Part shown: piece after piece, positions 1 to 64,000 of the stretch
How the letters are laid out: each line of letters starts with the position of its first letter
Position numbering within the stretch: position 1 is the first letter of the stretch
NCBI GenBank assembly: GCA_050250895.1
Contig: JBFWNU010000002.1
Coordinates: 160,001 to 224,000, forward strand
From: Vulcanimicrobiota bacterium
GTDB taxonomy: Bacteria; Vulcanimicrobiota; Xenobia; Xenobiales; JADMJV01
Direction: 5' to 3'
Length of the DNA stretch: 64,000 nucleotides
The notes under the pieces: model-generated
The model's database searches: none
Seen by the model: the letters and a program-made list of their open reading frames with translations, nothing else
What the model was told of the DNA's origin: nothing
Program-made: the position numbers and the translations under genes

Positions 1-327
1 GCCGTCTTTTGCGGGCCACCCCGGTTTCACGATGACCGGCGCGATGTGCTCATCAATCCTCGCGTCATCATCGAGGTGCTCTCACCCTCGACCGAGGAGT
101 TCGACCGAGGCCAGAAGCGTCTGCTCTATCAGACCATCGACACCCTGGCCGAGTATGTGCTGGTGGCTCAGAGCGAACCCCGCGTCGAGCACTGGGCCCG
201 GCGGGCCGATGCCCAGTGGCTGGTGTCGACTCTTGAAGGGCTGGGGGCCCAGTTGCAATTCGCCTCGATCGGATGCTCGCTGCCCCTGGCCGACGTCTAC
301 GAGCGGGTCTCTCCGGTCAGCGGCTAG
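1..327 (+). CDS. Uma2/DUF820 family endonuclease-like protein (5'-truncated by window edge)
   Basis: Frame is open from base 1; NPRVIIEVLSPSTEEFDRGQK...Y...LAEYVLVAQ is the typical Uma2 C-terminal pattern. Confidence 0.85.
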   Translation, partial: AVFCGPPRFHDDRRDVLINPRVIIEVLSPSTEEFDRGQKRLLYQTIDTLAEYVLVAQSEPRVEHWARRADAQWLVSTLEGLGAQLQFASIGCSLPLADVYERVSPVSG

Positions 328-373
328 GCTCGGCCTGGAGGAAGCCCCCCCGCTCGGGACCGAATCTTTCCGG

Positions 374-802
374 GTGAAGCGTCGTGGCATCGTACTGCTG
401 GTTCTGCTCGTCCTGGCCGGGATTGGCCTGGGGATCTTTCTGGGCTATCGCACGGTCGTTTCCTGGCGACACTACAAGGCGCTCTCGGCCGAGGCCGAGG
501 TGGCCAAGGCCGAGGTTATCGAACGGTGGGTTTCTCGTGATGCCGAGGGGGACGAGACCTACCATCTCGCCTATCGCTTCGAACTCGATGACGAGGAATA
601 CGAGGGGAAGAGCTGGGTCAGCTGGCACGACTACCGCAACTGGACCGAAGGAAGCTCCGTGGACGTACTCTACAGCCCCCAGGACCCTGCGGTGAATCGA
701 CTGGCCGCCTATTTTGGCCCGGGCGAGACCATCGGTCTGGGCGTCGTCTCGTTGTTGACGTTGGCGGGGTCATTGTGGGTGTTGTCGTCGCTACGGTATT
801 AG
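374..802 (+). CDS. DUF3592-like membrane protein
   Basis: GTG at 374; N-terminal TM helix, A-V-I...Y-Y-F...G, V-V-Y-PQDP and a C-terminal TM helix. Confidence 0.65.
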   Translation: MKRRGIVLLVLLVLAGIGLGIFLGYRTVVSWRHYKALSAEAEVAKAEVIERWVSRDAEGDETYHLAYRFELDDEEYEGKSWVSWHDYRNWTEGSSVDVLYSPQDPAVNRLAAYFGPGETIGLGVVSLLTLAGSLWVLSSLRY

Positions 803-2688
803 TCCTGGCGGATGTCTAGCGAAAAGTCAGAGACCACCACCACATCAGGCCCGAGTTCGATGTCTCCCTCGCGCGAAGTGATATCGCCTTTGGTCACCGT
901 GAACGGCTCTTCGCCCTCTTTGAGCGTCGGCTGGAGCCTCAGCAACGAGCCGTCGGCCCCCAGGGCCAGCAAGTGACCGCCGACCACTTCCAGGCCTTTG
1001 ACGGCCGACTCGAGGCCAAAGCGCATGGGTGGCAGAATGTCACGCTTTTCCGGCACCAGGGCCACTTCGCCATGGTCGTCACCGTGGAGCAGATAGACGC
1101 GGTCTCCGATGCCCACCGGAAGAGCGGTCGTGGCTGTATGGCCCGTTCCCCACACCCACTGCGACGAACCGTCGGGCTTGACCCGATAGGTGCCGTCTTC
1201 GGCGTTGACTAACCTGTCGAAGGTTGGCTTCTCCAACAGCTCGAGGCAGGTGTGCCCCAGTTCGGGCAGCATCGTGGAACGCGACATCTCGCCTCCCTCG
1301 CTCAGCACTTGCTCGAAGGCGGGCTGGGGCAGACCCAGTTCCTCGAGAACCTCGGATTTTTCCACCGGTACAGCAAAGTTGAGGCAACCGTCGTTGGTGG
1401 GGTAGGGCCCACGGTCGCGAGGAGCGCCCTGAGAGAACCGGGCTTTGGCGGCCGTTGTGAAAGAGTCCCACCCCTCACCCGAGCCCCGGGCCAGGTGCCG
1501 ATTGTCGAAATAGGAGTGCTCGAAACCGTAGCTGCGCGAGACCAGCTGGCTGCCCAGAGCGTCACGGGCTTCCCAGACATGCTCGAAGGACTCGACCGGC
1601 CGGCCGTGCCCGTCGAGGACGGTCACTCCCTGCTCTGTTGCGACTACGAGCTGGCCCTGGTCGGTCACGGCCACGAGCGGCGCTCGCTCGACCTTGCCAA
1701 ACGACATGACCGTCGTGACCGAGGCTGCCTCGGGGTCGACCAGCGATAGACTCCGTTGCCCCTCGGGGTCGAGGTCGAGGGTGTAGATGCGATCTTTGGC
1801 GTGGTAGACCTCGAGCGGTTGGCGACCCTCCAGCCCGATGGTTTGCACCTCTTCACCCTGGCGCGAGAAGACGCGCCATCCAAGACTCTCCAGCACCGAT
1901 TCCTGACTGCGCGTGGCGAGCAACAGCACCCGGTCCCCGACCGGCAGAGCCATCAAAGCCGAGGGCGGGCAGGGGAAAGCCTCGGCCCGATCGGCCTGAA
2001 AATGGACCAGCTCGTGACGTCCCTCGTCCACCCGCTGGATCATCCAACCCTCGTCCCCCGGAGCGTTGGTATCCAGGAAGATCGCCTCGCCCGGCGACTG
2101 ATAGAGCGGGTTTCCCTGGCGGTCGGTAATCAACGTCTGGTTGGGACTGCGGTCGTCGGTGTCCTCGAATACCCACGTGTCCTGGTGGCGCAGATAGCTG
2201 GTGCGCGAGGGAGCAAAGGGAATCTTGAAAGCGTGCACCTGCTCGAGGTCGGGACCAAAGGTCTTCACCTCGCGCCCGCCCTCGACATGCAACAAGCCGT
2301 CGCGTCCGACGACGCCTTCCTGGCGCCAGCCCGGCAGCCAGGTGGTGCCCTGTTGTTGGCCGCTGTCGAGGTCATAGGCGCGGAACATGCGGTGGGTCTC
2401 GACATACAGCCGGCCGGCGTCCTCATCGATGAGCACGTTGCGGGCCGTGTCGTGCAGGTCGATGGTGTAGCGGATCGAGCCGTCGGGGGCGAAGCGCTCG
2501 AGCTTCCAATCGCGGCAGGTCCTGGCCACCACGTCACCCGACTCGAGCCGTTTCAGAGGCTTGGCCGGCACTTTGAGCACGCGGTCAAAGCCATCGTCGG
2601 TGGGACTAAACAGCACAGCCTCGCGCTGCCTGGGAGCGACCCTGGCGAGGCGGACGGGGGGCTGGCTGGTAGCGACACTCCTGACCAT
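799..2688 (-). CDS. Hypothetical beta-rich (propeller-like) protein with a C-terminal DIEL..VVVSDF motif
   Basis: Long ORF (track 642 aa, start re-picked at ATG 2688); repeated short beta-strand/Gly-Asp turns; no signal peptide. Confidence 0.6.
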   Translation of the reverse strand: MVRSVATSQPPVRLARVAPRQREAVLFSPTDDGFDRVLKVPAKPLKRLESGDVVARTCRDWKLERFAPDGSIRYTIDLHDTARNVLIDEDAGRLYVETHRMFRAYDLDSGQQQGTTWLPGWRQEGVVGRDGLLHVEGGREVKTFGPDLEQVHAFKIPFAPSRTSYLRHQDTWVFEDTDDRSPNQTLITDRQGNPLYQSPGEAIFLDTNAPGDEGWMIQRVDEGRHELVHFQADRAEAFPCPPSALMALPVGDRVLLLATRSQESVLESLGWRVFSRQGEEVQTIGLEGRQPLEVYHAKDRIYTLDLDPEGQRSLSLVDPEAASVTTVMSFGKVERAPLVAVTDQGQLVVATEQGVTVLDGHGRPVESFEHVWEARDALGSQLVSRSYGFEHSYFDNRHLARGSGEGWDSFTTAAKARFSQGAPRDRGPYPTNDGCLNFAVPVEKSEVLEELGLPQPAFEQVLSEGGEMSRSTMLPELGHTCLELLEKPTFDRLVNAEDGTYRVKPDGSSQWVWGTGHTATTALPVGIGDRVYLLHGDDHGEVALVPEKRDILPPMRFGLESAVKGLEVVGGHLLALGADGSLLRLQPTLKEGEEPFTVTKGDITSREGDIELGPDVVVVSDFSLDIRQD

Positions 2689-2926
2689 GAGTCTGAGCCT
2701 AACCTCGAGACCCAAAACTATCCTCAAATGTCGTTGTTGGAGGCACTCTTTGGAAGTTGCCAGGGACTGGAACTGCCTGAAGAAGCAAAGAATTCGGCCG
2801 GGTCGCCGGCTTGAAGGTAGTCGAGTGGTAAGCTAGCGAAGGGCCCGTGCCAAAGGTCACATTCGAGCCTGACTGATCGGGCTACACTCTGGCTATCACG
2901 CCGCCGAACCGAGAGGAGAATACCCA

Positions 2927-3337
2927 ATGGGACTTGCCGAACGCCGAAAGATCCAGAGCGCCGCCGAAGGCCTCAGCGACGCTCAGGCCGAGCTCGACAA
3001 AGAGCTGGGCTTTCAACTGCCTGTCGAGCTGCAGACCAGCAGCTTTCCTGAAGACAAAGACGTGCTCTACGGCTATGACTCCTACAAAGATTACGGCTTC
3101 CCCATGGTTTGCCGGGTGCTCAAGAAGGTCGGTTGCGACGAGCTGGGCAAAGAGGCCCTGCGCGAGAAAGTCCAGCGTGTGGCCATCGTCAATACGGCCA
3201 CCGACGCCAGCAATGGCGGTGAGAAGAGCATCGAGCTGTCCGACGGACTGCTGACCATCAAGCTTGGCTGGTATAGCTACAGCGACAAGCTTTTTGGCGA
3301 AGACGAGATGCGCGAGAAGATCGAGGCGCTGCTCTAG
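2927..3337 (+). CDS. Hypothetical protein (MGLAERR... family)
   Basis: GAGGAG RBS upstream, typical codon usage, DELGKEAL core. Confidence 0.7.
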   Translation: MGLAERRKIQSAAEGLSDAQAELDKELGFQLPVELQTSSFPEDKDVLYGYDSYKDYGFPMVCRVLKKVGCDELGKEALREKVQRVAIVNTATDASNGGEKSIELSDGLLTIKLGWYSYSDKLFGEDEMREKIEALL

Positions 3338-3341
3338 GTCG

Positions 3342-3959
3342 ATGCCGTTTCATCCCGCCTGCGATCCCACCCAGATCCTGCGCCGGCTGGTCGAGGCCAA
3401 GCCCGGGCTCGAGATGGTGGTGCATCTTGACTCGGGGCAGAGCCTGCATGGCCACTCGGTGATCGAGCTCGAAGCCGGCTGGGCGGTGATCGCCGGCGGC
3501 CAGGGCCAACGAAGCGAGCTGCACTATTTTGCCCTGGCCACCGTGCGCGCGGTGACGCTGGTGGGCCATCCTCGTCAGCTCGAGACTCTGGGTGAGAGCG
3601 ACGTGCCCAGCCAGGGGCATATCCCCACGCGTCTGCACCTCAAGCGCCGCCTGGTCGAACTGGGCACTCTCCACGGGCTGACTCTGGAAGTCGAGCCTGA
3701 GCTGGTCGAATCTGACGAGTCGCAGCGTTGGGACTTCAACCGCTTCCTCGAGTGGCTCACCACCACTCTGCAAGAACTGGGCCAGGATGAGCTTGGGCGC
3801 CAAGCCCTGGCTCGACGCCCTCGCTGGCGCATCGTGTCCGGAGAGCGGGCCGGGGCTGAGGTGGTCGAGGAACAAATCGTGCTCACGTTGGTGCTCGAGC
3901 AGGGTCGCCTGAGCGGCTGGGATGAGCGATTGCTGTCGGCCCTCGAGGCTGCCCTTTAG
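3342..3959 (+). CDS. Hypothetical protein; C-terminal half is paralogous to the upstream gene
   Basis: ATG 4 nt after the upstream stop; DELGRQAL core and ending LEAAL. Confidence 0.65.
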   Translation: MPFHPACDPTQILRRLVEAKPGLEMVVHLDSGQSLHGHSVIELEAGWAVIAGGQGQRSELHYFALATVRAVTLVGHPRQLETLGESDVPSQGHIPTRLHLKRRLVELGTLHGLTLEVEPELVESDESQRWDFNRFLEWLTTTLQELGQDELGRQALARRPRWRIVSGERAGAEVVEEQIVLTLVLEQGRLSGWDERLLSALEAAL

Positions 3960-4119
3960 TCAAGCAGCGGCTCTCAGGCAGAGGTGTCGACGAAGAGCCC
4001 TCTCACGGGTGGCTTCTCTAACGAGATCAGCTGCCGAACGACCCTCAGCTCTGGCTCGCTCTTGGACCTGACTCCAGAGTTCCGCGGGAAAGATCAGTTG
4101 CGTGCGATGCGATGACATG

Positions 4120-5136
<1,017 letters not shown>

Positions 5137-5385
5137 TGCCTTTGATTCTACCTTACTAGCGGCGGTGGCGGAAGCCTCCCTGGACGCTGGAAAAGCTCTT
5201 GGAGGCCGACTCGCCACCAGCCACTCATGGCGCCGGGTGTTGGGCAAGATTGTAACAGATTGGCAATGTCGTCAACGTTTTGGCAACAACGTGCCTCGGT
5301 GGGTCTCGATAGACTAAGCCTGTAGCAGCGCGAGAGAGGTGGACCAACCAATGCTTTCTTCTATTCTTTGTGCAGGTGAGCGCTA

Positions 5386-6789
5386 GTGGCCGCCCGCAGC
5401 GTGAGCCGCCCGGCTCCGGCCCGAAAGGCCCCTGCCCGTCCGAGTTCCTCCGGTCGAGCCGCCAGCCGGCCGGCAGCCAGGGTAGCCCGAACCGGCGCCA
5501 CCAAAGCCACACCCAGAGCGTCGGGTGCGGCGGGCCCGGCGGCGAGTTCCAGGATCAGTCGCGAGGCGAAGACGGCCGGCGCTCCCGACCAGCGCTCCAA
5601 GACGCTTGCATCGGCCGTCAGCAGTGCCTTCAGTCCGGCCAGCAACTCGGGTTCCGAGGTCCAATCCAGAGGTCTCAACCTGGGCAAGTCCAAGCCTGAA
5701 GCCGGGGCCCAGCAGGCCGACCCGGGCCGGGCCGCCCAGAAAGCCGAGGCCCAACCGAGCGCAGAGCCTCGCAAAGACTCGGATCCTCGTAAGGTCTTCG
5801 TGCTCGACCGCTTCAACAACAAAGAAGTCGACATCGACGGCGACAAGAAGGCGGACGCCGCCCACGGTGAGGTGATCGCGCGTGGGCTCGAAAATGAAGG
5901 CTTCGGCGTGGAGCGCATTCAGCAGCAGGGCCAGACCGGCAATAACCTGTCCAATCTGGCGGACAGCTTCGAGGACGGGTCGCGCGACTTTCGCAAGGGT
6001 GATGTGGTCAACGTCAGCAGCGGTCGAGCCGATGATCCGACCTTCAAGGAACTCAGCGGCATGGTCGGCTTTCCGGTCACGCCCGAGAATCTGGCCTCGC
6101 AGCGAGGCCAGATCTTCGACGCCCTCAAGAAGCTTCCACCCGATGCCAGAACCCAGGATTGGCTCAAGACCAACGAGGCCATCGGGCGCCTGCAGGGCCA
6201 GGGTTTAGAGGTGGTCCATGCCGCCGGCAACGCCGGCCCGGACCGGGTCAGCGTGGGCTTTCTCAACGCCAACCACCAGCTCTCGGCCACCGACGCCAGG
6301 GGTCAGGTTCAACCGTGGAGTGCCGACAGCAGCGTGACCAGGCCGGCTCAGGGGGTTCACCCCGTCTCTGAGGTCAAAGATGCCAACGGCAAGGTCACTG
6401 GCTTTGACGTGGGCCGCGACGGCACCGTCGATTTCAAAGCCAACGAGGTCAGCGGTGGCTCTCAGTTCGTGGACCAGTTCGAGGGTAAGCCCGTCTCGGC
6501 GGTGAGCGATCGCAACGGCACTGCTCTGGCCGATGTCGGCGATAAGTTCGGGAACAGCCTGCTGCCCATCGCCCAGATTCCTGAGGGGAAGGTTCTCTGG
6601 GGAGACGGCAAAGACGGAGCTTTCGTCAATCCTGATGATGCTCATCCCAGTTTCGTCTTCCGCCAGGACGGCAATGGCAACCTGTTCCACGATCCCGACA
6701 ACTCGGGCAATCCGGGCTCGGTGAACGCCATTCTCGGCACTTCCTACTCGGTGCTCGACTACCTGAGAAACAACCTTCCGGCTCAGTAG
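5386..6789 (+). CDS. Subtilisin-like (S8) serine peptidase with a low-complexity N-terminus
   Basis: Catalytic motifs in S8 order: VFVLD, HGEVIA, AAGN (oxyanion Asn), GTSYS; no signal peptide. Confidence 0.7.
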   Translation: MAARSVSRPAPARKAPARPSSSGRAASRPAARVARTGATKATPRASGAAGPAASSRISREAKTAGAPDQRSKTLASAVSSAFSPASNSGSEVQSRGLNLGKSKPEAGAQQADPGRAAQKAEAQPSAEPRKDSDPRKVFVLDRFNNKEVDIDGDKKADAAHGEVIARGLENEGFGVERIQQQGQTGNNLSNLADSFEDGSRDFRKGDVVNVSSGRADDPTFKELSGMVGFPVTPENLASQRGQIFDALKKLPPDARTQDWLKTNEAIGRLQGQGLEVVHAAGNAGPDRVSVGFLNANHQLSATDARGQVQPWSADSSVTRPAQGVHPVSEVKDANGKVTGFDVGRDGTVDFKANEVSGGSQFVDQFEGKPVSAVSDRNGTALADVGDKFGNSLLPIAQIPEGKVLWGDGKDGAFVNPDDAHPSFVFRQDGNGNLFHDPDNSGNPGSVNAILGTSYSVLDYLRNNLPAQ

Positions 6790-7238
6790 GTCTTGGGAGC
6801 CTGACTAAAGGCCTGGCCCCAGGCTTGTATTTCCTGGGCGGTCTGGTGCGCCTCACCGGCCCGCAGCGTTTGATCGACACCGGCCAGACCCAGACTCAAG
6901 GTGGTCACCAGGCCGGCTCCTACTGCTACTGCGTTGCCGTTGAGCAAGAAGGCTGCGGCACCCGTGGCCAGGGCCGCCCCGGCGGTGGCCAGGGTCAAAA
7001 TGGCCGCCTTGCGCGAGTGGCCCATCCCTTTCAGGGTCGCGGCGTCGTAGACGCCTTGCAAGTCTGGCTGGTCATAGCCGCGTAAACGCACATCCAGCGA
7101 CTGGATCTTGTCCTGGCACCAGTGGATCTGGCTCGAGACGGGATCGTCCACCGTGCCCTTGGATTCGAGTTCGGCGTGCATCCGAGTCAACTTCGTTTGC
7201 AGCGTGGTGCGTGGCGTTGCGCCGGCCGAGATGTGCAT
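6783..7238 (-). CDS. Hypothetical membrane protein (two Ala/Gly-rich TM segments)
   Basis: 151-aa ORF with a hydrophobic hairpin near the C-terminus. Confidence 0.6.
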   Translation of the reverse strand: MHISAGATPRTTLQTKLTRMHAELESKGTVDDPVSSQIHWCQDKIQSLDVRLRGYDQPDLQGVYDAATLKGMGHSRKAAILTLATAGAALATGAAAFLLNGNAVAVGAGLVTTLSLGLAGVDQTLRAGEAHQTAQEIQAWGQAFSQAPKTY

Positions 7239-7286
7239 TGCTGAGGCCCTCCACGGCCAGTATGCGGGGGCAACGTTAAGGACCCG

Positions 7287-7943
7287 TCACAAGTCGCGCT
7301 CGAGCCACTGCCGGATCTCTCGTTCGCCCCGGGGCGAGAGCCGATAGACGCCCCGCCCGACTGGCTCGAACCAGCCATAGACGTTACGATAGAGAAAGTC
7401 GCGGGCCCTGGGCTCTGCCACCGCGGCGGCCACCTGCGAGGCCTTGGTGGCTCCGTGAGCCTGCAGATGGCAGCCGATTTTGAGCGCACTCTGACGATAG
7501 GCCGTCATCACCCCGCCGCGGCGGTTCGAGCCCCCCAGATTGGGATCGCCCACCCGCAACAAGAATTCTCCCAGGAGGCGTTCCTGTCGGTGGCGTGACA
7601 ACCGCGGGCGGTACGGCCCCGGGTCGACCGCCACCGTCACCTCACCATCGACCAGTAACAATCCCAGCCCCAGCATCTTGACCAGCTTGAGCACCGATTT
7701 GCGTCGTCGGGCCAGCAACCGCGAAGGGGCGGGGATGCCGATGTAGACGTTGGGACTCAGAGCCAGGCGGTCCACGGCTTGCAGCACCACTTCGAGGTTG
7801 AGGCTCAACTTCAGCTCGACCACCACTGGGGGCTCATCCCCGCGCACGGCCACCACGTCGCAGTCGCCGACTTCGCTCTTCACCTCGTAGTGCTGTTTCT
7901 CGAGAAAGCGCTTGACCGGCGGGTAGAGGTCGGACTCTTTCAA
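7287..7943 (-). CDS. DUF2161 family putative PD-(D/E)XK phosphodiesterase
   Basis: E-DLYPPVK-FLE...YEVK-EV..CDVVAVR...VVVELK, GDPN-GG, MTAYRQ, NVYGWF. Confidence 0.85.
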   Translation of the reverse strand: MKESDLYPPVKRFLEKQHYEVKSEVGDCDVVAVRGDEPPVVVELKLSLNLEVVLQAVDRLALSPNVYIGIPAPSRLLARRRKSVLKLVKMLGLGLLLVDGEVTVAVDPGPYRPRLSRHRQERLLGEFLLRVGDPNLGGSNRRGGVMTAYRQSALKIGCHLQAHGATKASQVAAAVAEPRARDFLYRNVYGWFEPVGRGVYRLSPRGEREIRQWLERDL

Positions 7944-8103
7944 AGAGCCGCTGCCCTGGGGGACTGGGAAATCGCTGGCATGTGTTTCTCCTATCGCGCG
8001 CGAAGGACTGTCGTGAGCCTAAGGCCATCGGCCCGCCTGGCTGGTTGCCGTGACGTTGCTAGCCCGACAGGTTCGTTTCGCGGTCCCACGAAGCAACCAG
8101 GCG

Positions 8104-8928
8104 ATGCTGATTGTCGAGAACCTCAGCCATACTTATCTGGCCGGCAATCCGCTGGCCGCCCGCTCGTTGGTCGATGTCAGCCTCAGCCTCGAGGCGGGCG
8201 AACTGGTCTGCCTGTCAGGACCGACCGGCAGTGGCAAAAGCACACTGCTGGCCCATCTCAACGGTCTCATCCCGGCTCAGCAGGGTAGGGTGCTCGTCGA
8301 GGGTGTGCCCCTGGACACCCCGGCCCGCCGCCGCCAAGCCCGCCAAAAGGTGGCTCTGGCCTTTCAGTTTCCCGAGCATCAGCTCTTCGAGAAGACCGTC
8401 CGCGACGAGCTACTCTACGGACCGCGCCAGTTTCGCCTGGACAACCAGGACCAGCGGCTAACCAAAGCTCTGGCCATGGTCGGGCTGTCCGACCACCTCC
8501 TCGAGCGCAACCCGGGAGCCCTCTCTGGCGGCGAGATGCGCAAGGTCGCCCTGGCCAGCCTGCTCACCCTCGACCCGGCCGTGCTCATTCTCGACGAGCC
8601 CACCGCCGGACTCGACCCTCCCAGCCGAGTCCAGTTGCTGGCCAACCTCAAGAGCTGGAATCAGGAGGGTCTGACCATCGTGGTGGTCAGCCACAGCCTC
8701 GACGAGATGTGCGCCCTGGGGGAGCGCCTCATCTTGCTCGAGAACGGACGCAAGACCTTCGACGGACCGCTAGCCGAGTATCTCGAAAGCCTTCCCCCTG
8801 AAGAGCTGCCACCCATCCCGCACCTGGCGGTCCAAGCCCGCCAGCACGGTATCGACTGGAGCCCCTTGCCCCTCACCGTGGACCAGGCCGCCGCCTTCTT
8901 GCTCGAGCGTGGAGTTGGCCCCGCATGA
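8104..8928 (+). CDS. ecfA2: Energy-coupling-factor transporter ATPase (EcfA2/CbiO-like)
   Basis: GPTGSGKST Walker A, FQFPEHQLFEKTV, LSGGEMRKVA, LILDEPTAGLDP. Confidence 0.85.
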   Translation: MLIVENLSHTYLAGNPLAARSLVDVSLSLEAGELVCLSGPTGSGKSTLLAHLNGLIPAQQGRVLVEGVPLDTPARRRQARQKVALAFQFPEHQLFEKTVRDELLYGPRQFRLDNQDQRLTKALAMVGLSDHLLERNPGALSGGEMRKVALASLLTLDPAVLILDEPTAGLDPPSRVQLLANLKSWNQEGLTIVVVSHSLDEMCALGERLILLENGRKTFDGPLAEYLESLPPEELPPIPHLAVQARQHGIDWSPLPLTVDQAAAFLLERGVGPA

Positions 8929-9713
8929 TTCGCCTGCTTCTTTTGCTGCTCTTGCCGACGATGGTCCAACTCGACGGCCGCACCGTTCGCTTTCATGCCA
9001 CCATCTCACCACCCGCGGCCACCCATGATGGCGCGAAGCTCGAAGCGGCGGATTGGGCCCAGCATCTGGCCGGACGCCGGGCCCGTCTGCATCACCGCGG
9101 CTCCTACCTCGAGGCCGAACTCGACGACGGCTACACGGTTCGCTTCGAGCACACCGACCTCGAGGCCGAGCTGTTGACTCCACGCCAAACACGCGAGCGC
9201 TACTGGTGGAACGACCTGCTGCTAGAATTCCCAGACACCCTGCTGGCCCTGGCCGACGAGAGTCCGGTCGAGATGACCTTTGCCCTGACCCATTCCCCCG
9301 ACACGTTGGCCCGCGCCCTACCGCCGGTGTTGGCGCGCGCGGGCATGTTCGTGCCCGACAGCTCGAGCCACGCAGGCTTGCTGCAGTTTCAGACCGACTT
9401 CGTCCAGGAGGACTATCCCGGTCTTTTCAACCCCCCGGTCCGCCGCTACCGCTACCTCGTCACCATCACTCCCCGCGACCAGGGCAGCCACCTTCGCATT
9501 CGGGCCACCGTGTCCAGCTGGCAGAAATATCCCGGCTCGGACTTTTATGGCTGGCGCCCCGATGAGAGCCCCTCGATCCGCCAACGCATTCGCCAGACGG
9601 TGGCCGAACTGCTCACCAGCCTGGCCTATCCCGGCGACTGGTGGGTGCGCCTGCAAGACTACCAGGCCGGCTTCACTCTCGAGCCTGCAGGCGAACCCAT
9701 AGAGGGATTCTAG
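8925..9713 (+). CDS. Hypothetical exported protein
   Basis: ATGA overlap with the upstream gene; short hydrophobic N-terminus. Confidence 0.6.
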   Translation: MIRLLLLLLLPTMVQLDGRTVRFHATISPPAATHDGAKLEAADWAQHLAGRRARLHHRGSYLEAELDDGYTVRFEHTDLEAELLTPRQTRERYWWNDLLLEFPDTLLALADESPVEMTFALTHSPDTLARALPPVLARAGMFVPDSSSHAGLLQFQTDFVQEDYPGLFNPPVRRYRYLVTITPRDQGSHLRIRATVSSWQKYPGSDFYGWRPDESPSIRQRIRQTVAELLTSLAYPGDWWVRLQDYQAGFTLEPAGEPIEGF

Positions 9714-9750
9714 CGGGCCGCAGGAACAGCGGACAGGATTGGGGGGCACT

Positions 9751-10506
9751 ATGCTCCAACTTCGGGCTCTGGCCCTTGTGATGATTCTCTGCCTACCGGC
9801 CGCCGCCTGGGATAGCCGGCATAGCAATCCCACCCACCCCACCCACTCGTATTTGACCGAGTGGGCCATCGACCAACTGGCCGACCAGTATCCGGCCCTC
9901 AAGGCCCCGGCCGTCCGCAAAGCTTTGCTCGACGGGGCCAACAGCGAGTGCCACGAGCTGCCGCTTGACGAGAGCGATAAGACTCTCGGTAATTCCTACG
10001 GGCTCGACCTGGAGGCCAGGCGGGTCGAGCATCAGGGCACCAACGAAGGCTCGAACGATGTCGAGGGTTGGTGGAATGACGCCAGGGCTGCCTACCAGGC
10101 CGGCAACGAACTACAGGCCTATTATTTGCTGGGCGTTCTGCTACACATGGTCGAGGACATGGGCGTTCCCGCTCACGCCAACATGGTCGTCCATCAGGGC
10201 AACGCCAGAGAGTTTGACAACTTCGAGGCCATGGCTCTGTCGAACTGGAAGCCGGACTGGAATGACTGGAACGTCGACCGCACCGACCCGACCTACGAGC
10301 TCCCCTCGAATTACTACCAGTTCTCGCGAGAGTGGACCCAGGCGGACGCGCCCGACTATCACGACAGAGACAAATTCTCGAAGGTCTGGACCTTCGCTTC
10401 GAAGTCAGAGAAGACGCTGCTGAGCAACCGCCAGGCGCGGACCTGTAATGTGGTCAAGTGGACCCTTGCCTCGGGCCTGCGCGCCTTTGGGGTGCTAACT
10501 CAGTAG
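9751..10506 (+). CDS. Secreted zinc-dependent phospholipase C / S1-P1 nuclease fold protein
   Basis: Signal peptide ending AAA-W; mature W...TH; LG-LLHMVEDMGVPAHA; FE. Confidence 0.75.
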   Translation: MLQLRALALVMILCLPAAAWDSRHSNPTHPTHSYLTEWAIDQLADQYPALKAPAVRKALLDGANSECHELPLDESDKTLGNSYGLDLEARRVEHQGTNEGSNDVEGWWNDARAAYQAGNELQAYYLLGVLLHMVEDMGVPAHANMVVHQGNAREFDNFEAMALSNWKPDWNDWNVDRTDPTYELPSNYYQFSREWTQADAPDYHDRDKFSKVWTFASKSEKTLLSNRQARTCNVVKWTLASGLRAFGVLTQ

Positions 10507-10519
10507 GGCGCTGGTGTGA

Positions 10520-10855
10520 TTAGGCCGGGCGAAGGCCAAGCACCAGCAGCAACGGCACCTCTGGGCCCGACCACTGATAGGCCAGATAGGCCGTGCCCTC
10601 GGGGCGATTCCAGCAGGCCATCAAGAGCGCGTCGTACCAGGGAGGAAAGTCTTCGTCCTCCCAGGTGCCGAGGAAGTCCGGTTCGCCCCACCCGGGCGCC
10701 AGGCGATCGAGGATGCGGCCGAACGAATGGCGAAAATCCTCGTGTAGCTCGTCCTGCTCGGCTCTGCTTTCTTCACCAGTCGTCTCGTAGACCAGCAGAA
10801 ACTGCTCTTCCGGCAGCTTGTCCAGCACCGTCAGGGGATCGGTCAACTGCAGCAT
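10520..10855 (-). CDS. Hypothetical acidic protein
   Basis: ORF fills the gap between neighbours; start re-picked at ATG 10855. Confidence 0.55.
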   Translation of the reverse strand: MLQLTDPLTVLDKLPEEQFLLVYETTGEESRAEQDELHEDFRHSFGRILDRLAPGWGEPDFLGTWEDEDFPPWYDALLMACWNRPEGTAYLAYQWSGPEVPLLLVLGLRPA

Positions 10856-10911
10856 CGGCCAGATTTCGGCGGCACCCAGGGCCAACCTTCCGGCACCGAG
10901 AACCAAGCCCC

Positions 10912-11442
10912 ATGAGCGCCGGCTTCGGAATTGGCCTGACCCGGGTCTTGTTGCCCATCGCCCCCCTCGCCCAGCGACTGCAGCTGCTCCAACGGCTGGT
11001 CGAACAACTTCAATTGCCGCTCTTGCGCGACTTTGTCCATCCCGCCGACGAGCCCGGCTATCGACAGGTCAGCGAACGGGCCGAATACCGTGTCGTCGAG
11101 GTGAACCGCGAGAGCTGGCGCTGGCTCGAACCCGAACAGGTCGAGCAACTCCAACAGGCAGTCGGCCAGCATTGGGCCGATTCTGGCTCGTTTGAGGAAT
11201 GCATGCAGATCTGTGACGAAGAGACGGGATTGGTGATTCCCGGCGTGGCCGCCAGCCTGCTCAACTCCAGCGGCAAGGTGCTCTGGCAGGGCCCCGACTC
11301 GTCACTGGTGGTCAAAGAGATGGCCCTCGCCCTCGAGCAACTCCGGCAGCGCGAGGGCGGGCCAGGGGTTCTAATCCGAGCACGAGAGCTGTTCGAAGTG
11401 GCTCTGGAGCATCGGTTGCCGTTCTATCTGGCCTGGGGCTAA
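10912..11442 (+). CDS. Hypothetical protein
   Basis: 3' part of the 10516 ORF from ATG 10912; protein-like composition. Confidence 0.55.
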   Translation: MSAGFGIGLTRVLLPIAPLAQRLQLLQRLVEQLQLPLLRDFVHPADEPGYRQVSERAEYRVVEVNRESWRWLEPEQVEQLQQAVGQHWADSGSFEECMQICDEETGLVIPGVAASLLNSSGKVLWQGPDSSLVVKEMALALEQLRQREGGPGVLIRARELFEVALEHRLPFYLAWG

Positions 11443-13136
11443 GGCAAGAACGGATTGCGGGCCACGAACCCGTCGATCACCCCGTTGGTGTCGTCGGCTA
11501 CCAGGTTCTCTGACTCCGAGTGAAAGACGATGAATCGCCCGTCGCCCGAAATCATGCCGAAGAAAGCCGCGCCGCCGTCGGCCGGAGGGTTTCCCTGAGG
11601 GTCCAGGTTCAAACGCGCGGTCTGACCGGTGAGCCGGTCATAGATGAACATGTCTCTGAGGTTGTTGGTGTCTACCAGGTCCACCAGGTTGGTGGCGAAC
11701 GAACTGAAGGCGACAAAGCGTCCGTCATCAGAGATGGTGGGAACGACCGAGTTTCCATCGGTCTCGGCCCCGTTGAGACCCTGGGTGATGCGCTCGATGG
11801 TGTTGGCGGTACGATCGAGCAAGAAGATGTCGGTGGCTCCGTTGGTGTCACCAGCTACGAGATTGGTGGCGTTGGATTGAAATACCAGCAGGTTGCCGTC
11901 CGGGGTCATGAAGGGTTGATTGCTACTTCCGTCAGGTTCGCCGAGCGTGCTGTTGTTGATTCGGGTGGTCGTGTTGGCCACGCGATCCCGAAGGAAAATG
12001 TCGGTGACTCCATTGAGGTCACCCGTCACCAGGTTGGTGGCGAAGGAGGAAAAGGCCACCAAATTTCCGTCCCCTGACGACATGGTCTCGGCCGAACCGC
12101 CGTCGGGTTCGCCTGCGGAGGCAGAAATGCTGAGCAACTCGACCTGACCGGTCATCCGGTTGCGGGCGTAGAGGTTGAGCTGGAAGTTGGTCAAGATGGG
12201 ACTGCTCACCACGTTGAGGCCTTGACTCAAGAAGAAGGCCAGATTGCCATCGGCCGACAACTCACCCACGCGATTGTCGTTGTTGATCTCCATCCCGAAC
12301 TGGTCTAGCGAGACTCGTTCGGTGGTGCCCGCCTGAAGGTCCCGCACGAAGACATCCGATTGTCCGTTGGTGTCACCCGGCACCAGATTGTCAGCGTCGC
12401 TGGTGAAGATCACGAACTGCTGATTGCGGGAAAGGCGGGCCTGATTGCTGTCGCCATTGGCCTCGAGGTCACTCGAGTCCAGGCTCACCCGGGTCGTCTG
12501 ACCGGTGGCCCGGTTCCTCAGAAAGATGTCGCGATGGCCGTTGCTGTCGTTGCTCACCAGGTTGGTCGCGTCCGAACCAAAGACAATCAGGTTTCCATCA
12601 GAGGAAACGAAATTCTTGAGGTCGAGCGAGGCCGCTCCATCGGCCTGATTGCCATTGGAGTCGACGGTGAAGCGTTCCAGCGGAACAAAGCCGATGGGGG
12701 TCGGTTCTTCGATCGGGCTACCGGCCTCGAATTTGACCTGGGTCACCTGGCCAGGATTGACTACCACCAGTTGCTCCTGGTCCAGAAAGCTGGCTCCGCT
12801 ACTATCGAAAATTTGGAGCGAGAGCAGATGGGTGCCGGGCACGACCTGGCTGACGGTAAAGCTCTGCAGGGCCAGGCTACGGTCAAGGTCAAAGGCCACC
12901 AACGGGTGCACCTGGCGGCCTGTCTCGGGCTCCGACAGACTGATCAGCAGTTGGTCGGCTCCGCTTTGGGCCAGCACGGCCTCCTGCCGGGGGATGAGGG
13001 CCGGAGCCAGGCGGACCGAGACGCTTCCAGCCGAGACCCCGGGCCCGGCGCTGGCGGTGCCGCCGGGTGCGCTGCCACCCCCTGTGCACCCAGCCAGTAG
13101 AAATAGACAGAGAATGACCGTGACAAAAGACTTCAT
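11439..13136 (-). CDS. Lipoprotein with a TolB/PD40-like beta-propeller (DTNG..DIFxRD repeats)
   Basis: Lipobox LAGC; five to six repeats of S-DG..VAF-S-ATNLV-GDTNG..DIFLRD. Confidence 0.85.
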   Translation of the reverse strand: MKSFVTVILCLFLLAGCTGGGSAPGGTASAGPGVSAGSVSVRLAPALIPRQEAVLAQSGADQLLISLSEPETGRQVHPLVAFDLDRSLALQSFTVSQVVPGTHLLSLQIFDSSGASFLDQEQLVVVNPGQVTQVKFEAGSPIEEPTPIGFVPLERFTVDSNGNQADGAASLDLKNFVSSDGNLIVFGSDATNLVSNDSNGHRDIFLRNRATGQTTRVSLDSSDLEANGDSNQARLSRNQQFVIFTSDADNLVPGDTNGQSDVFVRDLQAGTTERVSLDQFGMEINNDNRVGELSADGNLAFFLSQGLNVVSSPILTNFQLNLYARNRMTGQVELLSISASAGEPDGGSAETMSSGDGNLVAFSSFATNLVTGDLNGVTDIFLRDRVANTTTRINNSTLGEPDGSSNQPFMTPDGNLLVFQSNATNLVAGDTNGATDIFLLDRTANTIERITQGLNGAETDGNSVVPTISDDGRFVAFSSFATNLVDLVDTNNLRDMFIYDRLTGQTARLNLDPQGNPPADGGAAFFGMISGDGRFIVFHSESENLVADDTNGVIDGFVARNPFLP

Positions 13137-13266
13137 GAATACCCCTCGAGGTCGAGGGAGTTTTCCTTTCGCGTCAGAAGTCCTTTATTGTATTCGTTGG
13201 GCCCGGGAGTGCCACGCTGGGATGCCAACGACAGGCCGTCAGTGATATCCCGCCGAAGCTCGACCC

Positions 13267-13626
13267 GTGAGGCGATGGTTCGAGGTGGCGGGGCTCCTCG
13301 CTTTGGCGGCAGTCCTGGCGCATCCCAGGCCTGACCTTCCCGAGCCAGCCACGGTTTTCTCGCCTTCCGAGCCGAGCAGGGTAGAGTCGTTGGTCGCCCC
13401 GATCACGGCGGGCTATCACCTCTCCCGTGATAACAAGCTCGAGGTGGATGGCCTCGCCCCTGGCAGTTTCTATCCCGCCCGCTGTGACGTGCTTTCAACG
13501 GCCGACGGAGGGACGATGTTCGTTCGCGACGACCGCGTCGAACGGCTGAGTGGATCTTCGCTCTCGGTGAACGGCTCGGTCCTGCTCTCGGTTGGGGATT
13601 CGCGCGACACGGTGCTGGCCTTTTAG
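13267..13626 (+). CDS. Hypothetical exported protein
   Basis: GTG start and a signal-like N-terminus. Confidence 0.5.
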   Translation: MRRWFEVAGLLALAAVLAHPRPDLPEPATVFSPSEPSRVESLVAPITAGYHLSRDNKLEVDGLAPGSFYPARCDVLSTADGGTMFVRDDRVERLSGSSLSVNGSVLLSVGDSRDTVLAF

Positions 13627-13740
13627 GTCACCCTCCGTCCCGCCGGCCAGTTACGCCCGGTGAGCTAACCGCGCTAAGGCCGAGAGTAGGAGTCTAGGAG
13701 CGCTGGCTTTGGTATCGGTCTGACCCGGGCCGGGTGATTC

Positions 13741-14574
13741 GAGCCACCACCTGTCCACTCGGGGGATGTCTTGGACGGCCAGATTCGGTTTCATGGATCC
13801 ACCATGATTCACAACGAAGATACAATGGGTGAGTTCGAGCAGCAGGATCGTCCCGCCAAGAAATGCGAGCCTGAGGGAACGATGCCCCATCGTTATCCCG
13901 CCCTCCTCACTCCGCTGGGGAACGAGACGCTGGTCTATCTGCCCCACTCCCAGAAAGCGATCTGCTTGAACGAGGTAGCCGGGGCCGTCTACCTGAGATG
14001 CGACGGAGAGACGTCGGTCGACGTGGCCGCTGAGGAAATCGGCTCGCGCGAGGTCGTCTGGCAGGCTCTAGAATCCTTCGCGGTGCACGGACTGATTCCG
14101 AGCGATACCCCCCGAGCCGCAGGCCTCGGCAGGCGCCAACTACTGAAGCTGCTGACCAGCGCGGCCTGCCTACCCGTCGTCTCGTCCGTGCTAGCCCCGA
14201 CGCCGGCTCGAGCGATGTCCGCTGCCTGTATTATCGAAAATTCGCCCACGACCAGTTGTGACCTGAGCGGCATTCCGATGGGGACGGTTCCCAACGACTG
14301 CACGTCTTGCTGCGGCGGAACCCTATGCGCCTCGGCTTGTCCAGACTGCAGCCAGTGCTTCTGTCTCCAGCGCCGCTTCTGTGTCGGGTTCGATTGTACC
14401 ACCGGTAGTTGCGCTACGGATACTCTCGTCACCGCGCGGAACTGCTACGACGACAGTACCGTCATGTTCGGGTGCAACTTTGCCGGGATCTGCCAGCGAA
14501 ACTGCGACGACGCACGGGCCGCGGCCGCCGTAGCCGGGGTGAGCTTCTACTCTTGCTGTGAGAGTTGCACCTAA
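13741..14574 (+). repeat. Direct repeat copy 1 (upstream region plus RRE-Cys-rich gene)
   Basis: gagccaccacctg...gggggatgtctt-gacggccagatt at 13741 recurs at 16091; homology runs to the stop codon. Confidence 0.9.
13882..14574 (+). CDS. PqqD/RRE-like domain fused to an internal Tat-like signal and a 20-Cys domain (copy 1)
   Basis: ETLVY...KAICLNEVAGAVYLRCDGETSV...VVWQALESF..HGLI is PqqD/RRE-like; then GRRQLLK + hydrophobic stretch + ARA; then 20 Cys. GAGGGA precedes ATG 13882; alternative in-frame ATGs at 13804 and 13825. Confidence 0.85.
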   Translation: MPHRYPALLTPLGNETLVYLPHSQKAICLNEVAGAVYLRCDGETSVDVAAEEIGSREVVWQALESFAVHGLIPSDTPRAAGLGRRQLLKLLTSAACLPVVSSVLAPTPARAMSAACIIENSPTTSCDLSGIPMGTVPNDCTSCCGGTLCASACPDCSQCFCLQRRFCVGFDCTTGSCATDTLVTARNCYDDSTVMFGCNFAGICQRNCDDARAAAAVAGVSFYSCCESCT

Positions 14575-14580
14575 CGACTT

Positions 14581-16038
14581 TTATCGCTTGGGTAGGGGTA
14601 ACTCGAAGCGAATGCTGGTGCCTTGACCCGGGCTACTCTCGAGCCAGAAGCGGCCTCCCACCAGTTCGCAACGCTCGCGCATACCGGCAATCCCGTGGCC
14701 GGGTAGCTCCTGGTATTCGAAACCCGACCCGTCATCTTCCACTCGGCCTTTCAGACGGCCATCGAGGGCGCTGATGGCCACGCGGACCTCGGTCGCCCGG
14801 CCGTGGCGCTGGGCGTTCTGCACGGCCTCCTGGACGATGCGGTAGGCGAAGAGCGAGGTCAAGCCCGCCGTCACCGGAGTGCTCAAGGCCAGTTGGCACT
14901 TGACCCGACAACTGTCGCTGCTGGCTGCCCGAGCCAGATCCTCGAGGGCCGTGGCCAGTTGGACCCCTTCACCCACGGGGCTGCGCAGACTTCTGATCAT
15001 GCCTGAGAGTTCTTTGCCCATCCGTTGGCCAAGGGTAAGGGCCTGCTGTAGCGCCTCTCGGGCGTCCTGGGGATTCTTGTCCTGAAGGGTCGTGGCCAGT
15101 TGCAGCTGGACCACCAGGGTGGCCAATTCCTGGGCCAGGGCATCGTGCAGGTCGGCGGCCAGCATCCGGCGTTCCTGTTCCTGAAACCGCACCATCTTTT
15201 CGAGGCGTCGGGTGGTGATGTCTTGCACAGCCCGCAAGATGCGGTCTCCCTGAGGGGTCGCCTGAGGCCCCGCCGTTGACAATTGAACCCAGACCACGGC
15301 CTGACCGCGGGTCATGCGCAGCTCCAACTGAAATTGGTCTAGTTTTCCGCGGCAGAGGTCGGCGAACAGTTCGGCCTCTTCGTGACCATCGCTTTCGTGG
15401 ATCAACTCGTGAAACGAGCGTCCGATCAGTTCGCTGTCACCCCCGAACTGATAATCGAAGGCCCGGTTGATCTCCACGATGCGATCCTGGCGATCGACCA
15501 GAGCCATGGCCGCGGCGCTGGTTTCGAAGAGCACAGCGAAACGACTTTCCTCGGCGTCCCAGATGCGTTGCAGGTCCGAGATCGTGGCCTTGCCCAGGGT
15601 GGCCCCATAGAAGCCCTGATGCTTTTGGTCCAGGCATCGCTCCCAGGTGTCGCCGGGCAAAGCTCCGATCTGCACGAAGAAGTCCAGGTAGTCGAGGTAG
15701 TTGGTGCACTCGAGAAACTTGTCATCTTTGACCCGGGCAAAGAGGGCCCCCGGCCAGGCCACCGACCGTCCGGTGGCCCGGTGGGTCCCGCACAAGAGCC
15801 AGCGTCCCGCGATCCCGTCTCCCTCCTGATACGTTTTCTCGATGGTCACCCTCACATCCGAGAGGATCTCGGAAAAGGTGCGAAAGACGGCTTTGAACGA
15901 CTCGAGGCCGACCGGGTCGTTAACCAGTCCCAGTGATAGGTTCTCGGGGTGCATCAGCTCTTCGATAGCGTCGAGGTCCCCCTCTTGCCAGACCCGCCGA
16001 AACCATTCGTGAATCAGCCAGGTGGAGTCGTTGGTCAT
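14581..16038 (-). CDS. Soluble histidine kinase: SnoaL-like + PAS + HisKA_3 + HATPase
   Basis: WFRRVWQEGDLDAIEEL (SnoaL/NTF2-like); FAVLFE...IVEINRAF (PAS); ERRMLAADLHDALAQ; YRIVQEAVQNAQRH, DDGSGF, GIAGMRER. Confidence 0.9.
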   Translation of the reverse strand: MTNDSTWLIHEWFRRVWQEGDLDAIEELMHPENLSLGLVNDPVGLESFKAVFRTFSEILSDVRVTIEKTYQEGDGIAGRWLLCGTHRATGRSVAWPGALFARVKDDKFLECTNYLDYLDFFVQIGALPGDTWERCLDQKHQGFYGATLGKATISDLQRIWDAEESRFAVLFETSAAAMALVDRQDRIVEINRAFDYQFGGDSELIGRSFHELIHESDGHEEAELFADLCRGKLDQFQLELRMTRGQAVVWVQLSTAGPQATPQGDRILRAVQDITTRRLEKMVRFQEQERRMLAADLHDALAQELATLVVQLQLATTLQDKNPQDAREALQQALTLGQRMGKELSGMIRSLRSPVGEGVQLATALEDLARAASSDSCRVKCQLALSTPVTAGLTSLFAYRIVQEAVQNAQRHGRATEVRVAISALDGRLKGRVEDDGSGFEYQELPGHGIAGMRERCELVGGRFWLESSPGQGTSIRFELPLPKR

Positions 16039-16090
16039 GGCTGCCGTTTCGACATGGATGAGCCAGTTCCTGAAGAATCCTGTAGAAGAA

Positions 16091-16921
16091 GAGCCACCAC
16101 CTGCCCACCCGGGGGATGTCTTCGACGGCCAGATTGGGTTCCATAGACCCACCATGAGTAACAAAGAGCATCCAATGAGCGAACACGAGCGACCAGCCAC
16201 AAAACGCGAGTCGGAGGGAGCGATGCCTCTTCGCTATCCCGCCCTTCTCACTCCGCTAGCGAACGAGACGCTGGTCTATCTACACCACCTCCAGAAGGCG
16301 ATCTGTTTGAACGAGGTCGCGGCGGCCGTATACGCTCGATGTGACGGAGAGACATCGCTCGAGGTGGTCGCTGAGGAGATCGGTTCTCGCGAGGTCGTCT
16401 GGCAGGCCCTGGACTCTCTCGCGGAACACGGACTGATTCCGAGCGATACCCACCGAGCTGCGGGCCTTGGTCGGCGCCAACTGCTGAAGCTGCTTGGCAG
16501 CGCGGCCTGCCTACCCGTCGTCTCGTCGGTGCTAGCACCGACTCCCGCTCGGGCGATGTCGGCGGCGTGTGTGATGGAGAACCCGCCCACCACCAGCTGC
16601 AGCATCGACGGTATTCCGATGGGGACGGTTCCCAACCAATGCAGTCCCTGCTGTGGCGGGGCCTGTGCCACCGCCTGTCCTACTTGTAGCCAGTGCTACT
16701 GCCAGCAGTTTCGCTTCTGCCAGGGCTTCGATTGCACGACCGGGACTTGCTCTGGAGACACCTTTATCACGGCGAGAAATTGCTACGAAGACGGCACCAG
16801 CACTGACGGCTCCTGCCTCTTCGCGGGGGGACAGGTTTGCCAGCGCGATTGTGACGCTGCTCGGGCGGCCGCAGCCAGTGTTGGGTTAAGCTTCTACTCC
16901 TGTTGTGAAAATTGCAGTTGA
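16091..16921 (+). repeat. Direct repeat copy 2
   Basis: Paralog of 13741-14574; about 7 mismatches in the first 67 nt by eye. Confidence 0.9.
16223..16921 (+). CDS. PqqD/RRE-like domain + internal Tat-like signal + 20-Cys domain (copy 2)
   Basis: Same architecture as copy 1 with all 20 Cys aligned; GGAGGGAG upstream; alternative ATGs at 16154 and 16175. Confidence 0.85.
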   Translation: MPLRYPALLTPLANETLVYLHHLQKAICLNEVAAAVYARCDGETSLEVVAEEIGSREVVWQALDSLAEHGLIPSDTHRAAGLGRRQLLKLLGSAACLPVVSSVLAPTPARAMSAACVMENPPTTSCSIDGIPMGTVPNQCSPCCGGACATACPTCSQCYCQQFRFCQGFDCTTGTCSGDTFITARNCYEDGTSTDGSCLFAGGQVCQRDCDAARAAAASVGLSFYSCCENCS

Positions 16922-16925
16922 CGAG

Positions 16926-18074
16926 CTAGAGGGCAGTTCTTGATGGGTTTAGAGGCAGGTGGCACTCGATTCGCGTGCCATCGCCGAGACCCGACCGTAG
17001 TTGGAAAGTGCCGCCGCAGGCCTGACAGCGCTCGCGCATACCGACAAGTCCGAGGCCTCCAGCAGTCAGGCCGGGTTCAAAACCGACCCCGTCGTCTTCG
17101 ACGGCGAGATAAAGACTTGCATGTTCGAGGCAGAGTTCGACCCGCACGGACTGGGCACAAGCGTGTTTGACCACGTTGGAAAGAGCTTCCTGGATGATCC
17201 GACAGGCGAAGTGGGCAGCGACCCCTTGCACCCGGTCGAGCTCACCCCGGATGCTCCATTCGACCTGCAATCCTTCCAAGGACGGTCTCTCTCGCAATTC
17301 GACCAGGCGAAGGGCCAGGTTTTGGCTGCCTGCTAGCAGTCCGGCTCGAAGGCGAGCCATGGTAGAATTGAGCTCGCGACTCATGGCTTGAACCAACCGC
17401 ATGCAGCGTTTGAGAAGTTCAGGTGACGGCCTGGCCTGGTGCTCTCCGGCTTGGAGGTGGACCCACAAGGTGGCCAGATCCTGGGCTAGTCCGTCGTGAA
17501 GTTCGCTGCAGAGCAAGCGTCGCTCGGTGGCCCGCAACTGCTCGAGTTGCTCGCGAGGCGAGGCCGTCGGGTCGAACGAGCCCTCGAAGGCGGCGGCCAG
17601 TTCGGCTTGGGACGGACTCTCCGACAGGATTGGCACCGCGGCTCGGGGTCGTACCAAGAACTCTTCCCCGGCCAGACCTCGAGCCACAGCCTCTTCGGGA
17701 ACGATCTCGAGTTGCTCGAAGAGGTTCATGAAGTCGAAGTAGTTCTGGGATTCGAGGATCTTGCCGTCGCGATAGGTGCCCCAGGAGGAGCCCGGCCAGA
17801 AGATGGCCTTGTCCTTGGTGCGATGTCGAGCCCGGGCTAACCAGCGAATCGAGAGTTGCTCGCCTTGAGCCATCCAGTCGGTGATCTCGACATCGAAGTC
17901 TTTGAGAAACGCGTTGATCGACTCATAGAAAGAGAGATAGCCCTGGGGGTCGATCGCTTCCGTCAGCAAGCCCTCGGCCTGACCATCGAACATTGTGAAA
18001 ATCAGGTCTTTCTCTTCGTTCTCCCAAACCCGCTCGAAAAATTCGACAGCAGTCTCGATGCTTGGCTTACCCAT
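16926..18074 (-). CDS. Soluble histidine kinase: SnoaL-like + HisKA_3 + HATPase
   Basis: FFERVWE...RDGKILESQNYFDF; ERRLLCSELHDGLAQ; IIQEALSNVVKHA, DDGVGF, GLVGMRER. Confidence 0.9.
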   Translation of the reverse strand: MGKPSIETAVEFFERVWENEEKDLIFTMFDGQAEGLLTEAIDPQGYLSFYESINAFLKDFDVEITDWMAQGEQLSIRWLARARHRTKDKAIFWPGSSWGTYRDGKILESQNYFDFMNLFEQLEIVPEEAVARGLAGEEFLVRPRAAVPILSESPSQAELAAAFEGSFDPTASPREQLEQLRATERRLLCSELHDGLAQDLATLWVHLQAGEHQARPSPELLKRCMRLVQAMSRELNSTMARLRAGLLAGSQNLALRLVELRERPSLEGLQVEWSIRGELDRVQGVAAHFACRIIQEALSNVVKHACAQSVRVELCLEHASLYLAVEDDGVGFEPGLTAGGLGLVGMRERCQACGGTFQLRSGLGDGTRIECHLPLNPSRTAL

Positions 18075-18169
18075 CACAGTACCTTCTTGTTCTGCCCGCC
18101 TATTCCTGGACGCGCTTATCCCGCCAGGGCTCGATACGAGCCTGAGGATGGCCAGTTGGGTGAAGCGAG

Positions 18170-18473
18170 TCACCCTTTTCTTGAACCCGGTCGCGGGTCC
18201 GACCGAATAACAACACGCCGTGAGGCTCTGGTCGCGTTGGGAAAGGCGGCTCTACTGCCGGTAGTGGCCAGTGCCGTCGTGCCCATGCCTGGGGCGGCCG
18301 CTTCGGTGGGCGTATTCGAGTGTCAACGGGGTGGCCGGTAGTTGTGGGCAGACCTGCAAGCCGAATCCGGGCGACCCTGATTTTGGTGAAATCAGAGTGT
18401 GTGGCTCTTTGTGGCCAACGGCCCCTGCGGCTACATTACGCAGGCTGCCTCACCCGTCTGTCCGTGCACCTGA
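18170..18473 (+). pseudogene. Decayed third RRE-Tat-Cys-rich gene
   Basis: Pieces in shifting frames: TLFLNPVAG / TRREALVALGKAALLPVVASAVVPMPGAAAS..EC / GSCGQTC...VC / GPCGY...VCPCT-stop (18473). Confidence 0.6.
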
Positions 18474-18477
18474 GAGA

Positions 18478-19107
18478 CTAGGCGCCAGAGAATCCCCTGG
18501 CAGTGGCTTCTACGGCCAGGGTGGTGCGGTCAGAAACCCCGAATTTACTGAAGAGGCTGTTGAGGTGCACTTTGATTCGGCTGACCGACAAGTGTAGCTT
18601 GCCGGCAATCGCCGTGTTGCTGTCGCCATCTACCACCAGGCGCAAAACGCTCTGCTCGCGCTCGGTGAGCCGGGGCACGTCCGAAGCCTCTGGCCGACGC
18701 AGCGATTGCAGCAGGGGGGCGGCGATCTGGCCGCAGAAATAGGTGCCACCGCGGGCCGCGGCCTGGATGGCGGTAACCAGTTCCTCACGTCCGATCGTCT
18801 TGAGCACGTAGCCGCTGGCCCCCGCCCGGAGTGCGGCTCGCACCTTCTCGGGTTCGTCGTGCATGCTGAGAATGAGGACCGGGAGCCCACGGTGGCGCGA
18901 CACAATCTGCTCGGTCAGTTCGACCCCACAGCCTCGACCCAGCGACAGGTCGACCAGAGCCACATCGCAAGCGGTGTCCGCCAGCATCTGCATGGCGCTG
19001 GCGGCATCGCTCGCTTCACCCACGACCTGCACTGCATGATCTGCCTCGAGCAGGGCGCGCAGGCCATCCCGAAATAGTTGGTGGTCATCCACAAGTACGA
19101 CTCTCAC
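18478..19107 (-). CDS. NarL/LuxR family response regulator
   Basis: VVLVDDH, VALVDL (phosphoacceptor Asp), ILSMH, GYVLK, LTEREQ..L HTH. Confidence 0.93.
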   Translation of the reverse strand: MRVVLVDDHQLFRDGLRALLEADHAVQVVGEASDAASAMQMLADTACDVALVDLSLGRGCGVELTEQIVSRHRGLPVLILSMHDEPEKVRAALRAGASGYVLKTIGREELVTAIQAAARGGTYFCGQIAAPLLQSLRRPEASDVPRLTEREQSVLRLVVDGDSNTAIAGKLHLSVSRIKVHLNSLFSKFGVSDRTTLAVEATARGFSGA

Positions 19108-19136
19108 GGAGCGCCGAAATTCTTCGATGGGTAGGT

Positions 19137-19208
19137 ACCGACCTGCAAATACGGCCAAATGGGTCGCGCTCGGGTGGCCAGTTGGACACGGGAATCAACC
19201 AGGTCGGT
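19137..19208. promoter_or_regulatory. Inverted 9-bp boxes between divergent response regulators (candidate operators)
   Basis: accgacctg (19137-19145) and its reverse complement caggtcggt (19200-19208). Confidence 0.35.
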
Positions 19209-19224
19209 TCCCAAGTGGAGGGTC

Positions 19225-19818
19225 ATGACCGTCCTATTATTGGTCGAGCGCGGGCTCTTCGCTGAGGGGGTTGGTTGCCTGCTGTCGCACGGTTCGGACT
19301 GGCAAATACAGATGGTTTTTGAACTCGAGCCCGCCCTCGACTTGCTCGACCACAGCCAGGTCGTGCTATACGGTCTGGCTCTTGAGCACCTGAGTTCTCT
19401 CTGCCAGGCCAGCCGGACGCCGGTGCTGGTGGTTGCCGACGATCCTGGCGAGCAAGCGGTGAAGGCAGCGTTCGGAGTCGGGGCCAGCGGTTTCATCTCT
19501 AAGAACGTGGCCGGAGAGCAATTGCTGGCGGCCATCGAGGCGGTGGCCGCCGGAGGAATCTATGTCGGCCCGAAGGCTGCGCCCTCCATCCTGGCCAACC
19601 TGCGCCGCTTCGAAGGCGCCAGCCCCGTGCCGGTCAGTCCTCGTGAACAGCAACTGCTGGATCTGCTCTGCGGAGAAAGCCTCACCAACAGGCAGCTGGC
19701 GGCCCGTCTGGGCTTGTCTGCCAGCACCATCAAGACGCAGCTCAAGTCACTCTTCAACAAATACGGGGTGGGTGACCGGACGAGCCTCGTCCTCAAGGCC
19801 ACAGGCCGCAAGCGATGA
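19225..19818 (+). CDS. Atypical NarL/LuxR regulator (pseudo-receiver + HTH)
   Basis: GGAGG RBS; LLVERG and VVLYGL replace DD and the phospho-Asp; GASGFISK and SPREQQLL...TNRQLA HTH are intact. Confidence 0.85.
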   Translation: MTVLLLVERGLFAEGVGCLLSHGSDWQIQMVFELEPALDLLDHSQVVLYGLALEHLSSLCQASRTPVLVVADDPGEQAVKAAFGVGASGFISKNVAGEQLLAAIEAVAAGGIYVGPKAAPSILANLRRFEGASPVPVSPREQQLLDLLCGESLTNRQLAARLGLSASTIKTQLKSLFNKYGVGDRTSLVLKATGRKR

Positions 19819-19849
19819 CGAGCCATCGTCTGGCCTCCGGGGGGTGCGA

Positions 19850-20180
19850 TGGCGACTTCATCGGTTCGGGTGACTTCACCACCAACTCCACTCTGACTCC
19901 GCCGTTCTCGAATCCGTTTTCTGTAGTGGTTGGAAATCTCCACGGTGATATGATGCCGACCCTTGCTACCGCCTGCGGCTTCGGGCCAGGCGTGGTCGTG
20001 CACACCAACGATGGCAGTGGCGCCTTTACCCGGGCAAGCACCACCGCTACCGCATTGGTTCCCGCGGGAGCTCGCTCGGCGAGCTGGACGGAGATACGGA
20101 CCCGGACCTGGCCGTAACTGGCAATTTCTTCGATGAGATCGCGTTGTACTACAATCAGGGCGACGCGACCTCGAATTTTC
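19850..20180 (+). pseudogene. FG-GAP/VCBS repeat protein remnant
   Basis: SVVVGNLHGD..P-LA...NDGSGAF, then a frameshift to GELDGDTDPDLAV...YYNQGDAT. Confidence 0.6.
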
Positions 20181-20236
20181 AGCTCAATCGCGCCTGCCCC
20201 TAGAGGGGTTCTCGACTACCCCTAGAAGAGCGCAGG

Positions 20237-21214
20237 ATGGGGGATGGAGTGGGGTGGTGCCAGCAGCGCCTGCTGGCGCTGTGGGCCGATTTTCTAGCCA
20301 CCCGGGGGCGCAATTCGCAGGGCGGCGCGTGCGCGTCGTTCCTGCAGTTCTACGACGCCCTGGACGCCGCCATCGAAATCCGGCAACTCGATCCGGTCGA
20401 GACCATGGCCAACGGAGACGATCTCTTCGGCTATTGTCGACTGCAGGGTACGACCCGCCAGAGTGGGCGGGCCGTCGACTGGCGCTACGCGGTGCGGGTG
20501 CGCTGGCGTGACGGAAAGATCGTAGCGGGCCATCACTTCGCCGACTATTTGGCCCTCTTTCGCCAACTCGGAGTGGTCCCCGATGACCCCCGGGCCCCGG
20601 GTCGTTCGGGCGAGTTGATGTGGCCCGACCCGGTCCACGAGGCGCTGCACCGACACGAGGAAGAGCGAGCCAGTTTAGCCCGCGATATCCACGATGGAGT
20701 GGCTCAGGATGCAGCCGCTCTGTGGGCTTTTCTGTCACTGGAAGAGGCTCCGAACCACCGCCTGCGTGAGGCGGCTGACAGGATGCGTCTCGAGGCGCAA
20801 CGACTCAACGAGCACCTCAGCAACCCTCTGGAGCTGGGACAGAGCCTGGCCGAGGCGCTGACAGCGCTGGCTAGCCGGCACGCGCTCGAGAGCGACCTTT
20901 ATCTCGACCTGGACATCGCCTGTGACCTGGCAGGTAGCCTTCGAGCGGTTGTCTATCGTGTGGTTCAGGAGGCCGTGCAAAATGTGGCCCGCCATGCCGG
21001 TGTGAATACGGTCAGGGTGGTCTTGTACGAGCGCGCTGGCAGGCTGGTCGGGCAGGTGGTGGACCAGGGTAGGGGAGTGGGTTCGAGGCCGCCCGGTTTC
21101 GGAATCGCTGGCATGCTCGAACGGTGTCGTCTGGCCGGAGGGACCTGTGAGGTTCAGGCCACCCCCGGCGGGGGGACCACCGTTCACTTCGAGTTGCCGC
21201 TGGAGGTTCGATGA
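20237..21214 (+). CDS. Soluble histidine kinase with an N-terminally eroded SnoaL-like domain + HisKA_3 + HATPase
   Basis: WRDGKIV...ADYLALFRQLG; EERASLARDIHDGVAQ; YRVVQEAVQNVARHA, DQGRG, GIAGMLER. Confidence 0.85.
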   Translation: MGDGVGWCQQRLLALWADFLATRGRNSQGGACASFLQFYDALDAAIEIRQLDPVETMANGDDLFGYCRLQGTTRQSGRAVDWRYAVRVRWRDGKIVAGHHFADYLALFRQLGVVPDDPRAPGRSGELMWPDPVHEALHRHEEERASLARDIHDGVAQDAAALWAFLSLEEAPNHRLREAADRMRLEAQRLNEHLSNPLELGQSLAEALTALASRHALESDLYLDLDIACDLAGSLRAVVYRVVQEAVQNVARHAGVNTVRVVLYERAGRLVGQVVDQGRGVGSRPPGFGIAGMLERCRLAGGTCEVQATPGGGTTVHFELPLEVR

Positions 21215-22647
21215 AGAAGGACCCCATCCAGCTGCAAGCGGCTTTCTTCGAAGAAGTCTATGAGAAGCGCAACGTCGATGCGGTCTTTCGCTACTTCGAG
21301 GGCACCGCCGACGGCCTGGGTGTGGCCGAACCGCTGGATCCAGTGGCCTACCTAGACTTCTACAACGCCCTGACTTCGGTGGTCAAAGACATCCGCTTCG
21401 ACATCCTCGACTTTCAGCAGCAAGACGGGCGCCTGTTCGTCGACTTCGTCATGAAGGCTCGCTCCCGCCTCAAGGACGGAGCGGTGTTCTGGCGCTGCGC
21501 TGGCTGGGCCCACTATCGCGAGGGTAAGATGTCCCAGGCTCGAAATTTCCTGGACTTCGTGGACCTCTTCCGTCAGGTCGGGCTGGTGCCAGAGCAGGCC
21601 GTCGAGTTAGGATTGGCCGGGCACGAGATTCTGACAACCTCAGAGCTTGACCAGGCCACCCCGCCCGAGGTTCGGCGTCTTTTCTGGCCGAATTTTCGAG
21701 CCGGGGTGGCCCAGGGCTATCTTCCCTCGGAAGAAGAATTCGAGGTTCTGCTGCAATCGGCCACCGGGGGCGTGGTGGTGAGCGACGGCGACCAGACGAT
21801 CTTGGAGGTCAATCAAGCTTTAGCCAATCTGCTGGCCACCGATCCGACTCAACTGAGCGGACATCGCTTTTCGTCGCTGGTGGCGGGCAAAGGCAGAGAA
21901 GCCGAGGCCAGAGCCGCGGCGGCGGTGCTGTCCGGCCAACAGTCGAGCTACCGATTGCAACTGCAGCTTCAGGCCGGCCAGTCGCCCCGGGTGAAGGCCT
22001 GGGTGTCGGCGCTGCGAGGCCAACGTGACGGCCGCCCTGTCTTGCTGCGCTCGGTCCAGGCCAGCGATCTTCTCGACCACCTGGCCGCCCTTCAAGAAAC
22101 CGAGCGCCAGTTGTTGCTTACCGAGCTTCACAGCGACATAATCGAGCCGGTCCTCGACCTGTGGCGCAAGCTTCGGCCACAGGCCGCCGTCGACCCGAGG
22201 CTGCGCCAGCACTGCCTTGAACTGGTCGGTCGCCTGGCCGGCGAACTGCGGGCCAAAGTGGCCGCCCTGCGAAACCCCATCCTCGAGGGCGTTCCTCTCT
22301 CGCAGGCCTGGCCCGAGCAGCCTTTAGACCCGGCTCTTGACCAGGTCGCCCCAACCTGCGCCCTGATAGCCTATCGCCTGGTGGACGACTGCCTGACGCA
22401 CCTGGACGCCAGTCTCCCTTTCGAATTGGGACTCGAGGCAGGGCGGTTGCACGGTCGCCTGCGGCTGGGCCCGAACCCACCAGCCGAGCGCCTGCAAGCC
22501 ATGACTGATCGATGCGCCCTGGTCGGAGGCACTCTTTCCCTCGAAGAAACCGCGCTGAGCTTCGAGTTGCCCGTTACTTCCATCGCAAGTCGCAGACCAC
22601 GGCCCGGTGGTCCGTGCCCTCCACCGAGACTGTCCGCAGGTCGGTAG
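21211..22647 (+). CDS. SnoaL-like + PAS + degenerate histidine kinase (probable pseudokinase)
   Basis: FFEEVYE...REGKMSQARNFLDF; PAS ILEVNQAL; ERQLLLTELHSD; N and G boxes lost (LVDDCLTH, no DxGxG). Confidence 0.8.
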   Translation: MKKDPIQLQAAFFEEVYEKRNVDAVFRYFEGTADGLGVAEPLDPVAYLDFYNALTSVVKDIRFDILDFQQQDGRLFVDFVMKARSRLKDGAVFWRCAGWAHYREGKMSQARNFLDFVDLFRQVGLVPEQAVELGLAGHEILTTSELDQATPPEVRRLFWPNFRAGVAQGYLPSEEEFEVLLQSATGGVVVSDGDQTILEVNQALANLLATDPTQLSGHRFSSLVAGKGREAEARAAAAVLSGQQSSYRLQLQLQAGQSPRVKAWVSALRGQRDGRPVLLRSVQASDLLDHLAALQETERQLLLTELHSDIIEPVLDLWRKLRPQAAVDPRLRQHCLELVGRLAGELRAKVAALRNPILEGVPLSQAWPEQPLDPALDQVAPTCALIAYRLVDDCLTHLDASLPFELGLEAGRLHGRLRLGPNPPAERLQAMTDRCALVGGTLSLEETALSFELPVTSIASRRPRPGGPCPPPRLSAGR

Positions 22648-23479
22648 CCTCGAGCCGCTGCCCCAGCCAGACCTGATCGAAGCGATAGAGCGGCAAATCG
22701 TCGCTCACCGTGTTGGGCCAACCGTGTCCGGCCTGGCCATAGGCATCCCGAAGGGGAGCCATCAGCTTGAACACGCGATCGTGGGCGGGCGAGTTGAAGT
22801 CGCCCGCTACCAGGTCCGCCTCGAAACCGCTCATCAGGCCGCTCACCACCTCGGTCCGTTCCCGGCGGGCCGCGCGATGGTCGGCCCAATAGCTCGGCCT
22901 CCAGGGATCAAAGCGAACAATGGGCGGGCGCAGTCGCAGGCTGGCAAGCTCCAGGGGGCCAGCAGGCAAGAGCAGGCGGGCCCGGTGGACATGCACCTGC
23001 TGGGTCGAGGGCAAGTCCACCGTCTCGAGGGCAAAGCGTGAGGCGATGGAGGCCTCCGGGCCCCAGCTCACATGGGCTGGCTGCCACAGTCTTTCCAGCG
23101 CTTGGGCCAACTCTTCGCGCCGGGGCGACTCTTGCAGCAAGACGACATCGGGCTTGAGTTCGGCCAGTCGCTCGATCACCGCGGCCCGACTGCTGCAGTT
23201 GAGCGACACCACCCGCAGTTCACCGTCCTCTCCGCCTCGGCCGAACAGGGCTCGGCCTTCTTCGGGAATCACCAGCCCAAAGAGCAGCCAGCCCGCCAGC
23301 AAGGCCAGGCCCAGACGCCGCTCCAGCCACAGCGCCAAGCCCGTCCACAGCAGGCCGGGGATCAACCACACCCAGGGTGGCACGAACGTAAAGCCAGCGG
23401 CCCAGTCGGGAACGGACAGGTAGAGCCCGAAGCACGTCACCAGGCCCGCGAACCCCAGTCCGGCGACCCAACGCGCCAT
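22574..23479 (-). CDS. Membrane-anchored endonuclease/exonuclease/phosphatase family protein
   Basis: Three TM segments, VVSLN, PDVVLLQE, AGDFN, RFDQV, TDHRAV. Confidence 0.85.
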   Translation of the reverse strand: MARWVAGLGFAGLVTCFGLYLSVPDWAAGFTFVPPWVWLIPGLLWTGLALWLERRLGLALLAGWLLFGLVIPEEGRALFGRGGEDGELRVVSLNCSSRAAVIERLAELKPDVVLLQESPRREELAQALERLWQPAHVSWGPEASIASRFALETVDLPSTQQVHVHRARLLLPAGPLELASLRLRPPIVRFDPWRPSYWADHRAARRERTEVVSGLMSGFEADLVAGDFNSPAHDRVFKLMAPLRDAYGQAGHGWPNTVSDDLPLYRFDQVWLGQRLEATDLRTVSVEGTDHRAVVCDLRWK

Positions 23480-24187
23480 CTAACGCAACTTGCTTCCCAC
23501 CAGCACCAACAGGCAGACCATCGAGATGACCGCCAGGATCATCTGCCAGGGAGCCTCCGACGCCGGTGGTTCGAGCGGCAGTCGGTCCTGGTCGAAGCCT
23601 CCCTGACGGGAGTCGTAGCGAGGATGAAGGGGAGCCTCGCCCTCGGCCATGTGGGCCGACGACCCACACTCGATCAAGACGCTGCCGTCGTCGCGGGGGA
23701 CGATCAGATAGGGGATGCCGCAGCACTTCGCCGAGGCAGTCTGCTCAATGGGCGGCCGCTTTTCGTTCGGCTGCATGACCTCGACCGAAAGCTCTTTCAT
23801 CGTGCTCTGGCACTGCTCGAGGTTCTCGGTCGCCTCGGGCTGCTCTACCAACCCGGCCATGGCATTGTAGGCCGGATAATTGCGAGGATGGCCCGGGTGC
23901 GTTCCGCTCAGGCAACAAAATCCGTAGCGATGGGGGTCGGTGGCCACTCGATAGGAGAGGCTATAGCTGTCGAGTCCGCTGGAAGGACAGGTGGGGATGG
24001 AGCGCAGGTAGTTGGGAGTCAGCGTCGCCAGAGAGTTGGGATAGGCCCCGTGAAAGTCGGTCGAATACATTTCCAGCGCGGTCGCAATGTTCTTGAGATT
24101 CGATTTGCAGGCCGTGGTGTCGCCTTCGGGGGTGGCCTGGGCCAGGCAGGTCAAAGCGAGCAGAAGCAAAGCGCACAGACGGAGCAT
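23480..24187 (-). CDS. Exported, C-terminally anchored protein with a pseudopilin/GspG-like globular domain
   Basis: Sec-type signal; ACKSNLKNIATALEMYSTD..G-YP-SL--L-P-YL--IP-CP; C-terminal TM helix. Confidence 0.6.
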   Translation of the reverse strand: MLRLCALLLLALTCLAQATPEGDTTACKSNLKNIATALEMYSTDFHGAYPNSLATLTPNYLRSIPTCPSSGLDSYSLSYRVATDPHRYGFCCLSGTHPGHPRNYPAYNAMAGLVEQPEATENLEQCQSTMKELSVEVMQPNEKRPPIEQTASAKCCGIPYLIVPRDDGSVLIECGSSAHMAEGEAPLHPRYDSRQGGFDQDRLPLEPPASEAPWQMILAVISMVCLLVLVGSKLR

Positions 24188-24212
24188 CGTTCGATTCTAG
24201 CTCATTTTCGGC

Positions 24213-25028
24213 CTAACGACCAGCGGCCTGCTGGCGAGCCCGAATCGCCGCGAGATAGGCTTTCAACTCTTCGGGGCCGGCTGTGCGCAAGGGCCCGTGC
24301 GGGCCGGCGGGCTGGGCCCGGCGTAGAATGTCCAATGCCTGTGGGTCGGGAATCGCCCCGAGGGGACGAATGTTGGCTGCGTCCTGCCCGTGGCAGCTCA
24401 GGCAGTCACCGGCATAAACGTCGGGCTTGCCGTCTATGGGCTCACCCCCGGCCACATAATAGGCCTTGACCGCTTCGGCCACACTGGCCGACACCAACTC
24501 GCCCCGCCCCATCAGTTCGGTCAATTCCTGAGCGTCGGCCGCGGTTGTCAGTTTCAGTCGGTCGTGAAGGTGATCCAGGGGAACTCCGGTCAAGGCCGAC
24601 AGATCGAGCAGCGTCAAGCCGGGCTGTTGCCCCGAGCGCTGCACAGCCTGGGTGGGCCACACCAGGGGCGCCAACGCCATCACCATCAGCACGAGCAGCC
24701 CGACGACCCCCAGGAGCGGACGCAGGCCATCGCTTTCGCGACGACGTCCACGGACCACGGCCACGATCCACTTGCGATGCAAGACCAGGTGGACCACCAG
24801 CACCACCGCCAGCCCAATCGCCACCCAGTAATGCAGATTGCCCCACTGATGTCGATCAAGCCCCCAGAGCAACCAGATGCTGCGCTCGGGGTGGGCCGAA
24901 GGGTCCACCCCGAGCCGGCCGCTGCCTGGAGGCAAAGACCAGCGCAGAACCAGACCCGTGGCGCTCAAGCCCACGAAGAGAAACAGGGCCAGCAGGTCGA
25001 CGAGGGGGTTGGCGTTTTCCTTCTTCAT
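24213..25028 (-). CDS. DUF4405-like (cytochrome b-like) membrane protein with a C-terminal CxxCH motif
   Basis: TGL, W--LH-W, HL-LH--W TM histidines; CLSCHG. Confidence 0.7.
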   Translation of the reverse strand: MKKENANPLVDLLALFLFVGLSATGLVLRWSLPPGSGRLGVDPSAHPERSIWLLWGLDRHQWGNLHYWVAIGLAVVLVVHLVLHRKWIVAVVRGRRRESDGLRPLLGVVGLLVLMVMALAPLVWPTQAVQRSGQQPGLTLLDLSALTGVPLDHLHDRLKLTTAADAQELTELMGRGELVSASVAEAVKAYYVAGGEPIDGKPDVYAGDCLSCHGQDAANIRPLGAIPDPQALDILRRAQPAGPHGPLRTAGPEELKAYLAAIRARQQAAGR

Positions 25029-25104
25029 GCGCCCAGGCTAGGACTGGCCCCTGAACAAAGGCTGAAACAGGAAGGCTCTAGCGGCCGGTGAAGTGGAGCT
25101 GACC

Positions 25105-26106
25105 ATGAATGCCTGGGGTATCCACTCATACGGAGGACCCGAGAAGCTCGAGTTGCTCGAGGTTCCCGAGCCGGCTTGTCGCCCGAACGAGCTGCTCATC
25201 GCCATCCAGGCCGCCAGCCTCAATCCCCTCGATTGGAAGCTGCGCGAAGGCATGCTGCGGCGCATCCGACCCACCCGCTTCCCCCTATTGCTGGGCAATG
25301 ACCTCTCGGGAACGGTCGAGCGGGTCGGCGACCAGGTCGAGGGCTTCGCGGTGGGCGACGAGGTCTTCGCTCGGGTGCCCAAGTCGAGCATCGGGACCCT
25401 GGCCGAGAAGATCGCCGTGCACTCTGCCGCGGTGGCCCATAAGCCAGGCAACCTCAGTCATCAACAGGCCGCCAGCATTCCCCTGGCCGGACTCACCGCC
25501 TGGCAAGCCCTGCACGATGTGGGCGAACTCCAGGCCGGTCAGAAGGTCCTCATCCAGGCCGGAGCCGGTGGGGTCGGTAGCCTGGCCATTCAGCTGGCCC
25601 ACCTGGCCGGGGCCGAGGTGGCCACCACCGCCAGCGCCGCCAAGCACGAGCTGGTGCGCTCGCTGGGAGCCGACCACGCCATCGACTATCGCAAAGAGGC
25701 TTTCGAGAAGCTGCTCCATGGCTATGACCTGGTGCTCGACACCCTCGGCGGCGAGACTTTGATTCGCTCCTTCGACATCCTCAAGCCCGGAGGCAAGGTC
25801 GTCTCCATCGCCGGGCCGCTGGATCCCTATACCGCCGAACAACTCCAGCTCAACGGGCTGCTGCGCCGGGCCATTCGCATCATGAGCTGGTCGGTGCGCC
25901 GGCGGGCCCGCCAAAAGGATTGCCACTACCGCTATCTGTTCATGCGGCCCGACGGCAAACAGCTGGCTCATCTGGGCGAGTTGTTGCGGGCGGGTCAGCT
26001 GCGACCGCTGGTGGATAAGGTCTATCCCTTCGCCCAGGTCAAGGAGGCCTTCGCCTACGCCGAGACCGGCCACGCTTCGGGCAAAGTGATCATCGAGATA
26101 GGTTAG
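25105..26106 (+). CDS. NADP-dependent oxidoreductase (MDR/quinone oxidoreductase family)
   Basis: AASLNPLDWK, LGNDLSG, PLAGLTAWQAL, AGAGGVG, GKVII. Confidence 0.92.
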   Translation: MNAWGIHSYGGPEKLELLEVPEPACRPNELLIAIQAASLNPLDWKLREGMLRRIRPTRFPLLLGNDLSGTVERVGDQVEGFAVGDEVFARVPKSSIGTLAEKIAVHSAAVAHKPGNLSHQQAASIPLAGLTAWQALHDVGELQAGQKVLIQAGAGGVGSLAIQLAHLAGAEVATTASAAKHELVRSLGADHAIDYRKEAFEKLLHGYDLVLDTLGGETLIRSFDILKPGGKVVSIAGPLDPYTAEQLQLNGLLRRAIRIMSWSVRRRARQKDCHYRYLFMRPDGKQLAHLGELLRAGQLRPLVDKVYPFAQVKEAFAYAETGHASGKVIIEIG

Positions 26107-26797
26107 CCGCCCGCTCGGGTCCGCTGGGATGGGTGGGATCCGCCTCGTCCCAACTGGCTACCATGGCGATGGCTCTGGCCGGGTCGAATCCCGCTTTCTT
26201 CATCAGGGCCAGCCCCACCCGGTCGGCCTCGAATTCCATCTCGCGCTGCACGGCCAGCTGCTGCTCTCTGGCGGCGAGGGCTCCCGGCAGCTCGCCCATC
26301 AGCCCGGCCATCATTTTCATCCCACGCAACTTCAAGGGGTCGCGAGCCAGGGTGTGAGCGATTTCGTGAGCCAGCACGAAGGCCAGCTCAGCGTCGCCAA
26401 GTTCCAGGGTCCCTTCACTCACGTAGAGGTGCCCGCCGAAGTTCGATTGGGCGTTGAGTTCTTCGCCTCTGATCAGGTGCACCTTCAGGTCGAGCGGCTC
26501 GTCGACCACCGCCAACAGCCGCGCCACGATGGCCCCGGCGCGGCTCTCGGGGGGCAACTCACCCAGGACCGCCTCTCGGCTCTGGAAAAATCGCAGCGTA
26601 TTCTCGCCCATGGCCGCGTCTTGCGAAGCCAGCAATTCGCGGCCGGTTTCACCGGCTTGTTCCCATACGTCTTCACCGGCAGCCCGCTGCAAGGCCTCGG
26701 CGCACTCTTGACGCGAGGCGTCGGCCGGCTTGCGACCGGGTGCCTTCAACCGTTCCAGCATCGAGTTGGTGAAGCCCACATAATCCATCAGGGTCAA
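26090..26797 (-). CDS. M48 family metallopeptidase
   Basis: LNA, ELAFVLAHEIAH, EFEADRVG, THPSGPER. Confidence 0.85.
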   Translation of the reverse strand: MTLMDYVGFTNSMLERLKAPGRKPADASRQECAEALQRAAGEDVWEQAGETGRELLASQDAAMGENTLRFFQSREAVLGELPPESRAGAIVARLLAVVDEPLDLKVHLIRGEELNAQSNFGGHLYVSEGTLELGDAELAFVLAHEIAHTLARDPLKLRGMKMMAGLMGELPGALAAREQQLAVQREMEFEADRVGLALMKKAGFDPARAIAMVASWDEADPTHPSGPERAANLSR

Positions 26798-26912
26798 CCT
26801 AACCGGTCACCGTTAAAGGACCCTCAAATGGGTCGAACCGTGCTCGATTGGTTGCCCAGGCCCGGGTCGAGCCGATGGTCCTGGTCATTCGTCGATTCCG
26901 CGCTCAAGCCCT

Positions 26913-27833
26913 ATGACATCGAGCTTTGGCCTATCTAGCACAGGGATCGGCCTCGTCTTCGCCAAAAGATCCCCGAGCATGAAGTCCGCGGTCGTAGGCC
27001 TGCTCAAGTCTGTCCGTGACCAGATGCTCGCTCTCTCGGGCTCGGACGGGGCCATCGTCTCGCTGCGAGAGAGTCGCGTCGGTCCGATGATTGTGCGCAC
27101 GGCCAAAGGGGTCAACCAGGACGAGATCGAGTCCATCAGCGGCAGCGCGCTGCTGCTCGAAGCCGAGCAGTCGAGCAAGGGCGTGCTGGTGCTCGATTCG
27201 CAAAAGGACCGCTTTCGTGACCAACAAAACGCCTTCCGCTCGGCCGTCTGCGTGCCGGTGGTGGAAGACGGGGTCACCGTCGGGGTGCTGCTCGCTTTCA
27301 ATCGCACCAGGGCCGGAGCTTTCTCCTATGCCGAACTCTCCAAGGTCGAGCGGCTGGCCGGCGATCTCTCTAAAGAGCTGACCAGGGCCAACTGGGTCGA
27401 ACGCTCCACGACCATCCGCAAGCCCAGCCGCGTCTCCGGTCTGGCTCGCGCCGCCTGGGCACCCTTCCTTTTTGCGGCCCTCGTGCTGATCTACGCCCTG
27501 ATGGATCGCCCCCTGCCCGAGGCCGAGCCCCAGGCCTCCCATCCGGTCCAGGTCAGCGGACGTCTGCTCGACGCCGGCGGCCAGGAGATGTCGGCCAAAG
27601 CCATCGAGTCGGGGCGCTTCGTGCTGAGCATCGCAGGCCAGCGCTACGAAGTCGGGCCGGGCGAACTCACCACCACCGGCGGCGGCGAGTTTCGCATTAA
27701 CCGTCGCTTCCCCGCTTCTCCGTCCACCATCGAGCTTTCCGTCTATCTATCGGGGTACCAGACCGAGACCCGCACGGCCAAAGTCAGTAACGGCCAGGCT
27801 CGGCTCGAGGACCTCTCGCTCAAGCTGCGTTAG
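26913..27833 (+). CDS. GAF-domain membrane protein (start uncertain, possibly 26979)
   Basis: RSAVCVPV..DG..VGVL.AFN...GAFS (GAF), one TM helix, beta-rich C-terminal domain. Confidence 0.65.
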   Translation: MTSSFGLSSTGIGLVFAKRSPSMKSAVVGLLKSVRDQMLALSGSDGAIVSLRESRVGPMIVRTAKGVNQDEIESISGSALLLEAEQSSKGVLVLDSQKDRFRDQQNAFRSAVCVPVVEDGVTVGVLLAFNRTRAGAFSYAELSKVERLAGDLSKELTRANWVERSTTIRKPSRVSGLARAAWAPFLFAALVLIYALMDRPLPEAEPQASHPVQVSGRLLDAGGQEMSAKAIESGRFVLSIAGQRYEVGPGELTTTGGGEFRINRRFPASPSTIELSVYLSGYQTETRTAKVSNGQARLEDLSLKLR

Positions 27834-28873
27834 AGCGTCGCCAGCACGGTCGAGAGCGGCAACAGCAGGGCCACCACCACGAAGCCCACGGTGACGGCTA
27901 CGCCGGCCAGCAGCAAGGGTTCGAGCATGGCGGTCATGGTCTCGATGCGATCGGCGGCGACCTGGGCTAGCCCGTCAGCCGCTCGTCGCAGGGCCACCGA
28001 CAGGTGGCCTGCCTCTTCGCCCAGACCGACCAATTGGCGCATCGAGGCCGGGTAATCGAGGGGTTCGTTGTCCCAGATGGCCACCAGGGGCACGCCGTCT
28101 CGCAAGAAAGACACGATGCGCTCGCTGTCGTCGCGCAACAGCGGGCTGCCGCTGGCGGCCCCGGCCAGCCGCACCGAGGTCAGCATCTCGTTGCCGGTTT
28201 CGAGCAGCAGAGCCAGCGTCGAGGCGTAGCGGGCGGCGCAGCTATAGATGAGGACGGGGCCGATGCCCGGCAACAGTCGCGCCCGCGAGAAGAGTTCGGC
28301 CTGACCCAGGGGGGTGCGTAGGTAGCGCACCAGTGGCCACAGCGAAAGCGGTCCCATCACCCAGAAGATCGGTTGCGAGAAGCAGTGGCTCAACTGGCGA
28401 ACCACCAGCGTCGGCCAGGGTAGGGGAGCGCCGAGTTGCTCGACCGTCTCGAGTAAGCCCGGAATCACGGTCAGGAACATCAGCGTGACGAGCACCAGGG
28501 TCAAACTCAGCACGAACAGCGGATAGATCATCGCCTTGCGCACGCGGCGCACCGCCCGGGCGTCTTCTTCCAGCCATTCGGCCAGGCGGCCCAGGAGAGC
28601 CGCGAAGCGTCCGGTGGTTTCGGCGGCCGCCACCATGGCCACATAAGAGCGGGGAAAAACCTGGGGCAAGTCGCTCATGGCCCTGGATAAGCGCTGGCCC
28701 CGCTCGACCTGGGTGAGGATGTATTCCAGGGCGCGCCGCAGGCCCGAGTCTTCCTGGTGGTGGGCCATCACCGACAGTCCTCGGAAGATGGGCACACCGG
28801 CTTCGACCAGAGTGGCGAGTTGGCGAGTGGCCAGGCCCACTCGTTCGCGGGAACACGAGATGTCGGCGCTCAT
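27830..28873 (-). CDS. pilC: Type II secretion F / PilC family platform protein
   Basis: TRQLATLVEAGVPI, AAETTG, AMIYP, GEEAG-L, MLEP. Confidence 0.88.
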   Translation of the reverse strand: MSADISCSRERVGLATRQLATLVEAGVPIFRGLSVMAHHQEDSGLRRALEYILTQVERGQRLSRAMSDLPQVFPRSYVAMVAAAETTGRFAALLGRLAEWLEEDARAVRRVRKAMIYPLFVLSLTLVLVTLMFLTVIPGLLETVEQLGAPLPWPTLVVRQLSHCFSQPIFWVMGPLSLWPLVRYLRTPLGQAELFSRARLLPGIGPVLIYSCAARYASTLALLLETGNEMLTSVRLAGAASGSPLLRDDSERIVSFLRDGVPLVAIWDNEPLDYPASMRQLVGLGEEAGHLSVALRRAADGLAQVAADRIETMTAMLEPLLLAGVAVTVGFVVVALLLPLSTVLATL

Positions 28874-29331
28874 AGCGGAGGCAGCAGACCCTCGTTCCAG
28901 CTCTTGAAGTGAAAGTCTCCGAGGTCGAGTTCGGCCGAGATCGAATAGCGGGCGCGCGGGTTCTTGAGTTTGCCGGCCGTACCCACGGCCACGATGAAGA
29001 TCACGTTCTGGGAACGGTAGCTGCGATCCAGGCTGACGCGATAGGTGCCCACCAGACGTCCGGGCTCGCTCAGGCTATACATCTCCTCGACATAGCTGAA
29101 GACCACCTGCTCGTCGCCGATGCCGGTGGGGAAGAACTCGTCCTTGCTCAATTTGACCTTGGCGTCTTCGATGCCCGCTCGGGCCAGGTTGCGGGCTTCG
29201 ACGGCCGCGGCTGCGGCCTGGGAGGCGGCATATTCACCGGGGCGGGCCCCCATATAGGCCAGACCCACCACGATGATGAGCAAGCTCAGCAGCAGGGCCA
29301 TCACGATGAGAAAACCACGCCGCCTTACCAT
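28870..29331 (-). CDS. PilX/GspK-like minor pilin
   Basis: RRRG|FLIVMALL lacking Glu5; A--LARAGIE. Confidence 0.7.
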   Translation of the reverse strand: MVRRRGFLIVMALLLSLLIIVVGLAYMGARPGEYAASQAAAAAVEARNLARAGIEDAKVKLSKDEFFPTGIGDEQVVFSYVEEMYSLSEPGRLVGTYRVSLDRSYRSQNVIFIVAVGTAGKLKNPRARYSISAELDLGDFHFKSWNEGLLPPL

Positions 29332-29828
29332 TGGGGCGCTCTCCAGATCTCGGTGGCGAAGACCTCGACTCGCGCGCTCTGGGAGACCTCGACCCGGACC
29401 GTGATCGGGTCCTGGCCCAGCACGTCAAAGGACTTGACCTCGAGCAGGCGCTGGCGCGCTGTCGGTCCGATGCCCTCGATGGAGCGATAGAGCACTCCGT
29501 CGGTGAAACTATAGCGAATGCGGCAGCGATGGCGTGGCGCGAAGGGGTCTCCGCCGGCCGCCCGCACCGCCAGGGTCAGGTCGGGGCGCAGGCGCTCGAA
29601 GACCACTTCGTGCGAGTTGGGGCTGCTCACCCCCAGGGCCGCCACCGCGTCCTGGCGCATCCGGGCCAGCACCTGGACCACTTCGGAGGCCCCTGTCCGC
29701 TGGGTCTGCAGCCGCGCCAGCAACAGGGTCTGGCGCAGGGTAAAGCCCAATCCGGCCAACACCAACATGAACAGCGCCGTGGCCACCAGCACTTCGGCCA
29801 GGCTGAACCCCCTACTGGTTCTCGACAA
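29325..29828 (-). CDS. Type IV minor pilin (PilW/GspJ-like)
   Basis: SRG|FSLAEVLV class III signal; TTG start re-picked. Confidence 0.75.
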   Translation of the reverse strand: MSRTSRGFSLAEVLVATALFMLVLAGLGFTLRQTLLLARLQTQRTGASEVVQVLARMRQDAVAALGVSSPNSHEVVFERLRPDLTLAVRAAGGDPFAPRHRCRIRYSFTDGVLYRSIEGIGPTARQRLLEVKSFDVLGQDPITVRVEVSQSARVEVFATEIWRAPQW

Positions 29829-30591
29829 CGATCCCCCCTTGAACCACCTGGCCGCGATAGTAGCCGCGAGCCCGCACTTCGCAGTGTCCCGGCACGATCT
29901 CGAAGTCGCCTCCGTAGGTGCGCACGTGGTTCTGATAGGTCGCCTGTTGCCCGTCGCGGCTGACGTTGGCAATCGAACCATTGCCGTCGTGGGGGGCCAC
30001 ATACCAGGTAAAGACCAGGTCGGGTAGTTTGCGCCCGGCCGCGTCGCGAGCGCTGGCTCGAAACTCGGCGGTGCCCTCGGGGGCCAGGACGACTCCGGCC
30101 GGTTCAACCGAGACCGTGAAATCAGGCTTGCGCCAATCGCCGATGAGCGAGTTGACCACCACCCGGTCCGAGGCCCGGTCCGACCAGGCCACCGTCACCT
30201 CGGTCTGCCAGGCCGATTCTTCCAGGATCTTGCGCCCGGGACTGGGGTAGGTTGCGGCGGCCGGATAGGCCTCTTCCAGAGTGGTACAGGGACTGGCCAG
30301 CGGCTTGAGTTCGGCCCTGGTGGTGATGGTGAAACCGGGGTGGTGGGGATCGCGCCGCGTCACCCCGTTGTAGGAATCCAGTCCCACCGAGAAGTCAGGA
30401 GCCAGAAAGTTGCGCATCTCGTCCATGGTGTTGTCGGCCAACAAAGCCGCCACCTGGCGTTGCTCGCTATCGCCCAGCGATTGCAGCGAGGCATCGAACA
30501 ACCAGACCGCCATCAGCAGGGCGTTGGCCAGCAAGAAGCAGGCGATGACCGCCTCGGTCAGGCTAAAGCCCGACCTACTGCGTGATGTCAT
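29812..30591 (-). CDS. Type IV minor pilin (PilV/GspI-like) with an Ig-like C-terminus
   Basis: RSG|FSLTEAVI; EVTVAW; Ig-like FRASARDAAGR...FTW. Confidence 0.75.
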   Translation of the reverse strand: MTSRSRSGFSLTEAVIACFLLANALLMAVWLFDASLQSLGDSEQRQVAALLADNTMDEMRNFLAPDFSVGLDSYNGVTRRDPHHPGFTITTRAELKPLASPCTTLEEAYPAAATYPSPGRKILEESAWQTEVTVAWSDRASDRVVVNSLIGDWRKPDFTVSVEPAGVVLAPEGTAEFRASARDAAGRKLPDLVFTWYVAPHDGNGSIANVSRDGQQATYQNHVRTYGGDFEIVPGHCEVRARGYYRGQVVQGGIVVENQ

Positions 30592-32698
30592 AGTTCAGGG
30601 CGCCTCCGAGTCGTTCGGTGAGATTGACGGGAGTTGCCCCGGCGAGGACCGGAACCCGGAAAAGATGGACGCGATTGCCCGCCCGGGCGAGATAGTAGGC
30701 CTGGCGGCCGTCTGGTGACAACCGGGGGTAAGACTGGTCGCCGCTCACGATTTCGACGGGCGTGCTGCCCGTCAAACGGGCACCAGAGTCGCTAAAGACC
30801 TCGAGCACTTTCAACACCGAGTTGTCGACAAAGACCAGATAGCGACCATCTCCGGACCAGGCCATGCGGCTGCGGGCCTCGTTGCGAATCAGAGGGATAC
30901 GCACGTTGGGTAGCAGGATCTCGCTGGCGCTAGTGGTCTCGAGGGTCAGTTGGCCCGCCTCGACCCGGGCCGCATAGTCGTGGAAAATCGGGTTGAAGAG
31001 CGAACCGCGGTCGTAGTAACCCGTGGTGAACTGGCCGTTGCTCGACTGGATGGTGGGCGGATAGCCCCCAAAGGTGACCACATCGTGGTCGACGTTCTGC
31101 CCGTTGCTGGAGACATGGCTCGAGAAGACGTAGGTCTTATAGACCACCGGGTCCCAACTGCCCGAGTCGGTAGCCTCGCCGCTGAGCAAGAGATCTTCGC
31201 GCGAGGTAATGTGAATGGCCGAGAGAGTGAACACCTCGACCTCGACCATGATCGGGTCGCCATTGATGTCGACTTCACCGCTGTCCTTGAGAACGGTTCG
31301 ATGGTCGTGGGTATAGGCCAAAAATGTCGAGGTGGGGTCAAAGTCGAAATCGCCCGCGTCGGCCGGCAACTGCTTGGCCAACTGACGATCCGTGCCGTCG
31401 GCGTTGAGCAGATACAGGTCCAGTCCCGAGTTGCCTCCGAAGGTCACCAGCCGGGTGCCGTCATAGGTGAAGCGCGGACGCGAATCTTGTTGGCCGTCGG
31501 GAGTGATCTTGACCAGATCGATCCCTTCGAGGTTGCCGATACGCACCTCATGAGCGTAGGATTCGACCGCCAGTCGCCCGGGCCGTAGCGTCTCGAGTTC
31601 GGGCAGCAAGCCTGCGCCGGTGGTGGCCGAGGCCATCAAGTCGGTTTGGTCGCTGACCTCGACGCGGAACGAATAGCGGGTGCCGGGCAACGCCTCGGGC
31701 GGGGGACGCCAGGATACCTGAGCCTGGAAGTTCTGGCCCAACCACTCCATCCGACCTTGAGCGGGAGTCGTGAAGCTGCCTTCACTGCCGTCAGAGCCCT
31801 GGCTGCTGACCTCGAAGTAGAGCGGCCCACCGTCGGCATCCGTAGCGGTGATCTGCATGGTGGCCAGACCATACTCGGTGGCCGCGCCCACTGCCGCCGC
31901 GTCAGGATGAATCTCGATGTAGGTGCGGCTGAGACTGGTATGGCCCAGGGCCGGGTTGCGACTGGGCAAGAACTCGACCGAGACGATCCTGGGAGTGGCG
32001 CTGCCGTTCGAGGCCAGATCGGGTGGGGCGGCCAGTTGGAGCGGATCGCCGTTGGCCGCCAGGCCAGTCGATTGGTAAGCCCCCTCCACCACCCGAATGA
32101 CGCCGGTCGGAGAAACCAGCACCGTCATCGGATCACCCGCGGCGCTGGCCTGGAAGAAGCCTGAGGGACCCGGGCTGGCCGTGAGCGAGTTGACCACCAA
32201 CAAGGCCACCTCGCCGTTGATGGTCGGCAAACCGTTGCTCACCATCGACCCGTCGGGACCGAAAATCAAGCTGTATTCCGGGCTGTCCCCCAGCCACACG
32301 GAGGGTACCAGGCTATCCGTGGCGGTAAGGTTCTTGGCCTGGCTTGGAGCCATCGGCACGGCGCTCGGCCAGGTGCCGACGAAAACGGCCGAGTCGAACT
32401 CTCGCTCAAGCCGATGGACCCGGGTCGTGTGGCCCGCCTCGATGCCCTCTTTGACCACGTAGGAGCCAGAGGTCGGGATGGTCTGGCCTTCGTTAGGAAA
32501 GCCGATCGAGACAAACTGATTCTTGGATTGGGCCAGGGCCCGGGCCGACCGCAAATCGGAGGCCAGAATCTGAGCCATACCGCGGGAACCCTGACGGGCT
32601 AGCGTCTGGCGAAAGCTGAGGAGGCCGACTCCCACCAGCAGGCCCACCACGGCCAGGGCTACCATTGTCTCTGCCAGGGTGAATGCTCTCTTGCCCAC
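30575..32698 (-). CDS. Large FimT/GspH-like prepilin with Ig-like and TolB-like propeller domains
   Basis: KRA|FTLAETMV; LASDLRSARALA; ATDADGGPL; PRFTYDG, WSGDGR, PRLSPDGR repeats. Confidence 0.8.
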   Translation of the reverse strand: MGKRAFTLAETMVALAVVGLLVGVGLLSFRQTLARQGSRGMAQILASDLRSARALAQSKNQFVSIGFPNEGQTIPTSGSYVVKEGIEAGHTTRVHRLEREFDSAVFVGTWPSAVPMAPSQAKNLTATDSLVPSVWLGDSPEYSLIFGPDGSMVSNGLPTINGEVALLVVNSLTASPGPSGFFQASAAGDPMTVLVSPTGVIRVVEGAYQSTGLAANGDPLQLAAPPDLASNGSATPRIVSVEFLPSRNPALGHTSLSRTYIEIHPDAAAVGAATEYGLATMQITATDADGGPLYFEVSSQGSDGSEGSFTTPAQGRMEWLGQNFQAQVSWRPPPEALPGTRYSFRVEVSDQTDLMASATTGAGLLPELETLRPGRLAVESYAHEVRIGNLEGIDLVKITPDGQQDSRPRFTYDGTRLVTFGGNSGLDLYLLNADGTDRQLAKQLPADAGDFDFDPTSTFLAYTHDHRTVLKDSGEVDINGDPIMVEVEVFTLSAIHITSREDLLLSGEATDSGSWDPVVYKTYVFSSHVSSNGQNVDHDVVTFGGYPPTIQSSNGQFTTGYYDRGSLFNPIFHDYAARVEAGQLTLETTSASEILLPNVRIPLIRNEARSRMAWSGDGRYLVFVDNSVLKVLEVFSDSGARLTGSTPVEIVSGDQSYPRLSPDGRQAYYLARAGNRVHLFRVPVLAGATPVNLTERLGGALNYDITQ

Positions 32699-32783
32699 GT
32701 CCGACCCCTCCTCTTAGTTCAGAGTTGGTCAAAGAGGCGCTCAAGTCCTTTCGAACGAGCATCTCGAGGAAAGGAGCGGCTGG

Positions 32784-34322
32784 TCAGGCGAGCGGTAAGG
32801 TTACCTGAAACATCGCTCCGCCGCCAACCCGGTTGGTTGCAATGACGCTGCCACCCTGGTCCTCGACCAGACGCAGGATGATGGCCAGACCCAGACCGAT
32901 GCCACCGCTCTCGGGCCGGGTGGTGAAAAACGGGTCGAAAACTCGTCCCATGGCCTCGGGAGGAATGCCCGGTCCGTTGTCCGCCACCGTAAAGATGGCC
33001 CTGCCGCCGGAAGAGGTGACCGACCACTCGACCTTCGGCTCGTCGGCTCCTTTGACGGCTTGCAAAGCGTTGGTCAGCAAGTTCAGAAAGATCTGAATCG
33101 ACTGCTCCATGTCGGCCCGGACCATCAATTCGGGAGCGCCCGGCTCGGTCACCAGGGTCACCTTCTGAGAACGGAATTCAGCTCCGACCAGGTCACGCAC
33201 GCGGGCAAACATGCCGGCTACGGATACATCGGATAAGGTCGTTTTGTCGCCGCCCCGGGCCGCCCGTAACAGATCTTTGATGAGGCGCTCGCAGCGCTTG
33301 GCCTGTTGAAAAATGATGTCGTGGTCGCCGGGCTCGCCCTCGCCGGTGCGGCCCATGTCGGCCAGATTGATGATGGCGTCGAGAGGGTTGCGCAACTCGT
33401 GGGCCAACCCGGCCACCAGCGTGCCCAGCGCGGCCAGTTTTTCACCGTGGAGCAGTTTGGTGAAGACCTCAGCCCGCTCCACCGCCGAGGCGGCCAGATC
33501 GGCCATGATGGTGGCAAGTTCCAGGTCGGCCCGCTTGAAGTGGCCCGACTTCGAGCTGCTGTCGAGATAGATCAAGCCCATGTTGCGGCCCCGGGCCCGC
33601 ATCGGGATACACAGGATAGAGATCGTCTCGAGGGTGCGCAGGCTGTCTGAGCTGCTCAGCATATGGTCGCCCTCGACATCGATCGACAACAACGGTAGCC
33701 CCTTTTCCAAGACCTCTTCGACCACCATCAGACTAAACTCCAGGCCGCGGTGGCTGCGGGCGGAGGTGCCCATTCTTACCACCACCTCGGGGACGCTCCC
33801 GCCCCGGTCGAGCAGCACCAGCCCGCGGTCGGCCCGCAGGGTCTCCATCAAGACCTCGATCACGGTGCGCAGGGTGCGCTCGTATTCGTGACTGGCGTTG
33901 AGACTGTAGCTGACGCGAGCCAGCAGGGCCAGCCGCTCGAGCTCGGGATCGGAGAGGCTACGCAGTGGTCCCTTGGCCAACTCGCGCTGCTGCTGGGTGT
34001 TGAGCCTGGCCACGAAGTGCTCGAGATGCTCGGCATCGCTGGGCGAGGCGAACTTAGAGAACTCATAGCCGGCGTGGTGCATGTTGGGACCCAGCGACTT
34101 GGACCAGCGCAACTCGGCCTGGACGCGCACCTGCCCCTCGGGCAGGTGGAGGTCGAAGCTGCCTCGTTCGGCCGGAGGCTCGTAGGCGGTGGCGCCGAAA
34201 CCAGTGGAACTGAGGTCGACCACGAAGATGGGCTTGGAGGCGAAACTGCCTCCGATCACGGTCCGGTTACGGAAGGCCCTCCGCCGCTCGAGTTCTTTTT
34301 CGACCAAAGACACGACTTGCAT
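32784..34322 (-). CDS. PilZ + GAF + HisKA + HATPase sensor histidine kinase
   Basis: RRAFR...DLSSTG (PilZ), SILCIPM..GLIYLD (GAF), EKLAALG..AGLAHELRNPL, NLLTNA, DNGPGI, FDPFFTT, GLGL. Confidence 0.9.
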   Translation of the reverse strand: MQVVSLVEKELERRRAFRNRTVIGGSFASKPIFVVDLSSTGFGATAYEPPAERGSFDLHLPEGQVRVQAELRWSKSLGPNMHHAGYEFSKFASPSDAEHLEHFVARLNTQQQRELAKGPLRSLSDPELERLALLARVSYSLNASHEYERTLRTVIEVLMETLRADRGLVLLDRGGSVPEVVVRMGTSARSHRGLEFSLMVVEEVLEKGLPLLSIDVEGDHMLSSSDSLRTLETISILCIPMRARGRNMGLIYLDSSSKSGHFKRADLELATIMADLAASAVERAEVFTKLLHGEKLAALGTLVAGLAHELRNPLDAIINLADMGRTGEGEPGDHDIIFQQAKRCERLIKDLLRAARGGDKTTLSDVSVAGMFARVRDLVGAEFRSQKVTLVTEPGAPELMVRADMEQSIQIFLNLLTNALQAVKGADEPKVEWSVTSSGGRAIFTVADNGPGIPPEAMGRVFDPFFTTRPESGGIGLGLAIILRLVEDQGGSVIATNRVGGGAMFQVTLPLA

Positions 34323-34398
34323 GCGTTACACCCTGGACGAGCCTTGTCCTCCAAGGATCGTTCAGAGAACTTTGAGGCCTCACCCCTAGACTCACAGG

Positions 34399-34920
34399 GT
34401 GAGGATCCGCCCCGCCATCCATACCCCCCGGCCGCGCCGTCAACCCCCCGTCCCGGCGCCGTTCGATCGCTTGACGAAGACGTCGCACGTGGTCGAAGGA
34501 GTGGCTGACGGGGTCAATCGGGCGGCGGGAATGGCGGGTCTGGGCCTGGCCGGACTGTTCGTCGGAGGACTGCTCTCGGGCTCTCTGCTCTCGGCCATGG
34601 GAGCCACTTCGGCCACCGCTTCTTTGCCGGTGGCTATCGTCACCGGCACCGCCGTCATTGGCACCGCCGTGGGGGCGGGTCTACTGGGCCTGAAGGTGGG
34701 GAGTTTTGTCAGTGACAAAGCCGGCGCCCTGGCCGGACTGGCCAGCCAGAAGTTGGGCTTCGAGTCTCACTGGGGGCGCACCCTGGCCAAGACCGCTCTG
34801 GCTACCGGTGTCATGGTCGCTGGCGGAGAACTCATCTTGCGCGGCTCAGCCGTGGCTGGCGCGGTGCTGTTGGCCGGGGCGGCCGGTCAATGGGCCTGGC
34901 ACAAAATCAGCGCCAGTTGA
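34399..34920 (+). CDS. Gly/Ala-rich hydrophobic hypothetical protein
   Basis: Pro/Arg-rich N-terminus followed by glycine-zipper-like helices. Confidence 0.6.
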   Translation: MRIRPAIHTPRPRRQPPVPAPFDRLTKTSHVVEGVADGVNRAAGMAGLGLAGLFVGGLLSGSLLSAMGATSATASLPVAIVTGTAVIGTAVGAGLLGLKVGSFVSDKAGALAGLASQKLGFESHWGRTLAKTALATGVMVAGGELILRGSAVAGAVLLAGAAGQWAWHKISAS

Positions 34921-36082
34921 AGAACTCGGCCATCTCGCGATAGACGGCCGAGTCGTTGGGCAAGTTCCCGTGTTGTTTGTAACCTTTGCCGGGGAGCACG
35001 TCGACCTCGACGCCGGGCATGGCCAGGCTGTTCGACTCGACCATGCCGTCTCCACCCACAAAAGACGAGCGGCCCATCGAAGGAGTCCACAGTCCGTCCG
35101 AGCCCACGATCTTGACCCCCTCGGTCCGGGCTAGCTGATCTGTCCAGGTCCGGTTCAACTCTTGTAGGCGCGGATTGTTGGCCTCGGAAGCCATCCAGCG
35201 CATGGCGGGCAAATGAGCGGCGTTGAGTTCGGCCAGGTTCATTGCCCACGACACATCCTTCTCGATGAGCCGGGTGGCCAGTTCGGCAAAGCGCGTTCCG
35301 TGGTTGCCGGTGCCCAGGATCATCAGTCGTCCCATCCGCTCGCCGCCTTGCTCGAGATAGACGCGGCTGGCCAGGCCTCCCAGGCTGTAGCCCAGGGTGT
35401 CGATCCGGTCGGAACCGGTGGCCCTGGCCACCACCTCGAGAGCCTCGCCGATCTGCGGCGCCGACTGGTCGGGAGTGTCCAGGACATCGTCGAATACGAC
35501 CACGAACACCCGGGCTCCGGCCTCGACCTGGGTGGGCTGGGTGCAGTCCTTGTCACTAAAGACCTGGCCGTGGCGCACGTAGTAGGCCTGCCCGCCGTTT
35601 CTTCCACCCTCGGTGAGCCGGGCCACCAGGTGGTCGAACTTTTCGGCTTTGGTGGTCCAACCGGGCACGATCATCACGGGCCGGTCGATGGTCACCAGCG
35701 GAACGTCCTGCAAGGGGTCGGCGGTCTGCATCAGCTGCTTGGCCGCGCTGGCTCCGTCGGCATAGAACTTGCCCGCCAGCATCAGGTGCGACAGGCTCGA
35801 GACGGTGTCGACATAGTCCCCCACGGTCTCCATCACCGACAGGCTGGGAGTGGCGGGAACCAGAAACTGGTTGGCTCCTATCAGCACCGAGAGGCCGCCC
35901 AGAGCCATCAAAGTGCCCCAGGCGGTTTTTTGCCCGCCGGCTCGCAACTGCTCGGCCGCAATCGTCGGCTTGGGACCGAGTTCGACCGTCTCGACCGGCT
36001 CGTTCGACTCCTCGGTTGGCGGCGCCGCCCGCCGGGGCAAAGCCCGGACGGGGTCGCATTGTGGCGTGAAACAGACCCTCAC
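34907..36082 (-). CDS. Alpha/beta hydrolase (PGAP1/lipase-like)
   Basis: PVMIVPGW, GYSLGG nucleophile elbow, GTGNHG, GDGMV, HGNL. Confidence 0.8.
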   Translation of the reverse strand: MRVCFTPQCDPVRALPRRAAPPTEESNEPVETVELGPKPTIAAEQLRAGGQKTAWGTLMALGGLSVLIGANQFLVPATPSLSVMETVGDYVDTVSSLSHLMLAGKFYADGASAAKQLMQTADPLQDVPLVTIDRPVMIVPGWTTKAEKFDHLVARLTEGGRNGGQAYYVRHGQVFSDKDCTQPTQVEAGARVFVVVFDDVLDTPDQSAPQIGEALEVVARATGSDRIDTLGYSLGGLASRVYLEQGGERMGRLMILGTGNHGTRFAELATRLIEKDVSWAMNLAELNAAHLPAMRWMASEANNPRLQELNRTWTDQLARTEGVKIVGSDGLWTPSMGRSSFVGGDGMVESNSLAMPGVEVDVLPGKGYKQHGNLPNDSAVYREMAEFFNWR

Positions 36083-36486
36083 CCCTTGATTGTGCCACCC
36101 GGGGCCGAAAGAATCCTGAAGAGGGTCAGCGGGTTCTTGTGGACCGTGCATTGGGCCAGGGAAGCATACGGGGACAGGGCCACGGCCAGGCCCAGCGACA
36201 GGGCTAGTCCCAGTCGCTTGAATCCTGAGGGGACGAAGGTGGGTTGGCTGAGTTCCACCCGTTCCGCGGGGCGGCCGGTTCCTGGGTCAGGACAGGGGCG
36301 GCTCGGCGAACGAGCGGGGCCGGGGCGAGGCGAAGGTTGGTGTTGATCATGAGACAAGCCTATCCCACCAGCCTTGGACAGGCCTTGACCGGTCTGTTTC
36401 ACCCCCCCCATGTCACCCGCCGGTCCGACTCCCGAATCAGCCGTAGGCAGGATGTCTGCTTTGGATTCATGTGCTACACTCGGGGG

Positions 36487-36912
36487 GTGAGGGGACATCG
36501 TGGGTTCAATTTAGCTGAAGTCGCTTTTGCGGTGGCGCTGATCGCGCTCACCATGATTTTACTCATCGGGCTGATGTTGACCGCCCATAACGGCAGTGCC
36601 TCGAACCACGAGGCGGCCGTGGCTGCCTCCCTGGCCGAGGCTCATCTCGACGAACTCAAACGCGGTGACTTCAACACCCTGGTCGGGCTGATCGGGGTCG
36701 GTGAGGTGGTCACCATCGAGACCGACGGGCGTCCCCATACTCTGACCACGCAGGTCGAACGGCTGGGTTCGACCCCGGGCACCCCTGACTATCAGGTGCT
36801 CAACCTGACCTGTGTGGTGACCTGGGAGAGCCGCAGCGTCGATCCCGAGAGCAAGCAACGACAGGCACGATTCCAACTGCAGACTCAGGCCGCTGCGGTG
36901 GCTCGCTACTGA
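36487..36912 (+). CDS. Type IV minor pilin (PilV-like)
   Basis: HRG|FNLAEVAF; A--LAE--LDE; VVTW. Confidence 0.75.
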   Translation: MRGHRGFNLAEVAFAVALIALTMILLIGLMLTAHNGSASNHEAAVAASLAEAHLDELKRGDFNTLVGLIGVGEVVTIETDGRPHTLTTQVERLGSTPGTPDYQVLNLTCVVTWESRSVDPESKQRQARFQLQTQAAAVARY

Positions 36913-36921
36913 GGAGGAGCT

Positions 36922-38778
36922 ATGAAGAGAAAACGCGGTAGCGTGCTGATCATGACACTGGTGCTCATCGCGCTGGTGGCTATGTATACCACCGCAATGG
37001 TGGCCACCAATCAGCGTCTGTTCGGCATGAGCCGGCGCAGCGAGGATCTCACGGCCGCCCTTTCTCTGGGGCAGGGCGGGCTCAACCGGTTGATCCAGCA
37101 GTTGACCTTCGACTCCAACTTCAGTTCCGACCTGACCTACGGCGATGCTCAGACTGGCTACCAGATCACGTTCAACCCGGGCTCGCCCACGCGCTCGGTC
37201 AATAATTTGAACAACGCCTCGGCTTCGGTTGCTACCAACTACCGGGGGCAAACGGTGCCTGCCTACACGGCCGATGTCATCGTGGTAGCCCAGTCGAGCG
37301 GAGTAACGCGACGGCTGCGGTACGTATTGACCAGAGGCCTGGCTTATCGTGGTGCCATGGGTGCCAATGGCAAGATCGAGTTCGGAGCCGATGCCACCCT
37401 CAGAAGCTATACCAGTCTCACCGACCATACCCCGGTGGCCTGCCAGTTTCACGCCAACGACTCCAACAATACCGGGATGGGCGTGCTCTGGGCCGGCCCG
37501 CCCAGCACCTTCAGCATCGGCAATCAGTGCGAACTGACCTCGGCCAGTGGTCTGGATGGGGCCATCGAGGCCGCCAATCCCGGCAAGACGCAGTCGAACG
37601 TGCCCAAGGTTCCCATCCCTCAGGTCGATGTGGCCACCATGGTGTCTATGGCCAGCAGTTCACCACCACCCACCACCATTGCCACGGGTGGCATTTACTG
37701 CGATACCCAGACTTATCTAGCCGGCGACCAGACGATTGACGGCGATATCAACCTGCAGAACGGCAGCCTTTTCGTCGACGGCGACCTGACCATCAACGGA
37801 GGCCTGTTGGGCTTTGGCTCGGTCTATGTGACTGGCGATATCCACATCGTCGGCGGCAACGCCACCGTCATCACCAATCAGCCCAACGGCGCGGCCGTAT
37901 TGGCAGGTGGAGACATCCTGTTCGAGGGCGCCGACGCCAGCGGCTATCTCGAGACTCTGGCCGCCCTCCACCCGGCCACCATCGGCGTGACCTGGAGTCA
38001 GGCCAAGAACGTGGTGAACTTGCTCGACCAGATCACTCTTCAGTCGCCGGCCAGCTATGCCCGGCCTGGCGGCTTTTCCGGGTTGGTGGGAAGCGTCGAC
38101 ACCTGGCTCACCGTACCGGCCTTTACGGCCTTTCCCCAGCTCGTCGACGTGTGGTGGGTCAAGTATCGTCTGGGCAACGCCACCGCCCTGGGCGGCAACA
38201 CCGAAGCCATGCGCATTCCCAATCCTGATGGAACCTTTGCCGTCTGGAACGACGCGGCCATGCTGCGCCAGGTACGCGATGCGGTCGAGGCGCTGCCCAC
38301 CTACAGCAGCGACTCCCGGGCCCAGCAAGTGACCCACGCGCTCGACCAGATGGGTTACTTCTATCGACACAGCTGGAACGGAGCCTGGCATGAAGGCAGC
38401 ATGGGCGATCCTTACTTCAACCTCGACCACCAACTGTGGACGGTGCGGGGAATGACCGATCCGAGTGGCTCCCCCTACACCGGCTTCTGGTATAGCGGCG
38501 ATCCCATCGTCGACCAGGCCAAGACCAACACCTACGTGCAGGACTATCTCGAGCTGAACCCCAGCCTGCCCGCTCTGGGCCGCGCCTACTTCCAGGGCGT
38601 GCTCTACGCCAACGGGTCGGTCAGCCTGGCTAACGACGCGGCCGTGATCGGCTCGATCGTCTCAGGGGGCGATCTGACCATCGCGGGCGAGGCCAACTTT
38701 ATCTACAACCGAGAGTACGACGCCCTCACCAACAGCCTTGTCGGCCCCGTCAAGGTGGCGAGTTTCAACGAGTTATGA
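36922..38778 (+). CDS. Large PilX-like minor pilin with a beta-helix-like region
   Basis: GAGGAG RBS; KRG|SVLIMTL; FVDGDLTING/VYVTGDI repeats. Confidence 0.75.
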   Translation: MKRKRGSVLIMTLVLIALVAMYTTAMVATNQRLFGMSRRSEDLTAALSLGQGGLNRLIQQLTFDSNFSSDLTYGDAQTGYQITFNPGSPTRSVNNLNNASASVATNYRGQTVPAYTADVIVVAQSSGVTRRLRYVLTRGLAYRGAMGANGKIEFGADATLRSYTSLTDHTPVACQFHANDSNNTGMGVLWAGPPSTFSIGNQCELTSASGLDGAIEAANPGKTQSNVPKVPIPQVDVATMVSMASSSPPPTTIATGGIYCDTQTYLAGDQTIDGDINLQNGSLFVDGDLTINGGLLGFGSVYVTGDIHIVGGNATVITNQPNGAAVLAGGDILFEGADASGYLETLAALHPATIGVTWSQAKNVVNLLDQITLQSPASYARPGGFSGLVGSVDTWLTVPAFTAFPQLVDVWWVKYRLGNATALGGNTEAMRIPNPDGTFAVWNDAAMLRQVRDAVEALPTYSSDSRAQQVTHALDQMGYFYRHSWNGAWHEGSMGDPYFNLDHQLWTVRGMTDPSGSPYTGFWYSGDPIVDQAKTNTYVQDYLELNPSLPALGRAYFQGVLYANGSVSLANDAAVIGSIVSGGDLTIAGEANFIYNREYDALTNSLVGPVKVASFNEL

Positions 38779-39398
38779 GGCGCCGAGCGTTTAGCCTGTT
38801 GGAGGTTTTGGTGGCCATGGGTATCTTTGCCCTGGTGACCACGCTGCTGGTCGGCCTCATCACCATGAGCGGAAACTGGATTCGCCGCACTAATGCCCGC
38901 CAGGACTCCCAGCAGGATCTCCTGGTGGCGGCCAACCAGATCGCAAGATCCCTGGCTCAAGCACCGGCGAGCAGTGTGCTCCTTCAATATCCCTCGGGAA
39001 CGCCAGCCACCGGCGATCTGATTCTGTCGTTTCAAACGGCCCAGGACGCCACGGGTGCTTACTTCGAAGACCCCAATACCTTCGAACCGAGCTATCAGGG
39101 TTACACGGTCATTTACTGGGATGCTGGCAGTCGTCGCCTGCTGCAAGCCTTTCTACCCCAGCCTCCCACCACCACCATCGCCCCGGCCAATCCGGCCGCG
39201 GTGCTCGCCGCCCGCAACCCGGCCAGTGACCGGGCCCTGGCCAGTGAGGTCGACCGTTTTACGGCTCTCGATCCCAGCGACGATTCGCCGACGGCCCTGG
39301 TAACGAATCCCTTCCGCTTCCGCCTGGAAGTGGGTCAGGCCAAGCGCGACCAGGTGGTGTCGCTCGAGGCCGTCCGCAACGTCAGGCTCTATCGCTAG
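38775..39398 (+). CDS. Type IV minor pilin (PilW-like)
   Basis: RRA|FSLLEVLVAM. Confidence 0.8.
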   Translation: MRRRAFSLLEVLVAMGIFALVTTLLVGLITMSGNWIRRTNARQDSQQDLLVAANQIARSLAQAPASSVLLQYPSGTPATGDLILSFQTAQDATGAYFEDPNTFEPSYQGYTVIYWDAGSRRLLQAFLPQPPTTTIAPANPAAVLAARNPASDRALASEVDRFTALDPSDDSPTALVTNPFRFRLEVGQAKRDQVVSLEAVRNVRLYR

Positions 39399-39422
39399 AA
39401 AGGCCCCGACCGGGGCCGATAA
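39396..39422 (+). promoter_or_regulatory. Candidate sigma28-like promoter overlapping a short hairpin
   Basis: TAGA-N15-GCCGATAA versus consensus TAAA-N15-GCCGATAA; ggcccc-gacc-ggggcc could instead be a terminator. Confidence 0.35.
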
Positions 39423-39500
39423 AAGTCATCCACGGAGATTCCCCCGGGTCAAGGCCTTTCCAAGGCGGACTGGCTATGCTCGAGTCAGGAGGTCCCACCC

Positions 39501-39785
39501 ATGGATGAACTTCGCGCCAATCTCTATCACGTCGCCCGTTGTTTGTGTTCGACCGACTTCGACCAGGAGGCCCTTTCGGTCAGCGTCGAGGCCGACCAGC
39601 TAGCCCACGAACTACTCGCGAGCGAATCCTGTCCTAGCACTCTCGAGACCTTGACCTGGGCACGCGAGTTGCTGGTGGAAGGCCAGCAATTGGTATTCGA
39701 GGCCCTGGCTGATAACGGCTGCGGAACTCAGGCCCGTTGTGTCCTCCAGGAAGCCGCCTGGTTACTCTTGGCCGCCCTGCTTTGA
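39501..39785 (+). CDS. Hypothetical helical protein
   Basis: AGGAGG RBS, 94 aa. Confidence 0.65.
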   Translation: MDELRANLYHVARCLCSTDFDQEALSVSVEADQLAHELLASESCPSTLETLTWARELLVEGQQLVFEALADNGCGTQARCVLQEAAWLLLAALL

Positions 39786-39864
39786 TGGACTGTCTGTGTT
39801 AACAGTTTTACGATGAGAAGGACCTCGGCGAGTCCTGACAAACCCTCCGGTATCGGGAGGTTAT

Positions 39865-41415
39865 ATGCATCCATTCTTTCATCATTTTCGTCTGCTGTTG
39901 GCGTCGTTGCTTTGTTTGGCCGTGGTGGCCTGCAATGACTCCGACAGCGATATCAACTTCTCTTCGGGCACTAACGGTGGAGGTCAACCAGCCCAACAGA
40001 ACGCTGTCTTCCGAGGCCGCGTCACGGGGACCGTCATCGTGGGCATCGACCAGATTGGTAACCTGTTTTCGGTCGAGGCCGACAACGCTGGCAACTTCGC
40101 CCTGACGCTGCCGGCTCCGGGCACCTATCGTCTCTATCTCATCGAGCAGTTTTCCACGGCTCCGCTGGTGGTCAACGGCAGCAACGTGTTCGTGGTCGGC
40201 CAGCCTGTGGACTTTGACCTGGGCAACGTCACCATCGTCAATGGGGTGGCCGTGTCGAGTAATTCCATTCTGACCGCCGCTGGCGTCACCGACGGTGGCA
40301 CCAACACGGCATTCCCAGCCGCGCTTACCAACCCGCCCACGGCAGGTCTGTCCCTCGACCAGATCTTTGACCTCGGTTTTCTGGCCCTCAAGAACGGCGG
40401 GTTCTTGCTGGCCCGAGGCTACTTCAAGGCGGCCGCCGACCTGACCGCCGGCCAGACCGGCAACGATGCCGACACGGCCAACTTCTTTTACGGCCTGACG
40501 CAACTGGCCGCCTTGCTCGATAACATCCAGAGCGACGGCACCGACAACGGTCTCAACAATCTTGGTGACATCCTCGATGCGGCCGGCTACGACCCGTTGC
40601 GGCGCCCTAACCTCGGCGCTCTGATCCGGCCTGTGCCGTTTGCCAACACCACGCCCAACGGCGAGGCTTTGCGCCAGTATCTGGCCGGACCGGCCCGGAT
40701 GGAGTTCGAATCGGCCATCGCCAGTCTCGAGAAGGTCAGCCCGAGCTTCCAGCGCAGCTGGGAACTCTTTGATGTGGCCGATCTCTTCCCCGGTCCTCCC
40801 GTGACCACGGTCGAGAGCGACTACGGAGACGTGCTGGCCTTGTTGAGTCTGGCCAAGCAGGAATTGGCCTTCGTTCTTATCGTCAGTTCCTACGACCTGA
40901 GCGGCGATGTGGGGTTTGTCCTCAACAATCCTCAGTTGGTGACCCTCCAGGCGCTGGCCACCGGCAATCCCAACTTGCTCAACCACGTCACCGGCGCCAA
41001 TCTCACCCCGGTCGGCCAACAACTCGACTCGGCCTATGACCTGCTGGGTCAGGCCATCGCCTTTATGCAGAACGAAGCCGACGACCAGACCAACGACTTC
41101 ATCAACCTGCGGGGCTTGACGGCCATGCAACTACAACCGTTCCTGCAGCAACTGGCCGGCGCCCGTCAGGCGCTGGTCAACCCGATTGCGCTCAACCAAC
41201 CCGACATGTCGATGGGCACCCTGACGGCCTCGAATTTCTTCGACGCCAATGGGCTCAATCTGCATCAATTCTTCCCGACCTTCGCGGGCGATCAGGTCAC
41301 CAGCCTGTTCGCTGGCACACCTTTCGGCGACGTCTACAATGGCTATGGTGGAGGCACTCTGGCCGATCCCAACCACGACACCAATATGAACATGGTTCCC
41401 GACATTCTCGAGTAG
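39865..41415 (+). CDS. Hypothetical lipoprotein
   Basis: GGAGG RBS; lipobox VVAC; beta-rich N-terminal and helical C-terminal parts. Confidence 0.75.
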   Translation: MHPFFHHFRLLLASLLCLAVVACNDSDSDINFSSGTNGGGQPAQQNAVFRGRVTGTVIVGIDQIGNLFSVEADNAGNFALTLPAPGTYRLYLIEQFSTAPLVVNGSNVFVVGQPVDFDLGNVTIVNGVAVSSNSILTAAGVTDGGTNTAFPAALTNPPTAGLSLDQIFDLGFLALKNGGFLLARGYFKAAADLTAGQTGNDADTANFFYGLTQLAALLDNIQSDGTDNGLNNLGDILDAAGYDPLRRPNLGALIRPVPFANTTPNGEALRQYLAGPARMEFESAIASLEKVSPSFQRSWELFDVADLFPGPPVTTVESDYGDVLALLSLAKQELAFVLIVSSYDLSGDVGFVLNNPQLVTLQALATGNPNLLNHVTGANLTPVGQQLDSAYDLLGQAIAFMQNEADDQTNDFINLRGLTAMQLQPFLQQLAGARQALVNPIALNQPDMSMGTLTASNFFDANGLNLHQFFPTFAGDQVTSLFAGTPFGDVYNGYGGGTLADPNHDTNMNMVPDILE

Positions 41416-41434
41416 CCTTTCTCGTTGGGAAAAT

Positions 41435-41465
41435 GGCCCGCTACCGCGAGGTGGCGGGCCTTTTT
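41435..41465 (+). terminator. Rho-independent terminator
   Basis: ggcccgctacc-gcga-ggtggcgggcc followed by ttttt. Confidence 0.85.
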
Positions 41466-41576
41466 GCATCCGTTTTGCAAACCCGGCTTCGAAGCGCTCA
41501 CTTAGGTCAAAAAGAGTTACAAACCCTCAACAATAGATCGGGCCTTCTGGCGACCTGGATGATCAGGAGGTATGTG

Positions 41577-42131
41577 ATGAAGAAGACTCTGCTAGTAACC
41601 CTGATTACCCTGCTGGCTTTCGCCGGCCTGTTTGTTGAACGATACTATCAAAGCCGCGAATTCGTCGTGATCGGAGAAGTCAGTCAACCCACCGTGTTGT
41701 GGCTCGAGAAATCGGGCTGTGACCTCGTGCGAGCAGACAACCAGCTACTGGTTCGCGTCCACGACCGCGAGAAGACCCTCCAGGGACTTCGCTATGCTCT
41801 GGAATACAACCAGCTCAACCGCTCGCTCCATCATTTTACTATGGGTATGTTCATCGAAGGCATGGGACCCGAGTCCGACCCCCATTACAAGGCCGTCGAG
41901 ATCGGTCCCGACGGCCGGGCCGTGGTGGTGGAGCGAACCCGAGAGGTTCGATGGGTCTACGACCCTACCAGCGCGATGGCTCACAAGTCAGGGAACTACG
42001 CGGGTTATCGGCGCGACCTCGCTCCCATCCCCGAGGGCATCGGCCCCGACGAGGCCGAAGCCAGAATGATCATCGGATGGATGCGCCAGCTGAGCGACCA
42101 GGAGTTGCTGTTCTCAGAATTTGTCTTGTAG
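41577..42131 (+). CDS. Membrane-anchored hypothetical protein with an FlgC-like segment
   Basis: AGGAGG RBS; N-terminal TM helix; VRWVYDPTSAMAHKSGNYAGY. Confidence 0.6.
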   Translation: MKKTLLVTLITLLAFAGLFVERYYQSREFVVIGEVSQPTVLWLEKSGCDLVRADNQLLVRVHDREKTLQGLRYALEYNQLNRSLHHFTMGMFIEGMGPESDPHYKAVEIGPDGRAVVVERTREVRWVYDPTSAMAHKSGNYAGYRRDLAPIPEGIGPDEAEARMIIGWMRQLSDQELLFSEFVL

Positions 42132-42140
42132 CGGACCGCG

Positions 42141-42168
42141 CGCCCGCCCACTTCGTGGGGGGCGGGCC
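42141..42168. terminator. GC-rich hairpin between convergent genes
   Basis: cgcccgcccac-ttc-gtggggggcggg imperfect stem; no U-tract. Confidence 0.4.
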
Positions 42169-42174
42169 GCCTGT

Positions 42175-42819
42175 CTAACCCCGAAGAGCCGAGGCCGAGA
42201 GGCCCAGGCCGAGCAGACCCAGCAGGCTGCCGGCGGCCATCACGCCGAAGGCGTATCCGCCCGAGCTGGGTTGGCGACCCTCCTCGAAGAGAACACAGTT
42301 GTCGACATCGAGCTTGGCAAAGTTCTCTTTGAGCAGCTTTCGCTCGTCGCCCTTGAGCGAGTCGATCTCGTTGACCACCATCCCCGTCACTTTGGTGGGA
42401 AATTTGTCCTCGTCGATGGCCTTACCCAGCGCAGTCTTGGTGCGCCAGCGCTTGGTCTTGACAATGACGTGCGGGGTCAACACGGTGAAAGCCTCGGCGA
42501 AGGTGATCTGGTCGGCATCGCCGCCGTGCTTGGGAGCCAGTGTCTCGACGGCCTCCGCGACTTCGGCGTCGGTGAAGATCGGATAGTAGGCGTAGTCGAT
42601 CGAGTCGCTCTCGAGTTCACCATAATAGATGCTGCCGGCGCCCATCGGCACGTGTTCGTCGATGGTGCGGTAGGGGTTGGCAGGGACCCCTTTTTCGAGT
42701 TCTTCTAGACTGATCACTTCAGGCGTGGTGCTGACGCCCTTGGAGAGCTTGTACTCGCTCACTCCGTGGAAAATCAACATCCCAGCCCCGACAAAAATGA
42801 TCAAAACAAGGCGTAACAT
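42175..42819 (-). CDS. Hypothetical membrane protein (N- and C-terminal TM helices)
   Basis: 214-aa ORF. Confidence 0.65.
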   Translation of the reverse strand: MLRLVLIIFVGAGMLIFHGVSEYKLSKGVSTTPEVISLEELEKGVPANPYRTIDEHVPMGAGSIYYGELESDSIDYAYYPIFTDAEVAEAVETLAPKHGGDADQITFAEAFTVLTPHVIVKTKRWRTKTALGKAIDEDKFPTKVTGMVVNEIDSLKGDERKLLKENFAKLDVDNCVLFEEGRQPSSGGYAFGVMAAGSLLGLLGLGLSASALRG

Positions 42820-42875
42820 CGGAAACCCCCTCAGGTTGATAACGGCATAAATTCGGGCTTGGTCGAAAAGGCCCT

Positions 42876-43208
42876 CTAGGGAATGACCTCGACCTCGACC
42901 CGGATGACTCCGTCGCGAAGGAGATCGAGTTCTTCCGCTGCTCGTCGCGATAGGTCGATGACCCGCTCAGGGTTGTGGGGACCCCGGTCGTTGACCACCA
43001 CCTCCACCGATTGGCCGGTATCGAGCCGGGTCACCCGCAGCCGGGTCCCGAAAGGGTGGGTGCGATGGGCTGCCGTGAGGGCCTCGCGGTCGTACGGCTG
43101 ACCGCTGGCCGTCGGTCGACCCTGGAACTTGTCGGCGTAGTAGGAGGCCAGTCCCTCTTCGGCCCACACCGGAGCCGTCAGCAGCATGATCAGCAACAGC
43201 CAGCGCAT
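42876..43208 (-). CDS. rlpA: RlpA family lytic transglycosylase (DPBB domain)
   Basis: GLASYY, TASG, TAAHRT-PFGT, VNDRGP, IDLS. Confidence 0.92.
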   Translation of the reverse strand: MRWLLLIMLLTAPVWAEEGLASYYADKFQGRPTASGQPYDREALTAAHRTHPFGTRLRVTRLDTGQSVEVVVNDRGPHNPERVIDLSRRAAEELDLLRDGVIRVEVEVIP

Positions 43209-43395
43209 CTCTCTAGCTTCGGGCCGCGCTCGCCGGGTCCTTGCAGATCCAACCTCGAGGCGGGAATGACTCGGGAGCAGGCTCTGGAGTTCACCGGGCT
43301 GTAACCAGAAGACCTTGATGGCTGAGATCGATTGGCTCGGTCCACGGTTTACCTGGCGTTAAACCTTGCGGCCGGTCGAGCCCTGATAATGAGGT

Positions 43396-44064
43396 GTGCA
43401 GATTTCCACGCCATCCGTCCGTTCTCGGCCGGTGGATCGGCTGTTTGAGCCTACGCCACCGAAGGAGCCGGTCAAACCCGAGCCGACCCTCGGTTATCGC
43501 CTTGACCAGGTCCTCGATCAGGCCTGGCTCGGAGCCGGTGCTCTGGGCCTGGGCGCGGGCCTGCTGGCCGGACCCACCGCCGGCTGGCTCGGCACCACCT
43601 CGGGCCTCGTGGCCGGAGCCCTGGCGCTGCCTCCGCTAGTTTTGGGCGGGGTCGCTGTCGGCCTGGGTGCATCCAATCTGTTCGGGCTCGATGACGACGG
43701 AGTGCCGGCTGTGGTCGGAGGGGTCATCGGCGGCATCGGGGCGCTGGCCGGCGGATACCTCATTGGTCACGGCGCCCATGGCTGGCTGTTGAGCGCCGCC
43801 CTGGCCATACCGGCCGCCGTGGGGGCGGGTGGATTGGCCGCCCTGGCCCTGGATGGCCGGGACCACCTCGAAGCTTACTACCAGCACCAGGACCGCTTGT
43901 TCGAATATGAGTCGGCCCGGTTGGGCTATCAAGACCAACTGAGCGAGTATCAGAAGAAGCTGGCCGCCTATCGCAGCACCCTGGCGCGCCGCGAACTCGA
44001 CCTGGAACTCACCGATCAGCGTCTGGTGGTAGGTGATGTCGAAGTCGAGGTTTCGCCCCAGTAA
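43396..44064 (+). CDS. Glycine-zipper membrane protein with a coiled coil and a C-terminal DLEL..LVVGD motif
   Basis: GAGG + GTG; Gly/Ala hydrophobic core. Confidence 0.65.
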   Translation: MQISTPSVRSRPVDRLFEPTPPKEPVKPEPTLGYRLDQVLDQAWLGAGALGLGAGLLAGPTAGWLGTTSGLVAGALALPPLVLGGVAVGLGASNLFGLDDDGVPAVVGGVIGGIGALAGGYLIGHGAHGWLLSAALAIPAAVGAGGLAALALDGRDHLEAYYQHQDRLFEYESARLGYQDQLSEYQKKLAAYRSTLARRELDLELTDQRLVVGDVEVEVSPQ

Positions 44065-45355
44065 CGCGCTCGACATAGGCGTCGGGGTCGCATTTGCGCT
44101 CTAGCCCTGAACGGGTCATACAGCGCACTTTGCCAAAGATCGCCCGCTCCTTCCAGGGGCGATCGTGCAGGCCGAACAGCCATCCGATGTTGGCGAACGA
44201 GTTGGGGTCGCGTCCGTCGAGAAGATAGCGATTGTTGAGTTCGAGGGCCACCCGGTAAGCATATTCTGGCGTGTTGGTCCAGGTCAGTATCTGCTTGCCC
44301 CAGTACATCCGCATGTGGTTGTGCAGATAGCCGCTACTCACCATCTGGTGCTGGGCGGCGTTCCAATATTCATCGTGAGTCTGGCCGCCCTCTAACTGCT
44401 TGGCCGTGTAATAGACTTCCCGCTCGTCGTCTTTGTGCTCGAGCAGCGTGGTGCGTGCCCACTCGGGCAGACAGCTGAACTGATCGTAGTTCGGAGTGTA
44501 GAAAACGAAATTCTGGGCCAGGCTGCGGCGCACCGTCAATTCTTCGATGAACGCCTCGTTCTTCGTCTGTAGGGCCAGCCACACCGGGCTGATCTGCCCG
44601 AAGTGTAGATAGGGGCTCATCATCGACACCACCGGGTCCTCGGGGTGGGCTCGTTGCTGGTCGTACCGATCGATCTGGTCGAGAAAGGAGCTGAAGCGAC
44701 GCCGGGCGGCCACGGTGCCCGAGACGAGTTCTACCGGCTGGACCGTCTTGGGCACCTTCAGCTCGAGGTTGAAGTTAACGTCCTGGCAGGGATAGGAATT
44801 GGCTTGCTGCGTGATGGTGGGAATCTCGTCAAGATATGGCTCAAGCCACCTCTTCACTTTCGGGCGGAGGGTGCGAGCGGCGTATTCAGCCTTGTCCGAG
44901 ACCCGTTCGACCGGTATGACCGCCTCGCCCTCGATCTGGTAAACCCTCCCGTCAAAGGTTTGGGCCACTTCGCGGTACAGGGCTCGGAGCTCGCGAAGAT
45001 AGCCACGATCGAGCACCACTTCGGCAGCCTCTCGAGTGAGGCGAACGAATTCTCGAAGCGGCTCGCCATGAGCCAGGCTGAAGGCCAGGTTGCGACGACG
45101 CAGGGCCCGGGCCGTCTTCTCCAGCCCTCGCAGCATGAAGTCGAAGTGGCGCCAGTTGGCCTCGGGAAAGTCCTCCCACACGATAAAAAAGACCACCACG
45201 GGCAGGCCCAACTGGTTGCCCCGCCAGATGGCGAACTCCAGGGCCGGATTTTGCTCGGCCCGCTGAGCCGACTGCATCCAATAGGCCACGAACTTGCCGT
45301 CACGCTGCTTGTCACTGAGGGTCTCCAGACGCTTCTCTAGAGCGGAGAGGTCCAT
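44009..45355 (-). CDS. phr: Class II CPD photolyase
   Basis: YWMQ..QRAE.N.AL, SPYLHFGQIS, THDEYWNAAQ, HNHMRMYWGK, DGRDPN. Confidence 0.92.
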   Translation of the reverse strand: MDLSALEKRLETLSDKQRDGKFVAYWMQSAQRAEQNPALEFAIWRGNQLGLPVVVFFIVWEDFPEANWRHFDFMLRGLEKTARALRRRNLAFSLAHGEPLREFVRLTREAAEVVLDRGYLRELRALYREVAQTFDGRVYQIEGEAVIPVERVSDKAEYAARTLRPKVKRWLEPYLDEIPTITQQANSYPCQDVNFNLELKVPKTVQPVELVSGTVAARRRFSSFLDQIDRYDQQRAHPEDPVVSMMSPYLHFGQISPVWLALQTKNEAFIEELTVRRSLAQNFVFYTPNYDQFSCLPEWARTTLLEHKDDEREVYYTAKQLEGGQTHDEYWNAAQHQMVSSGYLHNHMRMYWGKQILTWTNTPEYAYRVALELNNRYLLDGRDPNSFANIGWLFGLHDRPWKERAIFGKVRCMTRSGLERKCDPDAYVERVTGAKPRLRHHLPPDADR

Positions 45356-45549
45356 CCTCTCATTAGAGACCAGCTCGCTTCCCGGAGGGAACCTTCCTTG
45401 GTGTCTCGAGCCCCTATACGATCCCTGCGCAGGTAGATAAGCAGGCTACCAGCCAGAGTGCCATCAGTCCCGCCAGAAAGACGAGAGCGACTTTGCCGAA
45501 GACGCGGGGTGGCGGGCGGCGCGAGAGTTGGCCACTTCCGGACGGAAAG

Positions 45550-47046
45550 TTACTGGTCGAGGGGAATGACGCGAATGGCGTGCTCGCCGGGTACGGCGAC
45601 GTAGAGGCGCTGCAGCACGGGGTCGACGGCCAGACCGCCAATGACCGTCCAGAAGACAGGCTCTTTGGCCACCAGGGCCCCGGGAGCCACCGTCAGTAGC
45701 GGCACCACGGCGCCATCGGCCGACAGCCGCACCACCCGGTCGGCCCCCGCTTCGACCACCGCCAGATCGCCGTCAGGCAGGGCCTCGACAGCCGTCGGCC
45801 GGGACAGACCGGAGGCCATCACCAGGGGAGCCCGCTGGCTCAGCAGCACCACCCGGCCGGTGTCGCGGTCGATCACCACCAGGCCTTTGCCCGGCAGGCG
45901 GGTCACATCCACCGGCTCGGACAAGCCGGTCAGGACCGGCACCAGGCCTCCGTTAGGTAAGACCGCCACCACCCGCGAGCGGCCCAGTTCGGCTACATAG
46001 AGGGTACCCCCGGCACTGGTCAGGCCGGCCGGATCTTTGAGGCCCTCGGCCACCACCCGGGCCCGTTCGCCCCAGCCAGAAACGATCTGGCCGTTGCGGG
46101 TCAAAGAGTAATAGACCGTGCCATCCTCGCCCAGGGTCGAGTCGACCACGCCCACCAGTTGCTCGGGGCGAGCGAAGAAGGCTCCTAGCAGGGGAGCGTG
46201 GACGGGGGTCTGGCCCTCATCTAGCTCGACCGCTGTCAAGCCAGCGGCAAAGAGGCGGTTCTCTAGCTCAAAGCGCAGGCTGCCACCGGACTGGCCCCCC
46301 GCCAGGCGAACCGTGGTCTGGCCGCTCTCGAGGTCGAGTTCGCTCAGCGAACCGTCGAGCAGATTGCAGGCGACCAGGGTATTGGGCCCTTCCCGCGCCA
46401 GGGCGCACAGGCCAGTGTGGGTCTCGCCGACCATCCGTTGACCGGGACGGTCCAGAGGCAATTCCCAGACCGTGCCCGTTAGAGCCTCGCCTACATAGAC
46501 GTGGCCCGGCTCGGCCACCAGGCCCAGAGGGGTGTTCAGGCCAGCCGCCAGTTCGCTCTGGCCCGAGCCGTCTAGCTTGATGCGCTCGACGCTACCCTGG
46601 TTTGGCAAGCTCACGAACAGTTCGCCTTCGCCGGCCGCCAGATCGCCCACACCGTCGAGGCCGAAGGCCACCACCTTGCGTATTCCACCTGACCGGGGAT
46701 CGAGTTCGAGCACCCGGCCGAACTTTTCGGCCAGAAACAGGCGACCACCGCGATAGGCCAGGGCCGTCGGAGCTTTGACTTCGAGTTCGAACTCGGTCCA
46801 GCCGGTGGCGTCTAACCGGCCGACTCTGTCGTTGAGGGGATCGGCCAGCCAATAGGCGCCCTCGCCTTCGGCCACCGACCAGGGCCGCAGGCCTTTGGGG
46901 CACCCTTCCAGGCCGTGTAGTCGGCCGGCAGCGAATTCGGCCACCACCAGACGTCCCTGGCTGAAGACCAGATCCGAGGGCCCGGCCAAAGGCTCGGCCA
47001 GGGCGCCGCAGCACCACAGCAGAACCAGCAGCCAGGCCTTTCTCAC
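45550..47046 (-). CDS. Secreted NHL/beta-propeller repeat protein
   Basis: Signal peptide; repeated GL--P-GL/D...LYVAE blades. Confidence 0.7.
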
Positions 47047-48251
47047 TCGAGAACCACCTGGACGTAGCGGCGACCCACTTTGAGGATGGGCGAACCCGTC
47101 AGGTCGAGGTCGACCATCTCGGTCACCTTCTCGCCATCGACGCTCACGCTGCCTTGCTCGACCAGGCGCCGTGACTCGCGATTGGATGAAGCGAGCCCTA
47201 CCTGCGTCAACAGCTTGACGATAAACAGCTTGCCGTCGCTGGTCTCGCCGCGGGGCACGGCGGCCTGGGGCATGTCGGTAGGAATCTCTTTTTGCGAAAA
47301 GACCCGCACGAATTCGTCCTGGGCGGCCTGGGCCTCGGCGGCGCCGTGATAAATGGTGATGATCTCGCGGCCCAGCCAGAACTTCACGTCCCGGGGGTGG
47401 TCCTGGCGCAGGCGCCGGTCCACCTCATCCATGGGCACGGTCGTGCACAGCTCGAAATAGCGGCGCATCAGGTCGTCGGGGATCGACATCAGCTTGCCGA
47501 ACATCTCGTTAGGAGGCTCGGTGATGCCGACGTAGTTGCCCAGGCTCTTGCTCATCTTCTTGACCCCGTCGAGGCCTTCCAAAATCGGCATGAGCAAGAC
47601 GATTTGGGGCGGCTGGCCGTACTCTTTTTGCAGCGTGCGACCCACCAGGTTGTTGAACTTCTGGTCGGTTCCGCCCATCTCTACATCGCTCTTGAGAGCT
47701 ACCGAGTCATAGCCCTGCATGAGGGGATAGATCAGCTCGTGCAAGCCGATGGGAACTCCTTCGCGAAAGCGCTTTTCGAAGTCGTCTCGCTCCATGATGC
47801 GGGCCACCGTGTAGCGCGAACTCAAGGTCACCACGTCGGCAAAGCTCATCGGTCCGAGCCATTCTGAATTGAAGCGCACTTCGGTCTTGTCGGGGTCGAG
47901 AATGCGTGAGAACTGTTCGGCGTAGGTGCGCCCGTTCTCTTCGATCTCTTCGGGGGTCAGCACCTTGCGCGTCTCGGAGCGTCCGCTGGGGTCGCCCACC
48001 CGGGCGGTGAAGTCGCCGATCAAGAGCACCACCTGGTGGCCCAGGTCCTGAAACTGGCGCAGCTTGCGCAACACCACCGCAAAGCCCAGGTGAATGTGAG
48101 GCGCGGTGGGGTCAAGACCCAGCTTGATGCGTAGAGGGCGCTTTTGCTCGGCGCTCTCTTTAAGGCGAGCCTTGAGGTCTTCCTCTGAAATGATTTCGGC
48201 GGTGCCGCGTTTGAGCAGCTCGAACTGCTCTTCCACAGGCAAGAAAGTCAT
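47043..48251 (-). CDS. tyrS: Tyrosine--tRNA ligase
   Basis: [33 protein letters not shown]-terminal S4 domain. Confidence 0.97.
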
Positions 48252-48256
48252 CGATG

Positions 48257-49792
48257 TCACTCCCATTCGATCGTTCCCGGCGGCTTCGGAGTAATGTCGT
48301 AAACCACCCGGTTGACCCCCTCTACTTCGTTGACAATGCGGGTCGCGATGCGATCCAGAAGGTCCCAGTCAAGACGAGCCACGTCGGCCGTCATGGCGTC
48401 CTCAGAATGAACCGCCCGCACGGCCACCACGTCGGCATAGGTGCGGGCGTCTCCCATCACCCCCACGCTCTTGACGGGGAGCAGGGCGGCGTAGTACTGC
48501 CAGGGATGTTTCTCCATGGTGGCCTGAAAAATCTCGCTGCGAGCGATGTGGTCGGCGGCCCGGGCCGTGTCGAGGCGGGTTTTGTCGACCGGACCGAGCA
48601 CCCGCACGGCCATTCCCGGGCCGGGGAAGGGCTGGCGCTCGAGGATGTCGCGGGGCACGCCCAACTCGGCTCCCACCCGGCGCACCTCGTCTTTGAACAG
48701 GGTCTTGAGGGGCTCGACCAGCTTGAGCTTCATGTCCTCGGGCAGCCCGCCCACATTGTGGTGGGTTTTGATGGTGGCCGCTTTGCCTTTGCCGCCGTGG
48801 CCGCTCTCGACGATGTCGGGATAGAGCGTGCCCTGGACCAGATATTCGATGTCGGGCTCTTCGTGCAGGGCCTGCTCGAAAACGCGGATGAACATCTCGC
48901 CGATGATCTTGCGTTTTTTTTCGGGCTCGGCCACTCCGGCCAGCGCCTGTAAGAAGCGCTCTTCGGCCTCGATTTTGCGCACATGCAGACCGGTCTCGCG
49001 CAGGCTCTCCATCACCTGGTCGGCCTCGCCCTGGCGCAGCAGGCCGTTGTCGACGAAAAGACAGATCAGCTGGTCGCCGATGGCTTTGCCCACCAGGGCC
49101 GCGGCCACCGTTGAATCGACTCCGCCCGAGAGGGCACAGGCCACCCGGGCCGAGCCCACCTGCTGGCGAATCTCGCGCACCGTGGCCTCGACGAAGCACT
49201 CGGCGTTCCACTCGAAGCGGCAACCGGCCAGCTCGAGAAAGTTCTTGAGCAGCTTGGTGCCTCCAGGAGTGTGGCTCACCTCGGGATGAAACTGCAGACC
49301 GTAATAGTTGCGGTCGGGGTCGCCCATCGCAGCCATGGCGCTGTCGGTGACGGCCAGTTCGCGAAAGCCCTGGGGAAGGCGCTCGACCCGATCGCCGTGG
49401 CTCATCCAGCAGGCCTGCTCGCCCTCGAGTCCGGCAAAGAGCGGGTTGTCGCCTTTCATCTTGAAGCGAGCCGGGCCGTACTCGCGCACGGTGCCGCGCA
49501 CCACCTCGCCGCCCAGGTGGCGGCTCAACAGCTGCATGCCGTAGCAGATGCCCAGAATGGGCACGCCGCTCTCGATCAGGCCCGAGGGCAAACCGGGAGC
49601 CCCCTCGTCATAGACGCTGTTAGGCCCGCCCGACAAGATGACCGCCCGTGGCGAGGAGCGGCTCAGTTCGTCCCAGGGATGGTCCGGGTCGACCAGCTCG
49701 GCAAAGACGCCGCACTCGCGCAGGCGGCGCGTGATCAACAGGTTGTACTGCGAGCCGTAGTCGAGCACCAGCACGTTTTCACTCGGTTGCAT
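48257..49792 (-). CDS. guaA: GMP synthase (glutamine-hydrolysing)
   Basis: [46 protein letters not shown]. Confidence 0.97.
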
Positions 49793-49864
49793 AGCCTGCC
49801 TTTCGCAGCCCGGCGAAAGCCTTCCTGGCTGGTATGGTGACTCTCGGGGTGTTAGAATACTCGG

Positions 49865-50461
49865 ATGAAACGACCCCGCCGCACCGGACCGACCAAAAAG
49901 TTCAGCCAGCACCTGTTGCTGACCGTCGAGCCTCCTCGCTTCTTGCGCGAGGCTCTGGTGCGCGAGCGCAAGACCTGGCGCAAACAGCTCGACCAGGACG
50001 CGCGCTGGGTTCCGGCTCTGGCCCTGCATCTTACTTTGCGCTATCTGGGCGAGCTCGAGGTCGCTAAGAGCAAGCTGCTCAGCAAGAAACTTGCGGCTGC
50101 GGCGCGAGACATCGAGCCCTTTCAGGTTAGTCTGGCCGGTCTGGGTGGCCACCCCTCGCTTGAGGAGGCCCGCACCCTCTATCTTTCGGTGGTCAAATCC
50201 AAGCCTCTCAAAGCCCTGGTGGCCTCCGTCGAGGACTGCTGCAAGGAGCTCTCGTTGGCCAAGGACAAGAAGCCTTTCGAGAGTCATATCACCCTGGCTC
50301 GCTGCAAAGAGCCGCAATCGTTCTCCGAACTCGAGTTGCCCGAAGAACTCAAAGGTTTCACCGTGCGCAGTTTCTCGCTGCTCGAGAGTCGCTCGGGACC
50401 CGGTGGTTTGAGCCTGCATCCTTTACGTCGATTCGAACTGGCGGCAACAAGCCCGGGCTAG
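49865..50461 (+). CDS. thpR: RNA 2',3'-cyclic phosphodiesterase (2H family)
   Basis: HLTLRYLG and HITLAR 2H motifs. Confidence 0.85.
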   Translation: MKRPRRTGPTKKFSQHLLLTVEPPRFLREALVRERKTWRKQLDQDARWVPALALHLTLRYLGELEVAKSKLLSKKLAAAARDIEPFQVSLAGLGGHPSLEEARTLYLSVVKSKPLKALVASVEDCCKELSLAKDKKPFESHITLARCKEPQSFSELELPEELKGFTVRSFSLLESRSGPGGLSLHPLRRFELAATSPG

Positions 50462-50501
50462 ATCCAGCAATCCACCAATCAGCGCTTGCTAGAATCCAAC
50501 C

Positions 50502-51515
50502 GTGAGGATTCTGCCCGGACTAAATACCATTGCACGGCAAGCCGAGTCGCTCAAGGGGCGACTCGAGGATGCCATCGACGCCCTGCGGCCCCCAGACCTG
50601 CCCGCTTACAAAGAAGAGCGCGGTCCCTATCAGGTCAAGACGACCAAGCAGGGCTTTGTCGACGAAACTCGCGACCGTAAGATTCCCCTCAAAGTCTATT
50701 CGCCCGAGGGCGGCGACCCCAACGAGGAACACCCCGTGGTGGTCTTCTCGCACGGATTGGCCGGCAACTCGCTGACCTATGACTACATCGGCAAGCATCT
50801 GGCCAGCCACGGCTATCTGGTGTTGCAGCCCACCCATGTGGGCTCGGACACTTACTCGGTGCTGCGCCACGGCCCTCTGTCTACCTTCCAACAACGCGAG
50901 CTGGTCGATCGGGGCAAAGATGTCAGCTTCTGTCTCGACCGCCTCGAAGAAGGCAAGATCGAGACCGACGCCAAGCCTGACCTGGAACACGTCGGGTTGG
51001 CCGGGCACTCGTTTGGAGCCCTTACGGCCCAGGCCATGGCTGGTCTGCCGGTGCAGGCCCACGATGGCCACCACTTCAATCTTGGCGACGAGCGCATCGA
51101 TGCGTTTGTGGCCATGTCGCCCTACGGCGACTCGGCCCCCAGCCGCTTGCTCGGGCTCGATGTCAACGGCTACGACCACATCGACCAGCCGATTCTGTAC
51201 ATGAGTGGCAGTCGTGACACGCTCTTTACCATGGGTCGAGGGGCCAAGACCCATCTGACGCCTTACTACCGCACCCCGGGCCCAGACAAATACCACGTGC
51301 TGGTGGGAGGAGCCCGCCATGAAGAGTTCGCCCAGGTCCTGGGTCAACTCGACCGCAACCTGGCCACCATGGTCAACAGCAGCACCACCGCCTTCTTCGA
51401 TGCCTATCTACGGGAGGACCCGGCGGCTAGCCGCTATTTGCACGACGACCTGGGCGAGGTTGCTCTGGCCCATCGCTCGACGGCTATGGTGGGAGGCTGC
51501 AACCAGGACGCGTAG
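50502..51515 (+). CDS. Alpha/beta hydrolase (chlorophyllase/dienelactone hydrolase-like)
   Basis: PVVVFSHG, LASHGY, GHSFG, GSRD, H. Confidence 0.85.
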   Translation: MRILPGLNTIARQAESLKGRLEDAIDALRPPDLPAYKEERGPYQVKTTKQGFVDETRDRKIPLKVYSPEGGDPNEEHPVVVFSHGLAGNSLTYDYIGKHLASHGYLVLQPTHVGSDTYSVLRHGPLSTFQQRELVDRGKDVSFCLDRLEEGKIETDAKPDLEHVGLAGHSFGALTAQAMAGLPVQAHDGHHFNLGDERIDAFVAMSPYGDSAPSRLLGLDVNGYDHIDQPILYMSGSRDTLFTMGRGAKTHLTPYYRTPGPDKYHVLVGGARHEEFAQVLGQLDRNLATMVNSSTTAFFDAYLREDPAASRYLHDDLGEVALAHRSTAMVGGCNQDA

Positions 51516-51526
51516 AATCCCCCCAA

Positions 51527-52477
51527 ATGCACGTTCTGGTGGTGGGCGACAAAGAGGCAGAGCGAGCTGTCTTGCGTGAGGCTGTGCTTCGACTCGGCCA
51601 TGAGCTGAGCGTAGCCGCCGATGGCGACCAGGGCTGGCAAGCCTATCTCGAGCACGCTCCCCAGATCATCCTCAGCGATTTCATCATGCCCGGCAAGAAC
51701 GGTCTCGAGCTTTGCCGGGCCGTGCGCGAACAGCCCTTTGAGCACTACACCTATTTCGTGTTGCTTTCGACTCTTTCCGAGCGCGGGCACGTTCTTGACG
51801 GGCTGCGCTCAGGGGCTGACGACTATCTGCCCAAACCGGTCGATGTCGAAGAACTCGAGCTGCGCCTGCTGGCCGCGCGCCGGGTGACCGAGCTTCACGC
51901 GCGATTGGCCCAGCAACGCAACGAACTCGAGGCGTTGAGCCAGAAGCTGCTGGATGAGTCGCGCAAAGACACCCTCACTCAGGTAGGCAACCGTCTCAAG
52001 TTCAACGACGACTCGCGCGGCCTGCTCGACGCCTATAGCCGCTACGGTCACGCCTACACGCTGGCCATCTGTGACATCGACTACTTCAAGCAGTACAACG
52101 ACACCTATGGTCATCTGAAAGGAGACGAGATTCTTTGTCTGGTGGCCAGCCATCTCGAAAGTGCCACCCGGGCCAGCGACCACGTCTATCGCTTCGGGGG
52201 CGAAGAGTTCTTAATCGTCTTTGCCGAGCAGGGTCCCGAGGTGGCCCAGGTCGCCGCCGAGCGCCTGCGTCGCGAGATTGAGGGCCTCGATGTGCCCCAC
52301 GCCGGCAACCCCCAGACCGGCAAGTTGACCATCACCTTTGGCCTGGCTCCGCTCTGCGGGGCCGATCAGAAAGATCTCGAGCGAACGTTACAGGTGGCCG
52401 ACGAAGCCCTCTATGCGGGCAAAAGCGCCGGCCGCAACCAGGTCGTCGTCCACCGGCAGGTCGTGCCGGTCGATTAG
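51527..52477 (+). CDS. Response-regulator diguanylate cyclase (REC-GGDEF)
   Basis: ILSDFIMP, GADDYLPKP, DTLT, DIDYFK-YND-YGH, RASD I-site, RFGGEEF. Confidence 0.93.
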   Translation: MHVLVVGDKEAERAVLREAVLRLGHELSVAADGDQGWQAYLEHAPQIILSDFIMPGKNGLELCRAVREQPFEHYTYFVLLSTLSERGHVLDGLRSGADDYLPKPVDVEELELRLLAARRVTELHARLAQQRNELEALSQKLLDESRKDTLTQVGNRLKFNDDSRGLLDAYSRYGHAYTLAICDIDYFKQYNDTYGHLKGDEILCLVASHLESATRASDHVYRFGGEEFLIVFAEQGPEVAQVAAERLRREIEGLDVPHAGNPQTGKLTITFGLAPLCGADQKDLERTLQVADEALYAGKSAGRNQVVVHRQVVPVD

Positions 52478-54675
52478 GCCTGGCCCCGTCCGAGCAGGGC
52501 GGCCAATTCCTTATACTGCATCCACCATTGGTTGCGGGGGCGATGATGGTCGCGCTCGATGAGGCGGGGGAAATCCTCCATCTCCAAAAAGCCCTCGCGG
52601 CCCAGGAAGAAGGCGCCCGTCCCGCCGCTACTCAGCTCGTGGTGTAGCTGCTCGACGCAGTGGACGGCAAAGCGCACGGCCAGCAGCCGATCGAAAGGGG
52701 TCGGGTCGCCCCCCTGTTGCAGATGCCCTAAGATGGCCTGACGCACGTCGAACAGGTCGCCTCCCTCTTCTTCGAAGAGCGCGCAGATAAAATCTGTGTC
52801 GTAAAGGGGATGAGCCTTTTCGTTGCGGATCACCAGCCCCAGCCGGCGGCCCAGGCGAAAGCCGTCGGAGAGGCGCGAGAGGTCCCCCAGCAGATCCGAG
52901 ATAGAAATGCTGGTTTCGTTGAGATAGACCTGTTCGGCCCCCGTGGCCAGGCCGCTGGTCAGGGCCAGGTAGCCACAGTCGTGGCCCATCACGTCGACCA
53001 CAAAGCAGCGATTGGTGGCTACCGCCGATTGCTTGATGCGGTCCACCGCCCATACGATCGAGTTCAGCGCCGTGTCGGCCCCGACACTGAGTTCGCAGCC
53101 TGGCAGGTTGTTGTCGATGGTGGCCGGCATGCATACCATGGGAATGTTGAACGCCGGAAACTGGCTGCGCTCGCTATAGATTCGAAAGACGCTCTCGTAG
53201 CCGGCCCATCCCCCGATCATCAGAATGGCGTCGATGCTGTGGTTCTCGATACTACGGGCCAGGTGGTAGAACTCGCCGGGCAAGACCGTGACCGGATGGG
53301 TTCCCAACTCGGCCCCGCCCAGGTGAGACCAGCCGGTGACGCTCATCCAATCCAGTTCTTTCAGATGGCCATCGCCCAGGCCGCGAAATCCCTGAGTGAC
53401 GCCCAGTGGAGTGTGGCCTCGATCGAGCAGCAGGCGCACGCTCGCCCGCACCGCCATGTTCATGCCGGGAGCCGGACCGCCGCAATGCAAGATGGCCACC
53501 CGCTTCGAGCCCCGCTCCTGGCGCGGACGGGCCTGCACCAGTGTGCTCCAGGTGCGGTGCAAGCGCGCAAACGACCCACCGCGCAGCTTCATGGCTCGCT
53601 GGTAGTCGCCTTGCTCGACGGCCAGGGCTACCTCCTGGCAACGCTCGACGCACTCAGGCAGGGGCAGTTTCTTGGGGCGATTGGCCACCAGGCCGACGAA
53701 CCAGGCGCCCCCCCTGGATTCTTCCGCCAGCGCCTCGCGGGCAGCCGCCTGGCCCAGAAAGGTCCCGAGGTTGCGGTCAAACGCACTGGGAGCCCCACCG
53801 CGCTGGACGTGCCCCAGAATCGTGACCCGGGCATCTTCGCCCAATTCCTCGACCATGGCCTGGCGCACGTCTTCGGCGGTGATGCGGTTGCCCTGGCGGT
53901 CGCAGGCGCCCTCGCTGAGAATGACGATGCTGGCTCGGCGGCCGACTTCCCGACCGGCCTGCAGGCGTTGGGCCATCTCCCTTTTCCAGGTGGCACCGTC
54001 AGGAGCGTCCTCGGGGATCAAGATCCACTCCGCCCCGCAGGCGAGCCCCGAGGTCAGGGCCAGATAGCCGCAGTTGCGGCCCATCACCTCGATGACAAAG
54101 GCGCGCCGGTGGCTCGAGGCGGTGCTATAGACCGCGTCCACGGCCGCCACGATGCGATGGAGGGCGGTGTCCGTGCCGATGGTCACATCGGTGCCAGCGA
54201 AGTCGTTGTCGATGGACCCGGGCAGTCCGACGACGGTGAGATTGGGCAAAGCTTCGGCCTCTTCGTTTGTGACCGTGCCCGATTCTATCAGGCGGGCTTT
54301 GAGCTGACCCCATTCCTTGCGCAGTACGTTGGCCCCCGTCAGGCTGCCGTCGCCGCCCACTACGATGAGGCGGTCGATGCCCCGCTCGACCAGGTTGCGA
54401 GCCGCCTTGAGGCGGCCCTCGGGCGTGCGAAAGTCGGCGCAGCGGGCGCTGCCCAGATGGGTTCCCCCCAACTGCAAGATGCCCGACACCGAACCCCAGT
54501 CGAGAGGCTCGATGGATCGACCACCATCCACCAGACCCTGAAAGCCTTCATGCACCCCGTAGACCCGGGCTCCGTCGAACAGGGCAGTGCGCACCGCCGC
54601 TCTGACCGCAGCGTTCATCCCCGGGGCATCACCACCACTGGTGAGGATGGCTAATTTCACGTTAGCATTGCTCAT
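52474..54675 (-). CDS. pfkA: 6-phosphofructokinase, tandem-duplicated eukaryotic type
   Basis: TSGGDAPGMNAA, GGDGS, GSIDND, EVMGRNCG; second half CGGPAPGMN, PATIDNN, VMGHDCG, LGHLQQGG. Confidence 0.92.
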   Translation of the reverse strand: MSNANVKLAILTSGGDAPGMNAAVRAAVRTALFDGARVYGVHEGFQGLVDGGRSIEPLDWGSVSGILQLGGTHLGSARCADFRTPEGRLKAARNLVERGIDRLIVVGGDGSLTGANVLRKEWGQLKARLIESGTVTNEEAEALPNLTVVGLPGSIDNDFAGTDVTIGTDTALHRIVAAVDAVYSTASSHRRAFVIEVMGRNCGYLALTSGLACGAEWILIPEDAPDGATWKREMAQRLQAGREVGRRASIVILSEGACDRQGNRITAEDVRQAMVEELGEDARVTILGHVQRGGAPSAFDRNLGTFLGQAAAREALAEESRGGAWFVGLVANRPKKLPLPECVERCQEVALAVEQGDYQRAMKLRGGSFARLHRTWSTLVQARPRQERGSKRVAILHCGGPAPGMNMAVRASVRLLLDRGHTPLGVTQGFRGLGDGHLKELDWMSVTGWSHLGGAELGTHPVTVLPGEFYHLARSIENHSIDAILMIGGWAGYESVFRIYSERSQFPAFNIPMVCMPATIDNNLPGCELSVGADTALNSIVWAVDRIKQSAVATNRCFVVDVMGHDCGYLALTSGLATGAEQVYLNETSISISDLLGDLSRLSDGFRLGRRLGLVIRNEKAHPLYDTDFICALFEEEGGDLFDVRQAILGHLQQGGDPTPFDRLLAVRFAVHCVEQLHHELSSGGTGAFFLGREGFLEMEDFPRLIERDHHRPRNQWWMQYKELAALLGRGQA

Positions 54676-54715
54676 GGGCGGGGCCATTTCGCTCCCGCCC
54701 CCCCGCCTGCCTCTA

Positions 54716-55843
54716 CTACAGGCTCTTGATCACGTTCATCATGGGGGTCATGGTGGAAATCACCAGCACCCCCACCACTCCGCCCATAAACAGCATCACC
54801 ATCGGTTCGAGCAACGAAGTGAAAATCTCCAGGGTATTCTCGAGTTCGAACTCGTAAATGTCGGCCATGCGGGTCAGCATGTCGGCTAGCGCCCCGGATT
54901 CTTCGCCCGCTTTGACCATGTGCAGGACCATCGGCGGAAAGAACCCGCAGGCGGCCAGCGATTCTTCCAGATGAGAGCCGTCTCGCAGAGCCCCAACCGA
55001 GGTCTCGATCAGCTCCTCCAAGACGGCGTTGTCAGAGGCTTTGGCGGCCAGGCTCAGAGCCACCAGAGGAGCGATGCCGACCCCGAGTTGCACGGCCAGC
55101 GCTCGCGAAAAGCGCGCCACCGCCACCGTTCTCAAGGTCTCTCCCAGCAGGGGCAGCTTGAGTAGCAGATGATGGACATGATAGCGCACCTCTTCGCGCT
55201 GCCACAGTTTGGGCAGCCCGATCGAGAGACCCACCAGGGCCAGCACACCGAAGAGATAGAACCAGCCGCTGCGCAGCACCGAGCAGACCACCATCACGCA
55301 GCGAGTCAGCAGAGGCAGTTCCTGGCCCAGACCGCTCACCATCTGGAAGATGCCTTCCATGAGATAGGGTGGGATGAGGATGAGCATGAGAAAAGCCACT
55401 GCGAAGGTGAAGGCTGGATAGGTGATGGCGCTCTTGACCTTCATGACCATGGCCCGATGGCGTTCCTCGTAGAGGCTCAGCTGCAGCAGGGTATCATCCA
55501 TCGTGCCCGCCGATTCGGCGATGTGGATCAGACGGAGCTGCAGACCGGTGAAGGCTCCCTCGCATTGGCTCATGGCGTTAGAGAGATAATGCCCACTGCG
55601 AACCTTGGTGGCCACGAAATCGCAAACCTGGGCCATCTGAGGATCTTCAATCTGTTCGGACAACAACATCAAGGACCGCTCGACAGGAACACCGGACCGA
55701 AACATCACGGCCAACGAGCGGAAAAATACGACGCGAGCCTCGGACGATGGCCGAAATCGGCGGCCGGGTGCGACGCCCTGTGTGTTGCTTACTTTCTGCA
55801 GTCGTCCTCCATAGGTGCGGACGGACGGGGTTCCGGCGGACAT
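54716..55843 (-). CDS. pilC: Type II secretion F / PilC family protein
   Basis: FFRSLAVMFRSGVP, AESAG, AITYP, AGEESG-L, LLEP. Confidence 0.88.
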   Translation of the reverse strand: MSAGTPSVRTYGGRLQKVSNTQGVAPGRRFRPSSEARVVFFRSLAVMFRSGVPVERSLMLLSEQIEDPQMAQVCDFVATKVRSGHYLSNAMSQCEGAFTGLQLRLIHIAESAGTMDDTLLQLSLYEERHRAMVMKVKSAITYPAFTFAVAFLMLILIPPYLMEGIFQMVSGLGQELPLLTRCVMVVCSVLRSGWFYLFGVLALVGLSIGLPKLWQREEVRYHVHHLLLKLPLLGETLRTVAVARFSRALAVQLGVGIAPLVALSLAAKASDNAVLEELIETSVGALRDGSHLEESLAACGFFPPMVLHMVKAGEESGALADMLTRMADIYEFELENTLEIFTSLLEPMVMLFMGGVVGVLVISTMTPMMNVIKSL

Positions 55844-55965
55844 AGCACTCCCATCCCACCAGCTCGGTCCGTCGGAACTGAATTTCTCTCAGTTTCTCGA
55901 GGAACCTGCGTGGCGGGGCCACGTCCCAGAACTAAAGTATAGCATACCCCCACGCAGCCGACCAA

Positions 55966-56391
55966 TTAGCCAAAGACTTCGGGGTGCTTCACCAGTTGGG
56001 TCAGGGACATGCCGGTGGCGGCGCGCAGAATCTCTAGCGGCAGGGTGCCCGGGATGCCGGGGGCAAACTCGGCTCCATAGGTCTTGCGCAGGGTGTCGAT
56101 GCTGGTGTCGCCGCGTTTGGCCCGGATGCGACCGTCTTGATTGCGGTGGCGTCCGTTGAGGCCAGGCTTGTGGGTAACCTCGGGCTCGGCCTTGACCATC
56201 TGCGAGAGCGACATGCCGCGCAGGTGGCGCAAAGTCTCTAGATGAGTGTCGCTGCGGCGGTCGGAAATCTCGCCATAGCGGTCCTCGAGCGTGGCCAGAT
56301 GGGTGTCGCCGCGTTTCTGGCGAAGACGGCCATCGGAATGGTTGCGGGCACGTTCGCCGCGCATGCTCGGATCATTGGATAGGATACGCAT
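55966..56391 (-). CDS. Small basic tandem-repeat hypothetical protein
   Basis: Two copies of R-R--DGR-R-KRGDT---TL---YG ... MSL(S/T)Q-VK. Confidence 0.7.
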   Translation of the reverse strand: MRILSNDPSMRGERARNHSDGRLRQKRGDTHLATLEDRYGEISDRRSDTHLETLRHLRGMSLSQMVKAEPEVTHKPGLNGRHRNQDGRIRAKRGDTSIDTLRKTYGAEFAPGIPGTLPLEILRAATGMSLTQLVKHPEVFG

Positions 56392-56461
56392 CGTTGCTGT
56401 AGACTCCTGAGTTTTGTGTGTGTCCGCGGTTAACATGCCATTCGCTATCGAAAGAATACTG

Positions 56462-56489
56462 AAAAAAAAGAGACCGCCGAAGCGGTCTC
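56462..56489 (-). terminator. Rho-independent terminator
   Basis: On the minus strand: gagaccgc-ttcg-gcggtctc followed by T8. Confidence 0.88.
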
Positions 56490-56910
56490 AGACCATGGAA
56501 TTGAAGAACAGGTAGATCATGCCGATGACCACGAGCGCGTAGAGCGTCGCGACCAGGATGTCGGTCGGACTCCATTTGGGAGCCCCGGGCCTCACCGGAA
56601 ACTCGCCAGGACTGTTCTTTACCGCACCGGCGCAGGGGTGACCGAACACCACCATCGCCAGCCCTACCGGCAACAACAAAGCCAGAGCGGGAATCTTGAA
56701 CATCATCGGTCCGGCCAGCCCCCAGAAGATCAGGCAGTAGCCCAGAATCAAGCACTGGCGAATCGCCTTCTGGAGGTTCTCTACGGCCCAGGCGTTGCCC
56801 CGGGCTACGCCAGAGCCGATCAGGAACAGGCCGAACTCAGGTCCAAAAGAGGCACCGATTTTGGCGCCGCTGTGCCAGACGATCAGCACTGTGGTGGGCA
56901 GAGCCACCAT
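56488..56910 (-). CDS. Hypothetical membrane protein
   Basis: Several hydrophobic segments; flanked by a promoter and a terminator. Confidence 0.6.
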   Translation of the reverse strand: MVALPTTVLIVWHSGAKIGASFGPEFGLFLIGSGVARGNAWAVENLQKAIRQCLILGYCLIFWGLAGPMMFKIPALALLLPVGLAMVVFGHPCAGAVKNSPGEFPVRPGAPKWSPTDILVATLYALVVIGMIYLFFNSMV

Positions 56911-57003
56911 GAAAAATAGGCCGACTGTTCTTAGATAGAGTGAACAACGCTGAGTCCAAAACGTTCTCCCATTGGCGGGTCCTCGCTTTCTGCAATACCT
57001 GAA

Positions 57004-57032
57004 ATTATACTATAGTGCATGTTTTTGCGCAA
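57004..57032 (-). promoter_or_regulatory. Sigma70-type promoter
   Basis: Minus strand TTGCGC-N17-TATAAT in an AT-rich patch. Confidence 0.75.
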
Positions 57033-57088
57033 TATCATTTCTCGCAGACATGGGGCTTGGCCTTGCCTGACCGAGTTCGTCAAGCCGA

Positions 57089-58318
57089 CTAGCCAAGGCG
57101 AGCCCGAGCCGCGCGGGCGTGGCCCCGCAGGCCCTCGAGTTCGGCGAAGCTGGCGGTGTCGGCGGCCAGCAGGGTAGGGGAGTCGATGGTCTGCATCCAG
57201 CCCTGGGGCCGAAGGAACGTGAGGGGAGACAGTCCGCCGGAGAAGCGGGCCGTGCCCCCGGTCGGCAAAGTGTGGTTGGGTCCGGCCAGGTAGTCGCCGA
57301 AAGGCACGGTGGCCTGGTAGCCGAGAAACAGCCCGCCATAGTGCCGCAGCTGCGTCCGGAATTCTGACGGGTCGGCCACCGCCAACTGAAGATGCTCGGG
57401 CGCGATGCGGTTGACGACCTCCAGACAGGTCGAACGCTGCTCGAAGACCAGCAGCGCGCTCAGGGCCAGCGAGCTCGCCAGAAAGGGAGGGTAGTCGCCC
57501 GAGCCCAGGGCCGCGTCGATGGCAGCTTTGACTTTGATGGCCAGAGCCTCGTCCCAGGTCACCAGGGCCACTCGCGAGTTGGGGTCGTGCTCGGCCTGGG
57601 CTAAAAGATCGAGGGCCACCCACTCAGGATTGGCTCCCTCGTCGGCCAGAATGACCACCTCGCTGGGCCCGGCCAGCATATCGATGCCGATCACCCCCTG
57701 CAGTTGGCGCTTGGCCTCCGTCACATAGGCGTTGCCGGGCCCGACCACCATGTCGACCCGCTCGATGGTCTCGGTGCCAAAGGCCACCGCCGCCACCGCC
57801 TGAGCCCCGCCCATCAGATAGACGCGTTCGGCACCCACCAGATGGGCCGCATAGAGCACCGCCGGGTGGGGCGAGGGACAGACGAGGGCGATGTGAGGCA
57901 CCCCGGCGGCCCGGGCCGCCAGGCCCGTCATCAGGGCTGTCGAGGGCAGGGGATGGCGCCCGCCCGGCACATAGCACGCCACCCGCTCTACCGGGCGAAA
58001 GTCCATGCCGGCGATCACCTCGTGATCCTCGACCCGCACCGAACCGAGAGCTGCCATGACCGCCTGGTTGTAGGTCCGCAGCCGTCCGGCGGCGCGTTCG
58101 AGCAGGGCCCGAACATCGGTCTCGAGTTCGACCTCGGTGGACACGACCCGGGGGGCTGGATCGCCCAGGGCAGAAGCGATCGAAGCGACAGCCTGGTCGC
58201 CGCCGGTGCGCACCCGCTCGAGGATGGCGCTCACTTGCTCGCTCACCGTCGAGTCGTCGCGCAGGTGAAGGCGTCCTACCCACTCGTGGGCGGCCGCCTC
58301 GGTCAGAATCGGGATCAC
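57089..58318 (-). CDS. hisD: Histidinol dehydrogenase
   Basis: YVPGG, GGAQAVAA, GPGNAYV, IDMLAGPSE, QAEHD, APEHL, GDY-AGPNHTLPT. Confidence 0.96.
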   Translation of the reverse strand: MIPILTEAAAHEWVGRLHLRDDSTVSEQVSAILERVRTGGDQAVASIASALGDPAPRVVSTEVELETDVRALLERAAGRLRTYNQAVMAALGSVRVEDHEVIAGMDFRPVERVACYVPGGRHPLPSTALMTGLAARAAGVPHIALVCPSPHPAVLYAAHLVGAERVYLMGGAQAVAAVAFGTETIERVDMVVGPGNAYVTEAKRQLQGVIGIDMLAGPSEVVILADEGANPEWVALDLLAQAEHDPNSRVALVTWDEALAIKVKAAIDAALGSGDYPPFLASSLALSALLVFEQRSTCLEVVNRIAPEHLQLAVADPSEFRTQLRHYGGLFLGYQATVPFGDYLAGPNHTLPTGGTARFSGGLSPLTFLRPQGWMQTIDSPTLLAADTASFAELEGLRGHARAARARLG

Positions 58319-59535
58319 TTGTGACGACCTCCTAACTCGGCCTCGATCTCGCCCCACTCGATGCCCTCGTCCACAGCCAGAGCGCTCAAGAAAAAGATGG
58401 CGTCGGCCAGTTCCCAGACCAGTTCGCGGCGATCGGCATAGGTGATCACTTCGAAAGCCTCTTCCATGATTTTGCGCTGGAGCAGACGGCGATCGGCGAA
58501 CAGGCTGGCGGAGTACGAACCTTCGGGGCTGGTCTTCTTGCGCTCTTTGAGAATCTCGAAGAGCCGCGGCAGCGAGAAGCTAGACGAGCCGAAGCAGCTG
58601 TAAGAACCGGTATGACAGGCCGGGCCGGTCTGCTCGACGGTGAACAACAAAGTGTCGCGATCGCAGTCGGTCCGGCAGCTGATCAGGCGCTGGGTGTAGC
58701 CCGAAGTGAGGCCCTTCTCCCACAGTTCGTTGCGCGAGCGGCTGAAGTAGATGCCTTTACCTTCGTTCAGGGCCCGCTGCAGCGACTCTGGGGTAGAGTA
58801 GGCCAGCATCAAGACTTGCTTTCCGTCGCTGACCACGGTGGGCATCTGGGGGCACTTCTCCCAGTCCAGGCAGTCGCTCACTACCGCCGCCGGCACCAGG
58901 GCCCCGGTGTAAAGCGCCATGCCCACCTGCACGTCGTGGCCCAGGCGCGACACGCCCACCACATCTTCGGCCGAACGCACTCCGCCGGCGAAGGTGACCG
59001 GGCGGGGCAGTTCGCGGCCCAGCCGCTCGACTTCGGCCAGGTTGATGCCCTGCATGCCTCCCTCGTCTTCCACGAAGGTACACAGGAAGGCTCCGCAATG
59101 GGGAGCCAGCCGGTTGGCCCGGGTTAGCAGGTCTTCGCCGGTGGAGGCGGTCCAACCGTGGTCGACCACCTGGCCCCCCACGTGGTCGATGGCCACCGAT
59201 ACCCGCTCGGCCGGCAGCTTGGCCAGAAACTCGGGGGTGGCGGCCGTGCCGATGATCAACTGGCGGGCCCCGGCTCGCAGCAGGCGCTTGGCCCGGTCAA
59301 GATCACGAATGCCGCCACCGACGCGAACGTCGGCCACCCGGCAAAGTTCGCACAACAACTCGAGATTGTCGCCCTGGCCAAGAGCCGCATCGAGATCGAT
59401 GACGGCCACTTCGCCATAGCGGTTGAACTCGCGGGCCAGCTCCAACGGTGGAGTAGGGCTGGTCAGCACGTGTTCCTTGCCCTGGCGCAGCTGCACGGCT
59501 GCCCCGTTCATGATGTCGATACTGCAAACTAACAT
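58315..59535 (-). CDS. hisIE: HisA-like TIM barrel fused to HisI and HisE
   Basis: [25 protein letters not shown] (HisA); SRSR-ELW-KG-TSG, DCDRD, ACH (HisI); SYS, KIMEEA-E, ELAD (HisE). Confidence 0.88.
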
Positions 59536-60293
59536 GGATACCTCAAGGCGATCTGGGGGTCTTGTTCGAGAATGGCTTGCTTGAGGGCGGCCACCGTCCA
59601 CTCTCCGTCGTGAAAAATGCTGGCCGCCAGGGCCGCGTCGGCCCGGCCCTCACCGAAAGCCTCCACGAAACACTCCACCCCGCCGGCTCCTCCCGAGGCG
59701 ATGACGGGGATGGAAAGCTGAGAGAAAGCCCGGGTCAGAGCCAGGTCGAAACCGCTGCGGGTTCCGTCTTGATCCCACGAGGTCAAGAGCACCTCGCCGG
59801 CCCCCAGACTGGCCGCCCGGGCTCCCCACTCCAGGGCGTCGATTTCGGTGGTCTTGCGTCCGCCGTGGGTGACCACTCGCCAACTGTCGCCCTGGCGGCG
59901 GGCGTCGATGGCCACCACGCAACACTGCGAACCGCACTCCTGGGCGATCTCTGCCACCAGTTCGGGCCGCTCGACGGCAGCCGTGTTGACGGTCACCTTG
60001 TCGGCCCCCCGGCGCAACAGCCGCTTGACCTGCTCGAGGCTCGCCACGCCGCCCCCCACCGAGAACGGGATCATCAGCTCGTGAGCTACCTTCTCGACCA
60101 CCTCGAGCATGGTGGTGCGGCCTTCGTGGGTGGCCGAGATGTCGAGAAACATCAGCTCGTCGGCCCCCTGCTCTTGATAGACCCGACCCAGTTCGACCGG
60201 GTCGCCGATGTCGCGCAGATTCTGGAACTTGATCCCCTTGACGGTGCGGCCGTCGGCCACGTCAAGGCAAGGAATGATGCGTCGGCACAACAT
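59529..60293 (-). CDS. hisF: Imidazole glycerol phosphate synthase cyclase subunit
   Basis: [38 protein letters not shown]. Confidence 0.97.
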
Positions 60294-60866
60294 CTAGATG
60301 GCCTCCTCGGCCCAGCGCAGCAAGAGCTGATGGCCGAATTCGCCGCTTTTTTCGGGATGAAACTGAAAGGCGCACAGGTTGTCACGCTGGACGGCGGCAC
60401 AGAAGCGACCTTCGTAGTCGGCTTCATAGAGCACGTCCTCGCCGCGGGTGGGAACGGCGTAATAACTGTTGACGAAATAGACGAACCCCTCCGGCCAGCC
60501 CTGGGGCGAGGTAACTTTGTTCCAGCCGATCTGGGGCACCTTGCGGGCCTGGAATTTGACCACCTGGCCGGGCACGAGACCCAGGCCGGGGACGCCCTGC
60601 GACTCCTGGCTCGCGTCCAGCAGAATCTGAAGTCCCACGCAGATGCCGAGAAAAGGAACGCCGTCGGCCACGACCGCTTTCACCCGGGCGTCAAGACCCC
60701 CCTGAGCCAACCCCCTGGCCACCGCTCCGAAGGCGCCCACGCCGGGCAAGACCAGCGGCACCTCGCCGCTGGGGGTGTCGGTCAGGCGATAGGCAAGCTC
60801 GAGACGCTGCAGGCAACGCTGCAGACTGCCCAGATTGCCCCCGCCATAGTCGACCACTTCAAGCAT
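60294..60866 (-). CDS. hisH: Imidazole glycerol phosphate synthase glutaminase subunit
   Basis: DYGGGN, LPGVGAF, GICVGLQ, VPQIGWN, QFHPEKS. Confidence 0.96.
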   Translation of the reverse strand: MLEVVDYGGGNLGSLQRCLQRLELAYRLTDTPSGEVPLVLPGVGAFGAVARGLAQGGLDARVKAVVADGVPFLGICVGLQILLDASQESQGVPGLGLVPGQVVKFQARKVPQIGWNKVTSPQGWPEGFVYFVNSYYAVPTRGEDVLYEADYEGRFCAAVQRDNLCAFQFHPEKSGEFGHQLLLRWAEEAI

Positions 60867-61446
60867 CGATCATCCCTTTGGTGCTCAGGGTCTGGCCGCC
60901 TTCGAGGGGAGTCACGGCCCGACGCAGGGCCCGGCCGAACCCCTTCATGGCCGACTCGATCAGGTGATGGTCATTGTCGAAGGCCACCGGATGCACGTGA
61001 ATGGCCGCCCGGGCCGAGTCGGCCAGACCTTTGAAGAACTCGCGAAACAGGTTGGGATCGAGATTGCCCAGCGGAAAGGGCCCGAACTCGAGTTGCCACA
61101 CCAGCGTGCCCCGACCGCACAGGTCGAGAGCCACATTGGTCAGGGTTCCGTCCATGGCAAAACTAAAGCAGCCGGCCCGCTCGATGCCGCGATAACCCTC
61201 GCCCAGCGCCTGGGCCACGGCCTGGCCCAGCACGATGCCGGTGTCCTCCACCAGGTGGTGAGGGTCGACCTCGATATCGCCCCTGGCCCGCACCCACAGA
61301 CCGAAGCGGCCGTGACAGGCGAAGGCCTCGAGCATGTGGTCAAAGAAGGGCAGACCGGTGGCGATGTCGACCTCGCCGCCATCGAGATTTAGCTTCAGCT
61401 CGATCTGGGTCTCCCGGGTTTCACGTTTGACGCTGGCTTCACGCAT
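60859..61446 (-). CDS. hisB: Imidazoleglycerol-phosphate dehydratase
   Basis: RETRET, FFDHML, DPHHLVED, NDHHLIE, STKG. Confidence 0.96.
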   Translation of the reverse strand: MREASVKRETRETQIELKLNLDGGEVDIATGLPFFDHMLEAFACHGRFGLWVRARGDIEVDPHHLVEDTGIVLGQAVAQALGEGYRGIERAGCFSFAMDGTLTNVALDLCGRGTLVWQLEFGPFPLGNLDPNLFREFFKGLADSARAAIHVHPVAFDNDHHLIESAMKGFGRALRRAVTPLEGGQTLSTKGMIDA

Positions 61447-63109
61447 CGCTTTCCTCCATCATGAACAGTTGCTCGAGGCCGGCCACCGACTCCACCACCC
61501 AGTCGGCCCCGGCCCCACGCAGAGTCTCTTCGCTCTGGTTGGTGGTCACGGCCAGGGCTGTTAGGCCGGCGGCTTTGCCGGCGGCGATATCGTCCACCGA
61601 GTTGCCCACATAGTAGCCGCCCGCCAGGCCGTGGCGCGAGAGAAGGTCGAGCAACCCGTCGGGAGCCGGTTTGGGGCGCCCCGGGCGGTCGCCTTTGCAG
61701 AGCACTTCCTCAAACAGCCCGTCGAGGCGCTCGCCCCACACCGGAGCATACTCGGGGCGAGGCCGTCCGGTATAGACAAACAGCCGGTGGCGGCGGGCCA
61801 GCCGAGATAGCGATTCAGGCAAAAAGAGGGCTTTCTCGACCTGAGGAGCCAGTTCAAGATAGTGGGCCTGACCACGCCGTTCTACCTCGGCCAGCTCCAC
61901 GGGCGTCCCGCGGCGGCGCAGCAGTTCGGCGGTGGCCTCCCAGTCGTCGTTGAAACCGCCCTCGCGACGCAGGGCCGACAGCTCTGCGGCGGTCGCTCCC
62001 GAAAGCTCGAGGATGCAGCGGTCATAGCTCTCGGAGGTATCCACCAGCGTATCGTCCAGGTCGAATATCAGAGCCATGCGCCGGCCGAATTCTTCGAGCA
62101 CGCCGAGAAACTTCTCCATCTCGGCCGGGCTGCCCACCGACACCCGCACCGAGCCGCCCATGCGGGCCAACTGCGATCGGTCCCTGACCAGAATGCCGTG
62201 GTCGCGCATGAAGGCCTCGAGCTTGGGGGCGTCGGGGCCGGCCCAGAGCACGAAGAAGTTGGCCTCTCCCTCGGTCACCCGATAGCCCAGTTCGCGCACC
62301 CGAGCCAGCACTCGCTGCTTGAGCTGCATGGTCTGCTCGGCATAGCTGACCACCCGCTGGCGGTGGGGCAGCATCTCGAGCAAGGTCTTGACGGCCAGGC
62401 TATTGACCGAATAAGGCGAGCGCACCCGCCGCATCCATTCGATCACCTGGGGGTGGCCCACCAGATAGCCCAGGCGCAGGCCGGCCAGGCCCCAGGCCTT
62501 GGAGAAGGTGCGGCTCACCACCAGGTTGTCGGCCTCGAGCTCGAGGGCAGTCTGACCGCAATACTCGAAATAGGCCTCGTCGATGACGAACAACGTCTGC
62601 CGAAAACGCTCCAGCCAGCCGGCCAGCCGGGCCTGGGGCAGCATGGCTCCGGTGGGGTTGTCGGGCGAGGCCAGGATGGCCATCTTGGCGCCGGGTAGGG
62701 CGGCCTCGAGGCCGTCCAGGTCAAAGGTCAGGTCGGGGCACACCACCACCTCGGCCAGTTCGGCCCCGCATAGCTGCAGCGAGTGGGGAATGAGCGAGAA
62801 GGTCGGAGCCGACACTACCGCTTTTTCGCCTGGCTCGACGAAAGTAAAAGCGGCCACGAACAGTCCTTCGTCGCTGCCGTTGGTGATGAGCAGGCGCTCC
62901 TGGTCGAGGCCCAGCCAGCTGGCCAGGTGGTCGAGCAGCAACTGATATTCGGGATAGGCGGCTAAAAGCGAACTCTCGAGGCCGGGCAAAAGCTCGGGAA
63001 AGCCGGCGGTGTTCTCGTTGAAGTCCAGCCGAATGGCCTGGCGTCGTCCTTCGAGGGGCGGCCGGTAGGCCTTCATCGCCTGGACGGTGGCTCGAGCCTG
63101 GGGAATCAA
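61439..63109 (-). CDS. hisC: Histidinol-phosphate aminotransferase fused to a HAD-family phosphatase
   Basis: LDFNEN, NGSDE, SPDNPTG, DEAY, RTFSKAWGLAGLRLG; then FDLDDTL, KPAPD, YVGNSVDD. Confidence 0.92.
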   Translation of the reverse strand: MIPQARATVQAMKAYRPPLEGRRQAIRLDFNENTAGFPELLPGLESSLLAAYPEYQLLLDHLASWLGLDQERLLITNGSDEGLFVAAFTFVEPGEKAVVSAPTFSLIPHSLQLCGAELAEVVVCPDLTFDLDGLEAALPGAKMAILASPDNPTGAMLPQARLAGWLERFRQTLFVIDEAYFEYCGQTALELEADNLVVSRTFSKAWGLAGLRLGYLVGHPQVIEWMRRVRSPYSVNSLAVKTLLEMLPHRQRVVSYAEQTMQLKQRVLARVRELGYRVTEGEANFFVLWAGPDAPKLEAFMRDHGILVRDRSQLARMGGSVRVSVGSPAEMEKFLGVLEEFGRRMALIFDLDDTLVDTSESYDRCILELSGATAAELSALRREGGFNDDWEATAELLRRRGTPVELAEVERRGQAHYLELAPQVEKALFLPESLSRLARRHRLFVYTGRPRPEYAPVWGERLDGLFEEVLCKGDRPGRPKPAPDGLLDLLSRHGLAGGYYVGNSVDDIAAGKAAGLTALAVTTNQSEETLRGAGADWVVESVAGLEQLFMMEESDA

Positions 63110-63981
63110 AGAACGATCTTCTCCAGTTGGTATTCGAGGATGTCGGTGGCTCCCAGGGCCAGCAGCCGTGGAATCAAGCTGGGAGTCTCTTTCTTGGGCA
63201 CGGCCACTTTAACGGCAAAGCCTTTCTCGCCGTAGAGCGGTGAAACGGTGGGGCTGCGCATGGCCGGTAGCTCGGCGATGAGCTGCTCCATCTTGTCGGA
63301 GGGCACGTTCATCTCCAGCAGCACGCGCCGTTCGGCCTCGAGGGTGGCCTTGATCAACATGGTCAAGCGCTCGAGCTTATCCCGCTTGGCCGCGTCTTCG
63401 TAGAGGCCGCGATGGGCCACCAGGCGGGTGGTCGAGCGCAGCAGGGTGTCGATGATGACCAGGCGGTTGGAGACCAGGGTGGCTCCGGTCGAGGTGTTGT
63501 CGACGATCATGTCGGCATCTTCTGGCGGCAGCGCTTCGGTGGCCCCGAAGGTCTTGACGAAGACGGCTTCCAGCTTCTTTTGCTCGAGGTAGCGTTGCGT
63601 CAGCCGCTCGTATTCCGAAGCCACCACGATCGGCGAGGGGGCGCGCAGTTCTCCGTCCACCAGCAGGGCTTCGGGCACGGCGGCCACCAGACGCACCGGG
63701 TTAAAGCCCAGGTCCATCACTTCGATCAGGTTCGAGTCGGGTCCATCCAGGCCCAATTCGACCATCCAGTCGTGACCGACAAATCCGACGTCGTGGCGAC
63801 CGAGGTTGACCAGAGCCGCGATGTTCTGGGGTTTCAAGAACTTGGCTTCGACTTCGGGGTCCGAACAGGTGGGTCGGTAAGAGCGGGACCCAAACGAGAA
63901 TTCAACTCCCACCCGGGCCAGCAGCGCCAGCACCTTGTCCTGCAGCCGACCTTTGGGCAACAGCATCTGCAAACAAGTCAT
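63106..63981 (-). CDS. hisG: ATP phosphoribosyltransferase (long form)
   Basis: LPKGRL, GATE, ADMIVD--STG-TL, C-terminal LPAMRSPTVSPL regulatory domain. Confidence 0.95.
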   Translation of the reverse strand: MTCLQMLLPKGRLQDKVLALLARVGVEFSFGSRSYRPTCSDPEVEAKFLKPQNIAALVNLGRHDVGFVGHDWMVELGLDGPDSNLIEVMDLGFNPVRLVAAVPEALLVDGELRAPSPIVVASEYERLTQRYLEQKKLEAVFVKTFGATEALPPEDADMIVDNTSTGATLVSNRLVIIDTLLRSTTRLVAHRGLYEDAAKRDKLERLTMLIKATLEAERRVLLEMNVPSDKMEQLIAELPAMRSPTVSPLYGEKGFAVKVAVPKKETPSLIPRLLALGATDILEYQLEKIVL

Positions 63982-64000
63982 ACCGTCACGCGTTCGCTCA

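Follow-up and report, generated by a model that had tools for sequence, protein, structure and literature searches.

The locus at positions 13741-22647 of the window (the whole 64-kb stretch of a Vulcanimicrobiota genome that was analyzed) is best explained as two separate things lying side by side, a lineage-specific histidine kinase module and inserted copies of genes for Cys-rich proteins, termed P here. We assign this reading a probability of about 0.6. The kinases and the P genes are more likely accidental neighbours than one signalling system. The earlier note had proposed a circuit that controls the Cys-rich proteins, and had said that the absence of co-occurrence of homologs elsewhere would speak against it. 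This is largely what was found, since P matches (16 of the 40 related genomes) and matches to the SnoaL domain of the kinases (6/40) were never found side by side. The signalling-island reading is weak, and the P family, a widespread and undescribed group of probably exported Cys-rich proteins, is the more interesting lead.

In the explanation that we favour, the module would be a cytoplasmic multi-kinase two-component system in which HK1, HK2, and HK3 are apparently active and HK4 is a predicted pseudokinase. The SnoaL pockets, together with the PAS domains of HK1 and HK4, may sense a small cytoplasmic ligand or state, and the kinases may converge on the canonical NarL-type regulator RR1, with RR2 as a putatively phosphorylation-independent paralogue. 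HK4, which would be translationally coupled to HK3, may tune the pathway, acting as a partner or in a phosphatase-like way. Two young P copies and one remnant would have been inserted among the kinases in this lineage only. The P pre-protein most likely consists of a cytoplasmic N-terminal RRE-fold domain followed by an internal Tat-type signal. A signal peptidase would cut at the conserved A-x-A site and set free, on the far side of the membrane, a domain of about 115 residues whose Cys would all be in disulfides.

Layout of the Locus

The gene order and domains given in the earlier note were recovered in the ORF list and by Pfam. The P1 (13882-14574, plus strand) and P2 (16223-16921, plus) genes share one architecture, namely, an RRE/PqqD-like domain, a Tat-like signal, and a Cys-rich part. 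P1 is convergent with HK1 (14581-16038, minus), their stop codons being 6 nt apart, and P2 is convergent with HK2 (16926-18074, minus; stops 4 nt apart), which is in turn divergent from the P3 remnant (about 18189-18341, plus), a piece of the RR signal region. The shared divergent intergenic regions measure 184 nt for HK1/P2 (16039..16222) and about 115 nt for HK2/P3. The remainder of the locus comprises RR1 (18478-19158, minus), RR2 (19159-19818, plus), an FG-GAP-like remnant (19815-20200, plus), HK3 (20237-21214, plus), and HK4 (21211-22647, plus), the stop codon of HK3 overlapping the start of HK4. The FG-GAP-like remnant is frameshifted, with its two repeat-like stretches in different frames; its sole Pfam match is to FG-GAP_3 (E 0.0092, under the cut-off), and no paralogue was found elsewhere in the genome.

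The claim that modifying enzymes are missing also held, as Pfam identified no radical SAM enzyme, YcaO protein, lanthipeptide synthetase, peptidase, or ABC protein among the ten island ORFs. All 42 radical SAM matches of the genome fall outside the window, and 13741-22647 has no modifying enzyme beside the P genes (Pfam) that would define a RiPP cluster.

The Kinase Module

An N-terminal SnoaL/NTF2-like domain had been assigned to all four kinases, and their N-domains are indeed mutually alignable, with the strength of the SnoaL_2 match varying from HK1 to HK4. HK1 is a soluble SnoaL-PAS-HisKA_3-HATPase_c kinase in which SnoaL_2 was matched at 4.2e-16; its SnoaL scores of 59.8 and 57.5 bits (families PF12680 and PF07366 being considered) are clearly over the gathering threshold. 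HK2 has a soluble SnoaL-HisKA_3-HATPase_c architecture with SnoaL_2 at 26.4 bits (cut-off 27). HK3 is a short kinase with a truncated SnoaL domain, of which the C-terminal half only was matched (26.6 bits), along with HATPase_c and with HisKA_3 at 21.1 bits, below the cut-off of 24. In HK4, a SnoaL-PAS-DHp protein, Pfam detected SnoaL_2 (E 0.012, 16.6 bits) and PAS and neither HisKA_3 nor HATPase_c. No membrane-span-like segment was found in HK1-HK4, the top 19-residue Kyte-Doolittle mean being 1.17 versus 1.84 in P2, which bears out the view that these kinases lack transmembrane helices.

The H-boxes of HK1, HK2, and HK3 read DLHD, ELHD, and DIHD, and their N, G1, and G2 boxes (QEAxxN, DDGxGF or DQGRGV, and GxGxxGM) are those of HisKA_3 kinases; all four boxes are intact in the short HK3 as well. 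Judging by these motifs, the three proteins are apparently active kinases. HK4 retains the His (ELHS) and has lost the N, G1, and G2 boxes, a pattern that identifies it as a predicted pseudokinase. Its orthologue in genome G013 (53% identical in the alignment, 51.5% by BLASTP) has lost the His too, and box-less members comparable to HK4 occur in G002 and G012. The kinases are mutually 27-36% identical (HK1 versus HK2, 33.5%) and are old paralogues. Their closest NCBIfam similarities, all far under the equivalog cut-offs, are to MctS, UhpB, NarQ, NarX, and LiaS. A search of 5.8 billion sequences with the N-terminal 200 residues of HK1 returned 9 proteins including the window's own; the others are 61-66% identical, and all named ones come from Eremiobacterota-type MAGs.

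RR1 consists of REC (4.2e-26) and GerE (2.2e-14) domains (Pfam), and its receiver has kept the DD pair, the acceptor Asp, the Ser, and the Lys, as in canonical NarL/FixJ-type regulators. Its closest NCBIfam similarities are to MadR, MctR, and NarL, again far under the equivalog cut-offs. RR2 has kept GerE, and its receiver is degenerate, with ER in place of the acidic pair, Gly at the acceptor position, and Ala for Ser/Thr; these substitutions mark it as a putative pseudo-receiver regulator, whose likely start is the Met at 19225. The proposed pairing of soluble kinases with NarL-type regulators is supported by these data.

The comparison set comprised 40 related genomes (41 with this one). 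Because these relatives are draft MAGs (65-98% complete), absences are to be read as "not found". SnoaL-domain matches were present in 7 of the 41 genomes (6/40 relatives), all of family f1, the match in G004 being weak and in a non-kinase ORF. Orthologues of HK1 in other genera (G002, G013, and G012) are 56-60% identical, and that of HK2 is 65% identical over the N-domain. Five kinase-array loci were read in the relatives. An RR1 orthologue, 43-54% identical, adjoins the array at three of them (G002 C13, G013 C157, and G012 C35), and G013 C208 and G012 C249 are stretches of kinases only. The kinase array with a NarL-type regulator is a conserved module, similar arrays being present in three further genomes of this family. 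No P gene was found at any of the five loci, and G013 and G007 contain 6 and 2 SnoaL matches, respectively, without a P match.

Distribution and Duplication of P Genes

In this genome the P family occupies 22 loci spread over 7 contigs, and matches to it occur in 17 of the 41 genomes. A profile search of 1.84 billion representatives yielded 9,043 matches at E <= 0.001, with 4,821 of them at E <= 1e-10. The commonest neighbour class of the P loci in this genome is that of REC-domain proteins (6/22 loci, two being this island).

The sole nucleotide repeat within 13001-23000 relates 13741-14577 to 16091-16924 and includes no kinase sequence. The two copies are 76% identical over 846 nt, and the P1/P2 duplication took in the P gene and about 140 nt in front of it, nothing more. 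The idea that a kinase/precursor unit had been amplified is thus not supported, given also the low identity of HK1 and HK2, each of which has its own orthologue elsewhere. P1 and P2 are 74% identical by BLASTP of the longer ORFs and 78-79% identical as trimmed proteins. They are under purifying selection, with an overall dN/dS of 0.157; by segment, the ratio is 0.159 (RRE), 0.081 (signal), and 0.089 (Cys domain), dS having reached saturation in the last of these. The P3 remnant comprises the signal region (TRREALVALGKAALLPVVASAVVPMPGAAAS) and about 12 more residues, with neither an RRE nor a Cys-rich domain; positions 18210-18326 match P profile positions 84-122 (E 1e-6). In a close relative, about 92% identical and seen in three runs of one study, the order P1-HK1-P2-HK2 is kept; the arrangement is therefore no artefact of assembly and has lasted for some time. 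The close relative's contig has 4,100 other letters between the counterparts of 18179 and 18491. Three P copies, two intact and one remnant, are contained in one 5-kb kinase array. Such clustering would not be expected if a family with 22 members had inserted at random; it counts against the reading that we prefer, and a local advantage or mechanism is likely to lie behind it.

Architecture of the P Proteins

P1 is composed of an RRE/PqqD-like domain (about residues 1-83), a signal (84-113) that contains RRQLLK and an ARA site, and a Cys-rich part of 117 residues. The RRE, twin-arginine motif, and 20 Cys ascribed to the P proteins in the earlier note were all found again; P1 and P2 each have 20 Cys past the predicted cleavage site, which is A-x-A-S in P2. 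The PqqD family (PF05402) scored below its threshold of 23.4 bits in P1 (15.9 bits) and P2 (16.3 bits), and at the family level 23 of 71 members matched it at E <= 0.001, the best at 1.7e-10. The AF2 model (pLDDT 88-97 over residues 1-70) contains strands E8-12, E15-20, and E25-29 and helices H31-38, H46-53, and H56-68, which is the order, a three-stranded sheet and then three helices (winged helix-turn-helix), that defines an RRE. The top Foldseek match is the lasso-peptide RRE TbiB1 (probability 1.00, TM 0.67-0.69 by target), with CteB, lasso B1, TigE, and McbB below it. At the level of the predicted model, the RRE/PqqD fold of the N-domain is confirmed.

The signal, which reads GRRQLLK...ARA in P1 and P2, is the segment best conserved among the paralogues (mean pairwise identity, 48%; RRE, 30%; core, 32%). 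Conservation is complete at R84, A111, and S113 and at least 90% at R85, L88, and P106. RR-x-hydrophobic-hydrophobic followed by at least 13 uncharged residues occurs in 141/150 members, A-x-A in 126/150, and S or T at -1 in 96/150. These are the elements of a Tat signal motif (S/T-R-R-x-F-L-K, uncharged h-region, A-x-A), and TatC is encoded in the genome at C6:327186 (9.1e-63); PF10518 (Tat signal) was matched by 1 of 71 members, at 7e-4. The signal is not placed N-terminally, the RR pair being at residues 84-85 in P1 and P2 and at a median position of 93 among the 141 motif-bearing members, one of which has it within the first 35 residues. This internal position is a flaw in the Tat reading. 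Disulfide-rich proteins are Sec substrates as a rule, which also counts against it.

The number of Cys past the site is even in 59/71 members, with a binomial p of 1.3e-8 in a test that treats related sequences as independent, and in 19/21 Cys-bearing rows of alignment A1. The Cys-rich domain had no match among solved structures, and literature searches retrieved no published description of the P architecture.

Alternative Explanations

The kinases and P genes might nevertheless form a young regulon for secreted Cys-rich proteins that is specific to this lineage. In this restricted version of the circuit proposed in the earlier note, the SnoaL kinases, via RR1 and/or RR2, would control P1/P2 transcription from the upstream element that was duplicated with the genes. 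The promoters are divergent, the P genes entered the array more than once, and the upstream region copied along with P1 (13741..13881, plus strand) recurs at 16091-16222. Its 67-nt core (13741-13807 versus 16091-16157) is 89.6% identical, which is above the coding sequence (76%), as would be expected of an operator, and was found nowhere else in the genome, although recent gene conversion could also explain this identity. No inverted repeat was found in the upstream region of either P gene, the 8-mers common to five intergenic regions did no better than 4/20 shuffles, and a single sigma-70-like match in the island (16049-16078) is no more than shuffles yield. A GAGGGA Shine-Dalgarno-like motif lies 5 nt ahead of the P1 ATG (13882). 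The gene order kept in the about 92% identical relative is in line with a regulon, as is a second P locus, C1:261698, with a NarL regulator and then a GAF-HisKA_3 kinase downstream; these two observations, the conserved upstream element, and the shared divergent intergenic regions also speak against the reading that we prefer. Given that no co-location was seen in the 40 related genomes, that kinase arrays without P exist, and that no SnoaL kinase lies within 6 kb of the other 20 of this genome's 22 P loci, we consider a regulon unlikely, if to be taken seriously.

The RRE fold in the AF2 model and the Foldseek matches would also suit RiPP-like precursors whose modifying enzymes are encoded elsewhere in the genome, the kinases being unrelated bystanders. 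At C1:897 kb, the only paralogue locus with the features of a RiPP cluster, two paralogues with short Thr/Ser-rich tails lie amid a methyltransferase, an HprK-related P-loop kinase, and two sulfotransferases. A Cys-rich member adjoins a TIGR04352-like kinase in G008 and G024, with a PF14907 nucleotidyltransferase at the G008 locus, and this genome has 14 HprK-related and 7 NTP_transf_5 matches. However, 1 of the 22 P loci is within 10 kb of such an enzyme, and the core is predicted to be a folded domain of about 115 residues (pTM 0.74), not a short peptide, and its variability barely exceeds that of the leader (Cys left out, 22% identity versus 30% for the RRE). No precedent was found for an RRE on the substrate itself, and we regard precursor status as doubtful. 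A hydrophobic stretch of about 20 residues past the RR could alternatively act as a signal anchor, making P a single-pass membrane protein (RRE/winged helix in, Cys-rich sensor out), or P could be a Tat/Sec lipoprotein with an acyl group on the nearly invariant Cys that follows A-S-[AG]; either might be an envelope redox/metal sensor or binder. The P profile touches MarR-type winged helices (E 0.02-0.2), but the topology is that of an RRE, not MarR, and the N-domain is acidic in 133/141 members (median net charge, -5), which argues against DNA binding. About 17% Cys would allow metal binding, but the Cys counts have no preference for multiples of four, as Fe-S ligands would show. Many members have A-S-[AG]-C where the signal ends, with the Cys conserved to at least 90%, and the consensus A-A-S-[AG]-C presumably fits a permissive lipobox; position -3 is Ala, not Leu (lipobox [LVI][ASTVI][GAS]-C), and A-x-A, with the invariant A111 and S113 and the nearly invariant P106, is a signal peptidase I pattern. 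The Cys count that is even in most members includes the candidate lipid-Cys, which argues against acylation because an acylated Cys with the rest paired would give an odd count. Membrane or lipoprotein status is improbable.

Comparison with Known Systems

In the NarX/NarQ and NarL/NarP systems, several kinases feed shared regulators. The island resembles NarL/HisKA_3 systems in its HisKA_3 DHp domain with an E/D-L-H-D box, its HATPase_c domain, and its REC-GerE regulators. It differs in that its kinases have no transmembrane/periplasmic sensor, the input domain being N-terminal and SnoaL/NTF2-like with PAS in two of the four, and in that a conserved pseudokinase and a regulator with a pseudo-receiver belong to the array. 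The ECF sigma factors SigJ and ECF56 SigG1 are reported to have a fused SnoaL_2/NTF2-like modulatory or sensing domain (PMC5766207, PMC7730460). In both cases a transcription-signalling protein is fused to an NTF2-like domain, which is N-terminal on histidine kinases here and C-terminal on sigma factors there. Literature searches retrieved no paper on a SnoaL-histidine kinase fusion in this sense, nor, in agreement with the earlier note, on the combination of genes at this locus.

The P profile matches the lasso-peptide RRE TbiB1 (PDB 5v1u; compare lasso B1, 6jx3) over its full length (E 0.022), at about 15% sequence identity. Unlike the discrete lasso RREs, that of P is fused N-terminally to a signal-bearing Cys-rich protein, being neither on an enzyme nor free-standing, and the P genes have no lasso cyclase or protease nearby. 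Bufferins are reported to be Cys-containing RiPP precursors with a signal peptide that are modified by MNIO enzymes (PMC12452194, PMC11626156). P shares with them ribosomal origin, a general-export signal, functionally important Cys, and an RRE-type domain in the system. Bufferins differ in having a Sec-type signal at the N-terminus, an RRE that is carried by the DUF2063 partner, and an adjacent MNIO gene. In P, the RRE lies within the pre-sequence of the putatively exported protein itself, and the one MNIO gene of this genome is on another contig, C7.

In Nif11/NHLP-type precursors such as the prochlorosins, cleavage at a Gly-Gly site goes with a dedicated transporter, the cores are short, and the lanthionine synthetase is known. 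P is like them in its domain-sized conserved N-part, its scattered paralogues, and its variable Cys-rich C-parts, and unlike them in its leader fold and in having no Gly-Gly site, transporter, short core, or lanthionine synthetase. NapD, TorD, and DmsD are Tat signal-peptide-binding chaperones that are separate proteins of other folds. The RRE of P would likewise be a small cytoplasmic domain located beside a twin-arginine signal before export, but it is not a separate protein, its fold is different, and binding to its own signal is putative. The NapD-NapA signal-peptide entry 2pq4 was a weak match to the P profile (E 6).

Composition of the island

Re-reading of the island (window 13741-22647) bore out the open reading frames (ORFs) and gene order of the earlier note, namely, P1(+), HK1(-), P2(+), HK2(-), a P3 remnant(+), RR1(-), RR2(+), an FG-GAP-like remnant, HK3(+), and HK4(+), where P denotes a family of Cys-rich proteins with an RRE domain and a Tat-like signal, HK1 to HK4 are SnoaL/NTF2-type kinases, and RR1 and RR2 are NarL-type regulators. 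The window itself corresponds to C2:160001-224000 in the source genome (G000), which comprises 9.5 Mb in 17 contigs. A SnoaL N-terminal domain had been claimed for all four kinases. In Pfam searches, it is clear for HK1 (SnoaL_2, 4.2e-16; SnoaL, 1.6e-15), which also has PAS, HisKA_3, and HATPase_c. HK2 scores 26.4 bits for SnoaL, just below the cut-off of 27, and has HisKA_3 and HATPase_c; HK3 matches the C-terminal half of SnoaL only, then HisKA_3 (below cut-off) and HATPase_c; and HK4 has a weak SnoaL match (E 0.012) and PAS, the same search giving no kinase-core match. The four N-domains can be aligned with one another and share nine invariant columns. That the kinases have no transmembrane helices agrees with their hydropathy, the highest 19-residue mean being 1.17 versus 1.84 in the P2 signal.

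HK4 retains the phospho-acceptor His (ELHS), and its N, G1, and G2 boxes are missing. RR1 consists of REC and GerE with a complete set of receiver residues; RR2 consists of GerE and a barely detectable REC, in which the acidic pair is ER, the acceptor position Gly, and the Ser/Thr position Ala. Judged from these residue states, the island would encode three working kinases, one pseudokinase, and one working and one phosphorylation-independent regulator. A member lacking the N, G1, and G2 boxes occurs in every SnoaL-kinase array read, at window 21211-22647 (HK4) and at L054:802-2226, L052:8988-10376, and L058:1075-2484 of the excerpted loci. The HK4 orthologue in the related genome G013 has lost the His too, and comparable box-less members in G002 and G012 retain it. 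The stop of HK3 overlaps the start of HK4, an overlap also present in G013. The box-less member looks like a conserved pseudokinase partner whose translation would be coupled to that of a short active kinase.

Duplication of the P genes

Self-comparison of 13001-23000 revealed a sole repeat, 13741-14577 versus 16091-16924 (76% over 846 nt), which runs from about 140 nt before the P gene to 3 nt beyond its stop. Since it holds no kinase sequence, a kinase/precursor unit was not amplified, and the proposal to that effect is contradicted. P1 and P2 are 74% identical over the long ORFs (BLASTP) and 78-79% over the trimmed proteins. Their dN/dS of 0.157, with each of three segments at or below 0.16, is low, and both copies are therefore maintained genes. 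A 67-nt upstream core is 89.6% identical between the two and absent elsewhere in the genome. P1 and P2 are young copies of a large dispersed family; P3 is a fragment with the RR signal region only (profile match, E 1e-6).

A relative about 92% identical was found on contigs from three DNA runs (X1-X3) of one study. These contigs bridge 14405-16438 and 16413-18179, showing that the P1-HK1-P2-HK2 order is real and persistent. At 18179-18491, where the source genome has the P3 remnant (311 nt), the relative has 4,100 other letters, which shows the array to be in flux; this relative may possess an intact P3.

Kinase arrays in relatives and their lack of conserved linkage to P

The SnoaL kinases are an old, conserved module. 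Pairwise identity among HK1 to HK4 is 27-36%, and the profile of their SnoaL domain has matches in 7 of 41 genomes (the source genome and 40 relatives), all of family f1, that is, in 6 of the 15 other f1 genomes and in none of the 25 outside it. HK1 homologues from related records bear NCBI labels of Candidatus Eremiobacteraeota or Vulcanimicrobiota MAGs. The matching loci read in relatives are tandem kinase arrays. On contig C13 of G002, orthologues of HK2 (65% over the N-domain), HK1 (56%), and RR1 (46%) are accompanied by two further kinases, one box-less and one short (read in frame); on C157 of G013, an HK4 orthologue (51%) is overlapped by an HK3-like gene and followed by orthologues of RR1 (54%) and HK1 (58%); and C35 of G012 has orthologues of RR1 (43%) and HK1 (60%). 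Three to four kinases stand in tandem on C208 of G013 and three on C249 of G012. Thus, an RR1 orthologue is present at three of these five loci and a P gene at none. No target gene is shared beside the arrays; neighbors change per locus and include DUF4139/4140, a DsbA-like protein, Big_2, cadherin-like, collagen plus PD40, and DEAD helicase genes.

The earlier note had proposed that P proteins and kinases form one signalling system. As a conserved system this is unsupported: the arrays of relatives lack P, and the P family is dispersed. By tblastn, the source genome has 22 P loci on seven contigs (33 P-profile matches when partial and PqqD-only ones are counted) and only four SnoaL-kinase loci, all inside the island. 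Of the 41 genomes, 17 have P-family matches (11/15 in f1, 4/5 in f2, 1/19 in f3, plus the source genome), and among the 16 f1 genomes including the source, 12 have P, 7 the SnoaL domain, and five both, as expected under independence. In profile searches, G013 and G007 have SnoaL-kinase matches and zero P-family matches; in G004, the SnoaL profile weakly matches (E 2.2e-5) a non-kinase ORF of 450 residues, 6.5 kb from a truncated P-like ORF. When the genes up to 7 kb from each of the 22 P loci were clustered, no recurrent partner emerged. The biggest neighbor class, REC-domain proteins, is found at six of them, two of which belong to this island, and downstream of the P locus at C1:261698 lie genes for a NarL regulator and a GAF-HisKA_3 kinase. 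It is possible, though in our estimation rather improbable, that the SnoaL-kinase module regulates P1 and P2 locally; the data point to a chance or very local juxtaposition. A true signalling island would represent new regulatory logic; as the evidence stands, work on what is probably no general circuit can be spared. Arrays of SnoaL-input kinases that include a conserved pseudokinase represent a compact, tractable multi-kinase network of an uncultured lineage and, together with the P family, are a by-product worth attention.

Scans of the island's control regions gave little. One 8-mer (up to 1 mismatch) occurs in all five intergenic regions and was rejected as a shared operator, as 4 of 20 shuffles equalled it. 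The inverted-repeat scan for an operator gave nothing useful, promoter and terminator scans were no better than shuffles, and no Rfam family matched in 13000-23000. As to potential P partners, the P locus at C2:259013 has a radical SAM gene at a distance of about 5 kb, roughly as expected by chance with 42 such genes; the single MNIO gene of the genome is on another contig, and no match to VKOR was found. Upstream of P1 is a gene for a lipoprotein-like PD40 beta-propeller (window 11439-13136(-)). A 33%-identical relative with collagen repeats stands beside a SnoaL kinase in G007 (L055:9985-12900(-)), and the P gene at C5:209370 is preceded, at a distance of 107 nt, by another paralogue, with a lactonase-type propeller.

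Architecture and breadth of the P family

The P family itself is more novel than the kinase/P island. Alignments of 24 and of 71 sequences reveal three parts. The N-domain has the PqqD-type pattern LVY.P…LN..AA.V…CDG.T and is modelled as three strands followed by three helices (pLDDT 88-97 over residues 1-70). Its best Foldseek match is the lasso-peptide RRE TbiB1 (probability 1.00, TM by target 0.67-0.69), followed by lasso B1, CteB, TigE, and McbB; the P sequence profile matches TbiB1 over its full length with an E of 0.022, and PF05402 was detected at E <= 0.001 in 23 of 71 members. The domain is acidic in 133 of 141 members, and this charge together with the topology speaks against a ToxR-like DNA-binding domain, a reading that was rejected.

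The signal segment, with the consensus (S/T)RRxFL…AAALPVI.S…P.PA.AAS, is the most conserved part among paralogues (mean pairwise identity, 48%). RR with a hydrophobic pair and 13 or more uncharged residues was found in 141 of 150 family members, S or T precedes RR in 96, position +3 is mostly F (81) and +4 mostly L (106), and A-x-A is present in 126. The RR motif is internal (median position 93), and TatC is encoded in the source genome. The tails in this genome have about 105-150 residues with 12-26 Cys. An even number of Cys is present in 19 of the 21 rows of alignment A1 that bear any, and in 59 of the 71 A3 rows (binomial p 1.3e-8, for rows that are related). Modelled alone, the Cys-rich domain has a pTM of 0.74 and a pLDDT of 76.7; Foldseek against the PDB gave no solved structural match (best E 3.3). 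The idea of a hypervariable core is weakly true and is therefore not relied on. Two tandem RRE-like domains precede the signal in some paralogues (L009:6001-7080, L015:6001-6924, L018:6004-6909, and L027:6004-6879). At L014:6097-6552 and L014:8661-9137 (G000:C1:3776-3780 kb), nearby paralogues without RRE domain or RR begin at the hydrophobic segment; the pair lies inside a duplicated block of about 2.7 kb, and one of them has 19 Cys, an odd number.

This RRE-twin-arginine-Cys-rich family is large and, by atlas labels, present in several phyla. Against 1.84 billion representatives, the P profile matched 9,043 at E <= 0.001, 4,821 at 1e-10, and 74 at 1e-30; a word-based search returned three proteins only. 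The profile-search members that were read all have the N-domain and signal in common, and their tails vary from about 30 to 130 residues, some being short and knottin-like. Members from other genomes or metagenomes, such as L069 (G109:C736), P0131, and P0149, have tails of only 30-45 residues, whose 6-10 Cys are spaced much as in knottins. The nearest atlas clusters, labelled Actinomycetota, Thermomicrobiota, and Acidobacteriota, are annotated as 'hypothetical protein', and 30-89% of their members carry PF05402. Across the phylum, P matches at 1e-8 were obtained in 51 of 301 genomes, a tally that takes in the unpublished genome G232; those outside the window's class are stand-alone PqqD-sized ORFs or N-domain plus signal only.

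A putative self-contained leader

Literature searches, covering main-text passages, retrieved no account of a protein that combines an RRE with a twin-arginine signal and a Cys-rich domain, nor of a SnoaL-input histidine kinase. In a recent RRE survey, 21% of PF05402 proteins exceed the length of a discrete RRE without further annotation, and such long proteins are called unexplored (PMC12710340). The P family belongs among these long proteins. Bufferins are signal-bearing precursors whose RRE sits on a partner protein (PMC12452194), whereas the RRE of P is within its own pre-sequence. An RRE inside the pre-sequence of an exported protein is outside current models of RRE function.

P would be a pre-protein whose RRE-like domain remains cytoplasmic, whose Tat-type signal would carry the tail over the membrane, and whose tail, presumably fully disulfide-bonded, would be freed by signal peptidase I. 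Our tentative reading, to which we assign a probability of roughly 0.3, is that the family is a new kind of exported ribosomal product with its own RRE, in which RRE and Tat-like segment form a self-contained, domain-sized leader that either docks tailoring enzymes in trans or holds back its own signal and is then discarded by signal peptidase, two copies perhaps having been captured by the SnoaL-kinase regulon. In the docking option, the leader would recruit the HprK-related kinases, sulfotransferases, and nucleotidyltransferases seen near some members. In the proofreading option, it would act as a built-in export chaperone, keeping its signal peptide in check for as long as the cargo, Cys-rich or Thr/Ser-rich, is not ready. 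In either case, signal peptidase would then remove the leader. The family has grown to 22 loci in the source genome.

Only 1 of these 22 loci has an HprK-related or nucleotidyltransferase enzyme within 10 kb. L012:5199-9986 (G000:C1:896564-901351) is a RiPP-like operon on one strand, with a SAM methyltransferase, two P paralogues, an HprK-related P-loop kinase, and two sulfotransferases. The paralogues at this site (C1:897 kb) have short Thr/Ser-rich tails with zero Cys, and the kinase is TIGR04352-like (E 3.2e-14, below cut-off). Among a few loci examined of the 27 P loci of relatives, a Cys-rich P gene adjoins a TIGR04352-like ORF (HprK-related kinase A) at L066 (G008:C59:109161-112805) and L031 (G024:C105:6003-9710), with E values of 4.1e-16 and 2.8e-13, respectively, both below cut-off; the G008 locus also has a PF14907 nucleotidyltransferase. 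A cluster at G000:C9:228058-241499 resembles the HPr-rel-A type system; a PF14907 nucleotidyltransferase stands there together with two HprK-related matches and with two P-profile matches of the PqqD-only type (C9:232281 and C9:236219).

What the first reader, a model, noticed from the sequence alone, without database searches (positions are those of the whole stretch)
13882..16921. RRE domain fused ahead of an internal twin-arginine signal and a domain with 20 invariant cysteines
Seen: about 75 aa of PqqD-like sequence, then GLGRRQLLKLL-SAACLPVVSSVLAPTPARA|MS, which looks like a full Tat signal (RR, h-region, AxA site) but sits internally. A roughly 120-aa tail follows. Its 20 Cys (CxxCC, CxxxCxxCxxCxC, terminal CCxxC) all align between the two copies while inter-Cys residues vary. 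RRE plus signal is much more conserved than the tail, a constant-leader/variable-core pattern. Known: RRE-precursor fusions exist. Inference: the RRE is a cis chaperone that masks the Tat-like leader or recruits a trans-encoded modifying enzyme. The product would be either a protein with up to 10 disulfides or a polynuclear metal-binding protein.
Basis: partly seen in the sequence, partly recalled or inferred. Interest (0 to 1): 0.82.

Follow-up and report, generated by a model that had tools for sequence, protein, structure and literature searches.

The report
RRE-plus-Tat leader on cysteine-rich proteins
Two neighbouring genes encode small cysteine-rich proteins that probably leave the cell behind an unusual two-part leader, a peptide-recognition domain followed by a twin-arginine export signal, and they belong to a large, undescribed family that in related bacteria sits next to enzymes that phosphorylate and decorate peptides.

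Summary
Window 13882-14574(+) and 16223-16921(+) encode 230- and 232-aa paralogs, 77% identical. Each has an N-terminal domain that models as a RiPP-recognition element (Z 9.4 to lasso-peptide B1 proteins). A twin-arginine signal-like segment ending in AxA follows, then a 119-aa tail with 20 aligned Cys.

They are not isolated. Full HMMER found 2,241 representative clusters, and the own genome holds 28 fused members. Across 150 representatives, RR is kept in 148, two prolines in 147 each, the -1 Ala in 139 and a Ser two residues later in 131. The tails are hypervariable; 135 of 141 Cys-containing tails have an even Cys count, which favours disulfides over metal sites.

The new element is genomic linkage. 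An HprK-related kinase, often with an NTP_transf_5 nucleotidyltransferase, lies beside the gene in 34 of 78 Acidobacteriota loci and in 12 of 20 loci from relatives of this genome. All 15 relatives that carry the family also carry the kinase.

This resembles the recently described linear polyphosphorylated peptides, but with the RRE fused in cis and a Tat-type signal. The window copies have no such enzyme nearby, so modification of them is inferred, not shown. The reading is a new variant of a known kind. Mechanism confidence is moderate.

The parts
13741..13881 (+). Upstream region shared by the two copies (promoter/5' leader), with the Shine-Dalgarno-like GAGGGA three nucleotides before the ATG
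   Evidence: blastn aligns 13741-14577 with 16091-16924 at 76% identity. The element occurs nowhere else in the genome.
13882..14574 (+). Copy 1 CDS (P0001, 230 aa plus stop)
   Evidence: family member at HMM E 1.8e-36
13882..14106 (+). Copy 1 RRE / PqqD-like domain (aa 1-75), three strands then three helices
   Evidence: AF2 pLDDT 90-97 per block. Foldseek top hit is TbiB1. VIA Z 9.4 to lasso B1 RREs. Pfam PqqD is below threshold.
14107..14214 (+). Copy 1 linker plus twin-arginine signal-like segment (aa 76-111). RR is at 14131-14136, followed by the h-region LLKLLTSAACLPVVSSVLA and then PTPARA with the predicted signal-peptidase site after Ala111.
   Evidence: column frequencies in 150 homologs; weak matches to Tat signals of AioB/PaoA and TIGR02811; length and hydrophobicity
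14215..14571 (+). Copy 1 passenger domain (aa 112-230): conserved Ser113, 20 Cys, and the C-terminal motif C..C..AR...Y.CC..C(T/S)
   Evidence: Tail-only AF2 pLDDT is 67. No fold match was found.
16091..16222 (+). Upstream region of copy 2, homologous to 13741-13881, with GGAGGG before the ATG
16223..16921 (+). Copy 2 CDS (P0002, 232 aa plus stop): RRE 16223-16447, linker and signal 16448-16555, tail 16556-16918
   Evidence: HMM E 7.4e-41
18207..18341 (+). Remnant of a third family member. Only the signal-like segment ITTRREALVALGKAALLPVVASAVVPMPGAAAS and 11 more residues remain. There is no RRE and no ATG before the RR motif.
   Evidence: three-frame translation; family HMM positions 109-147, E 5e-5; candidate starts

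Best explanation
The two genes are paralogous members of a large, so far undescribed family of exported pro-proteins. Each starts with a three-part leader. First comes a cytoplasmic RiPP-recognition element (PqqD fold). Second comes a twin-arginine (Tat-type) signal peptide. Third comes a signal-peptidase site A-x-A followed by an almost invariant Ser. After the leader comes a variable passenger, here a 119-aa domain with 20 Cys.

The proposed course of events is as follows. The protein is made in the cytoplasm. The RRE, as in lasso-peptide and LPP systems, serves as the docking platform for a tailoring enzyme. In most characterisable relatives this is an HprK-related kinase, often with an NTP_transf_5 nucleotidyltransferase. 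The most likely acceptor is the conserved Ser next to the cleavage site. The twin-arginine signal then takes the C-terminal part across the membrane while the RRE stays inside. Signal peptidase I cuts after Ala111. The released passenger oxidises to as many as ten disulfides.

Shown: the architecture, the fold of the N-domain, the conservation of RR / P / P / A-x-S, the even Cys counts, and the kinase/NTP-transferase linkage in other members. Inferred: Tat dependence, cleavage, phosphorylation, and that the window copies, which have no such enzyme nearby, are served in trans by one of the three kinases of this clade in the genome.
For: Fold. The AF2 full-length model has mean pLDDT 82, with N-domain blocks at 90-97 and a strand-strand-strand-helix-helix-helix order. 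The top VIA matches are lasso B1 RREs 5v1u_A and 6jx3_B (Z 9.4, rmsd 2.0 A, 74 aligned). NisB, CteB, MibB, PqqD, TbtB, LynD and PbtF RREs follow. Foldseek's top hit is TbiB1. Pfam PqqD hits 137 of 150 family representatives at E <= 0.1.

Signal. RR is present in 148 of 150 representatives and K never replaces it. Positions +5 and +6 mix K and R freely (67/55 and 62/42), which argues for specific recognition of the arginine pair. S or T precedes RR in 115 of 150. The h-region has a median of 17 aa, Pro106 is kept in 147 of 150, Ala at -3 in 95 and Ala at -1 in 139. The distance from RR to the -1 Ala is a median of 28 residues. The profile matches the Tat signals of AioB and PaoA in the PDB sequence search, weakly (E 0.045-0.29). 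The genome has one TatC and three TatA/B genes. In one relative the same module replaces the signal peptide of a 646-aa YfbK-type vWA protein.

Passenger. 141 of 150 tails contain Cys and 135 of those 141 have an even count.

Enzyme linkage. In 78 Acidobacteriota loci an HprK-related kinase lies beside the gene in 34, NTP_transf_5 in 23, and both in 22. Among the 40 loci with full flanks, 20 have the kinase. The usual order is kinase, gene, transferase on one strand with gaps under about 130 nt. In 20 loci from relatives of this genome, 12 have the kinase within 2.8 kb. All 15 of 41 related genomes that hold the family also hold this kinase clade, and 3 hold the kinase only. In the own genome two members with Thr-rich tails sit beside such a kinase, three sulfotransferases and a methyltransferase.

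Precedent. In LPP biosynthesis an HprK-like kinase polyphosphorylates Ser3 of a core that starts AQS, and a signal-peptidase-I-like enzyme needs the RRE to cut (PMC13381572, sections 6, 7, 11 and 12 read). The family consensus here is A-x-A-[A/Q]-S, with Ser in 131 of 150.

Purifying selection acts on all three parts of the window copies (dN/dS 0.08-0.17).
Against: No kinase, NTP_transf_5, sulfotransferase or other conserved partner lies within 8 kb of the window copies, or of most of the 24 own-genome loci taken from the first search. Only 2 of the 28 fused members, at one locus, are kinase-adjacent. In the Acidobacteriota assembly with nine fetched paralog loci, none has the kinase. Half of the fully flanked loci lack it.

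The Pfam TAT_signal model hits only 4 of 150 members at E <= 0.1 and neither window protein at E <= 1. The signal is internal, about 80 residues from the N-terminus, which is not the textbook position. The best 19-residue hydrophobicity has a median of 1.78, enough for a Sec/YidC-inserted anchor.

A 119-aa domain with 20 Cys cannot fold oxidatively in the cytoplasm. Tat transport of it would therefore have to be of an unfolded or otherwise stabilised chain (general knowledge, recalled).

The conserved Ser may reflect signal-peptidase preference rather than phosphorylation. The kinase matches TIGR04352 only below its cut-off (44-63 bits against 200). No experiment of any kind bears on this family.
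Confidence: 0.55

Rival explanations
1. Uncleaved type II membrane protein. The hydrophobic segment is a signal anchor, the Cys-rich domain is an extracytoplasmic sensor or binding module, and the cytoplasmic RRE-like domain passes information to a soluble partner, for example the SnoaL-domain histidine kinases encoded tail-to-tail with each copy.
For: Each copy is convergent with a soluble SnoaL(-PAS)-HisKA_3 kinase, 4-6 nt between stop codons. The locus also holds two NarL-type regulators and a third such kinase. The best 19-residue hydrophobicity has a median of 1.78. ToxR- and CadC-type winged helices appear among the weaker fold matches (Z 4.5-4.8).
Against: The kinase neighbourhood is unique to this locus among the 24 own-genome loci compared. 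The two kinases are only 27-38% identical, whereas the Cys-rich genes are 77% identical, so they were not duplicated together. The -3/-1 Ala pattern and Pro at -6 are conserved as in cleaved signals. The N-domain is net negative in 139 of 150 members, which is unlike a DNA binder. RRE matches far outscore wHTH regulators (Z 9.4 against about 4.7). Tails are hypervariable and sometimes only 2-30 residues long, which is odd for a sensor.
Confidence: 0.13
2. Cis chaperone only. The RRE is a built-in counterpart of the Tat proofreading chaperones (TorD/DmsD/NapD type). It holds the signal peptide until the passenger is ready, with no covalent modification of the window proteins. The kinase linkage elsewhere is a lineage-specific add-on.
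For: The signal segment is conserved far beyond what export alone needs: ALP[VI][VI]SS..AP, with two prolines each in 147 of 150. The spacing hydrophobic-x-x-P-x-hydrophobic parallels the [Y/W]xxPx[LVIFA] motif bound by lasso and LPP RREs (motif quoted in PMC13381572). The full-length AF2 model puts residues 100-104 in a strand. Most own-genome copies have no enzyme nearby.
Against: What strand 100-104 pairs with could not be read from the tool output, and its pLDDT is only 67-71. Position 95 is never Y or W. All 15 related genomes with the family also have the kinase clade, which speaks for dependence rather than an add-on.
Confidence: 0.17
3. Classical Cys-directed RiPP or cofactor protein. 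The Cys are converted in the cytoplasm (thioethers by a radical SAM enzyme, heterocycles, or Fe-S / polynuclear metal sites), and the folded product leaves through Tat because it is folded.
For: Tat is the route for proteins that are folded or loaded with cofactors. RREs are common in radical SAM maturases such as CteB and TigE, which are among the fold matches. Bufferins show that Cys-bearing RiPP precursors can carry general export signals (PMC11626156, passages read).
Against: No radical SAM, MNIO or other conserved enzyme family lies near the 24 own-genome loci taken from the first search. None is among the conserved neighbours in the 78 Acidobacteriota loci or the 20 relatives' loci, where only the kinase and NTP_transf_5 recur next to the gene. 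Even Cys counts in 135 of 141 tails, with 6, 10 and 14 common, fit pairing better than four-Cys metal sites. Many passengers have no Cys at all: Thr/Pro-rich, collagen-like or vWA.
Confidence: 0.08

Closest known systems
Linear polyphosphorylated peptides (LPP) of Bacillota (Popov et al., Nat Commun 2026, PMC13381572; sections 6, 7, 11, 12 read)
   Same: Both have an RRE, an HprK-like kinase and an uncharacterised NTP transferase as a recurring gene set. Precursors have a conserved N-terminal part and highly variable C-termini of up to about 200 aa. The leader is removed by a signal-peptidase-I-type cut. A conserved Ser lies two to three residues after the cut (LPP core AQS..., here A|[A/Q]S). 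Some loci sit among polysaccharide genes.
   Different: Here the RRE is fused to the substrate instead of being a discrete protein. The leader carries a twin-arginine signal instead of the YxxPxVLxHQxIxFET motif. No SipW-type peptidase or MsbA-type exporter recurs in the loci. Passengers are mostly disulfide-rich. The hosts are Acidobacteriota and the window's own lineage rather than Bacillota. The window copies have none of the enzymes nearby.
Lasso-peptide B1 proteins (TbiB1, FusB1) and paeninodin-type tailoring by HPr-kinase homologs
   Same: These are the best structural match of the N-domain (Z 9.4). The same kinase and nucleotidyltransferase pair is known as secondary tailoring of lasso peptides (stated in PMC13381572).
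   Different: No lasso cyclase or B2 peptidase was seen among conserved neighbours. The RRE is part of the substrate. The YxxP motif is absent.
Bufferins (DUF2282 precursors with MNIO and DUF2063 RRE partner; PMC11626156, passages read)
   Same: These are long RiPP precursors with Cys that use a general export signal and accumulate in the periplasm after signal-peptidase cleavage.
   Different: Bufferins use a Sec signal at the very N-terminus, a discrete RRE-containing partner, four Cys and thiooxazole chemistry. Pfam gave no DUF2282 hit here.
Twin-arginine signal peptides and their proofreading chaperones (TorD/DmsD/NapD); signal-anchored Tat substrates such as Rieske proteins (general knowledge, recalled; Rieske AioB matched)
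   Same: Shared features are the S/T-R-R-x-hydrophobic-hydrophobic-K core, a moderately hydrophobic h-region, Pro before A-x-A, and the concept of a signal-binding domain that delays export.
   Different: The signal lies about 80 residues inside the protein, behind a folded domain. The putative signal-binding domain is an RRE fused in cis, not a TorD-family protein in trans.
HPr-rel-A system and SynChlorMet cassette of NCBIfam (TIGR04352/04355; ScmC/ScmD)
   Same: In both, the kinase pairs with a PqqD-family protein. The neighbouring kinases hit TIGR04352, TIGR04355 and ScmC, and one family member hits ScmD.
   Different: All hits are far below the curated cut-offs (44-63 bits against 200), so these are relatives, not members. 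Those systems have discrete PqqD proteins (recalled).

Membership tests
RiPP recognition element / PqqD fold | Three-stranded sheet followed by three helices (winged helix), superposable on solved RREs | tested here: met
   AF2 elements are E8-12, E15-20, E25-29, H31-38, H46-53, H56-68 at pLDDT 90-97. VIA gives Z 9.4, rmsd 2.0 A, 74 aligned to 5v1u_A and 6jx3_B.
RiPP recognition element / PqqD fold | Pfam PF05402 at or above the gathering score | tested here: not met
   The window proteins score 16.2 and 17.0 bits against 23.4. However, 137 of 150 family representatives match at E <= 0.1, best 4.3e-13, and close Acidobacteriota members carry PF05402 in the precomputed table.
RiPP recognition element / PqqD fold | Binds a leader peptide as an added strand | not testable with these tools
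   This needs binding assays. The one docking job gave no verdict (see Tried and rejected).
Twin-arginine (Tat) signal peptide | S/T-R-R-x-F-L-K-type motif with an invariant arginine pair | tested here: met
   RR is in 148 of 150, S/T precedes it in 115 of 150, and [VLAMFI][ILVM][KR] follows. The window copies read G-R-R-Q-L-L-K.
Twin-arginine (Tat) signal peptide | h-region, helix-breaking Pro, A-x-A cleavage site | tested here: met
   The h-region has a median of 17 aa with mean KD 2.05. Pro106 is in 147 of 150, Ala-3 in 95 of 150 and Ala-1 in 139 of 150.
Twin-arginine (Tat) signal peptide | Located at the N-terminus of the precursor | tested here: not met
   RR is at residues 84-85, behind a folded 75-aa domain.
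Twin-arginine (Tat) signal peptide | Recognised by curated Tat-signal profiles | tested here: not met
   PF10518 hits 4 of 150 members at E <= 0.1 and not the window proteins at E <= 1. TIGR02811 gives only E 0.22 and 0.029.
Twin-arginine (Tat) signal peptide | Tat translocase present; export depends on it | tested here: inconclusive
   One TatC and three TatA/B genes are in the genome. Dependence cannot be tested in silico.
LPP-type RiPP system (PMC13381572) | HprK-like kinase and NTP transferase encoded with the precursor | tested here: not met
   This is not met for the window, where nothing lies within 8 kb and the nearest C2 hits are at 589-596 kb of the contig, outside the window. It is met for other family members: 34 of 78 and 12 of 20 loci.
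LPP-type RiPP system (PMC13381572) | Discrete RRE, SipW-type SpI peptidase, MsbA-type exporter | tested here: not met
   The RRE is fused. No peptidase or exporter family recurs among neighbours.
LPP-type RiPP system (PMC13381572) | YxxPxVLxHQxIxFETxxS leader motif | tested here: not met
   The consensus here is ..ALP[VI][VI]SS..AP.A.A.S with no aromatic at the first position. Only the x-x-P-x-hydrophobic spacing and the Ser after the cut are alike.
LPP-type RiPP system (PMC13381572) | Ser near the N-terminus of the core is (poly)phosphorylated | not testable with these tools
   Ser113 is conserved in 131 of 150, plus 11 Thr. Phosphorylation needs mass spectrometry.
Bufferin / DUF2282 | DUF2282 domain with four Cys, MNIO and DUF2063 partners | tested here: not met
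   There is no Pfam hit in the tails and no such neighbours.

The most novel reading that the evidence does not exclude
These genes belong to a new, widespread class of 'leader-with-its-own-RRE' secreted proteins. A cis-fused RiPP-recognition element couples cytoplasmic tailoring to export through the Tat pathway. The tailoring would be phosphorylation and further decoration, by an HprK-type kinase and an NTP_transf_5 enzyme, of the Ser that becomes the new N-terminal region. One or a few kinases per genome would serve dozens of dispersed, hypervariable, disulfide-rich passengers, 28 in this genome. That would be the first natural Tat-routed RiPP-like system and a bacterial source of knottin-like mini-proteins.
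Probability: 0.35. Interest if true: 0.85.

Novelty: new variant of a known kind. Interest (0 to 1): 0.72.

Why it matters
If the reading holds, three things that are usually studied apart are joined in one polypeptide: RiPP leader recognition, Tat targeting and signal-peptidase processing. That would extend RiPP-style tailoring from short peptides to folded, disulfide-rich proteins, and in one relative to a 646-aa vWA protein.

It would also give a sequence rule that finds thousands of candidate secreted mini-proteins in soil and sludge bacteria: PqqD-like domain, then SRRE..KK.G..ALP..SS..AP.A.A.S. It would further make a concrete question testable, namely whether a cis-fused peptide-binding domain gates Tat export.

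In the paper library searched, no paper describes a natural RiPP precursor with a twin-arginine signal or an RRE fused to its substrate in this way. Public annotation calls the relatives only 'PqqD family protein' or 'hypothetical protein'. Supplementary files of the papers were closed and may hold relevant lists.

Tried and rejected
Docking of the RRE (residues 1-75) with its own leader segment (76-116) by complex prediction gave no answer: ipSAE 0.01 and 0.02, controls not run. This is neither support nor evidence against binding.

The k-mer homolog search with P0001 found only the window's own proteins. The full HMMER search was needed. A 'longer' search with alignment A4 for large fused forms found nothing; the tool itself rates this as weak evidence.

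The ESM Atlas, queried with the whole protein, returned only PqqD-containing or unnamed clusters. Queried with the tail alone, it returned no usable hit.

The tail-only AF2 model was of modest quality (pLDDT 67). It had no VIA match at Z >= 2 among 48,161 chains. Foldseek gave only rows at E >= 2.7 to three-finger/activin-receptor folds, probability <= 0.04. I do not claim a new fold from this.

Sequencing runs: no RNA holder was listed. Six DNA runs held small shares (0.06-0.19) and I did not lay them, so I draw no conclusion on expression or habitat.

A ToxR/CadC-like DNA-binding reading of the N-domain was considered and set aside, on net charge and on much weaker fold scores.

Diversifying selection on the tail was considered and rejected for the two window copies, where dN/dS is 0.08-0.16.

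A joint duplication of gene plus adjacent kinase was rejected: DNA similarity stops at the gene and 140 nt upstream, and the kinases are 27-38% identical.

The upstream 140-nt element was searched in the genome and is confined to the two copies.

I did not determine the phylum of the window's genome, because the tools give only coded kinship.

Full report
WHAT IS THERE

The window carries two paralogous genes on the + strand, 13882-14574 (P0001, 230 aa) and 16223-16921 (P0002, 232 aa), 77% identical. DNA similarity runs from about 140 nt upstream of each ATG to the stop codon: 13741-14577 against 16091-16924, 76%. Each ATG is preceded by GAGGGA or GGAGGG. Each gene is convergent with a soluble SnoaL(-PAS)-HisKA_3-HATPase histidine kinase on the minus strand (14581-16200 and 16926-18173 as ORFs), with 4-6 nt between stop codons. 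Two NarL-type regulators and a third SnoaL kinase follow. The two kinases are only 27-38% identical to each other, so they were not copied together with the Cys-rich genes.

Between the second kinase and the first regulator lies a remnant of a third copy, 18207-18341. It keeps only the signal-like segment.

THE OBSERVATION

There are about 75 residues of PqqD-like sequence, then GLGRRQLLKLL.SAACLPVVSSVLAPTPARA|MS at residues 81-113, then a 119-residue tail with 20 Cys that all align between the copies. The leader is more conserved than the tail (97 of 111 against 83 of 118 identical, p = 0.002). Synonymous divergence differs as well (dS 0.45-0.51 against 1.6-2.4), and dN/dS is 0.08-0.17 in every part. 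Between these two copies the pattern therefore points to gene conversion or a mosaic origin of the 5' half under purifying selection, not to diversifying selection.

THE N-DOMAIN

Pfam PqqD is below threshold for the two proteins. The AF2 model built on 150 homologs is confident there, with blocks at 90-97. It superposes best on lasso-peptide B1 RREs (Z 9.4, rmsd 2.0 A over 74 residues). A series of other RREs follows, including PqqD itself. Foldseek agrees. Winged-helix DNA binders score about half as high, and the domain is net negative in 139 of 150 members.

THE SIGNAL-LIKE SEGMENT

In 150 representatives RR is present in 148 and is never replaced by K. The basic pair five residues later mixes K and R freely. 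This internal contrast argues for specific recognition of the arginine pair. S or T precedes RR in 115. The hydrophobic stretch is about 17 residues. Pro at -6 and Ala at -1 are nearly invariant, and Ala dominates at -3. The profile weakly matches the Tat signals of arsenite oxidase Rieske subunit and PaoA. The genome has TatC and TatA/B.

Against a Tat reading, curated Tat-signal profiles recognise only 4 of 150 members. The signal is also internal, and it is hydrophobic enough to act as a Sec-type anchor.

The segment is conserved beyond any generic signal: ALP[VI][VI]SS..AP, with both prolines in 147 of 150. A Ser two residues after the predicted cut is kept in 131 of 150.

THE FAMILY

The word-based search saw nothing, but full HMMER found 2,241 representative clusters at E <= 0.001, 185 of them at E <= 1e-10. 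Most cover the RRE and the signal. Close sets from Acidobacteriota carry PF05402 and are annotated 'PqqD family protein' or 'hypothetical'.

The own genome (9.5 Mb) has 28 fused members. It also has a few discrete PqqD proteins that sit in kinase/transferase clusters. Relatives have 0-6 members.

Tails are hypervariable. 141 of 150 contain Cys, and 135 of these have an even number, most often 6, 8, 10, 12 or 20. 9 of the 32 six-Cys tails have the C-C-CC-C-C spacing of cystine knots. Other passengers are Thr/Pro-rich stretches, a collagen-like GPT repeat, a Gly-rich protein and, in one relative, a complete YfbK-type vWA protein of 646 aa. The N-terminal module thus behaves as a portable export leader.

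THE CONTEXT THAT GIVES THE MECHANISM

Around 24 own-genome loci taken from the first search, no neighbour family recurs. Elsewhere one does. In 78 loci from Acidobacteriota genomes (mostly Pyrinomonadaceae by record title), a roughly 280-aa protein lies beside the gene in 34 and an NTP_transf_5 protein in 23, with both in 22. Among the 40 loci with full flanks the counts are 20 and 13. The usual order is kinase, gene, transferase on one strand with short gaps. The 280-aa protein matches HprK-related kinase A and B, ScmC and HPr kinase, all below cut-off. The transferase is PF14907.

In 20 loci from relatives of the window's genome, 12 have the kinase within 2.8 kb, and NTP_transf_5 is confirmed by Pfam at E 1e-35 to 1e-43. 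All 15 related genomes with the family also have this kinase clade; 3 have the kinase alone and 23 have neither (kin are not independent).

In the own genome there are three such kinases. One sits beside two family members with Thr-rich tails, three sulfotransferases and a methyltransferase. Genomes with many paralogs keep most of them away from the enzymes: 0 of 9 fetched loci in one Acidobacteriota assembly and 26 of 28 here.

COMPARISON WITH WHAT IS KNOWN

A 2026 paper (PMC13381572; sections 6, 7, 11 and 12 read) describes linear polyphosphorylated peptides. [quoted passage not shown] Their precursors have a conserved N-terminus and variable C-termini. Ser3 of a core that begins AQS is polyphosphorylated. 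The peptidase needs the RRE and prefers the phosphorylated substrate.

The family here shares the RRE, the kinase and the transferase, a signal-peptidase-type cut and a conserved Ser just after it (consensus A-x-A-[A/Q]-S). It differs in having the RRE fused to the substrate, a twin-arginine signal in place of the YxxP leader, no dedicated peptidase or pump, and mostly disulfide-rich passengers.

Bufferins (PMC11626156, passages read) show that RiPP precursors can use a general (Sec) export signal. Their authors call that rare. My library searches found no natural RiPP precursor with a Tat signal and no RRE-substrate fusion of this type. Supplements were closed.

VERDICT

The architecture is real, conserved and widespread. 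The best-supported mechanism has four steps: RRE-guided cytoplasmic tailoring by an HprK-type kinase (with an NTP_transf_5 partner), Tat-type export, signal-peptidase release, and oxidative folding. For the two window genes the tailoring step is an inference from relatives, because no enzyme is encoded nearby. They may be served in trans, or they may have lost the step. Rivals are a membrane-anchored adaptor, a purely chaperone-like RRE, and Cys-directed chemistry or metal binding. They are less well supported but not excluded.

Noticed in passing
window 14581-16200(-), 16926-18173(-), 20237-21214(+): Three paralogous soluble histidine kinases have an N-terminal SnoaL-like (polyketide-cyclase fold) sensor domain. 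One also has PAS. Two NarL-type regulators lie at 18478-19158(-) and 19159-19818(+). SnoaL as a kinase input domain is unusual. No link to the Cys-rich genes could be shown.
   Followed up: partly
window 18207-18341(+): This is a decayed third copy of the family. Only the RR/h-region/AxA segment and 11 further residues remain. Cys-containing sequence continues in another frame.
   Followed up: partly
G000 contig 1, 896.5-901.4 kb (locus L129): This is a compact cluster: a methyltransferase, two RRE-Tat genes with Thr-rich tails (for example ATTTTSTTEEATTTEESTTTTEPP), a Sulfotransfer_2 gene, an HprK-related kinase and two Sulfotransfer_3 genes. It looks like a tailoring cluster for Thr/Ser-rich secreted peptides.
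   Followed up: partly
L121:4910-6850(+) (relative G002): The RRE plus twin-arginine module, here with a second partial RRE, replaces the signal peptide of a 646-aa YfbK-type vWA protein. An NTP_transf_5 gene overlaps its stop codon.
   Followed up: partly
L113:7027-7485(+), L109:8122-9042(-): These family members have a collagen-like GPTGPTG repeat or a long Gly-rich region as passenger instead of Cys-rich domains.
   Followed up: no
G000 contig 1, 3776.6-3779.8 kb: Two near-identical genes have a tail homologous to the 20-Cys domain but lack the RRE and the RR pair (DIDFLATAGKAAAIPVIL...). They may be degenerate or differently targeted copies.
   Followed up: no
L031-L108 and L109-L128: Kinase-linked loci in Acidobacteriota, and several in the relatives, sit beside polysaccharide genes (CapD-type dehydratase, WecA-type transferase, group 1 glycosyltransferases, chain-length determinant). 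This recalls the capsule-locus setting reported for LPP clusters, but it could be lineage synteny.
   Followed up: no
window 11439-13136(-): A 565-aa lipoprotein-like protein with PD40 (TolB-type beta-propeller) repeats lies directly upstream of copy 1 on the opposite strand.
   Followed up: no
G000 contig 9, 228-242 kb and contig 2, 589-596 kb: Separate clusters hold discrete PqqD-like genes, weaker HprK-related kinases and NTP_transf_5 genes. They are possibly lasso-type or HPr-rel-A-type systems.
   Followed up: no
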